Under the pieces are notes generated by a model, which was given only the letters and a program-made list of their open reading frames with translations, made no database searches and was not told the DNA's origin. The position numbers were made by a program, and so were the translations under genes. From assembly GCA_964016885.1 (NCBI GenBank), contig CAXHJY010001082.1, forward strand, positions 20,513-84,512: 64,000 nt of DNA. Reading direction: 5' to 3'. This document shows positions 1 through 64,000 of this stretch, one piece after another (within the stretch, counting starts at the first letter, position 1; the number at the start of each line of letters is the position of its first letter). Source of the DNA: Eledone cirrhosa (lineage: Eukaryota).

Positions 1-395
1 TTAATAAAAGGGAATACAAGCGAGGTGGCTCGAGATCAACCAGGTCCGAGAAGCAGATGCTACTACAGTTTATCTGATTATAGAACTGTGATGTGATATT
101 TTACAATCAACTTTAACTTAGCCATTTCATGCTTTTTAATATGTATTTATATATCTATCTATCTCTGTATATATATATCTATGTATGTATATATCTATAG
201 ATCTATTGTTATAGGCTTTGGCTGATATGTAGATGGTGCTTTGTGGTATTTGCAAAACCACAATGGCAATAACATGAATCAGTAAGATGTATAGAACCAC
301 GAACAATAACTCGGCTGGAAAAATATGACAGCTTTAGCAGAGACGTTAGATACTCACAGATAAGTAATAATATAACCATGTTGTAGAAGGACATT

Positions 396-621
396 GTATG
401 TATGTATGTATGTATGTATGTATGTATGTATGTATGTATGTATGTATGTATGTATGTATGTATGTATGTATGTATGTATGTATGTATGTATGTATGTATG
501 TATGTATGTATGTATGTATGTATGTATGTATGTATGTATGTATGTATGTATGTATGTATGTATGTATGTATGTATGTATGTATGTATGTATGTATGTATG
601 TATGTATGTATGTATGTATGT
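396..621. repeat. (TATG)n microsatellite
   Basis: Perfect tetranucleotide run; source of the MYVC/TYIH ORFs. Confidence 0.98.
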
Positions 622-622
622 C

Positions 623-863
623 AGGTCACCAGTTGGTGCTACTGGTAACATGTATCCCAGTACAACCTGTCTCATGGTCGGGTCGTTGGCGACTAAACTG
701 CCAACGCCACCAAGGTTTCTTGGTGAGGAGCGTGACTTTGGACATCCTGCAGGACTAAAAACAAAACCTGTCAAAGGGCAAAGTCACACTCGTTCAGCGC
801 ATCGGTAGGGGTTCTCCAACATGGATATAAAGTAGTGGCCGTACTCGAAAAAGAGTTGGCAGC

Positions 864-866
<3 letters not shown>
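623..866 (+). mobile_element. Possible 5' UTR fragment of an RTE-type LINE
   Basis: GC-richer island between microsatellites with TTGGCGACTAAACTGCCAA-type structured sequence reminiscent of RTE 5' ends; no coding motif. Confidence 0.3.
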
Positions 867-897
<31 letters not shown>

Positions 898-1037
898 TAA
901 AGTATAGAAATTATTGTGAGCGTGAAGCCAGCAGTATTTCATGATATATAAGTGACTATAACGTCAAAATGGAAAAATAGTTAACGTAAGATGTGGGAAA
1001 ATAATTTTAACTCAATAAAAAAAACAAACAAAAAAAT

Positions 1038-1332
1038 GGCGGGTAAAATTCCCGAGATCCATGGATGAGTTCTCTCCAGCGGTCCCTGTCCCTCATTATC
1101 GCTGCCATGTCCTGCGTCTCCAACAGACCAGTGTCTGTCCTCAGAGCATCAACATACGTTAACCTTCGTCTTCCTCTTCCAGTGTGTCCATGTAGGGGCT
1201 CCCACAGGAGCACTGAGTGCAATGTCAACTCTGGATGTCGGTGAGCATGTCCAGCTAACCTCAGTCTCCTCTGTGTCACTTTTCAGCTGACCTTTGGGAG
1301 GCTCCCATACAGCTCTGAATTTTTCATCCTCA

Positions 1333-1335
<3 letters not shown>
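1038..1335 (-). mobile_element. RTE-clade LINE 3' fragment
   Basis: Translation [39 protein letters not shown] is the RTE ORF C-terminus; second copy at 51673-51845. Confidence 0.85.
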
Positions 1336-1380
<45 letters not shown>

Positions 1381-3329
1381 TGTATATATAAGTATCCGTG
1401 TATATAGGTACCAAATATACTAGAATAACAATAATTACCAGATTCTCACCAAACCTCTCTATAAAGAGTGGATTATAAAAATCAATATTAACATCTATCT
1501 CTATCTATCTACTTATCTTTCTATCTGTCTGTCTGCCTCCTGTCTATCTATATCTACCTATCTATATATCTATCTATTTACCTATCTCTTTAGACACCCC
1601 CCCCATATATATATATATATACACACATGCATACCCATAAACACATGTGTTTACGACAAATATAATTACTTCCCCTTAGACCCACTGGCATGTCTTTTGT
1701 GATACATTTGCTGCTTAATTAAATGGCTTCAGAGTATATCTTGCAGTAGTGTCTGAGAATACAAGCATTTTTACATGTGTATTTACCACCTTACTAAATT
1801 TTACTGAAGATAAATGAACGAATGAATAGATATATAAGCAAAGTAAACGAAATAAAGGGGAAAAAATAATGTTCTTTCTGCAATGAAAAGGACAGAACTG
1901 GTAGTGAATAGTGTTTGTTGTTTTAATTTTACTTGTCTTTTTGTAGTAATCGTATGCATAGTTTTATGTCACCCCGCGACAAGAAATGACATAAGTAGTT
2001 AAGTGAATTCTTTATTAAAATGTACAGACTTAGAGAAAATAGGCGACATTTTCACTGAATCTTGTTTTAAAATAACAGCATCAACTGTATATAAAAGAAA
2101 ACTGTTAGAATATTCTTTATTCCAGGCAGGGAATATTGCCTTTTCTAGGATTATAGCTTATATTGAAAGCAAAGTTCAGTATTTTGGAGACATTGAGGAA
2201 ATAGACAGTAGTTTATTATTGCTTCTAAATCCCTAGATGATTTGATAGACTTAATGAATATATATTTTTTGGTGAGGTGAAGATGTGAAGACACTATTTC
2301 TCTTGTACGCTTAAGAAATACAGTCAATGATTTGGATTTCATGAAAGCAGAGTTTCCTCGTTGTGTATCTCGACGAATAGAGATGAGATGTTATCGAATA
2401 GTCAGTCTTTGACTTTGAACCGTAAATTAAACACAGGAGTAGTTACATGTGTGTGTGTACGTTTATGTATGTGTGTGTGTGATTGTGTGTAAGTGTGAGT
2501 GTACGTTTGTGTGTGTATGTGTATATGAGCTTGTGTGTGCTTGTGTTGGTTTGTGTTTGTATCTGAGTATGTGTGAGTTTATGCGTGCATTTGTATGTGT
2601 GTGTGTGTGTGTATGTGTGTGCTGTTGTCATATAAGCTTTGCTATATGTTTATGTAGTTGAGTGAGTGTGTGTGTGTGTGTGCAGTTGTATGTGTGTGTG
2701 TGTATATATGTATGTATGTGTGTAAGTGTGATTGTATGTGTGTGTTGTCATAAGCTTTGCTATATGTTTATGTAGCTGAATGAGTGTGTAAATACGTTCG
2801 TGTATGTGTGTATGAGTGTATGTATGTGTGTGCAGTTGTATGCGTGTGTGTATGTGTGTATGAGTGTATGTGTGTGTGCAGTTGTCATTATATAATATTT
2901 AATATGCTTATGTAGTCGAGTGAATGGAGAACAGACGTCACCAAAGCTATGTGAATCCTTGATATATGTTTATGTAGCTGAATGAGTCTGTGTGTGTGTT
3001 TGTGTTTGTGTGTGTATGTGCGTGTGCGTTTGTGTGTGTCTATGTGCGTTTGTGTATGTGTGTTTGTGTGTGTGTGCATATGTTTAAGTGTGTCTGTGAG
3101 TTTGTATGTGTCTCTTTGTGTTTGTGTCTCTGTGTATTTATATGTGTTTATGTGTGTCTTCTGTGTGTTTGTGTGTGTCTGTTTTTGTCCAGGGGTGTCT
3201 GTGTGTGCCTGTATGTGTTTGTATGTTTCTCTGTGTGTTTGTGTGTGTCTCTGTGTATTCGTGTTTGTATCTGTGTGTATCTGTGTGTGAATCTATATAT
3301 GTGATTAAATGTGACTACTTGTATATGTA

Positions 3330-3640
3330 TAATACTGGAAAATGGAGGTTACCATGCAGTGGAACACGTATCTTCTTTTATTGGTATTAAGACTAGGTTA
3401 TACTCTACTGGAAACCACAGATCTTTTCAAAATCTCTCTGAATGTTTCAGAGCTAATAACGACCATCACATCCGGTGGAAGTTTCGAATTGGCCTCACTA
3501 TTATACCATTTATCGATTCAAACTTCACATTGGCTTGCATATCAGTTTATAGCAAAATATTAATTTAGAAAAATCGCTGTTAAAACTAGCCATCTTTTAG
3601 TGAAATGGCACTAGGAAAGGTCTTAATTTACTGATAAACT
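3330..3640 (+). pseudogene. Possible highly decayed PLE GIY-YIG endonuclease remnant
   Basis: SFIGIKTRLY..NHRSFQNLS..IRWKF loosely matches the PLE endonuclease pattern YIG..FK.RY.NH..SF..LS..I.W. Confidence 0.25.
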
Positions 3641-3793
3641 ACACAGTGTAAACAAAAGTTTCCCAAAAGCCATATCTTAAAAGAGATAAATACAATAAAT
3701 AACTCCAATGCTCTATTTTAGACAGGTTTTAGACAGACAAACAACCATTATTGATTATTATCACTAGTTGTTTATCATATATGAACTAGCCTG

Positions 3794-3838
<45 letters not shown>

Positions 3839-3840
3839 TA

Positions 3841-3950
3841 TAGAACAGTTCTAGTCCTGTAGAAGCTCTTCTATATTAAAACTGTTATACTCTGCTTTGT
3901 ATTGAGTACCTTACTTCCTGTGGTTACCTCCGATTCAACCCCGGAATAAC
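3841..3950 (+). mobile_element. PLE terminal-repeat fragment, family B
   Basis: Reverse-complement match to 16559-16665 (CAGTTCTAGTCCTGTAGAA...TATTGAGTACCTTAC...CCGGAATAAC); (AT)n on both sides. Confidence 0.65.
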
Positions 3951-4032
3951 ATATATATATATACACATACTTACATACTTGCCTTGCACTCACTCACTCA
4001 CTCACTCTCTCTCTCTCTCTCTATATATATTT

Positions 4033-4187
4033 ATTCAGAAGATCCCGTTAAAGGTGAAAGCAGCGATTCTTTGCTTAAACTTAATCTGTTATTTTAATAA
4101 ATATTTGCTCTACGGTTCTTATACATCTCATATATATTTATCCTTATCGAGCCCTCTTTGGATTTTAGTCTTGAAATTTATTATTAT

Positions 4188-4190
<3 letters not shown>
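4033..4190 (+). mobile_element. Dispersed repeat family C with HHR-like fold
   Basis: GAAGATCCCGTTAA..GTGAAAGCAGCGATTCTTTGCTTAAAC shared with 28034-28145 (-) and 29177-29287 (+). Confidence 0.6.
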
Positions 4191-4227
<37 letters not shown>

Positions 4228-4262
4228 CTTTCATACGTAAATGCATATGCACTTATACATGA

Positions 4263-4301
<39 letters not shown>

Positions 4302-4353
4302 TATATACATCGTTTTATACACACACACACATATATATATATATGAATATATA

Positions 4354-4389
<36 letters not shown>

Positions 4390-4393
4390 GTTT

Positions 4394-4470
<77 letters not shown>

Positions 4471-4571
4471 TTCTCTCTCCCACTCTTTCTCTATTTATAC
4501 ACACATACAAAACACCCATCCACCATATACAAATTTATACATATAGGTACATTCATTATACACGCACACAG

Positions 4572-4607
<36 letters not shown>

Positions 4608-5346
4608 GCGTGTGTGTGCGTGCTTGTGTGTTTATTTTTCTGTGTTTGTATTTAAATAACATCAAAAAGAAATCTGTTTTTTTTTCATCAATAATACAAA
4701 AGGAATCTATGCAGTCATTTAAGAATATACTCAAAGTATAATTCACGCAAATATTTTCTAGAATTATTTACATTTGGAAGACTTGTTATAATCAAAGAGA
4801 CAAAATCTTGTAAAGAACTTCAAAACTGAGGGAAAAAAATGGAGTCTTGCATTGGAAACACTATTGAAAGTTATTGTATATACTCGGAAATAGTTTGTTT
4901 CATTTATTCCGAAGAATATAGAATTTTTATTCTGAACTGACAGAATTATGCCACGTTAGGTTTTTGAAAAAACAAATCAAAACAAACATATATATAAAGA
5001 AACAACAACAACTAAAAAAAAAAACAGACAACAATAACAACAACAGCAGCACAAGAGTAATGTTTGATATGAATGTCTATAGGAATGTAGAAAAAACATT
5101 GTTTTAAGAGAGTTGAATGGTGGTGAAAGAGAAGAGAATCGATGTTTAAAAAACAACACTGGTTTAGACATCTGAGAATATACATATATGTTATAGTTAG
5201 TTTTCATGTATATCTTAATAGTACTGTCTATTATGAAGATGTAAAACATTTCGTTGTCATTCTACATCCTAACCTATTTTCTAACATAGACTGTCTCTAA
5301 GTTTTCTTGGACGCTGTTTATTTTTTTTATGTTATATACAAATTAT

Positions 5347-5480
5347 GTGGCGAATTGGTAGAATCGTTAGAACGACGGACACAATGCTTTGTGTTATTCC
5401 TTCTAGCTCTCTGAGTTCAAATCCCGCCAAGTTAAACTTTGCCTTTTATCATTTCAAGGTGGATAAATAAAGTACTAGGA
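5347..5480 (+). mobile_element. tRNA-derived SINE, degenerate
   Basis: A box-like TTGGTAGAATCGTTAG, B box GAGTTCAAATCC, then the family core AACTTTGCCTTTTATC...AAAGTAC. Confidence 0.7.
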
Positions 5481-5511
5481 TCAATTCTTCCTCTATGTCT
5501 GTTTCTCACTT

Positions 5512-5550
<39 letters not shown>

Positions 5551-5622
5551 ACCTGTTTAGCTTGACTTGTTTTTGGCTTAGGTGGTTAATGCCTTCTTGA
5601 CCGCCTTCTCAGTTTGTATGGC

Positions 5623-5889
5623 GTTTATAACCTATGTTTATAACCTATGTTTATAACCTATGTTTATAACCTATGTTTATAACCTATGTTTATAACCTAT
5701 GTTTATAACCTATGTTTATAACCTATGTTTATAACCTATGTTTATAACCTATGTTTATAACCTATGTTTATAACCTATGTTTATAACCTATGTTTATAAC
5801 CTATGTTTATAACCTATGTTTATAACCTATGTTTATAACCTATGTTTATAACCTATGTTTATAACCTATGTTTATAACCTATGTTTATA
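5623..5889. repeat. 13-bp minisatellite (GTTTATAACCTAT), ~20 copies
   Basis: Perfect tandem repeat read directly. Confidence 0.95.
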
Positions 5890-6739
5890 GCTCTGGTTTT
5901 TTAGCCATAGGAGCGCTTGCGTTACGTTTCGCTTTTTCTACCCGCCGAAATGCGATTCTCGCTGAATTTATATATATAAGGTCTGTTAGGTCCCTGCAGC
6001 GATAGAAAATAAACCAGATTCCAGCAGGAATTAGATTGAACTCGACAACAGAAAGGCACAAGTCTAATGTTATGAAAGATTTAGTCCAAACCTCAATATT
6101 TTCTAACGCCGACTTTATATAAAATAGTTCATTTAGATTATTAAAAGAAAAAAAGAAAATCAATTTTTTGGGCGGTTGGTAGTAGAAATCATTGTATTCA
6201 TTTCGATAATTTTTTTTATACTCCCTGACCCCGGAAAAATAAAATCAAAGTAGCATCTGATAGAACTCGAACTCATAATGTAACGGATTGAAAGAAATAC
6301 AGCAAGGAACATTAACCACTTCACTACAACATATATAACCGACAACAACCCACGAAAATATAATTCAATGTTAATTTTTTTTCTTGCGAGAAATAGGTTT
6401 TAAGTAAAAAAAACAAAGCAAAGAAAATCTAAAAAAAACAAAACAAAAAAAAACACGACAAAAACAAACAAACAAAAAGCGATTTCATTATTAATCTTAA
6501 TATGAGATACACTTATAAGAAGTGAAATTGAATTTCCTCTAATAATATATGGTATAAGAATCTAATTAGAGGAGAATATTAAAATGGTTACTTCCATGTC
6601 AGAGTCAATCTATGTCTATACGTAATAGTTGCAAGTGGACTCTTCTTTTTAATACGTAAAAATCTGACAGGACAAGATGTGTGTGTTGATAATATTCACA
6701 GATACACACAGTTATACACATACACACACTCACACAGAC

Positions 6740-6770
<31 letters not shown>

Positions 6771-6943
6771 GTCATACACACACACACTCTCTCACACACA
6801 CAGTCATACACATACACGCACTCACACAGATACACATACACACACTCACACTCACACAGACGTACACACACACACACACACACACAAAGATACACAAACA
6901 CCGATGCACGCCCATATATATAGATATATATATAAAAACATAC

Positions 6944-6985
<42 letters not shown>

Positions 6986-7048
6986 GTGTGTGTGTGTGTG
7001 TATTTATATAACAGTGACACACTCATATACAGATACACAGACATAGTC

Positions 7049-7079
<31 letters not shown>

Positions 7080-7125
7080 TATACATATATATATATACAC
7101 ACGCATATATACATGCATACATACA

Positions 7126-7176
<51 letters not shown>

Positions 7177-7477
7177 ATATGTTTCTTTTTCCTTATTTGA
7201 TAATATCTCTTCAGATGAAACGTTCTGAAAATGTCATTCCTAGTCGTTGGAGAAGGTTCTTAAACCGAAAATAGAACGTCATGCTACTCCATGATCCAAC
7301 ACTTGAAACCAATAACGGCAGAATACCACCCCCTCCCCCACATATATATATACATATATATGTATGCATGTATGCATATATATATACATACAAGCATTCA
7401 TTCACACATGTATATATATATATATGTATGCGTATACACACACTCACACATAGGCACACACTCACACGCACACACAG

Positions 7478-7512
<35 letters not shown>

Positions 7513-7763
7513 CACACACATATATGACACCATATACATGTATTTATGTGTATGTGTATAGGATTATATGTATAAGAGTAACACAGAGATACGATAAAAC
7601 ACACACACACACACATATATAGATATATGTAAATATATGTATATATTTACATATATATGTGTGATGCAGGATATATATATATATAACATATACATATATA
7701 TGTATGATGCAGGATATATACAAATATATTACACATATATACCCATACATATATATGTAAGCA

Positions 7764-7849
<86 letters not shown>

Positions 7850-8242
7850 GTATATATATTAAAGAATACGAATGTGAAGGCATGCAATAAACACAGTGGC
7901 AAAAGCCACCATTTTAAATACCATTTGTGACGTCAATCGACAAATATTGAAAGTCCTTTGTTTCACAAGGAAATTCAAAATTGAATTACTCTGTCAGAGT
8001 TTCCAAATCCGTTTCCTTCAAAAATTAATTATTATTGTTTTAAATGATTATCTATTTTTAGAAATAATCTCAAATACTTTATTCTACATTGTTATATACA
8101 AAACATTGCAACCATTCGAACTATTGTCTCGTGGGGGGTGGGGTTGTGGATTTGTGGTGGGGTGGGAGTTAGGTTTGCGGTGGGGTGGCTTGGTAGTTCG
8201 ATAATGCTTTAATAATGGTCAGTTATTTGTAGATTTATGATA

Positions 8243-8400
8243 TACGAGGGTCGGCTAAAACGTTCATAGGCTAGACTGTGAAGGAAGTGATGCCAGAGCT
8301 GTGAAATCTTTTATGCATTAATTTTAACTCTTCTGATTAATAACTGCATTGTTTTTTTCCAGGGACTATGTTGAAAAACAAACCTCATTTGGTCATTCCA
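8243..8400 (+). mobile_element. Mariner-like terminal fragment
   Basis: TA followed by CGAGGGTCGGCTAAAA.GTTC, a mariner-type TIR start; partner TIR not seen. Confidence 0.5.
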
Positions 8401-8472
8401 TCCTTATATATATATAGACATATAGGACCTTTTATACAAAATCATTGAAGGTTAGATTACCGTAGAAGCATA

Positions 8473-8540
<68 letters not shown>

Positions 8541-8574
8541 ACACAAGAATCAAAGCTATGTTAGAACATTTAAT

Positions 8575-8621
8575 TGCTGACAATTGTTTCTTCCAAGCTT
8601 AGGCTTGGAGTCTTCGGAGCA
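8575..8621 (-). ncRNA. Minimal hammerhead ribozyme motif (core variant)
   Basis: Minus strand: tgct-CCGAAGA-c-tccaagc/gcttgga-a-GAAA-caattg-TC-agca; palindromic stem III ACAATTGT, GUC site. Confidence 0.7.
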
Positions 8622-9044
8622 TTATTAATAATGTTTTTACATATAATCAGCCTCCTATTCCGCTGAAGAGTCATACAGATACATATTGTGGACAACAGTG
8701 TGTGATGGGTAAGATTCAAAATTACAATTAAAAGCTTTTGGTGGAGCATGTGTCAGATAATACAAGAGCGTCTAGTACATAAATAAAATGAAAGAGACAG
8801 TACGTGCGTTAGTCATACATAAAGCAATTGAACAGGCAAAAGTATCAAGCATATACGAATGCTGGGTGTTGCATACAAAATACAAGCACATAAAGCAGGT
8901 GTGTTAACATATTATGGTAGTTGCAATGCTGAGATATTTTCAGTGTAGATCGAATATGTGTGTGTGTGTAGAATAAGACAGTTCCAGGTTTCACATCCAT
9001 TACATATGTCACGATGTATGTGTTGAGTGTTTGTTATAACAAAC

Positions 9045-9121
9045 ACTCAATACATAGCAGAGTATAACTATGTAATATAGAAATGGCTTCCATATGACTA
9101 GAACTGTTTCATTCGAAGGAA

Positions 9122-9125
<4 letters not shown>
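9045..9125 (-). mobile_element. PLE terminal-repeat fragment, family B
   Basis: CTCAATACATAGCAGAGTATAAC...GACTAGAACTGTTTCATTC matches 16602-16670. Confidence 0.6.
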
Positions 9126-9161
<36 letters not shown>

Positions 9162-10031
9162 AATATATATCCATTGAATTCAGAGAGAATAAATTTATCG
9201 TTCCAAATGTGATATAAAAACAAATATTACTTTCTGTAAAATATGTTAATAGGTTGTCAGAATGTCATTTACATTATCCAAGAGGAACGCCCTAGTACCA
9301 TTTACCATTACTGATAAATTAAATTATATTAAAATTTCTAATCGGATTTAATTCTCAGATATAGTCGTGTGACCTCTCTCAGATAAATCCCTTTAAAACA
9401 GGTTTAATAAATGTTTGTAGGCACCCATTACTATTTACTCCCACCCCTTATATTATATGATATATAATGGGGAAAGTGATATATATATAAAATGAGGCTA
9501 AACAATGCAAAATGGAGGGTAAGATGAAGGCAACGAAAAAAATTAGTTACCTGGTAATCATTGTTATTTTTTGCTGTTTCTTTCCTCCTTATATTACGGA
9601 ACTTAAAATTCCCTTCGTCAGATTATAAGGAATTGCCAGAGAACAAAATATTCCGGTCTCTTCTCTTTGAAATTAAATTTGAATTTAAAATTTAAATAAT
9701 GTTTAGATTGTCTTTCTAGGTGAAGATTAATAAAAGTTTGAATACTGTTGAACGATCTATCTATCTATATTATAAATATATACATTTTTACGGGCCGAAA
9801 GATTTACTTAAGCGGGGTTTCTTCTCTGAAGACCTTCTGCTTGAGACTTTCTTGCCACCAAAAGAGAACCTATTGAAATATGTCAGTTTGCTTATAATGA
9901 CGTCACTGCATTGTTGAGTTACGCTTTGAACTATCTATCTTACACACACACACAGACAGACAGACAGACAGACAGACACACACGCACACGCACACGCACA
10001 CACGCACACACACACACACGCACACACACAC

Positions 10032-10076
<45 letters not shown>

Positions 10077-10189
10077 CTCTCTCTGTATTTCTGTTTAATC
10101 TGTTGACAGACTTGCATTTAATAGTCTTCTTTGAAAGTGTGTCGTCATCATTTTCATTCTGACGTCATAAACGATTCACCTCTGATTTA

Positions 10190-11025
10190 GACACAAGGCC
10201 ACCAATTTCCGTGTAGGCAAAGGTCGTGTGAATCGACCCCAGTGTGTTACTGGTATTTCATTTTAACAATTCCGTAAGGACGAAAAGCAAAAACTAACAT
10301 TGGTGGGATATGAATTCAGAACGTAAAGGGCAGTATCTCTACCGATGCTCTACCGATACTGCCAATTCACCGCCCTCATAATAATGATTTCATTTATTGG
10401 CCACAAGGGCCGACATATAGGGGACAATACAAAAGAGTGGGACAGTGGAGTTTTACAGAAACATCGAGTACACAATACGAATAACAATAACAAAGTAACA
10501 AGAAAAATACAAGAAAAATTCCTCAATAGGGGGGATGACCACTCAGGGTTCGCTCAGGTACCCCACCAATCCTGAACGACCCGACGCTTCGAGAGCACCC
10601 TAATAATAATTGTTTCTACTTTTGGTACAAGGCCAGCAATTATCCCAGTGAAATTACTGGTACTTTATTTTATCGACCCCGTAAGGATGAAAGACAGTTA
10701 ATCTCGGCGGGATTTGAACTCAGAGCGTAAAGGGCCGTAACTCTACGCTACAAAGCATGGTGTCCGACTCTCTACTGATACTGTCAAATGGTTTCTTATA
10801 TAGGCAAAAGGCCATCAATTTTTTGGGGGAGGGAAAAAGTCGAGTAAATCGACCCCAGTACGTTACTGGTACTTTATTTCATCGTTCCCGTAAGGATGAA
10901 AGGCAAAGTTAATGAAAGGCAAAGTTAACCTCGGCGGAATTTGAACTCAGTCCGTATACGGACGTAACTCTATACTGCAAAGCATGGCGTCCGGTGCTCT
11001 ACCGATACTGCCAATTCACTTCCCT
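10190..11025 (-). mobile_element. Three head-to-tail SINE copies (~10190-10375, 10612-10785, 10790-11025) with a probable LINE 3' tail at ~10385-10600
   Basis: Repeated CAAGGCC..ACTGGTACTTTATTT.ATCG..GTAAGGATGAAAG..GATTTGAACTCAG..CTCTACCGATACTGCCAA. Confidence 0.85.
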
Positions 11026-11029
11026 CATC

Positions 11030-11072
<43 letters not shown>

Positions 11073-11439
11073 CCACGACACTAACAACAACAAGAATATC
11101 CTCGATGAAACAATACTAGCCATAGTAATATATTAAATAAATGTGTACTGATCTGACTGATCTCTTAATCATTTAGAACATGAAAAGAAAAAGAATAAAC
11201 GATTTATTATAGTCTTCATTAATGAGTCGCAATACGATTTGAACAACAATAACAACTGTAACAAGATTATGAACAACAACAATAACAGTAACAACAGTAG
11301 TAACATCAAAACCATCTAGATGATGGACATGAGCAAGTACAAGAAAGACAACAATAACGACAACGACAGCTGCAACAACAAAGAAAATAAAAAAAAAGTA
11401 TTGACAAGAAAATATAGAAAACAATGACAGAAATATCTA

Positions 11440-11945
11440 CAACAACAACAACAACCACGAAAATAAGTATAACAAAAAACACCAACAACAATAACAACGG
11501 TAATAAGACCATGTTCAACAACTATAACAACCTCCACCACGAAAATAAGTATAACAAAAAGACCACCAACAACAATAACAATATCATCATTAACAACAAC
11601 AATAACAACAGTAATAAGACCATGTTCAACAACAATAACAACAACCACAACCACGAAAATAAGTATAACAAAAAAACACCACCAACATTATCATCATTAA
11701 CAACAACAACAACAACAATAACAACAGTAATAAGACCATGTTCAACAACAATAACAACAACCACAACCACGAAAATAAGTATAACAAAAAGACCACCAAC
11801 AACAATAACAACAATATCATCATTAACAACAACAACAATAACAACAGTAATAAGACCATGTTCAACAACAATAACAACAACCGCAACCACGAAAATAAGT
11901 ATAACAAATAACCACCAACAACAATATCATCATTGACAACAACAA
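11440..11945. repeat. (AAC)-rich minisatellite with ~120-bp higher-order unit
   Basis: Recurring CCACGAAAATAAGTATAAC and GTAATAAGACCATGTTCAAC anchors, 4-5 copies. Confidence 0.85.
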
Positions 11946-12324
11946 TATCAATAATTACAACACTTACAAGACCAAGAACAACAACAATAACAACAACAAC
12001 AGTGAGAACGTCAAAACCAACTAGATGAACATGAGCAACAAGGACAACAACAACAACAGCAACAAAAAAGAGAAAAGTGTTTACAAGAAAACATGAAAAA
12101 TAGTGACAAAAATATCATCATCAACAAGAACCACAAAATACGTATAAACAAGTACAACAACCATACTACACCAATAACAACAACATCATCATTAACAACA
12201 ACAACAGCAACAACATGAAAGGGGACATAAAAAGAAAGGTGGTAAAAGTTTCCTTTTGGATAATTACTCAAAAGACTGGAATTTATTTATGGAAATAATA
12301 ATAAATATATCTTGTGGTATAATC

Positions 12325-12703
12325 CTTATCATCATCATCATCATAGCCAACATCATCGCCATCACCATCACCATCATCATCATCATCATCATCATCTTCA
12401 TTATCGCCATCATAACCATCGTTACCATCATCATAATGATTGTTTACATTGCCATAACCATCATTTTCTCATTCTCCCTCATAACCACCATTATCATCAT
12501 CATCATAACCATCATTATCATCCCTATCATAACCATTATCATCCCCATCATAACCATCATCATCACCATCATAACCATCATTATCATCATCATCATAAAC
12601 CATCATTATCATCACCATCATAACCATCATTATCACCACTAAAACCATCATCATCATCATTATAATCATCATAACCATCATCATCATCATCATCATCATC
12701 TTC
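12325..12703. repeat. (ATC/ACC)n degenerate trinucleotide repeat
   Basis: Direct reading. Confidence 0.9.
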
Positions 12704-12704
12704 A

Positions 12705-13140
12705 AATTGTTGGCCTTGTGCTTAAATCAGACACCGGTGGATTGGCAGTATCGGTAGAGGGTCAGACACCATGCTTTCCAGCATAGTGTTACGTCCCTTT
12801 ACGATTTGACTTCAAATTCCGCCGAGGTTAACTTTGCCTTTCATTCTTACAGAGTCGATAAAATAAAGTACCAGTAATGTACTGATTGCTGGCCTTGTGC
12901 CAACAGTAGAAACAATTATTTGAAGGCGCTGGATTGGCAGTATCGGTAGAACGTAGGACACCATGCTTCGGGACATAGAGTTACGGTCCTTTAAGTTCTG
13001 AGTTCAAATCCTGCTGAGGTTAGCTTTGTCTTTTATCCTTACGGGGTCGATGAAATATAGTACCATTAATTCACTAGGTCGATTACATCGACTTTCACCT
13101 TCCCCCAAAATTGTTGGCTTTGTGATTAAATCAGACACCA
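12705..13140 (+). mobile_element. SINE tail plus two head-to-tail SINE copies (~12736-12917, 12925-13137)
   Basis: GGATTGGCAGTATCGGTAGA (A box), TTCAAATTCC/GTTCAAATCC (B box), core and GGCCTTGTGC tail. Confidence 0.85.
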
Positions 13141-13284
13141 ATATTAACCATGTATTTGTTATTAACGTTTAATAACGTTCTTTATATTCCTGTGTGTCAA
13201 ATTGGAACTGTCTCTGTTTTGTCTTTTAAAATCTTTATTCAATTACATTTTTAAATATTATTTTAGAATCTCGTTTTTTTTTCA

Positions 13285-13810
13285 TATAAAAAAAGAAAAC
13301 TATGCTTTTATGTTTTCAAAAAATGATGGAGACGTATTCATAGTTAATATCTTTGTGTATATACCGCCTCCACTGCCTCGGAGGAGGTGGGGGTCTTATT
13401 ATATAAAAAAAGAAAATCATGCTTTGTGTCATAAAACAATGATGGAGGTGTATTTATAGTTAATATCTTTGTGTATAACAATACCTCGGAGGAGGTGAGG
13501 GTCTTATTGTAAAAAAAAGAAAATCATGCTTTTCTGTTTTAAATCAATGATGGAAGTGTATTCATAGTTAATATCTTTGTGTATAACACCACCTCCTGAA
13601 ATGTAGTAGTAGTACTACTGTTGCTGCTGCTGCTATTACTACTACTACTAACAATATAAAGGGGGGGGGGTCTTATTGTAAAAAAAAGAAAATCATGCTT
13701 TTGTATTTTCAAAAAATTATGGAAGTGTGTTCATAGTTAATATCCTTGAGTATAAGACCACCTCCACTACACCAGAGCGTGTGTGGAGCGTGGGGGTGGG
13801 GTCTTATTGA
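13285..13810. repeat. ~110-120-bp tandem repeat, ~4 copies
   Basis: AAAAGAAAATCATGCTTT..ATGGAAGTGT..CATAGTTAATATC..GGGGTCTTATT recurs. Confidence 0.8.
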
Positions 13811-13894
13811 ACCAGTCATCGAAGCGGAGAACCGTGAAAGGAGACCGTTCGGAGCAAACATCAAGAATAAGAATAACAGTGGTAGTAGTAATGT

Positions 13895-14147
13895 GCTGCT
13901 GATACTACTACTGTTACTCCTGTTACTATTGTTACTACTACTGCTGCTGCTGTTGCTGCTGCTACTACTACTACTACTACTACGACTACTACTGCTATTG
14001 CTACTACTACTACTGTTGCTGCTGCTGCTACTACTACTACTACTGCTACTACAGCTGCTGCTACTACTACTACTACTATTACTACTACTGCTACTGCTGC
14101 TACTACTACTATTATTACTGCTACTGCTGCTACTACTACTAGTACTG

Positions 14148-14190
<43 letters not shown>

Positions 14191-14198
14191 TACTACTG
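13895..14198. repeat. (CTA/CTG)n trinucleotide repeat
   Basis: Direct reading; source of the poly-Leu ORF. Confidence 0.92.
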
Positions 14199-14760
14199 GT
14201 GTGATTATATACTTATCTATATATGTATATATGTACGTGCATGTTTGTTGTATGTGTGTATATGTATGTATGATGTAAGGATGTATGTATGCATGTATGT
14301 ATATGTGTGTGTGTATATATGTGTGTGTGTATGTATGTATATGTGTCTGTATGTGTGTATGTATATGTGGGTATGTGTGTGTAAGTATGTAGTGTGTATG
14401 TGTATATATATATATATATATGTGTGTGTGTATGTATATATATATGTGTATGTGTGTGTGTGTGTGTATATATATATGTGTATGTGTGTGTGTGTGTATG
14501 TATATATGTGTGTGTGTAGGTATGTATGTGTGTATGTATATATATTTATATATGTGTGTGTGTGTGTGTATGTATATATGTGTGTGTGTAGGTACGTGCA
14601 TATGTATGTATGTGTGTGTGTGTATATGTATATATATATATATGTGTCTGTGTATGTGTGTGTATGTATATATGTGTGGGTGTATGTATGTGTGTGTAGG
14701 TACGTGCATATGTATGTATGTGTGTATGTGTATATATCTCTCTCTCTATATATATATATA

Positions 14761-14954
14761 TAACGAAGGAAATGTGGTAAGGAACCAGGTGGACCATAAC
14801 GCACCAAAGTACTCAATACTTAGGGTAGTAGAGTGGGTAATAGGAACGAGTAGGACCCCGAAGGCTGAGCTCAAGCCGTTTCGACGGCTAATTCTGGACT
14901 AATTAGCCGTCGAAACGGCTTGAGCTCAGCCGTCGGGGTCCTACTCGTTCCTAT
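14761..14954. mobile_element. Fold-back PLE-type terminal insert, family A copy 1
   Basis: 54-bp inverted arms 14840-14893/14901-14954 with one mismatch; carries HHR 3' half GAAACGGC..GCCGTC; (AT)n on both sides. Confidence 0.75.
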
Positions 14955-15010
14955 ATATACATATATATAGATATATGTGTATTGGTGTGTATGTGTGTGT
15001 AGTTACGTGC

Positions 15011-15048
<38 letters not shown>

Positions 15049-15513
15049 ATGTGTGTGTATGTATATATGTGTGTGGGTGTATGTATGTCAGATTGTTTAT
15101 TTTCTATTTCATCACGTGACAAAGCTGAAGAATTCACCATTGAATGGAATAAATAAAGGTAGAAATTGTATGTGTATTGGATATTCAACTGGATATTCAA
15201 CTCATTCAACATGGCGTACACCATTGCTGTAGAATTAATAAAGGAACCATTGCAGAAGAAATAATGAAAGACGAGGTGAATGAACGTTAGAAAAAATGGA
15301 TGGAATTAGAAAAAAATAAATGGCTAAAGTGATTTCATTTAGAATGCGAAATCTGAAATCTGAAATATTTACGTAATATGAAGAATCGAAATCTAAACCT
15401 GTTTATAAATGTTTATTTACCATTCTTTCTTGATTTACCATTCCTTCCTTCTTTCTTTCTTTATTCCTCTCTTTCTTCCATCTCTTTCTTTCTTCTCTTT
15501 CTTTCTTTACCAT

Positions 15514-16558
<1,045 letters not shown>

Positions 16559-16738
16559 GTTATTCCGGGTTGAATCGGAGGTAACCACAGTAAGTAAGGT
16601 ACTCAATACATAGCAGAGTATAACAGTTTTAATGTAGATGAGATTCTACAGGACTAGAACTGTTTCATTCATTAGAAATGATGATTTCTAATGAATGAAA
16701 CAGTTCTAGTCCTGTAGAATCTCATCTACATTAAAACT
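16559..16738. mobile_element. Fold-back PLE-type terminal insert, family B
   Basis: Perfect 55-bp inverted arms 16625-16679/16684-16738 with a 4-nt loop; GAAACAGTTCTAGTC HHR-like 3' half; (AT)n flanks. Confidence 0.75.
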
Positions 16739-16743
16739 ATATG

Positions 16744-16779
<36 letters not shown>

Positions 16780-17234
16780 TGTATATACATGTGTCTATAC
16801 GTATATAGATACATGTATACGTATAAGCAAGTGTGTATATACTTATATACATGTGTGTATATACTTATATACATGTGTGTATATACTTATATACATGTGT
16901 GTATATACTTATATACATGTGTGTATATACTTATATACATGTCTGTATATACGTATATGCATGTATGTATTTACGTATCTACAGTAGATGTGTGTATACG
17001 TACATACATACATGTATACGTATATGCAAGTGTGTATGTGTTTATATACGTATATGTATGTGTATAGTTCCCTACGCATGTATTTATAGAAGAAGACCAC
17101 ATGTAGTAATCTGTAAATGTAGAAGAAATAATCCCAAAAGATGCGAAAGATTTAAGAAAATTCTAGAAAATAAGTTGGACCAATTCTGGCCTGTAGAGAA
17201 AATCTCTAAAGTATGTTTTTGTTTTAATAGTATC

Positions 17235-17915
17235 GGTGGTGGTATTGGTGGTGGTATTGGGGGTGGTAGTGATGGTGGTGGTGGTAGTGGTGCTGATCGT
17301 GGTAGTGGTGGTGGTGGTAGTAATGGTGGTGGTGGTAGTGGTGATAGTGGAGGTGGTGGTAGTGATGATGGTGGTGGTAGTGGTTCTGATAGTAGTGGTG
17401 GTTGTGGAGGGGGTGGTAGTGATGGTGGTGGTGGTAGTGGTGCTGATCGTGGTGGTGGTTGTGGAGGGGATAACGGCAGTGGTTGGTTAGTGGTGGTGGT
17501 AGCTGTGTTGGTGGTAGTTGTGGTGTTGGTGATAGTTGTTGATGTTGTGGTGGTGGCATTGGTAGTATAGGTGATGGTGGTAGTGGTGCTGATGGTGGTA
17601 GTAGTAGTGCTGGTGGTAGTTGTTGATGTTGTGGTGGTATTAGTAGTGTAGTTGTTGATGTTGTGATAGTATAGGTGATGGTGGTAGTGGTGCTGATGGT
17701 GGTAGTAGTAGTGCTGGTAGTAGTTGTTGATGTTGTAGTGGTATTAGTAGTGTATTTGTTGATGTTGTGGTAGTATAGGTGATGGTGGCAGTGGTGCTGA
17801 TGGTGGTAGTAGTAGTGCTGGTGGTAGTTATTGATTTTGTGGTAGTATAGGTGGTAGTTGTGGTGATTGTGCTGGTGTTAGGGGTGAGGGTACTGATGGT
17901 GGTAGTTGTAGTTGG
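17235..17915. repeat. (GGT/AGT)n degenerate repeat with internal higher-order duplications
   Basis: Direct reading; ~100-bp unit repeated about 3 times at 17560-17850. Confidence 0.88.
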
Positions 17916-18925
17916 TTTTTGTGGAGCGAGAGAATCCTAGACTTCACCAAGACATCTCGCTAGGAGACAGGCACACTCATACTTACGACTTCGTTTGCAT
18001 CCAATGATGTAGATCAGTTGTTCTTTTAAGGCAAATGCATTCGGTATTCAAAGAGTGGCATTGGCCCAGCCTTTCCTCAGTTTCAAACACAGGCATCGCT
18101 TGATATGTGGCATTTTCTCGCGGCGTGTGGTATTGCTGGCCATCATGTATGTATGTATGTTATATCTTTCTCTTAATTTCGAGTATATTTTTGACCGGCC
18201 ACCTTCCTGGTGGCAAGGTTGTAAAAGAAAAGAAATTGTCATCCCTTGAATCGCAAGAATGTTTTGTAAATTTTGAAGGTGCCAGCTATCGCAGCCATTT
18301 GTAGACTATGAATTAGGGAGCTGCGCTCTTTGTCCGCAAATCCAAGTTTAGTTATACATTGGTCCAAGCGGGTTGGTATGTATGTATGTATGTATGTATG
18401 TATGTATGTATGTATGTATGTATGTATGTATGTATGTATGTATGTATGTATGTATGTATGTATGTATGTATGTTCTTCTGGTTTTATAATTTCACAAATT
18501 TTTGCCAATAGAGAGAGAGTGGGTTTCTAACATAGACACAAGACTCTCTCATTGTAATTTACACAACATCAACTAGGTATATATGTATGTCTGCATGCAT
18601 GCTTGTGTAGGTATGGATGTTATTGTACGTGTGGATGTGTATATTTTGAGTCTGATGTGTGCATGTGTATACGATTTGTATCTGTACATGTGTATATACA
18701 GTTATTAGATGCAAAATCTTTGGAATGTTTTACATATTTTCACTGTTCCATTAATGAATTGTACTTGTAATTTACAAACTAGTTATGTTCTTTCTGTTCC
18801 TGTGAAGCCTAGCTTCTCAAGATTTGTATTGAAGAAGTTACTAACATGTACTAATATGTGTGTATGTATTTATGTATGTATGTATGTATGTATGTATGTA
18901 TGTATGTATGTATGTATGTATGTAT

Positions 18926-19146
18926 GTCACAACCATGTTCAAAGAGAGCCAGTGAACTATGATCTCCACGGTATTGTGAAGGTACACAGGCAACCTGATG
19001 CAAGACCTAAGGCCAGGGAGATCCATAGTTGTCATAAATATACGAAGGAGTGCAAGTCTCTAGCAGGCTTGAAAGGTCATATCCGAGCATCACACATCTG
19101 AATCTGATAAGGGATTGCAATACTCTTGGCAGAGTTTGCAGCCATC
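18926..19146 (+). mobile_element. LINE (RTE-like) 3' end with decayed C2H2 finger
   Basis: HSCHKYTKECKSLAGLKGHIRASH-stop followed by a short UTR and (TGTA)n tail. Confidence 0.55.
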
Positions 19147-19327
19147 CTGTGTGCATGTATGTATGTATTTCAAAATCTACTGCCGTATTCGAACTCTCCG
19201 CCAGAACATTATATAGATACCAATGCTGACAAATTCTGCCAATTACTTGAAATGATATCTGATGAAGAAATATATTTATAGTTTTAATTGTCAAACCACA
19301 ATAGTCCTTATTATCGCAGTTACGTAA

Positions 19328-19423
<96 letters not shown>

Positions 19424-19819
19424 TATATATATATATATAGAGAGAGGGTTATAAATAAATGTGTATATATATCAATGTGGAAATATATATAAATGTGAAT
19501 ATATATATATATATATTTGTATAGAGAAGTCATTTAAATAGCACAGCACTTTGTCATTGTCAAGTAGCATACATTGATGACAGAGGTTATAGGAAACTCA
19601 CCTCACCTACTCCGCTTACATCTTAATAAGCGGTTATCTTATTTGCCGGGGAATAATTCTCTTTGACTGTCTGTATGTCTGACTTTCTTTCGCCCACTCT
19701 CGCCCACTCTCGTTCTCCTTTCTCTCTTTCTCTTCTGTTCTCTCTCTCTCTGAATGAAAGATATAAAATTCATCTTAATTATGAAACCCTCGGAGGTTTG
19801 AAACAGATAAATCCTGCAG

Positions 19820-19868
<49 letters not shown>

Positions 19869-19885
19869 ATATATATATATATATA

Positions 19886-19982
19886 CAGGGTGCCTCCAAA
19901 AAATGTATTCACACTTCAACACCATTCTAAAAAATAGTGCCTGAACAGGTAATCAATGTGTGCATACAATTTTTGGGACACC

Positions 19983-19985
<3 letters not shown>
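19886..19985. mobile_element. 100-bp Tc1/mariner-type MITE
   Basis: Imperfect TIRs CAGGGTG..CCAAAAA.TGTAT.CACA / TGTGCATACAATTTTTGGGACACCCTG flanked by TA. Confidence 0.85.
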
Positions 19986-20035
<50 letters not shown>

Positions 20036-20043
20036 CACATATT

Positions 20044-20128
<85 letters not shown>

Positions 20129-20186
20129 CATACACATATATACATATATATAGATAGATATACATACACACATATATATAAGTATA

Positions 20187-20233
<47 letters not shown>

Positions 20234-20607
20234 GTATATATACACACATATACATATATATATATATCTGTAAAATTAAAGCACCCCGCCATTACATTAA
20301 ACAAGAGAGCAAGTACAGGTGGTAGAAACTTGTCCAATATACAGACATAAACTGTCTTCTAGAAGAGATTCCATTATATACACTGTATTAGTGCCATTTT
20401 ACCAGAAGGTGCGTGGGACACTCGAATCAGCGAGATATTTCAAGTGGAAAGATAATTATTTGACAGGTAGTATTTGAATTAAAATTTATCAGACAAACAG
20501 ACTCCATATAAGTACATATATATACACACCTATATATATATATATATATAATATTATATTATATTATATATATATGTATATATATAATATTATAGTATAT
20601 TATATTA

Positions 20608-20719
<112 letters not shown>

Positions 20720-20759
20720 TATGTGTGCGTGTGTGTGTATGTGTATATGTATATATGTG

Positions 20760-20792
<33 letters not shown>

Positions 20793-20846
20793 ATGTATTT
20801 ATATGTGTATATATGTATTTATATATATGTATACATATATGTATAC

Positions 20847-20880
<34 letters not shown>

Positions 20881-21416
20881 GTATACATATATATATATAT
20901 ATGTATACATATATATATATATATATATATATGTATACATATATATATATATATATATATATGTATACATATATATATATATATATGTATATATATGTAT
21001 ACATATATATATATATGTATATATATGTATACATATATATATATATGTATATATATGTATACATATATATATATATGTATATATATGTTAACACATATAT
21101 ATATATATATATATATATACGCACATACACACACATATATATATATATATGCAGAGAGCTTAACCTTACGCACTTAGGCAATTGTCTATAGAAATATATT
21201 TTGGGAAAAATTTGCTTTAGTTGTATATTCAATGCCCAGAAGAAGAACAATTTTCTAACGTAAACCAACTTTGGTAAATAGTATTTAAAATGCAAATGTC
21301 TTTCTGACCAATACCTGATTTATTCTTTTGCGGTTCTTTCTTACCGCCATTTTGATTTGATACATATGCCATAAGGGCCAAGTTTTAATAGTTTAGCGCA
21401 CGTCCATTATGTTAGC

Positions 21417-21417
<1 letters not shown>

Positions 21418-21514
<97 letters not shown>

Positions 21515-22172
21515 ATATATTTATATATATATATATATATATAATATATATATGTATATATATATATGTGTGTGTGTATTTATTTATATATATATATATA
21601 TATATGTGTGTGTATGTATATATATATATATATTTGTATGTATATATATGTATATATATATATATGTATGTATATATATGTATATATATATATATATGTA
21701 TGTATGTGTATGTATATATATATATACATGTATGTGTATGTATGTATATATATATACATGTATGTGTATGTATATATATATATACATGTATGTGTATGTA
21801 TATATATATGTATGTGCATATATATATATATGTATGTGCATGTATATATATATATGTATGTGCATGTATATATATATATATGTATGCGTATGTATATATA
21901 TATGTATGTGTATGTATATATATATGTGTATGTATATATATATATGTGCATGTGTATGTATATATATATATATATATATATGTGCATGTGTATATATATA
22001 TGTATGTGTATGTATACATATATATGTGCATGTATATATATATGTATGTGTATGTATATATATGTGTGTGTATGTATATATATATATATGTATGTGTGTG
22101 TATGTATATGTATATGTATATATATATATGTATATATGTATATGTATATATATATATGTATATATGTGTATG

Positions 22173-22215
<43 letters not shown>

Positions 22216-22816
22216 GTATGTATATATGTGTATGTATATATGTATATATATGTGTATGTATATATGTATATATATATATGTATGTATATGTATGTATATA
22301 TGTGTATGTATATAGGTACATGTATATATATATATATGTATGTATATATATGTATATATGTGTATGTATATAGGTATATATACATATATATATATATATA
22401 TGTATATATGTGTATGTATATAGGTATATATATATATATATATGTGTATATGTGTATGTATATATGTATATATATATATATATATATGTATATATGTGTA
22501 TGTATATATGTATGTATATGTATATATATGTATATATGTGTATGTATATATGTATGTATATGTATATATATATATATATATATGTATATATGTGTATGTA
22601 TATATGTATATATATGTGTATGTATATATGTATATATATATATATGTATGTATATATATGTATATATGTGTATGTATATATGTATATCTATGTGTATGTA
22701 TATATGTATATATATATATAAATATATGTATATATGTGTATGTATATATGTATATATATGTATGTATATATGTGTATGTATATATGTATATAAATATATG
22801 TATATATGTGTATGTA

Positions 22817-22873
<57 letters not shown>

Positions 22874-22888
22874 GTATATATATATATG

Positions 22889-22929
<41 letters not shown>

Positions 22930-23214
22930 TTATGTATATATATATATGTATATATATGTATATATATGTATATATATATATGTATATATATGTATATATA
23001 TATATGTATATATATGTATATATATATATATATGTATATATATGTATATGTATATATATATGTATATATGTATTTGTATATATGTATATATATGTATATG
23101 TATATATATATGTATATATGTATTTGTATATATGTATATATATGTATATATGTATATATATGTATATGTGTATATATGTATATATATATATATATATATT
23201 TGTGTATCTATATA

Positions 23215-23245
<31 letters not shown>

Positions 23246-23258
23246 GTATGTATATATG

Positions 23259-23307
<49 letters not shown>

Positions 23308-23635
23308 GTATATATGTATATGTATATATATATATATGTATATATGTATATGTATATATATATGTATATATATATATATGTATATATGTATATGTATATA
23401 TATATATATGTATATATGTATATGTATATATATATGTATATGTATATATATATATATGTATATATGTATATGTATATATATATGTATATATATATATATG
23501 TATATGTATATATATATGTATATATATATATATATATATGTATATATGTGTATATATATATATATGTGTATATATATGTATATATGTATATATATATATA
23601 TGTGTATGTATATATATATATATATGTATATATGA

Positions 23636-23676
<41 letters not shown>

Positions 23677-23718
23677 TATGTATATATGTATATATATATA
23701 TGTGTATATGTGTATGTA

Positions 23719-23777
<59 letters not shown>

Positions 23778-23856
23778 ATATGTGTATGTATATATGTATA
23801 TATATATATATATGTATATATGTATATATATATGTGTATATGTGTATGTATATATG

Positions 23857-23909
<53 letters not shown>

Positions 23910-24006
23910 GTGTATGTATATATGTATATATATATATATATATATGTATATATGTGTATGTATATATGCATATATTTATATATATATATATATATATGTG
24001 TATGTA

Positions 24007-24051
<45 letters not shown>

Positions 24052-24070
24052 GTGTATGTATATATGTATT

Positions 24071-24101
<31 letters not shown>

Positions 24102-24110
24102 GTGTATGTA

Positions 24111-24161
<51 letters not shown>

Positions 24162-24170
24162 GTGTATGTA

Positions 24171-24215
<45 letters not shown>

Positions 24216-24252
24216 ATATATATATATATATATATGTATATATGTGTATGTA

Positions 24253-24297
<45 letters not shown>

Positions 24298-24367
24298 ATG
24301 TATAATATATATATATGTGTATGTATATATATATATATATGTGTATGTATATATATATATATATGTG

Positions 24368-24410
<43 letters not shown>

Positions 24411-24412
24411 AT
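21418..24412. repeat. ~3-kb G-interrupted (AT)n array
   Basis: Direct reading; source of the 1004-aa YI ORF. Confidence 0.95.
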
Positions 24413-26222
24413 GTAAAAGGTAAACAGAAATAACAACACAATCTGTACAGTATATGGAAGGTATATAGTAGGTTAACGCTTGATATAGAAGTCCTTCATC
24501 AGAAGAATGAATTAGAAATAAAATAGATTGAGGGTACGGGTGGGATGGAATTTGAAAAAATGATTTTAGATAGAAATAACAGGTCCATTCATGTATATAT
24601 ATATATATATTTTTTCTTCTCATGTTTTTTTATATATATTTACCTCGGCTGGGTTTGTCTGTTTCTCTCTTACTGCTTCCCCGCTCTCTCTGTTTCTCTC
24701 ACCTTCTTTCGCCCCATCTGTCAGTTACACTTTCTCTCGACTGAGCTCTTCCTCACACTTCCACTCACTCACTCTCTGTTTCTCCCTTTCTCACTTGCTC
24801 CCGTTTGGCTTGTGTGTGTCTCTTCTTGCTTACATCTCACACACATTGACACGGTCTGTACCTCTCTCGCTCATGAAACCCACCCAGATTAAGCTGACCG
24901 GACAACCATGCTGCTTGTTTATTTTCCTATCTTCGGTTTGCTTTTATCCTTCTATGTTGTTTACTTGTCCCCCTCGCTTTACGCGAATTACTGGTCCCAA
25001 TACCTTTTTTTAGTTATTGCTCGCACCAACCTGAGGTATCTGATTTTTAATGCGATGAAATACCAATGATGGTTGGAAAATCACTGACGGACTATTTTTA
25101 TCATATGTAACCCATGTGCAACCACGCAGTATTCTTCTTTCTTTTCATGTTTTTTATATATATATAAATAGCTTTGGCGTAATCATATAGAAAGTACACA
25201 ATTAGACAGTTGCAGCCTAATAACGTCTGCCTTTGCTATTAGGTGGCTATTGTTGTCCAGTTACGTAAGCTGAGTTTGGGGTGATGGGTGATCCACGTTT
25301 GATTTGCCGAACTTAGAGGGTTAATGATGTTTAGCAGGTGTCGTGAGAACAGGTTGGTGTTCGGGTTACGGTATTTGCTGAATGTTGAGTGGTTATGAAT
25401 TGGATTCGAATCGCGAGGCTGAGCTTTCGTTTCCAGGATAGGGCAACGAGTTATGTCTTTGAACAAGACTTTATATTCCACGTTGCTCAGCTTGCCAACA
25501 GTTGCGAACGGTAGATAGTATTAACAATTGGAAGGACGTTTGTAAATATTGTTTCCTCGGTTCGATTTGACGTACTTCACTCTACTCGGTAAGCGAATGA
25601 GTTCTGGGTTCTTGTCAATCTACGATCATTCATTCAGAATTTCATAAAAAGAAGCTGGCAATGACAGACGCTATAATGTGATGGTAAATCTGGGTTATTT
25701 TCCATACGAAATGTCACAATATCTGAAGAAATGTTATCGTATATATTTAATTCTTTAGACATTGATGACACCACAGGGATGAAGTAGCATGAGATTTAGA
25801 GTTTCTAAAAAAACAAATCATCGATGTAATGTGAATTAAAATGAGTATAACCGAGATTAGAAACCAGTCTCATGAGAATACCGTTGTTCCGCAGTACATG
25901 ATTACACTCTCCTCCCTCTCCCCTCCCCCTCCCTCCCTCTTCCCTCCCCTCCCCCTCCCTCTCCCCGCCCCTCTCTCTCCCCTCTCCCCCCACTCTCCCT
26001 CCCCCACACACATATATATATATGAATATATGAATATATTCAAATGAGATATGTTAGTCATGTGTGCGTGTGAAAGAGACAAAGAGGGAAATGAAGGAAC
26101 AATCAGATTATATATATATAGATATATATGCACATTACATATATATATAGATATAAGTACTACACACACACACACACACACATAACTATATATTTATGTA
26201 ATGTATATATATATATAAGTAT

Positions 26223-26254
<32 letters not shown>

Positions 26255-26898
26255 TATATATGTGTGTGTATATATGCTAATCGATAGAAAATAGGCCTTT
26301 TTCGATTAGTTTTTACATTCACTGGAAACCTGACCCTAAATAATATATTTAGTTTGTTAACATTCTATGATATATATATATATATATTATATATATATAT
26401 ATATACATACATACATAAATATGCATATATATATATATATATAATAGAAAATAAATGAGGAAGTTTCGTTTACATATATGTGCAGGTGTATGTCTGTATA
26501 TATATATATATATATGTATATGGGATTATATGTTGATGGCTGGTCAGATATCATTTTACCCATCACTGATTGGTTACTGTCGAGCATACCAATGGAATCT
26601 TATAGCCACAAGTCTGCGTTCGGATAATTAAACATCCACACTGATTACCAGAAAATTTACCGATATTCTATTATTCTTTTTTTCCTTTATTCGTTAATTC
26701 GTTTATTGCTTTCAGTCATTAGACTGCGGCCAAGCTGTGGCATTGCCTTGATAAGCGTTAATCGATAATACCAAACTCAGTGTTTAGTGTTTATTTAGTT
26801 TATTTTATTGATCTCTCTTTGTCGAACCACTAAATTTCAGGATATAAATAAATAATAAACACACACACACAAACATACATATATATATATATATATGT

Positions 26899-26938
<40 letters not shown>

Positions 26939-27123
26939 TGAGGGTGGCCTAATCCATTATTATTTAGGTAATGTACATTAAGCTCGATGCATTATTATAT
27001 TCGAGAGAATAAAAACAATTGTGCAAATTAGATGGATTTTGAATAAAAACCTTTGTTTTACTTTAGTATTAACTACACACACACTCACCCCCCCTCACAC
27101 ATATATATATATATAATAATAAT

Positions 27124-27500
27124 TGTTTCTACTTTTGGCACAAGACCAGCAACTACCCAGTGCATTACTGGTATTTTATTTTATCGACCCCCCTAAGGAT
27201 GAAAGGTAAAGTAAACCTCGGCGAGATTTGAACTCACATCATAAAGGGACGTAACTCTATGCGTCAAAGCATGGCGTCCGACCCTTTACCGATACTACCA
27301 ATCCACCGCCCTTATATATAATAATAATAATAATAATTGTTTCTACTTTTGGCACAAGGCTATCAATTATCCAAGTGCATTACTGGTCCTTTATTTCATC
27401 AACCCAGTAAGGATGAAATGCAAGGTTGACAGACCGTAAATGGGCGAAACTCTATGCTGCAAAGCATAGTGTCCGAACCTCTACTGCTAGTGCCAATCCA
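27124..27500 (-). mobile_element. Two tandem SINE copies
   Basis: TTGTTTCTACTTTTGGCACAAG..TACTGGT..AAGGATGAAA..AAGCAT.G.GTCCGA, twice. Confidence 0.85.
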
Positions 27501-27734
27501 CTTGACGGAACTAGCATGGGATTCGCAGTTAGTACCGGTTGCATCTCAGCGTACTCAATAGGAAATGTTAAAGAAACTCTCAGCGTAGACACATAGTCAT
27601 TCGCTTCAATACAATGCACGTACATAGATAACTTCAATCGTCACCCGTACTCGAGTTTTGGCCACACTTAATGGAGCAATAGAGTGCACACACACCATCT
27701 ACTGTCTGCATTTATTATGAAGCAATGCACAATG

Positions 27735-27809
<75 letters not shown>

Positions 27810-27971
27810 GTGCCAATAAGAATTGCAGCTTCTTGTAAACTTTATTTTTTCATATTACAATTGTTTCTGTATCGGTCAGCTCAGGTTTAATCGTCTCTCC
27901 TTCAGATATGAGAGTTTACATGGGTGGTCCAATCCAAACAGGTATCCCAAAACATCTCGTCCACCCTGCCA

Positions 27972-28027
<56 letters not shown>

Positions 28028-28033
28028 TTATTA

Positions 28034-28145
28034 AAATAACAGATTAAAGTTTAAGCAAAGAATCGCTGCTTTCACGCTTAACGGGATCTTCTGAAACTAA
28101 AAAAATCAATCTGTTAACGCAGAAGTAAATGTTTCGAATAACGTT
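28034..28145 (-). mobile_element. Repeat family C copy (inverted partner of 29177-29287)
   Basis: ~112-bp near-identical reverse complement. Confidence 0.7.
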
Positions 28146-28369
28146 GTAACTGAAGGAAAACAGGAAGACGATACTTTGATTCGTGAAGACGTTCCCTGGC
28201 AATGAACGGAAAAAAGCTTAGATAATACGTCGTTATGTGGAGCGTAGAGAAAAAATACACGCAAAGACAAAACCACGTTTATGGTATAAATGGAGTCATA
28301 GACTAATATTCTATTTAGGAAACCGAATGATTCTCGGCTTTGGATTTTAGTCTTCATATTTATTATCTA

Positions 28370-28809
28370 CTAGCAGATGTACCCGGCGTTGCTCGGGAAA
28401 TGAATGACAGCCTGTTTGTCCGTATAAAGAGAGCCAAAGGTTGAACAAAGAATTGAAATGTAATTGTAAAAAAAAAGTTTAACAAAATGGGTGTACAGTG
28501 ACATGATTGAGTGAAATAAACGGCAACATAAAAACAATTCATGGGGTAGCTTGAGTTAATTGACGGGAATGATTTCAGGTCCGGCCTTGCTGTAGTAGGT
28601 ATGAGTAAGGGGATAAAGATGGAATAGACGCACCGTATGTCCTTCAGTAGACTAAACCGTATGCGTAAGATGGCGCTGCCACTACCACGTTGACCATCCA
28701 CTGGACATAGAAATATCATTCCTTGAAGCAAATCGGCCTAGTACTTCAAAAGTTAAAAGGAGCCTAGTATTTGTACACAGACAAACAAACTTCCTTATAT
28801 ATATATAGA
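28370..28809 (-). mobile_element. Non-autonomous Helitron
   Basis: Minus strand starts TCTATATATATAT and ends with the CCCGAGCAACGCCGGG hairpin, a short spacer and CTAG|T. Confidence 0.75.
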
Positions 28810-28813
28810 TATA

Positions 28814-29116
28814 TCTAAAACAGAGAATGTCTGTCTGTCTGACTCCCTAAAACTCGAGAACCACCCAACCGACTTTTTTCAAACGTTACACATGTAATAC
28901 TTATGGCCCTGTGAGTCTTTTGAGCAAATAAAATTTCAAATTTTCAATGCCCTAGGGACCGCATTAGGCGATTTAGCGATCTCTCTCTATAATTCTTAGT
29001 CCTTCATTTTAGATAGATACATAGATGTACCGTTGCGCCCTTATAATATCTGTCTGTATATCTGGCTGTCTGCATTACGACATTATGACGTCACTATGTA
29101 TGTGTGTGTATGTATG

Positions 29117-29173
<57 letters not shown>

Positions 29174-29281
29174 TGTAACGTTTTTCGAAATATTTACTTC
29201 TGCGTTCACAGATTGATTTTTTAGTTTTAGAAGATCCCGTTAAGGGTGAAAGCAGCGATTCTTTGCTTAAACTTTAATCTG

Positions 29282-29325
<44 letters not shown>

Positions 29326-29464
29326 GTGTACAGATATTTTTGCATACACTATAACAAAATATAAACAAAGGTATTTATTTCACGAGGCTCGATAAGGATA
29401 AATATATATCAAATATATAAGAACCCTAGAGCAAATCCCGAGCAACGCCGGCCCGTTCTGCTAA
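28814..29464 (+). mobile_element. Non-autonomous Helitron with nested inserts
   Basis: Starts TCTAAAACAGAGAATGTCTGTCTG and ends with the CCCGAGCAACGCCGG hairpin plus CTGCTAA|T (CTRR). Confidence 0.65.
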
Positions 29465-29929
29465 TTATTACTAATATATATCTATCTATCTCTCTATATA
29501 TATATATATTGCTAAAAGAATCGAACGGACGGGATGTTTGAGATGTCTGTTTTCAGCTCTGTAGGTTCTCTGATGAAGTTACGTCCCTTGTCACAGGAAA
29601 AACGGTTAAGTCTTTATCAGGGGATTCGTCCACAGAGCGTGTCAGTAATGGAAAGCCCAACGATAGCTCTGTTCATATTTTCTTCTTCCTTTCTTTTTCT
29701 TTAAGATCTTACCTCGTTAATCTAGAATGTCGGAATGCCCGAATGCCAGAATGCAAGAATACCATTCGTAAAATATTCTGAGGTTCTTTTACTGTCATTT
29801 TCAAGAACACTAACGACACCAACTCTTCTAATTGATATATTATGTAATAACCAGAAAAAAATTCCCAACGTTTAAATGAAACACAGTATTACAAATGGAA
29901 GAAAGATTTCCCGAAGGGTTTCAACCGTA

Positions 29930-30342
29930 TGTATGTGTGTATGTGTGTGTGTGTGTGTGTGTGTTTGTGTGTGTGTGTATATATATATGTATATATATAT
30001 ATGTGTATATATATATGTATATATATATATATGTGTATATATATATGTATATATATATATATGTGTATATATATATGTATATATATATATATGTGTATAT
30101 GTATATATATATATGTGTATATGTATATATATATATGTGTATATGTATATATATATATATGTGTATATGTATATATATATATGTGTATATTTATATATAT
30201 GTGTATATTTACATATATATATGTGTATATATATATGTGTATATATATATGTATATATATATATGTATATATATGTGTAAATATATATGTATATATAAAT
30301 ATATATATATGTGTAAATATATATGTATATATAAATATATAT

Positions 30343-30376
<34 letters not shown>

Positions 30377-30535
30377 ATGTGTAAATATATATGTATATAT
30401 AAATATATATATATGTGTATATATATATGTATATATATATATATATGTGTATATATATATGTATATATATATATGTATATATATATGTATATATATATAT
30501 ATATATGTGTATATATATATGTGTATATATATATG

Positions 30536-30567
<32 letters not shown>

Positions 30568-30649
30568 TATGTGTGTATATATGTATATATATATATATAT
30601 ATGTGTGTATATATATGTATATATATATATATGTGTGTATATATATATG

Positions 30650-30680
<31 letters not shown>

Positions 30681-30699
30681 GTATATATATATACATGTG

Positions 30700-30730
<31 letters not shown>

Positions 30731-30749
30731 GTATATATATATACATGTG

Positions 30750-30788
<39 letters not shown>

Positions 30789-30803
30789 GTGTATATATAT
30801 ATG

Positions 30804-30834
<31 letters not shown>

Positions 30835-30903
30835 GTGTATATATATATGTATATATATATATATGTGTATATATATATGTATATATAAATATATATATAT
30901 GTG

Positions 30904-30934
<31 letters not shown>

Positions 30935-30979
30935 GTGTAAATATATATGTATATATATATATATGTGTAAATATATATG

Positions 30980-31012
<33 letters not shown>

Positions 31013-31049
31013 GTATATATATATATGTGTATATATATATGTGTATATA

Positions 31050-31118
<69 letters not shown>

Positions 31119-31165
31119 GTGTATATATATATGTATATATATATATATATGTGTATATATATATG

Positions 31166-31228
<63 letters not shown>

Positions 31229-31255
31229 GTATATATATATATATATGTGTATATA

Positions 31256-31300
<45 letters not shown>

Positions 31301-31305
31301 ATATA

Positions 31306-31344
<39 letters not shown>

Positions 31345-31641
31345 ATATATATATGTATATATATATATGTATATATATATATATGTGTCTATATATATGT
31401 ATTTATATATATGTGTATATATATATATGTGTATATATATGTATATATATATGTGTGTATATATATATATGTTTATATATATATATGTGTATATATATGT
31501 ATATATATATGTGTGTATATATATATATGTTTATATATATATATGTGTATATATATGTATATATATATGTGTGTATATATATATATGTTTATATATATAT
31601 ATGTATATATATATGTATATATATATGTGTATATATATATA

Positions 31642-31674
<33 letters not shown>

Positions 31675-31909
31675 GTGCATATATATATATATATGTGTAT
31701 ATATATATGTGTATATATATATGTGTGTATATATATATATATGTGAGTATATATATATATATGTGTATATATATATATATATGTGTATATATATATATGT
31801 GTATATATATATATATGTGTATACATATATATATATATATGTGTATATATATATATGTGTATATATATATATGTGTATATATATATATATGTGTATATAT
31901 ATATATATA

Positions 31910-31976
<67 letters not shown>

Positions 31977-32036
31977 CTCTCTCTCTCGATATATATATAT
32001 ATCCATATATAAATTCTTAGACAAACACGTAAAGTC

Positions 32037-32090
<54 letters not shown>
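29930..32090. repeat. ~2.1-kb G-interrupted (AT)n array
   Basis: Direct reading. Confidence 0.95.
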
Positions 32091-32095
<5 letters not shown>

Positions 32096-32449
32096 AAGAC
32101 TATGTATATGTTATTTTTATTATTATAATATTTTTTTACAACACATAATTTCCAAGTATTCATACAATCATAGAATACGTTTGCAATGTTTTTCAACAAT
32201 TCTTCTGCTGTTTTACATTCTATGAAAAATTGTGGATTTACTCACGTACATAGCGTTCAGCCTCCATAACTCGTTACACCTGTATATTTGAACAGTTGCT
32301 TGCGTCCTTACACACACACACACATACACACACACATACACACACATATATACATACATACATACATACATACATACATACATACATACATACACACATG
32401 TATATATATATACGTATATATATATATATATGTAATATATATATATGTA

Positions 32450-32480
<31 letters not shown>

Positions 32481-32780
32481 ATATTTATATATATATGTAA
32501 TATATCATATTTATATATATATGTAATATATATATTATATATTTATATATGTAATATATATATTATATATTTATATATGTAATATATATATTATATATTT
32601 ATATATATATGTAATATATATATTATGTTTATATATATATGTAATATATATATGATATATTTATATATGTAATATATATATATAATATGTTTATATATAT
32701 ATGTAATATATATATATATGATATATATATGTAATATATCTATGTAATACACACACACACAGACATATATACACACACAT

Positions 32781-32836
<56 letters not shown>

Positions 32837-32854
32837 GTATATATATATATATCT

Positions 32855-33125
32855 AAATGAAGTAATTCCGACGGAAAGTTCCAGGAAAAAAGAGTGCTCT
32901 ATGTAGGTTAAAGAGCTTGTTAGTTATGTAATAAACATCATAAAAGATAATTATTTAATTTACCAGTGGTTTCTTGAAAGCAAGCAAAATTGGCTTTCAG
33001 TCATCAGAATGAAAAAAAAATAAAATACACCAGGATTTTTTCATTCTGATGACTGAAAGCAAATTTTGCTTCCTTTCAAGAAACCACTGGTAAATGAAAT
33101 AATTATCTTATGTTGTTTATTACAC

Positions 33126-33130
<5 letters not shown>
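32855..33130. mobile_element. Fold-back insert carrying two divergent HHR motifs
   Basis: Inverted arms ~32921-33017/33036-33130; (AT)n on both sides. Confidence 0.75.
33039..33099 (+). ncRNA. Hammerhead ribozyme motif
   Basis: tttcatt-CTGATGA-c-tgaaag/ctttca-a-GAAA-cc(act)gg-TA-aatgaaa; 7-bp stem I, GUA site; mirror copy on minus at 32954-33014. Confidence 0.75.
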
Positions 33131-33174
<44 letters not shown>

Positions 33175-33377
33175 AACAGCATCACAATGGGACACAGACG
33201 TTAACATAGGAGTACATAATAACACAAAAACATCAACACGGAGAGACTTATATACAAATATGGCTGCACATGTGCACAAATATAGACAGGTATGCACGCA
33301 TGCGTATATTTATGCCCGTATATAAGTGCAGATAGGTAACATCATTAAAAGGCAGCAGGTCTATATATCAGAAATAC

Positions 33378-33906
33378 AGTGTACGTAGTTGTATACACAT
33401 GTACATAGTTATATACACATGTACATAGCTAGTTATATACACATGTACATAGTTAGTTATATACACATGTACATAGTTATATACACATGTACATAGCTAG
33501 TTATATACATGTACGTAGTTAATTATATATAGATGTACATAGTTGGTTATACACATGTACGTAGTTATATACCCATGTACGTAGTTAGTTATATACACAT
33601 GTACATAGTTAGTTATATACACATGTACGTAGTTATATACACATCTACATAGTTAGTTATATACACATGTACGCAGTTAGTTATATACACATGTATAGTT
33701 AGTTATATACACATGTACATAGTTAGTTATATACACATGTACATAGTTAGTTATATACACATGTACATAGTTAGTTATATACACATATACATATTTAGTT
33801 ATATACACATGTACATAGTTATATACACATGTACGTAGATATATACACATGTACATAGTTAGTTATATATACACATGTACATAGTTAGTTATATACACAT
33901 GTACAT
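33378..33906. repeat. 20/24-bp minisatellite ATATACACATGTACATAGTT(AGTT)
   Basis: Direct reading, more than 20 units. Confidence 0.92.
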
Positions 33907-33990
33907 AATATATAATATTGATTTATTCTCGCATACTTTGACATCGATCCAGAGAAATTGTAGTCACATATACACTGACCTCTATACAAA

Positions 33991-34137
<147 letters not shown>

Positions 34138-34648
34138 TATTTTATATTAACATGTAGTTTATTTTACTTTAGTTATTTTGCTTTAATCCAGCAGAGAACT
34201 CAATCAATACTTGGAATAGTAGAATATAAGTAGAGAAAAGTCAGGGCCCGGCGACTGAGTTTTAACTGGCATTCGCTCTCGAAACAAGATCTCAGCCGTC
34301 AGTCCCGATTCTCCACTATATTCAAATACTTATATTCATGTTCGTATGTATACACAGAAATATATATATATATATACAGAAACATATATATATATATACA
34401 CAGAAACACTTAAATATGTATATATATATATATATATACATAATATATTCATATATACATATGTTTATATCCTATTTCCATGTAATTAGTCAACATCTAA
34501 TTCCCCGAAAGCGAAATAAATATTTGAACGATATATAAAGTAAATTTAATTAATTAACAAAACACTAATTAGAATTACATCATATATATATATATATACA
34601 TACATACATACATACATACATACATACATAGATACATACACACACACA

Positions 34649-34738
<90 letters not shown>

Positions 34739-35130
34739 ATGTATGTATGCATGTATGCATGAAAATGTATACATATATATGTATATATATATATATTTAT
34801 ATATATATATATATGAATATGTATATATATGAATATATATGTATATATATATGAATATGTATATATATATATATTTATATATATATATATACATATTCAT
34901 TAATAATATATCTATTTACATCACAAGGTCAGATTACCAATGAACAGGTAAATGCTTCTTTCCATTTTACTTCCTCCTCTCCATCGACACCCCGCCACCA
35001 TTTAATCACTCCCTCGCCCTCGTCCATCACACCATCATCATGACAATCATCACCAGCACCAACACTTATATCACCTCCTTTTCCTTTGTCACAACAACTG
35101 CAATCTACAATCACCCCCCCCCCCCACACA

Positions 35131-35191
<61 letters not shown>

Positions 35192-35299
35192 TCACTCACT
35201 CACTCACTCACTCACTCACTCACTCACTCACTCACTCACTCACTCACTCACTCACTCACTCACTCACTCACTCACTCACTCACTCACATATATATTTTT

Positions 35300-35517
35300 T
35301 TCGATCGACTTTCGTCAAATCGGACCAAGGAAACAATGTTTCCATTAGTCTTTCCAATTGCTGATACTATCTATCGGTCGCAACTCCAGGTAGAAGGAGC
35401 AACGTGAAATAAAGTGTCTTGCTCAAGGACATAACGCATCACCCGATCCGGGAATCGAACTCATAACCTCACGAGTGTGAACCCAATTCTCTAACCAACT
35501 CAGCCATACGCCTTCAC
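35300..35517 (-). mobile_element. tRNA-derived SINE, second family
   Basis: GTGAAATAAAGTGTCTTGCTCAAGGAC..GGGAATCGAAC (B box reverse complement)..CTAACCA. Confidence 0.8.
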
Positions 35518-35586
35518 ATATATATATATAATATGAAAACGAAGGGATTTCGTTTTACATGTATATATACATTTTTATTGTATACC

Positions 35587-35668
35587 GATCTGTTACGCGC
35601 GTTTCGCAGATGAAAAGCTCAAGGCCACCTATAGAAGTTTTGAACCCGACTGTTCATCAGACTGAATC
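35587..35668 (-). ncRNA. Hammerhead ribozyme motif, degenerate
   Basis: CTGATGA-acag..ctgc-GAAA-cgcgcg-TA; palindromic stem III ACGCGCGT; imperfect stem I. Confidence 0.6.
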
Positions 35669-35736
35669 ATAAGCGCAATATATATATATATTATTCACAC
35701 ACACACACACACACACAGACAGAAAAACACACACGC

Positions 35737-35809
<73 letters not shown>

Positions 35810-36544
35810 GAGTGTGTGTGTGTGTATATATGTATATATAACAGGATGATATTACTATCTACTCCAGAGCGAAGAAGGGAGTGTGCAACGTGTCTTTTAC
35901 ACGCTAGAAATAGCAGTTACATTTCCCTCAAATCATACTTTAATCTCCTGAACAATTAAGGAGGCTATTAGGAAATGAAGCCCTTGACATATCCTCAACA
36001 CACAAAGAAATTTACAACTGCCTTTCAGCAGTGTGACTCTCCATCAAACAGGATCTGATGAAAAATAACAAAAACTACAGTTTTAAGAAGGAATCAAATA
36101 TTTAAATGCAATAAATGTCCCAGAAACGTATGTAAGTTGTAAAATCTCAAAACAATATCTAGGGCTCATTTGTTTACACGGAGAAAAATTATTTTAATGT
36201 TTAGAATATGTTGAACATTAATTTCGAAGGCAGGAAAAAACTGTAAACACAGTTTATTACTATAAATAATATCTTGAAAAATCGAGTAAATTATCCTTTA
36301 TAGGGAAGATATGGCCAGCAGCCACAACAATAAACTGTGTTCCCAGTTCTTTCCTGCATTCGAGATTTTCTATATTTTCTATATTTTCTATATTTTCTAA
36401 TCATTTCAACTCACTCGACCCATCCCTCATTGTTTATTTATAAATTACGTTATATTTCATACATATTTGAATAAAGAAAATATGCATTAGACAAATGGTC
36501 TAGGATGGTGACGACTGGAATGCCTTTCATTAGATGAATTTAAG

Positions 36545-36695
36545 AATCAAGAATATTTAAACCGAATCAAGAAGATTTATATCGAACCAGGAAGATTTAA
36601 ACCGAAGATTTAAACTAAACCAAGTAGATTTATACCAAATCAAGAAGATTTAAACCGAAAATTTAAACTGAATCAAGAAGATTTAAACCGAAGTT
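36545..36695. repeat. ~20-bp degenerate minisatellite (AATCAAGAAGATTTAAACCG)
   Basis: Direct reading. Confidence 0.75.
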
Positions 36696-37899
36696 AAATA
36701 ACAGAAGTTCATTAGTGTTTTAAAAAAGAATGTGATCTTATACACGACAAATGCCACAAAGATTTATGTCAACAGTAAAACATTTACAAGAATTGCTATA
36801 AAACCAGCAAAATTCAACTTCTGTGATTCATTGGTTTAAAGAGTAAAACATAACACAAAAAAAAAAACATTCTTGTTTCCCTCATTGTAATTTTGCGCAA
36901 TGGGAACCATATCTTAATTTGTTCAATTGATGCAGAATGGAATAATCTTGAAATTTTTTTTATAATTAATTCCTTTTCTGGAGTACAAAAATAAAAAAAT
37001 ATGAAAAATGGGGTTAAAAAAATATTGTAATACAAAATAATTACAAATATAAAAATATAAAAATAGTCATCAATAACAATGGTAGCAAAGAGTAGAAATA
37101 AAATAAAATAAAATAAAATAAAATAAAATAAAATAAAATAAAATAATATAAAAATAAAGACTGCAACGACGACGGCAACAACAACAATAGCAGTGGTAGT
37201 AGTAGCAGTGGCAAAAGTTGTACTAATAGTAGTAATAATAATAATAATAGTAGTAATAATAATAATAATAATAATAACAATAGTAGTAGTAATAATAGTA
37301 GTAATAATAATAATAATAACAATAGTAGTAGTAATAATAGTAGTAATAAGAGATGTAATAATGATGACGATGATGATGATGATGAAGATGATACAAGAAG
37401 AGGAAAAACAACAACAACAATAGCAACAACAATAATACTATTCATGATGATGATGCAAATAATAATTACTAGACAGGCTGGATATATTTTGTAGAAAATT
37501 TATGGGAAATATCGCCTAACATGTATTTTAATTCAATTTATTTCAGTTATTGCGATTGTGTACATATAGAATGAAAACTAAATTGCAGACCGTGTTATAA
37601 TCACAAGAAAAAACAAAACCTAAAAGTCAGGGCAAAATTTAATGTTTGTCACTAGATGATAATAATCATTTTAACATTGACTCTAGTGTTTGGTGGATGA
37701 ACATAGATGCTAATCTAGAAGCTATAACACAATCTCGACATGTTTACCTCTATTCAATAATGAGAAATGCTGGACAAGAAAACAACATTTTGAGCCGAAG
37801 CGTTTGACATGTCTGTGGGTTTGTATGGTGCTGTTAAAGTGTGTGAAGAGGAAGGTTTGTATTTCATGAGCAGAGTTTAACAGAAAGACAGCAATGACG

Positions 37900-38930
37900 A
37901 CTATACTAGCATGAGATGAGATTTATGGAGACAACAGCCTCATAATTTTGAGGACCGGGAGTGAGCTCGTACCCGGCATGTTAACAAATAATAACAAACT
38001 TTAAAAAAATATCCACTTGAAAATAATATTGGAAACAAATACGGCATTTTCAATCTTCTTTGATGCATCATCGGTTCACACGAATCTTATAGAAAGTCAA
38101 TAAACAGCTCAAAATTCACCAAGTATGCAACCTTTTATCAAATTACATTAAACAATTATCTATAGCAATAAGCAAACTATTAAATCCCCTCTCCAGTGAC
38201 GAAATGAAACTTCAATAAAAAGATAGGAAATAAATCACACACTCCAAACAATGAAAGAAGCCCACAGTAGAAAGAGAAACATGAGGTGAGTCAGCCCCCA
38301 TTTAGTAAAAATCTCATGACTTGAATGGTAATGGCATTCATCTCTTCATTCAACAAACAAATTACACAAATTATTCAACAAAAGTGATACAGAATCCAAC
38401 TATTCTACCAAAGTTTCCATTAGAAATATCGTTTCATTACAGAACACAAAAAATATGTAACACCACACTGAAAATGCTAACAAAAGGGGAAATAATTGCA
38501 ATTACTAAACTACCGAGTAGTCTCGTCCTCCCCCTCAGCTCATGAGTACCTGTATCATGTATTGAGTCACTATTACTACAAATTGGCAGTACATCCTCCC
38601 AAATCGGCCTAATAGAACATTGATTTAAATTAGATTATATAAACACACGAGCTCTCCGAAACAACCCTTACAAGGAAAATACCACATCTTTGTTGAAGTA
38701 CATCTAGTAGAAGAAAGCTAAAGGTTGATAACACTCCCCAAAATAGTTCTGATCGTTGTCAGCTAAAAGAATCAGAAATGAAGTTCAATGATCTGGACAA
38801 AGATTTATGTTTTTGACAGAGAATATGTAGTATGTGTATGATCATCCACGAACTCCATGGATTCTTGTATTCTAGAACAAATATGAGCTTGTTCCATCGA
38901 AACACTTATAAAGAAAACATTTCAAAAGTG
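37900..38930 (+). pseudogene. Decayed Penelope-like element RT-EN remnant
   Basis: Ordered broken motifs IYGDNSLIILR (cf. GLYRDDGL), HLKIILETN..FFDA (cf. L.ITIE.N..FLDV), IKQLSIAISKL, RICSMC, NKYELVPSKHL (cf. NKRSELVSKCRH). Confidence 0.5.
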
Positions 38931-39699
38931 AAAACAAGCACGAGAAAATACATTTACCTTCTTGCTTAGGTTTTAATTTTGAAAAGTTATTACAAACATG
39001 AAATAGTAGAGTCGCAAATGTTTTACTTCACGTTAAGAAATTGGACAATGTCCATATTTGACTGTGAAGTTTAATAGAATACTTGAAAGATGATAATTTA
39101 TTATTTCATAATTAATTATATTGCTTCTAAACTGTTTAAAAATTAATTGCTTTAAAATTATTTCAAAATTGTTTTCATCAAAATTTGAGTGAATCAATTG
39201 ATATTTAATTCGCAAATTTTAATTCTAATTTTTCGTTTTTATTTTATTGTTGTTAATTTTACTGTTATAAGCTTTGATATCATTTGATGCAAATGGCCTC
39301 CAAGTATTCTCGCTATCTTATGTGTTGCTTCCATTAGAAATGCATAGTGCATTAATTGGTTGTATATACCAATGTTTAAAGCATCATTATGTGAGGCACA
39401 GAACCGAGCTTTGGGCTGTTTTCCTCTATTGAAAATAATTATCGAAAGCTCTCACCAAAGATAGTGTCTATAAAATGATCATACAGAAACCTCTAAAGGA
39501 TGTATCAACACCAACTATATGACATCTTATCCTAACATAGTTAGAGTTTCTTCTCATATATAGCTATCTACATATTTATTGTAAAATCACTTAACTTTTA
39601 ACTCTACAAAATATTGCATTGCTCTGTATAGTCACTGCCTTTGTCTCTCTCGCTTTCTCCATCTCTCACTATTATAAGCAAATGGGGGATCATGCTCTG

Positions 39700-40025
39700 A
39701 CCACCCCGCGGCCCCGGCGGACAGAATAGAGAAGGCGTTTCCTCGGAGGATGGTGAGGGAGACGCGTTGGAAGAGCCATTCCAGCTCGTGAGACTCAAAC
39801 CGGCAGGTAGCAATCCATGCCAATGGTGGTGAGTAGGGAGGTGGTACTAGGGCCAAGGACACCTGATATCTCCACTGCCACGGGTAGCCAACACTGTGCT
39901 GATAGTGGTGTGTACAGAGGTGCTCCTAGGGCCAAGGACACCAGAAGTCTCCACTGCAAAGGGCTCTACCGCAAACCTGTCGAAGAGCGACCGATATTTA
40001 GAGAGTTTACCTTGCTCGTCCTGAT
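39700..40025 (-). mobile_element. CRE-clade non-LTR retrotransposon restriction-like endonuclease C-terminus
   Basis: KLSKYRSL..FAVEPFAVETSGVLGP and WLFQRVSLTILRGNAFSIL motifs. Confidence 0.8.
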
Positions 40026-40329
40026 ACCAGTTCATCTGAAGCGACAGCCCAAGAAAATCTAGCACATATTCTTGACAACGAATTGAACAGAGACATGTAA
40101 AATGGAATATGCTCAAATACGTAAGGAAACATCTGCTCTTTGACTTCAGTTGTTATTGGCTGCTTGATAATAGTTTACCTACCCAACCATTTCACAAATA
40201 AATGGAATTGCATTTTAGCATTCAAATAACAGAACGTAAAGTGTATATTCAACTTGTACGAAACTTTAAGAAGACTATATTAAAAAGAAAGATGATATAA
40301 CATGAAATAGTCAGAAAGAATGAAGTAAT

Positions 40330-40383
<54 letters not shown>

Positions 40384-40604
40384 GTTGCGTGTGAGTGTGT
40401 TTGTATATGTGAGCGCGTGCGTCTGTGTCTGTGTTTGTCTGTATATAATATATAAATATCCTCACACATTACACACACACATATATACATATATATATGT
40501 GTGTGTGTGAGGATGTATATGTGAGCGCGTGTGACTGTGTGTCTGTGTTTGTATGCCTATAATATATAAATATGCCAACAAATATTATACATACACACAT
40601 ATAC

Positions 40605-40688
<84 letters not shown>

Positions 40689-41012
40689 CCAATTTCTGTT
40701 CAATTCCACCGTGTGTTCGTCGGTGATATGTTTCGTGACTTCGTGTTAAAAATACTTTGTTGAGTTAAATTATCTAATCTTCTGAATGTAAAGCTGTTTG
40801 AATCTTTCAGTGAAGTCTGTTAATATTTTATCGTATGTCTAAGCATAATTTGAACATCAAAATATTATGTAGATAGTAAAAATATGATTTCATAACAGTC
40901 AAAATAGATTGCTTATTACATTGTACATATAGCTTATTACGTTTTTAGTTCGTTTCAGCCGTCTATGGTAAGTTCATGATAGTGCAGCATCTTATATATA
41001 TATATATGTATA

Positions 41013-41193
41013 TAACGAAGGAATTGTGGTAAGGAACCAGATGGACCATAACGCACCAGAGTACTCAATACTTAGGGCAGTAGAGTGGGTAATAGGAAAA
41101 AGTATGACCCCGACGGCAGAGCTCAAGCCGTTTCGACGGCTATTTCTGGACTCCAGAAACGGCTTGAGCTCTGCCGTCGAGGTCATACTTTTT

Positions 41194-41198
<5 letters not shown>
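41013..41198. mobile_element. Fold-back insert, family A copy 2
   Basis: Homologous to 14761-14954; arms 41092-41134/41156-41198. Confidence 0.75.
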
Positions 41199-41225
<27 letters not shown>

Positions 41226-41230
<5 letters not shown>

Positions 41231-41475
41231 ATAAATATTTCGTATCTCCGAAGAAATACGGTTTTAGGAAGCCGTAGCTATGCAAACACCGGGGGGGGGG
41301 GGGGGGGGGGGCTAACGCCCTCTGGTGATGTCCAGCAGAAGCAAGGAGGCAACCATCTATGCATTTCAGGCTTAACTGGCCTTCGTCAGGACGGTCCCTC
41401 CCACCGCTTGCGACTGCTGCACTAGAAGACAGGCGAAAACCGTATTTCTTCGGAGATACGAAATATTTATACAAA
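41226..41475. mobile_element. 250-bp element with perfect 40-bp terminal inverted repeats enclosing an HHR
   Basis: TTTGTATAAATATTTCGTATCTCCGAAGAAATACGGTTTT at 41226-41265 and its reverse complement at 41436-41475. Confidence 0.8.
41352..41395 (-). ncRNA. Minimal hammerhead ribozyme, intact core
   Basis: accgtc-CTGACGA-aggc(cagttaa)gcct-GAAA-tgca-TA-gatggt; palindromic stem III ATGCAT. Confidence 0.85.
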
Positions 41476-41554
41476 TTGTATAAAGCTATGCTTGAAGCAA
41501 AATCCTAAATATTTATTTATTTATTTAATTATATAGTAAACAACACAGTATAAT

Positions 41555-41628
41555 TATTCCATTACCCAAGGTTTCACGAAGTTAGAGGATTCTAACAGAG
41601 ACGCCTTGTTCGTTCATCAGATGAAATA
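41555..41628 (-). ncRNA. Hammerhead ribozyme, intact core
   Basis: tatttcat-CTGATGA-acgaa..ttcgt-GAAA-cc(ttg)gg-TA-atggaata; 8-bp stem I, GUA site. Confidence 0.85.
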
Positions 41629-41714
41629 TTTCTATCTATATGTATATATTGTTTAGGGATCGATGCGTAGTTTCCAGCAGGTATATGGGTGTTGTTCTAA
41701 GCAGAGTGCAATAT

Positions 41715-41890
41715 TTGTTTCTACTTTAGGCACAAGGCCAGCAATTACCCAGTGTATTACTGGTACTTTATTTTATCGACGCCGTAAGGATGAAAGGCAA
41801 AGTTAACTTCGGCGGGATTTGAACTCAGAACATAAAGGGTCCTAACTCTTTGCTGCAAAGCATGGCGTCCGACGCACTACCGATACTGTC
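41715..41890 (-). mobile_element. SINE
   Basis: Same family as 10612-10785. Confidence 0.85.
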
Positions 41891-41938
41891 AGTGTAATAA
41901 TAATAATAAAAAGGACGCGGTGTTAGATTTTATTTCTT

Positions 41939-42023
41939 GAAGTGTGACGCGCGTTTCGCGATTGAGCAGCTGAAGGCTCGATTTGTACCAATCGGACCCG
42001 ACACTGAAGTTCGTCGGACTTCT
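41939..42023 (-). ncRNA. Hammerhead ribozyme motif, degenerate (related to 35587-35668)
   Basis: CCGACGA...gc-GAAA-cgcgcg-TC; flanked by an imperfect inverted repeat GGTGTTAGAT/ATCTAACACC. Confidence 0.5.
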
Positions 42024-42070
42024 AAATGTAATGAAGATCTAACACCTCATCTTTTTTATTATTATTATAT

Positions 42071-42134
<64 letters not shown>

Positions 42135-42145
42135 GTGTGTGTGTG

Positions 42146-42227
42146 TATCCCGAGTTCAAACGGGGATAACCACAGTAAATAAGGTACTCAATACATAGCA
42201 GAAGCAGAGTGTAAATATTCTATATAG

Positions 42228-42228
<1 letters not shown>
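42146..42228 (-). mobile_element. PLE terminal-repeat fragment, family B (diverged)
   Basis: TAACCACAGTAA.TAAGGTACTCAATACATAGCAGA matches 16582-16617. Confidence 0.6.
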
Positions 42229-42302
<74 letters not shown>

Positions 42303-42303
<1 letters not shown>

Positions 42304-43116
42304 TAGCAGCTGAGCCCGGTTGCACCCGGGGCCACTTTTTATTAAGTTAATAATTAAAAAAATATTATTGAAAGTTTATTATAAAGAAGCAGTTTCAGGA
42401 AAATAAATAGAAATATGCACTTGGGGCTGGACGGCGTACAATGAGAAGGTAAGGGTTTTATTTCTTTTGTTAGAAAACAGTGACCTTTTTCGATTTGGCA
42501 TTTCGTAAAATTTTACTGCAGAATCGATTTCAGAAAACGATACTGTATGATCGTTATAGAAGTATTTAAATTTAATATAGAGCAAGTGTAATTTGAAAAA
42601 TGAAAATGAAACGTACTGTAGAAGGCAACAGTTTATTAATCTGCATTTTCAAACTTGCATATCATCGACATTGCTATTTCCCTGTTAATAAACAACGCTT
42701 TTTACGTCGCTCCACCTCTCATTGTACGCCGTCCAGCCCCAAGTGCATATTTCTATTTTTTTCCCTGAAATTGTTTCTTTATAATAAACTTTCAATAATA
42801 TTTTTCAAATTATTGGTACTGTATGTTAACAGCGAAAGAACGTTGATGAGTTTAAAAATGTGTATGAAATTGTAAATAACTCATCCAAGTATTAGAATAG
42901 GGGGAAATAACTCACCGAACGCGATAGTAAATAGACCGTTTGGGGGCCCTAGGGACCACATTTTTCAAGTTAGAGATTTGAAACCTCGTCTATTTGCTTC
43001 CTTGGCACTTTTTACATAGGTGTGTAAATTTTCATGTCCGTCCGACCACGTCTACTACCATTTAACCGTGTACATCTGAATTTCAACCACCACCCATTTC
43101 ACAAATATATATTAGA
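42303..43116 (-). mobile_element. Non-autonomous Helitron containing a ~90-bp internal inverted repeat
   Basis: Minus strand A|TCTAATATATAT ... CCCGGGTGCAACCGGG hairpin plus CTAG|T. Confidence 0.8.
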
Positions 43117-44041
43117 TATATATATATACATATATGTATATGTGATGAATAGGAGTGGGTGTATCACTCGTTCGTTTCAAAATGCTGAAAAGCTCAATGT
43201 ATTAAACGCTTCTGGACAAATACAGAGCATCATTTAATTTAGATGAAAAACCAAATATAATACTTCAAATCATTTCAATTTTAAAGAAAAACAATTGCTC
43301 AATGGACTGGGTGCATTCTATCGTGGCACCACCACCATCACCAACCCCACCAAACACCACCCCCACCACCACCAACAGAGTGGTTGTCATGTTTTCGACA
43401 AATTTAAAACACCCTTTCTACATTACTTTCTACTTACTTTCGATCGTCAAGCACTTTTACAGAATGTACTGGGTGTATTTTATGGATGTATCAACAATCA
43501 ATAACATAACTTGTTCCAGCCTTTCAAAGAGAGTTCCCACCTCACCACTTCCACTTTACGTCATTTCCTTTTTCCCATGGTAAAAGTGTCCAAGAGTTCA
43601 ATTAGAATGGGAGTGTAGGTAAAGAGGATAAACGAGGAGTGTGAAGAGGAAAATGTAATAGGAAGATAGGGGAGACGGGGATGAAAAACTATTTTCAACT
43701 TCAAAGACTTACTATCGTTAATACTGTTAGGCAAAGATTCTCATTTAATTAATCTATGAGCAAAAGAGAACGACACTTCATTATATACCAATATATATCA
43801 ATTATAGATTATATTATAGCCGTGACATCAAAGAAGAACGAATATATGTGCTAAAAGTCTGATTCAGTCCAACATTACTTTATTTAAATGTGGTGGATAT
43901 GAAAAGAGACGCATTACCTTTATTTTATGATCGACCATTCATCGCATCATATATAAAGTGGTAGTCACCAGCCACACCTGCGAAAGGTAACACAATAATT
44001 AACTACATCACTTAGAAAATTCTGTAAATGTCGGCTTCTGT

Positions 44042-44340
44042 AATTAGGTCACATGTTACATAGAATGAGATCAAAGGTAAAATATAATTAGGTCCCGTGG
44101 ATGTAGAAGCAGGTAAAAGGTGATAAATAATTAGGCCACATGTAACATAGAGTTAGATCAAAGGTGAAATATAATTAGGTCCCGTGGATGTAGAAGCAGG
44201 TAAAAAGTGATAAATAATTAGGCCACAGGTAACATAGAGTTAGATCAAAGGTGAAATATTATTAGGTCCCGTGGATGTAGAAGCAGGTAAAAGCTGAGAT
44301 ATAATAGGGTCACAGGTAACATAGAGTTAGATCAAAGGAA
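44042..44340. repeat. 87-bp tandem repeat (~3.5 copies) built of two diverged ~43-bp halves
   Basis: Units start at 44042, 44129 and 44216; AATTAGG..AAAGGT occurs in each half. Confidence 0.88.
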
Positions 44341-44609
44341 TTTAGATTTAGGTTGCAGGAACTTAGAAGTACGAGGTTCGGTTGAATAGTTCAATATTAA
44401 GAAATAATGAACACCACAACTCTTCATTTGTAGCCCCCTATAAATTTGAGGCATTAATCTCCATCACAGTCAAACAATACATTTAATGGCTGTCATCATC
44501 ATCATCATGGTCCCTTAACCCTTTTCGGGGTCGTTGGGACACTGCAGCTTTGAACGCTATACCAACCGAGCCCCTCTCTGACGGTCTTGGGCGAGTGTTT
44601 CAATATATC

Positions 44610-44910
44610 AACTGATCCACCGCCACTGGGCTGGTACTTTATTTATCGAACACTCCTCCACCACTGGGTTGGTACTTCATTTATCGACCACTCCATCGCC
44701 ACTGGACTGGTACTTTACCGACCACTCCACCGCAATAGGACTGGTACTTTATTAATCGACCACTCCACCGCACCAGAACTACTACTTTATTTAATGACCG
44801 CTCCACCGTATCTAGACTGGTACTTTATTTTCCGACTATCCCGAAAAAATGAACGGTAAAGGTGACCTCAATGAGGATTTTGAACAATACCGAGGTATTT
44901 AATCTAACAC
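44610..44910 (-). mobile_element. SINE with an internal ~36-bp module amplified about 6 times
   Basis: TCGACCACTCCACCG..ACTGGTACTTTATT repeats leading into the SINE body AAAGGTGACCTC..TTTGAAC. Confidence 0.7.
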
Positions 44911-45739
44911 CCAACATTTAGCGCTTAATTCTACTAATTTCGTTGAAATTTTCCCGAAACAACATATATTACAGCACGTGGACTTAGTTAAATCCTATAT
45001 ATTATTGTAACAAGTAAATACTAAGAAATAGTTTCCTCTTTCAGTATAGAATAATCCAATAATCCTCGAGAATTACCTCACTAAAAGGTGTCTAATTAAT
45101 TTATTTTAGATCCAAATGTTTGCAGAATCAATCGAGGATTTACAGCACAGGGACTACAAATAGAATTGTATGTTTGATTAATAAATACTAATTCTCAAGG
45201 TGTTATTCTTTAATTAAACACTTTACAGGTGCGTATGTGTATGTATGTGTGTATTAGTGAGTGTTTGTGTTTGTGTTTGTGAGGTGATTTTCTTTGTGTT
45301 TGTGTATGTATACGTGTGTGTTTCGAGTGTGTATGCGTGTGCCTGTATGTGTGTGTGTGTGTATGTTTGCGTGTGTATATATATATATAAGTGTATGTGT
45401 GTGTGTAACTAGTTTCTAAAATAGGTGGATTGATAGATGATCTCACAGGGAACAAACATGGAGTCTAACTGGAGTTGACTGAAACATTCTGAAATATAAA
45501 ACTTTAAGAGATTTACTAGCAACAAATGATGGAAGTTATTGATGTTGTAAAGCAGCAGTGTTGTGTGTAGTAGGTAAAAGGAGGGGGAGGAGGGAAGGAG
45601 AAGGAGGGGTGGAGAAGAAAGAGGAGGAGAAGAAGATGAAGAAGTAGTAGTAAAGGTTTTTTAACGTGTAAACAAACACCGTCGGAACCAAACAGCTGTA
45701 TACACTTGTAAAAACAATTTAAGCTAAGGATTACTGTAT

Positions 45740-46075
45740 TGTAAAGACCCTTTTTCGGTCACGAATGACCATGGGCTTTGCACCTAGAAAGCTCCTCCCC
45801 GAAGCACAAAGTCTGGGTAAGGTGTTATTGTGGAAGACCAGCAGTCGCCCATACATACCAGTTTCCCCTCTTCACACCACCGGTGTTGTCCAAGGGAAAG
45901 GCAATAGGCTGATACAGCTTGGCACCAGTGACGTCGTAACTAATTTCTACAGCTGAGTGAACTGAAGTAACGTGAAATAAAGTGTCTTGCTCAAGGACAC
46001 AACGCATCACGTTGTCCAGAAATCGAACTCACAACATGATTGTAAGCTCAAAGTTCTGACCCATAAGCCGTGCAT
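45740..46075 (-). mobile_element. SINE, second family with long 3' part
   Basis: Shares CGTGAAATAAAGTGTCTTGCTCAAGGAC..AATCGAACTC with 35300-35517. Confidence 0.8.
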
Positions 46076-46349
46076 AGAAGTAATAAATATATTGGTGGCA
46101 AATAGAGAGACTCGGCAAAGAGTCGTATTTGTTCCACGACATTTATTCCGGTTCTCTAAGCACTGAATTTAAACCCCACCGACCTTAGTTTTGCTTTCTC
46201 TCTCTTTGTGGTCAATAAATTCAGATCTAGTCTATGTGGATTGACGGAATTGTGAGAACGTCAGCCTTTCCCCTTCTAGATTTATTTACGACATCATTGG
46301 TGCTAAGCTCTAGCAGCCTTCGTCCTTCTCTCAGACAACGTCGGTAGCA

Positions 46350-46800
46350 TGCAGATGGGGAGATTTACATAAACAGGTGACTAACAGTTCTTTTTTAATA
46401 AAAGACCTTTCCCAGCTCTCCACCTTAGATGGGAATGTTTCAGATGTAGATTCTTGGATTCACGAGACCTTTCGATACAACAATAAATAGTCTTTAGCTA
46501 TAGATATATTTCATATAAAAGGAAAGATAAATGTAGATATATTTATCTCACACGTCTGAAAGCTTCGAATTGCATATATTTCAATATTTTATATTTTCAT
46601 ATTGTAACTGTCAGCCCTTCATCGACGATAAATACCTAAATTAACATACAAAGTCTTCTCAGCTGCCTTATCAAAAAATCCTTTTCCTATAATAGAACTT
46701 CTCTTAAGATACTACAATAAAATTGGATTGTACCCTACAACAGAACGCGTAAGCTTAACACAGACTAAGCAGCATTTACATGTCCAGTAGGCACAAACCA
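46350..46800 (-). pseudogene. Possible decayed PLE RT remnant
   Basis: LGIYR/DEGL across a frameshift (cf. GLYRDDGL), followed by TCEINISTFIF and YRK. Confidence 0.35.
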
Positions 46801-47334
46801 TTAAGCACGTCGATGTCTCTCAATTCACCCAAAGCAGACATTGTTGTAAAGCTATATGTGAAATTAAATTTACAGTGAAAGCATTTGAAGAATTTCATTC
46901 AAGGTTAACAATATAATATAGAATTAACAAGGTACAGGGGCAAAATACCACCTAAAAGACAGAGCAGCAAACCACGTATAGAATTCCAATTCCAGCGTTT
47001 TGATATTCTTTTAAGATGGAAGTTCCGTGTGTTTCCTACTTGTTTTAATGGGTGAATACGTTCGCTTGATAGTCTTCAGAATGAATGGAAGATTGTAAAC
47101 TAATTTTCTTGAAGTCTTGTAATTCTGTGAAGCAGAATAAGAATTTAGTGACTGGTTGAAATATATTCCTCCAGCTACGATACTTGTTATGTTTTTCCGC
47201 TGGATGCCATATGAACGCCAGCGACATTTTGTTTATTCTACCTAGCGAATATATATAACAATAGCCGCAGCCACTGTAAATATATTTCGTCCACAAATCA
47301 ATCTCCGCATTTATTCAGAAATGGTTATCGATTT

Positions 47335-49529
<2,195 letters not shown>

Positions 49530-49634
49530 CGTCGTTTAGAAAGCCACAACAATGCAGAGGGAAATCTCGAGGTAGGAAGTGAATGATAGATAGGAAAACA
49601 GGAGAAAGTGAAAATTGAGAGAGACAAAGATGAG

Positions 49635-49985
49635 TCCGAGCATCTAACTTACACTGCTTCGGACTCACACACACGGACATCCACCAACTCCTCTCCTTCG
49701 TTGTGGATAATGCACTCTTCAATTTCCTCGGCCACACGTAGAAACAAATCTCTGGGCTACCTATGGGCTCTAGTCTGTCCGGCATACTTGCGATCTCGTA
49801 TATGGACCACCTGGAACGCAAGGCACTCAATACCTGCCAACCCAACGCCGTCGCCTTCTACTCCAGATACGTTGATGACATCCTGATACTTACTTCTTCC
49901 CGGGAGATGGCGAATGAAATTCACCAAATCTTCAACGATACTGACCATCACGTCGATTTCACCATCGAACACCCAGGAGAAGACA
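49635..49985 (+). pseudogene. Penelope-like element reverse transcriptase fragment
   Basis: [55 protein letters not shown]: PLE-type RT motifs; in-frame stop, truncated. Confidence 0.88.
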
Positions 49986-50333
49986 TTTGTTTTTGACATT
50001 TTGAATATTCATCCGCAATCATTATTATTTTTTCTCTCTATCATAAATCTTTTTAATCTCAATTTCATCCTTAATTTATCATTATTTTTTTCTCCCCATC
50101 AACGAACTCATTATTAATACATATCAATTCAATATACAAACTTTAACTTCACATTATTTTTCTCAAATCCTTCTACACTTCTCAAATCCTTCTACACTTC
50201 TCAAATCCTTCTACCTTAACAATTTTTCTCTTCGCTAATTTTGAAATTGCCACAATACATACATTTCTTCTTTTGACGTTAGAATATTCACCCACAATTA
50301 TTATTTTTTTCTCTCTATCTTCATACATAATTT

Positions 50334-50746
50334 CCCTTCGTTAATTTTCAAATTCCTTTAATTTATACATTATCTTCCAACGGTTCCCAACCTCTCTATA
50401 TTAAAACAATATATCTTTTTCTCAGTTATAAAAACTATCTCTTTCTCTCTATCACCCATCTCTCCCTCTCCACCTTCACTCTCATCTCCTCCCCCCTTTT
50501 TTTTCATCCTTTCCACCCCACCCTCCCTAAATAAAATATTTTTTCCTCGCACATATCCTCCCTTCGTTAATTTTCAAAATTTTTAATTTATACAGTATCT
50601 TCCAACGGTTTTCAACCCCTCTATGTAAAAAATATATCTCCTCTCAGTTATAAAAACTATCTCTTTCTCTCTATCACCCATCTCTCCCTCTCATCTCCTT
50701 CCCTTTTCATCCTTCTCCCCCCCCTCTCTAAATAAAATATTTTTCA
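50334..50746. repeat. ~206-bp direct duplication
   Basis: CCCTTCGTTAATTTTCAAA..TAAATAAAATATTTTT at 50334 and 50540. Confidence 0.85.
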
Positions 50747-50840
50747 CAATATCACACATCAATCTAAAACCACTTTTCATATGTTGATTTAAAACTGCAC
50801 TATCAACAAGTGTTTTTTTAGCCTTCATATCATGTTCTCC

Positions 50841-50911
50841 TGTTTTATCTGATGAAAACACAAATATTATTGCTTGATGATGTTTGTTTTTGAAATGCGC
50901 ATAATAAAATA
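50841..50911 (+). ncRNA. Hammerhead ribozyme in a PLE terminal repeat
   Basis: tgttttat-CTGATGA-(~16-bp stem II, GCTT loop)-GAAA-tgcgca-TA-ataaaata; palindromic stem III ATGCGCAT; same strand as the upstream PLE RT. Confidence 0.88.
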
Positions 50912-50941
50912 CATGGAACTCCTTTAACCATCTTTTGATCT

Positions 50942-51334
<393 letters not shown>

Positions 51335-51360
51335 TATACATATATATATAAATACATATA

Positions 51361-51520
51361 TAACAAAGGAAATGTGGTTAGGAACCAGATGGACCATAAC
51401 GCACCAGAATACTCAATACTTAGGGTAGTAGAGTGGGAAATAGGAAAAGGTATGACCCCGCCGGCAGAGCTCAAGCCGTAGAAACGGCTTGAGCTCTGCC
51501 GTCGCGGTCATAATTTTTCC

Positions 51521-51523
<3 letters not shown>
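51361..51523. mobile_element. Fold-back insert, family A copy 3
   Basis: Homologous to copies 1 and 2; arms 51440-51479/51484-51523. Confidence 0.75.
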
Positions 51524-51574
<51 letters not shown>

Positions 51575-51594
51575 TTTATATATATACATATATT

Positions 51595-51625
<31 letters not shown>

Positions 51626-51672
51626 ATATATACATATATTTATATATATACATATATATATATATCTATCTA

Positions 51673-52083
51673 AGGCGGGTAAAATTCCCGAGATCCATGG
51701 ACGAGTTCTCTCCAGCGGTCTCTGTCCCTCATTATCGCTGCCATATCCTGCATCTCCAACAGACCAGTGTCTGTCCTTAGGGCATCAACATATGTTAACC
51801 TTGGTCTACCTCTTCTAGTGTGTCCATGTAAGGGCTCCCAAAGCAGGAGAGTTGGGGCAAAAAAGGTATCGGATGCTGAATTTGCCGACGACATAGTTTT
51901 GGTGACAAATACAGTGAAGGAGGCAGAGGATTTGATGCGGGAGGTTGAGACTGTGTCGATGAGTGGGGGGGGGGGGGGGGGGGGCTGAGAATGAATGAGA
52001 CTAAAACAAAATATCTGGTAGAGAATGTTGAGAAGCCAGAGGGGATCACTAATGTTGGCGGGAAGCCGCTGGAATTGGTTGAA
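51673..52083 (-). mobile_element. 5'-inverted RTE LINE: 3' end on minus joined to an RT core fragment on plus
   Basis: Minus [25 protein letters not shown]; plus [28 protein letters not shown]. Confidence 0.85.
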
Positions 52084-53880
<1,797 letters not shown>

Positions 53881-54116
53881 ATGTGCCAACACTCACACCT
53901 GCTCATGATAAAATCAATAAAACTGAAAGAAAGAATAACACCGGAATGTAATGTATAATAAATATACACATAATACATATACACATATATACATACATAC
54001 ATAAATACATACATATATACATGCATACATAAACACATACATGTATACATACATACTTAAATACATATATACATACATGCATACATACACACGTACATAT
54101 ATGCAAATATATATAT

Positions 54117-54153
<37 letters not shown>

Positions 54154-54775
54154 TACATACTTATATACATACATATATATATATACATATATACATACAT
54201 ACTTATATACATACTTTCATATATACATATATACACACATACATATATATATACATATATCTATATACATACATACATACATACATACTTATATACATAT
54301 GTACATATATGTATATACATATATATATATATACATTCACACAGGCAGACACACACAGACACACACACACATACACACACATACATACACACATACACAC
54401 GCACACATACACACATACATACACACAGACACATACACATATATGTAGTCAATATTGTCCCTCAAGCATGTCATTTTGATGGGAAGGCATCGTTAAATAT
54501 TCCTTGATGCAGCTTGGAAAAATAATGAAAAAGAAATAACACAATAAAAATATAAAAATAAAAATAATAAAATGAAACCCATTTCTATAATGAGTTGGCC
54601 AATATGGCGCCTGTTTGTTATATTATGTAAGATAAACTGATAAAACATCCAAACTCTCGCATTGTTAACAAAATCAATTTTAGATTGTCTGAGAAAAGAT
54701 TCTGCTTACCCATGATCATCAACATCAAGCTTTTTGAGGTCAATTTCCTCGTTAAAGAAGAGGTTAATGATTCTG

Positions 54776-55130
54776 GTCCCATAATCGGCCTTATATGTAC
54801 CTATCATGAGTTCCGTTTCCAGGTACTAACGTAATATTTATGGTAGAATATCTTTTCTCGGGACCTCTCTTTTAGTCGCTTTTTACGGCTAATCTTTCAG
54901 GTCCTATAATCGGCTTCATACCTATCACGAGTTCCTTTTTCCAAACGATATTTACGGTAGGATCCTTCGCTTGTGCCCCCCCCCCCCCTTTTAGTCGCTT
55001 CTTACGGCTAAGCTTTCAGGTCCCCAAACCGGTTTTATACCTATCATGAGTTCATTTTTCCAGGTAATATTTACGGTAGGATGTTTCTTTTCTGGTGACA
55101 CCACTTTTACTAGCTTCTTACGACACACTG
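54776..55130. repeat. ~120-bp tandem repeat, 3 copies
   Basis: GGTCC..CGG..TACCTATCA.GAGTTC..ATATTTA.GGTAG..TTTAGTCGCTT recurs. Confidence 0.8.
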
Positions 55131-55699
55131 GGATGCATTGTACTTCTTATCCTAGACTGGGTACACACGAGAGGTGCTCCAATCATGATCCACCAATCTT
55201 TTATTTCGATATTGTGTATCTATGGTTATGTTATCAAATATACCCATCGGTGTTGATTAAGCTAAGAGGACTTCTGATCTGGGATGGGAGTAAGAGCATT
55301 TCAGCCATGACCATCCAATCTAATACCATCCTTTACCCAGACATACAGTATATGCAACAACAACACAACCATAAACACTTTAAGACAATTTCCCAGCTAA
55401 ACCAGGTTATAGCCATGCGATCCTCGTGATAAAGCTTTCTACCCAAAATGAAGTCATTTTAAAGGCAATGGTTTACGACTGGATGACTTTCCCGATGCTA
55501 ACAGTTCACGTAGTGATACAGTGTATCTATTCTGAACTGTATTACAAACATACTCACACCTCATGAACACTGACGTAAAATTTAGTCACCCCTCATTCAA
55601 CTACTTCTTATCGTGTCTACAAGAGTGTCAGCTACAAAGCTTGGTTAGATGTGGTTTCGCCACAGATGAACACATTGCTGTCTTTTCTGATTAAACTCT

Positions 55700-56030
55700 G
55701 CCAAGTCCAATGCTATGCGGGGTGTTCCAGCAGGGGGCATATCAGGAGGTGCTGCGTAGTCTGTAATTCGATGCGGCAGTTACACACAACGTCCCCATCC
55801 TTTAAACATCCCCATTTTGCCAGATTGACTTTTACACGTCCAATACCAAATCTTAATCTGTTGAGGCATTTCCACACTGTTTAGATTGTATCTGCTCCGG
55901 GGGGAGGGGCAGTGCCTTGCTGACCTTTAGCTCCATTGTTGTTGCAGATGGGAGCTTGTTAAGTTTTTCTTCCCAGCGAGTGACTCTTTCACTACTTATG
56001 CTTGATGGTCCAATGGGCCTGAATTATTCT
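55700..56030 (-). mobile_element. I-group (Ingi/Vingi-like) LINE C-terminal fragment
   Basis: PPGAD..VWKCLNRLRFGIGR..NLAKWG..CNC..QTTQHLLICP zinc-knuckle motif; stops present. Confidence 0.75.
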
Positions 56031-57338
56031 ACTGGAATTATTCTTTTAATATTTTACTGATTTTAATTATTAGGCTGTGACCATAATGGGGGATCCATCC
56101 TGAAAGGATTTAGTCGGTCATATCGACCCCATTAAGAATTTAGCAGTTTCTCTTTGTCGTTTCCTTTAGTCGCTTCTTACGACAAGCATTTCTTGTTGGG
56201 AGTTGAACTCAGAACGTATCGAGCCGGAACTAGGACTGTGAAGCACTCAACTGATGTGCCAACAACTCTGTCAGTCAATTGCCATGAGAAATATATAAAT
56301 AATACACATTTACATAGTAACATATATAAATATTTCGGTGAAATCTTGTATTGCTTCTGTACAGATACGTATTTACAACATACAGCAGCTGCTTAGAGCA
56401 GAATTGAATACATAATATAATAGTTCACCAGTGAAGAGAAATAGAACACCAATGTCAGTTTAACCTGGCACGTCGAATGTTAACTTCCCACTAGAATATA
56501 ACGTATATTAACAACACACTTCAGATATTCATATCAATAAGCTGTCAATCCTATCAAACTTGTTCATATTATTTTATTGTTCGGTTCAAAAGTAGCTCGG
56601 AAATCAGAGAATCCCTCCAGGTAAAGTTGCTACTTCTACCTTCTCCACATCAAGAGATCACACTTCCATTACTACGGGCATGTGGTTAGAATGTGGTGAC
56701 AGGACATAATCGCTGGACAGATTTTACAAGCAAAAAAAACCGGATCAACTTGATGACCCGCTGGATGGTGTGTTTGAGGAATATTCCCCCACGACCCTCT
56801 CAAGAATAAGTGGGCGAAGATGAAGTAGATAAAGAAGGTTCAAAAGTCACGATTCCCATCATTCAGCTTCAATAACATCAAACTTTAACCCTTTCGTTAC
56901 GATATTTTTATTATGTTGGTTGTGGAACATAACTTCAAATAGGTTGCTACATATAATTTTCATATTGAGATAAAAGGTTTTGCATCGTTAAACCCGAGGT
57001 GGTTTCAGGCAGTTTCGTATCAAAATAATTAAAGAACTGTGGTGGAGAGAGAACGTTCGATCGAGCCGTAGGTCGGGAATAAGACTAAAGGTATTTCATA
57101 ATGTACCTGGTTGTCTTCTCTTGTCATGACGCAACGATATATTCTAAGCGACGCAGTAATGTATGATATGATATTGTCCCGTAATTCCTGATAGAGTCAT
57201 AGGGGCACCGTATTGACATACGGCTTTTATTTGGGTATTTTAAACCTTGCGGAGTACAGCAGATTTCTTTCAGACAAAGATAGAAAGTGAGAGAGAGAAA
57301 GTGAGAGAGAGAAAGTGAGAAAGAAATAAAGAAGAAAA

Positions 57339-58045
57339 ATCGACCCAGTACTAAACTGGTACTTTTTTTATCATCCTCAGTACTAGACTGGTACTTTTTT
57401 TATCGTCCTCAGTACTAGACTGGTACTTTTTTTTATCGTCCTCAGTACTATACTCGTACTTTTTTATCGTCCTCAGTACTACAATGGTACTTTTTTATCG
57501 TCCTCAGTACTACAAGGGTACTTTTTATCGTCCTCAGAACTAGACTGGTAATTTGTTATCGTCCTCAGTACGAGACTGGTAATTTGTTATCGTCCTCAGA
57601 CTAAACTGGTACTTATTTTATCGTCCTCAGACTAAACTGGTACTTATTTTATCGTCCTCAGTACTAAACTGGTACTTATTTTATCGTCTTCAGTACTAGA
57701 ATGGTACTTTTTTATCGTCCTCAGTACTAGACTGGTACTATTTTATCGTCCTCAGACTAAACTGGTACTTATTTTATCGTCTTCAGTACTAGCATGGTAC
57801 TTTTTTATCGTCCTCAGTACTAGACTGGTACTTTTTGTTATCGTCATCAGTACTAGACTGGTACTATTTTATCGTCTTCAGTACTAGACTGGTACTATTT
57901 TATCGTCCTCAGACTAAACTGGTACTTATTTTATCGTCTTCAGTACTAGCATGGTACTTTTTTATCGTCCTCAGAACCACGGCGAGATTTGAACTGAGAG
58001 AGCAGAAAGCAAAAATTAATACCTCAAAGTACTTTAACCGACGCA
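57339..58045 (-). mobile_element. SINE with a ~31-bp internal module amplified about 20 times (57339-57975)
   Basis: TCGTCCTCAGTACTAGACTGGTACTTTTTTA units, then GGCGAGATTTGAACT SINE body. Confidence 0.85.
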
Positions 58046-58049
58046 TTTA

Positions 58050-58247
58050 TGTGTAGCGTGAACTAAAACGAAAGCTTAATGCAGTTCCGTTCGTTTTACG
58101 CGGACGTAGTTGACAATAGTCGTAAATAAATATCAGATTGTATCGCTTGAAAGTCATGACACCATATATTGTGTTGTGCTGTTGTCTACTACGTCCGCGT
58201 AAATCGAACGAAATTGAATCGATCAAGCGTTTTTCGTTGATTACACA
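58050..58247. mobile_element. MITE-like inverted-repeat element
   Basis: CGTTCGTTTTACGCGGACGTAGTTGACAATAG versus CTGTTGTCTACTACGTCCGCGTAAATCGAACG, with weaker outer extension. Confidence 0.6.
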
Positions 58248-58591
58248 TTACACGTTAGTGTGTGCCATCATACACGTCACTTACAATTGTTCCTGGATCG
58301 ATAAAATAAATACGAAATAACAGTCATGATTTAATCGATCATTCTTTCCCGCTTCTACGAAAAAAAAAAAAAAATGGCCAACGTCAGAAAATCCATAAAA
58401 AAAAATATAAATCGAGATAAAAAAGGAACCGGAAGAGCGTGATAAATGACACTGTATTATGGTGTGTTGACACAGCAGTGTATGGTGTGTATGTGTGAAT
58501 GTGTATGCGTGTGTGTGTTTGTGTGTATTTGTGTTTATATATGTGTGTGTGTGTGTATATGTCAAGGAAAGATAATGTGTGTAGAGATAGA

Positions 58592-60592
<2,001 letters not shown>

Positions 60593-61014
60593 GAGAGAGA
60601 GAGAGGATAAAATAAAATAAAGAGAGAAGGAGAGAGGAGAGAAGAGAGAGAAAAATAGAGAAAGAGAACCAGAGAGAGAAGAGAGTAAAGACGAGAGAAA
60701 GAGAAAATAGCTTGTATCCCTGTCGACGACTTGGATCCTCTGTGGTATGGTTAGCTAGGAGTTGGCTGAAAGAGAATGTCAGTAGCGAAGGAAAGAAAGG
60801 AAATACAACTGTTAACCACGACCCTTCATATCAGTTGACAATGGCTCTGTATTATTGATGACTTCCAGCAAGATAGGTTACAGCACCACCAGCAGCAACA
60901 CCAGCAGCAACACCATCACTGTCACCACCACCACCACCATCGCCACCACAAGCATCGCCACCACCATAAACACGACTAGCACCACCGACTCATCACCAGC
61001 ATATTTATCATCAG

Positions 61015-61057
<43 letters not shown>

Positions 61058-61142
61058 TACGTATATATGTATTTATACATGTGTATATATATATATATGT
61101 ATATATGTATATATATATATATATATATGCATATGTGTATAT

Positions 61143-61179
<37 letters not shown>

Positions 61180-61193
61180 CATATTTTATATAC

Positions 61194-61226
<33 letters not shown>

Positions 61227-61372
61227 TATATACTATAAATACATATATATTCACAAATATGTATATATATACATATACACACACATAAATATATATGTAT
61301 ATACTTACATATATATATATATGTATATATACATATATATATACACACACACGCACATGTATATATATATAA

Positions 61373-61560
<188 letters not shown>

Positions 61561-61781
61561 GATGCATGAGTAAGTCCCTTTGGTATAATTTCCGGAAGAA
61601 AGAATGATTTGGCTTCGCTGAAAGGCTCCTTTTATTATTTCATACGATATTTATGTGTTTCAAGCATATTATTTCGGTTAACATTCCACTATTTTCTTAT
61701 CCATTCTATCAGGAAGTTTACATTTTACATTATGTTATGATGGCAAAATCGTTTGTTTTTTTTCGACCGAGCCGAGTCATA

Positions 61782-61812
<31 letters not shown>

Positions 61813-61877
61813 GTAATTATCAATATGTAATTATATATTTATATACGTATAAGCATATGCATGTATATTTACGTATA

Positions 61878-61936
<59 letters not shown>

Positions 61937-62019
61937 ATATATATATATATATATATATATAACAAGATGGCGTAGGACAGAACAAAGGAGAGGCACAGAA
62001 ACAAAGAAAATAATCACCA

Positions 62020-62062
62020 GTCACTGAAGAGGTCACATAATGTGTGACGAAAGAACTTTGAC
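62020..62062 (+). ncRNA. Hammerhead-like motif (variant)
   Basis: gtca-CTGAAGA-g-gtcaca/tgtgac-GAAA-gaac-TT-tgac; one extra G and a very short stem III. Confidence 0.5.
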
Positions 62063-62291
62063 AATATATGAACAATCGTCTGGCTGTGGAACCAACCAAC
62101 CAACCAACCAACCGGAAATTTATAAATTCCTAAATTTATAAATTTAATTTATAATAAATTGAAGTGAAAGCAACTGGTGCGTGTGTTTCTTATTGGCAAC
62201 ATGACCCTCCCAAAGCATAACAATATATATAATATAATTATATATATATATATATACATATATACATATATGCATATGCATGTATATATAC

Positions 62292-62339
<48 letters not shown>

Positions 62340-62674
62340 GTTTCTGTAGCATATCAAAAAACAATATTAACATCATAAAATTCAAACTTCCTGCAAACAA
62401 GATGGTGGAAGTTTTGTCAGAATAAAATAATGGAACCGCATAAACATTCTAACTAATGACAAAAAGACCAACACACACACACATAAACTGAGGCACTGAC
62501 ACACAGAAGCACACATGTACACACCCACACATACACACGCACACACACACATACACCATATGTTTATAAATATATATATATATATATTTATAATATATAT
62601 ATTTATATATATATAGGTATGTACACACGCATATATACATTTCGTTTTCTTATGCATCTCCATTATGCATTAAG

Positions 62675-63506
<832 letters not shown>

Positions 63507-63881
63507 TATCAAAATGAAGATCCGAAGGCATGGTATATATTTTCAATCATTTTAATCACGACACATGTTTCAATAAGAGATAGATTGATCGTGTAGCCAT
63601 GATCGATTATCACTGAACTCGTCAGGTGAAAATGAATTGTCTTCAAATCCTTGATATGAGGGAGAAAACTAACGATGTTCTCTCACAGAGTGGACTAAAC
63701 TCTGTAAGTGAACATCGTGAATTTTTTCCCTCATATCAAGGATTTGAAGACAATTCATTTTCACCTGACGAGATCAGTGATAATCGATCATGGCTACACG
63801 ATCAATTTATCTCTTATTGAAACATGTGTCGTGATTAAAATGATTGGAAATTTATACCATGCCTTTGGATCTTTCTTGATA
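63507..63881. mobile_element. ~375-bp imperfect palindrome with two divergent HHRs
   Basis: ~185-bp arms around a 7-nt loop at 63692-63698. Confidence 0.8.
63761..63834 (+). ncRNA. Hammerhead ribozyme motif
   Basis: tcac-CTGACGA-gat..att-GAAA-catgtg-TC-gtga; GUC site; mirror copy on minus at 63556-63629. Confidence 0.75.
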
Positions 63882-64000
63882 CAAATACTCCGTTTTACAT
63901 CATCTAGCTGTTCCCATAAATGGAATTGGAGATATACAAAGGCGTGGAGAACTTAATATTGCTAACAAAAATTTATTGGACCGTTTGACACAACCAATAA

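Follow-up and report, generated by a model that had tools for sequence, protein, structure and literature searches.

Organization of the 250-bp locus

Positions 41226-41265 and 41436-41475 of the window—the whole 64,000-nt stretch of DNA analysed here, AT-rich, of animal type and with 24,221/64,000 bases masked as simple repeats—are exact reverse complements of each other (40/40 matches, or 41 when the next outward A/T pair is included). The two arms enclose a 170-bp interior (41266-41435), resulting in 250 bp from arm end to arm end, and each carries an 8-bp hairpin with a UUCG loop (41241-41260 on the minus strand, mirrored at 41441-41460 on the plus strand). The left arm directly adjoins, with a gap of 0 nt, a (TA)n microsatellite (41196-41225), the putative insertion target. 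The GC content of the interior amounts to 62%, or to 56% without a run of 21 G residues on the plus strand (41291-41311), which reads as C21 in the sense of the ribozyme described below. Both the perfect 40-bp inverted termini and the poly-G tract of the original prediction are hence present as described. The Pfam scan of the window's reading frames revealed no ORF remnant in the 250-bp unit.

Orientation of the element was taken from the strand of its hammerhead. In the ribozyme sense, the minus strand comprises 39 nt, the hammerhead, 85 nt including the C-run, the left arm, and (TA)n. Given this order—from the hammerhead via the left arm into (TA)n—the left arm (minus strand) would represent the 3' end of a 210-bp unit, the main 5'-truncated copy, and the interior (minus strand) the body of a putative truncated copy of pLTR or retrozyme type. 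The right arm (plus strand) would be an inverted copy of the unit's own last 40 bp, placed at the unit's 5' side: a second, likewise 5'-truncated copy with a head-to-head joint at 41435/41436.

G/C runs of at least 10 residues occur five times in the window, and one of them (G20, 51965-51984) lies inside a reverse transcriptase (RT)-like remnant. We considered the poly-G tract of the element as a functional module and dropped this idea, as the G20 run likewise interrupts that remnant, itself a weak one (RVT_1 E = 0.13, below the cut-off). The G21 run is likely incidental, a local homopolymer expansion or an assembly error.

A type I hammerhead motif on the minus strand

Combining a descriptor of our own with RNA folding, we located a type I hammerhead motif in the interior (41351-41396, minus strand). 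It spans 46 nt with a 7-bp helix I; counting 6 bp, it is the intact 44-nt hammerhead that had been proposed from the sequence. The motif comprises the core CUGACGA and GAAA, a 4-bp helix II with a 7-nt loop, and a helix III of 1-2 bp consisting of the palindromic AUGCAU, while helix I can be extended by five pairs beyond one bulge. Cleavage at the AUA triplet is predicted after position 41358, placing the cut 132 nt from the left end that adjoins (TA)n. The minimum-energy fold contains helices I and II. When the interior was dinucleotide-shuffled 20,000 times, the strict-descriptor motif never arose (0/20,000), nor did it in 200 block-shuffled windows (0/200). Searching the window against Rfam yielded nothing that reached the gathering score, and no hammerhead family was among the 26 weak matches in the region 40600-42100; the ribozyme call therefore rests on our descriptor and on folding. 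In the predicted fold of the whole unit's minus-strand RNA, the two arms pair as a 40-bp stem that closes off a loop containing the hammerhead; its z-score of -9.9 is uninformative here, since any perfect inverted repeat yields it trivially.

Helix II is closed by an A-U pair (A10.1-U11.1), the usual pair being G10.1-C11.1 (PMC4209133). As described in the same source, a single minimal motif showed no cleavage, and motifs with a small palindromic helix III work as dimers. Because motifs with a palindromic helix III of 1-2 bp act in this way, the lone hammerhead is predicted, by analogy, to cleave poorly and to need a tandem partner. Its neighbor is a second type I hammerhead with an 8-bp helix I and a long helix II (41555-41628, minus strand), located 80 bp from the 250-bp element; its cut site lies 205 nt upstream of that of the 41351-41396 motif on the same strand, and its helix III differs. 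A 205-nt chimeric circle cut by both hammerheads was rejected: helix I would not be rebuilt (2/7 pairs), and the helix III halves differ. The neighbor cannot supply the partner helix either.

The right flank is related to the element

The unit continues past position 41475, with 41476 to approximately 41514 being related to both arm and interior. This one-sided extension (41476-41514, plus strand) measures 35 nt to the first microsatellite and 39 nt to the end of a second arm-related 9-nt motif, ends in an (ATTT)n run, and is a candidate tail of a Penelope-like element (PLE). A palindrome spans the boundary between arm and flank (41466-41484, plus strand); its 9-bp complement folds into an 8-bp stem with a 3-nt loop, and the right arm stops within this loop. 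None of 63,616 other window positions reached 9 bp of complementarity in a test that was designed after the match had been seen. In addition, an 8-nt segment of the interior (41276-41283, minus strand) is repeated on the plus strand at 41484-41491, through which minus-sense interior would be able to pair with plus-sense extension. In tests likewise chosen post hoc, a match of at least 8 nt to the 25 nt next to the arm was seen in 129/20,000 random non-microsatellite 45-mers from the window, and the two-strand fold of the minus-sense end with the flank (-27.1 kcal/mol) was reached by 9/2,000 GC-matched and 95/2,000 unmatched 40-mers. The duplex between the interior alone and the flank was as good in 10% of 5,000 random draws, and thus not significant. 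Neither a tandem nor a permuted repeat of the unit's 5' part is present in the extension, where the longest match measures 5 nt.

Inspecting the arm boundaries (41226/41475 and 41225/41476) revealed no exact target-site duplication (TSD) of 2-12 bp. The right half of the 41466-41484 palindrome is at the same time a 9-bp direct repeat of 41227-41235, and the first 9 nt of the flank (41476-41484) can be read as a 9-bp TSD together with that segment. When the repeat is taken as a TSD, the ends of the element lose their inverted repeat (4/15 matches).

Searches for further copies

A blastn search at word size 7 identified no second copy of arm or interior in the 64-kb window, returning the arms themselves and a 13-nt AT-rich match. 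Neither the TSDs nor the tandem arrays envisaged by the original prediction were recovered: the window contains no second unit, and no exact repeat of 2-12 bp lies outside the arms. GTDB genomes gave 0 matches to a 28-mer from the arm and to the hammerhead pattern, phage and plasmid records contained no match to the element, and a protein search with one of the six translated frames (70 aa) gave 0 matches among 4 and 326 candidates. Three matches to the 70-aa frame in a representative library were set aside as low-complexity, two of them extending over the poly-proline of the C-run and the best lacking an aligned stretch. These blanks say little, as none of the GTDB, phage, plasmid and protein sets is a collection of eukaryotic DNA. 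The arm 28-mer was also absent from the supplements of PMC8557442 and PMC13282606, a weak negative given that these files contain line-wrapped or cut sequences and that the second comprises only 5,371 characters.

Other hammerheads and fold-backs in the window

Five hammerhead-bearing loci were detected in the window (41351, 41555, 33039, 50841 and 63761). While a strict scan returned 41351, 41555 and 50841, a relaxed scan, which produced one match in 5/200 shuffled windows, added 63761, and a scan tolerating an unpaired base, run without shuffle control, added 33039 along with a weak candidate at 62020 that is not counted here. A microsatellite lies 35-132 nt beyond the cut site in four of the five; at the fifth, (TA)n is located 7 nt from the mirror arm. 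The 41555-41628 hammerhead sits in a solo fragment of ~115 bp (41527-41640), a diverged member of the fold-back family at 33 kb; this fragment ends at ~41527 in an (ATTT)n/(TA)n run. Another solo type I hammerhead, with a palindromic helix III (50841-50911, plus strand), has its cut site 43 nt before (TA)n. Two further loci are head-to-head fold-backs with a hammerhead in both arms: 32923-33128, with (TA)n on its right and an extension of ~70 nt followed by (TA)n on its left, and 63517-63873, with arms of ~175 bp, a long helix II in both hammerheads, and (TA)n on the left only. The hammerheads of these two fold-backs point outward, so that the copies are joined head-to-head with their 3' ends outside. 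The 250-bp element had been singled out as unlike the other fold-backs; its hammerhead does lie outside the arms, but this amounts to a difference in arm length only, given that the longer inverted copies at 32923-33128 and 63517-63873 include the hammerhead.

Seven fold-backs were measured, chosen by eye: the 250-bp element and six of 11 close inverted repeats, leaving out those at 9017, 28035, 36224, 42349 and 58079. In six of these seven, one end lies at most 6 nt from a microsatellite and the opposite side bears an extension of 35-77 nt; at the seventh, 7 nt separate one end from (TA)n, and no (TA)n follows on the other side up to the window's edge. Extension (35-39 nt) and cut-to-end distance (132 nt) of the 250-bp element contrast with 67-77 nt and 35-43 nt, respectively, at the other loci. 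The arms of other fold-backs match at 55/55, 53/54 and 42/43 positions, and those of the diverged ones at 88/95 and 161/171. With regard to age, the identity of the two arms had been read as a sign of a recent origin; identical they are, but the constraint is weak, because 0/40 mismatches bounds the divergence to less than about 7%. Perfect arms occur commonly in the window.

One fold-back family has three copies, each located between (TA)n runs (14763-14954, 41015-41198 and 51363-51523, i.e., at 14.8, 41.1 and 51.4 kb) and carrying a 77-nt one-sided extension. Both outer ends are fixed in this family and the centre is variable; in two of the three copies, but not in the third, the left arm finds its nearest match in the right arm of the same copy. 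No hammerhead was found in the family, which, by analogy, may represent the end of a hammerhead-less (Naiad-type) PLE. Hammerheads are described from all non-Naiad PLE clades, including an octopus Hydra family (PMC8557442).

Several other repeats populate the window. Another (TA)n-adjoining family is present at 3844-3950, 9017-9114, 16559-16738 and 42146-42202, and the 16559-16738 copy is a fold-back whose 55-bp arms match perfectly and which is extended by 67 nt on one side. An abundant dispersed repeat of ~180 bp, often in tandem pairs (5352-5478, 10181-11028, 12704-13140, 27116-27503 and 41710-41891), presumably resembles an octopus SINE. Larger inverted repeats at 28035-29286 and 42349-42814 possess arms of 111 bp and 98 bp, separated by ~1 kb and 270 bp, respectively, and the start motifs near them are ones we take to be Helitron-like. 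Older, diverged inverted repeats are located at 36224-36363 (89%) and 58079-58219 (70%).

Reverse transcriptase remnants

The Pfam scan covered 150/158 unmasked frames of at least 52 aa (the eight left out being simple-repeat frames) and returned a single match above the cut-off, RVT_1 at 49742-49993; neither a GIY-YIG domain nor a transposase was detected in the window. This RT remnant, which contains one stop codon (49664-49975, plus strand; RVT_1 E = 1e-9), is located 8 kb from the 250-bp element. It has two relatives among 22 candidates (733 and 578 aa), with a DKG motif ~240 aa before YVDD and no GIY-YIG domain. The DKG motif is among the diagnostic PLE regions (PMC8557442), and the remnant likely stems from a PLE.

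Arm plus extension as the N-terminus of a PLE ORF found no support: BLASTP against one PLE-like protein gave E = 1.0, and 907-1,314/2,000 shuffles scored equally. A LINE-like remnant at 51673-52083 consists of pieces on opposite strands and bears the above G20 run within its RT-like frame; a 173-bp part of it is repeated at 1038-1210.

The locus as a probable Penelope-like element insertion

The inverted repeats that flank PLE insertions arise from an inverted, 5'-truncated copy located at the 5' end; a tail of 30-40 bp is often confined to one end, and in (TA)n targets TSDs go unseen (PMC8557442). Among the PLE junctions covered in PMC3846280, the head-to-head arrangement is the commonest, a 31-bp tail occurs on one inverted pLTR, and TSDs are either 8-10 bp long or absent. 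In vitro, both strands are cut and extended, and the tail spans the interval from one RT start site to the other, both lying in an AC-rich stem-loop, as documented for one Poseidon element (PMC11167929). As for cephalopods, PLEs account for 6.83% in Octopus vulgaris, with 190 families, versus 186 kb of MITE (PMC13282606), figures that bear on the locus only if its host is an octopus, as the SINE and microsatellite content of the window may suggest. For squid, 235 hammerhead matches are given (PMC6962438).

The 250-bp locus shares this anatomy. It has a type I hammerhead near its 3' end (41351-41396, minus strand, cut 132 nt from the end), an inverted 5'-truncated copy joined head-to-head (the right arm, equivalent to the last 40 bp in the hammerhead sense), and an AT-rich target, with (TA)n adjoining the left end and (ATTT)n following the extension. 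The right flank carries a candidate tail of 35-39 nt that is present on one side only and related to arm and interior; a 9-bp TSD can also be read there. The relatedness of the right flank to the element, the recurring fold-back geometry, the match with published PLE anatomy, and the nearby PLE-like RT remnant together point to an ordinary insertion made by a PLE as the most likely origin, one in which we have good confidence: a likely 5'-truncated, hammerhead-bearing 3' end (41435 to 41226, minus strand), arranged head-to-head with its own inverted last 40 bp and a predicted tail. By this comparison, the structure of the locus, known here from one copy, would be that of the published PLE footprint and thus already familiar. 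Counting against a PLE origin are the lack of a second copy in the window and of any match in the protein, GTDB, phage and plasmid sets, the post-hoc nature of the flank tests, the weaker fold result without GC matching and the non-significant duplex of interior and flank, and the alternative 9-bp TSD at the flank. The same holds for extension and cut-to-end lengths unlike those at other loci, the choice of the fold-backs by eye, the one family copy in which the two arms are not closest to each other, the arm-plus-extension frames unlike the N-terminus of the PLE-like protein, the absence of GIY-YIG from the RT relatives, and the A-U pair closing helix II. A joint occurrence of arm and interior elsewhere does not discriminate between the readings, as PLE origin predicts it too.

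Mechanistically, a PLE RT/GIY-YIG protein encoded elsewhere would nick AT-rich microsatellite DNA on both strands, and cDNA would be primed from both nicks. Synthesis of the first cDNA, 210 nt in length, would begin within the loop of the 41466-41484 hairpin, and that of the second, of about 75-79 nt, at a point of the RNA lying 35-39 nt further 3'. Joining of the two cDNAs at their 5'-truncation points would leave the ends inverted and only one of them extended. Since it encodes no protein and holds a single hammerhead in need of a tandem partner, the insertion is predicted to be a dead end.

Alternative explanations

The original prediction had offered two origins, a retroelement with an inverted terminal duplication, akin to a retrozyme, or a MITE that captured a hammerhead. 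The former stands as to the kind of element, the duplication being the known head-to-head PLE structure; it does not stand as a retrozyme proper, for retrozymes are defined as tandem units, derived from pLTRs (PMC7229834; bioRxiv 10.64898/2026.07.22.740005). A tandem retrozyme was rejected on the grounds that the window holds no second copy and that the next hammerhead (41555-41628) is of another family with another helix III. The proposal could be recast as a fixed, non-autonomous fold-back retrozyme, that is, a panhandle of 250 bp or ~290 bp with a constant inner junction, copied whole via RNA by PLE proteins. Such a unit would lie within the 150-450-nt size range of retrozymes (PMC7229834), which are PLE derivatives with dispersed monomers (bioRxiv 10.64898/2026.07.22.740005), and in its minus-strand RNA the 40-bp stem would close around the hammerhead (z = -9.9). 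Yet that z-score is trivial for a perfect inverted repeat, the element occurs as a single copy in the window, the only multi-copy fold-back family there has variable centres, and the extension lacks a tandem or permuted repeat of the 5' part (longest match, 5 nt), rendering a fold-back retrozyme improbable to us. We see still less of a chance for a retro-insertion with other boundaries, in which the element would comprise 41236-41475, the exact 9-bp direct repeat at 41227-41235 and 41476-41484 would be its TSD, and the extension would be host DNA. TSDs of 8-10 bp do flank inverted-pLTR PLE insertions in Adineta (PMC3846280), but with these boundaries it would be an unexplained coincidence that the insert's final 10 nt (41466-41475) read as the supposed target in reverse complement, and another that 41484-41491 match the interior. 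Even so, this would still be a PLE-type event, differing in its boundaries only.

The least probable readings, about equally so, place the locus outside PLE activity. That the element is a MITE with 40-bp terminal inverted repeats (TIRs) and a captured or contained hammerhead fragment would fit its perfect inverted termini and its length of 250 bp, but neither boundary pair shows an exact TSD of 2-12 bp, reading the 9-bp repeat as a TSD destroys the terminal inverted repeats (4/15), the right flank is related to the interior of the element, and the arm has no other copy in the 64 kb; the MITE origin first suggested is thus not borne out. A full-text search, whose scope excludes most subscription journals, found plant papers only and none titled on an element combining MITE, hammerhead and TIR. 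Alternatively, a one-off template switch during repair or replication, or a fold-back introduced by the assembly, might have produced the second arm by duplicating 40 bp of a solo hammerhead fragment that is itself older. Perfect arms, the G21 run and microsatellite-rich surroundings (24,221/64,000 bases masked) would be in keeping with either, and such structures trouble assemblies (PMC8557442); however, a simple duplication brings no flank that matches the interior, and the diverged arms of fold-backs with the same geometry (88/95 and 161/171) are unexpected from an artefact. Two further element types were discarded. DIRS elements of the ITR type, as defined in PMC8969392, possess an internal complementary region, of which there is none here (longest same-strand complement of the interior to extension or arm, 5 nt), and of 56 A-box matches in the window (at most 2 mismatches) that might have marked a tRNA-derived SINE, none falls within 41226-41475 (0/56).

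Significance

As an ordinary PLE footprint, the 250-bp element matters little, for fragments of this kind exist in the thousands in many animal genomes (PMC4209133). On the preferred PLE reading, it is an example of a PLE insertion that, judged solely by its outline, may be mistaken for a MITE, and an arm ending in a hairpin loop would be the genomic counterpart of the RT start sites described in vitro for one Poseidon element (PMC11167929). Were the inner junction at 41435/41436 constant, the element would be a new structural variant of retrozyme; and if a fixed fold-back retrozyme of ~290 bp proved true, it would imitate a MITE while depending on PLEs, and repeat libraries would wrongly list it among the MITEs.

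Comparison with known systems

MITEs, as characterized in PMC8969392, are similarly short, non-coding and bounded by inverted termini. The 250-bp element differs from them in lacking a TSD at its arm ends and in having a related extension on one side and a strand-specific ribozyme; a partner transposase was not found in the window.

With the min-HHR described in PMC4209133, the hammerhead shares palindromic positions around helix III and a predicted need for dimers, and these motifs, too, are mostly single, dispersed and tied to truncated PLEs. In the min-HHR of that paper, helix II measures 7-8 bp and helix I 4-5 bp, A9 is followed by an additional base, and the pair G10.1-C11.1 is present. 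The 41351-41396 motif, in contrast, has a 4-bp helix II, a 7-bp helix I, no extra base, and A10.1-U11.1, and is closer to the variant with a 'small palindromic helix III'.

Metazoan non-LTR retrozymes (PMC7229834; bioRxiv 10.64898/2026.07.22.740005) resemble the element in being non-coding, a few hundred bases long and, as is presumed for the element, PLE-dependent. Their type I hammerheads, as far as these sources detail them, have a helix I of 6-7 bp, a helix II of 4 bp and a weak, palindromic helix III, similar to the motif studied here. The element departs from them in that its hammerhead is single rather than tandem, making it at most a solo derivative, and in that its helix I is broken by a one-base bulge only; its predicted fold lacks an internal loop 1.

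The comparison extends to EN+ PLE insertions, of the Penelope/Poseidon, Neptune, Nematis and Hydra clades (PMC8557442, PMC3846280). In contrast to these, the 250-bp element is without an ORF and without a tandem pLTR, its inverted copy comprises only 40 bp plus the extension, and it contains a C21 tract. Like the EN+ PLE insertions portrayed in these sources, the element is 5'-truncated, bears a type I hammerhead close to its 3' end and a head-to-head inverted copy resulting in terminal inverted repeats, and adjoins a (TA)n target with no TSD discernible at the arm ends; its one-sided extension, a candidate tail, is in their size range of 30-40 nt.
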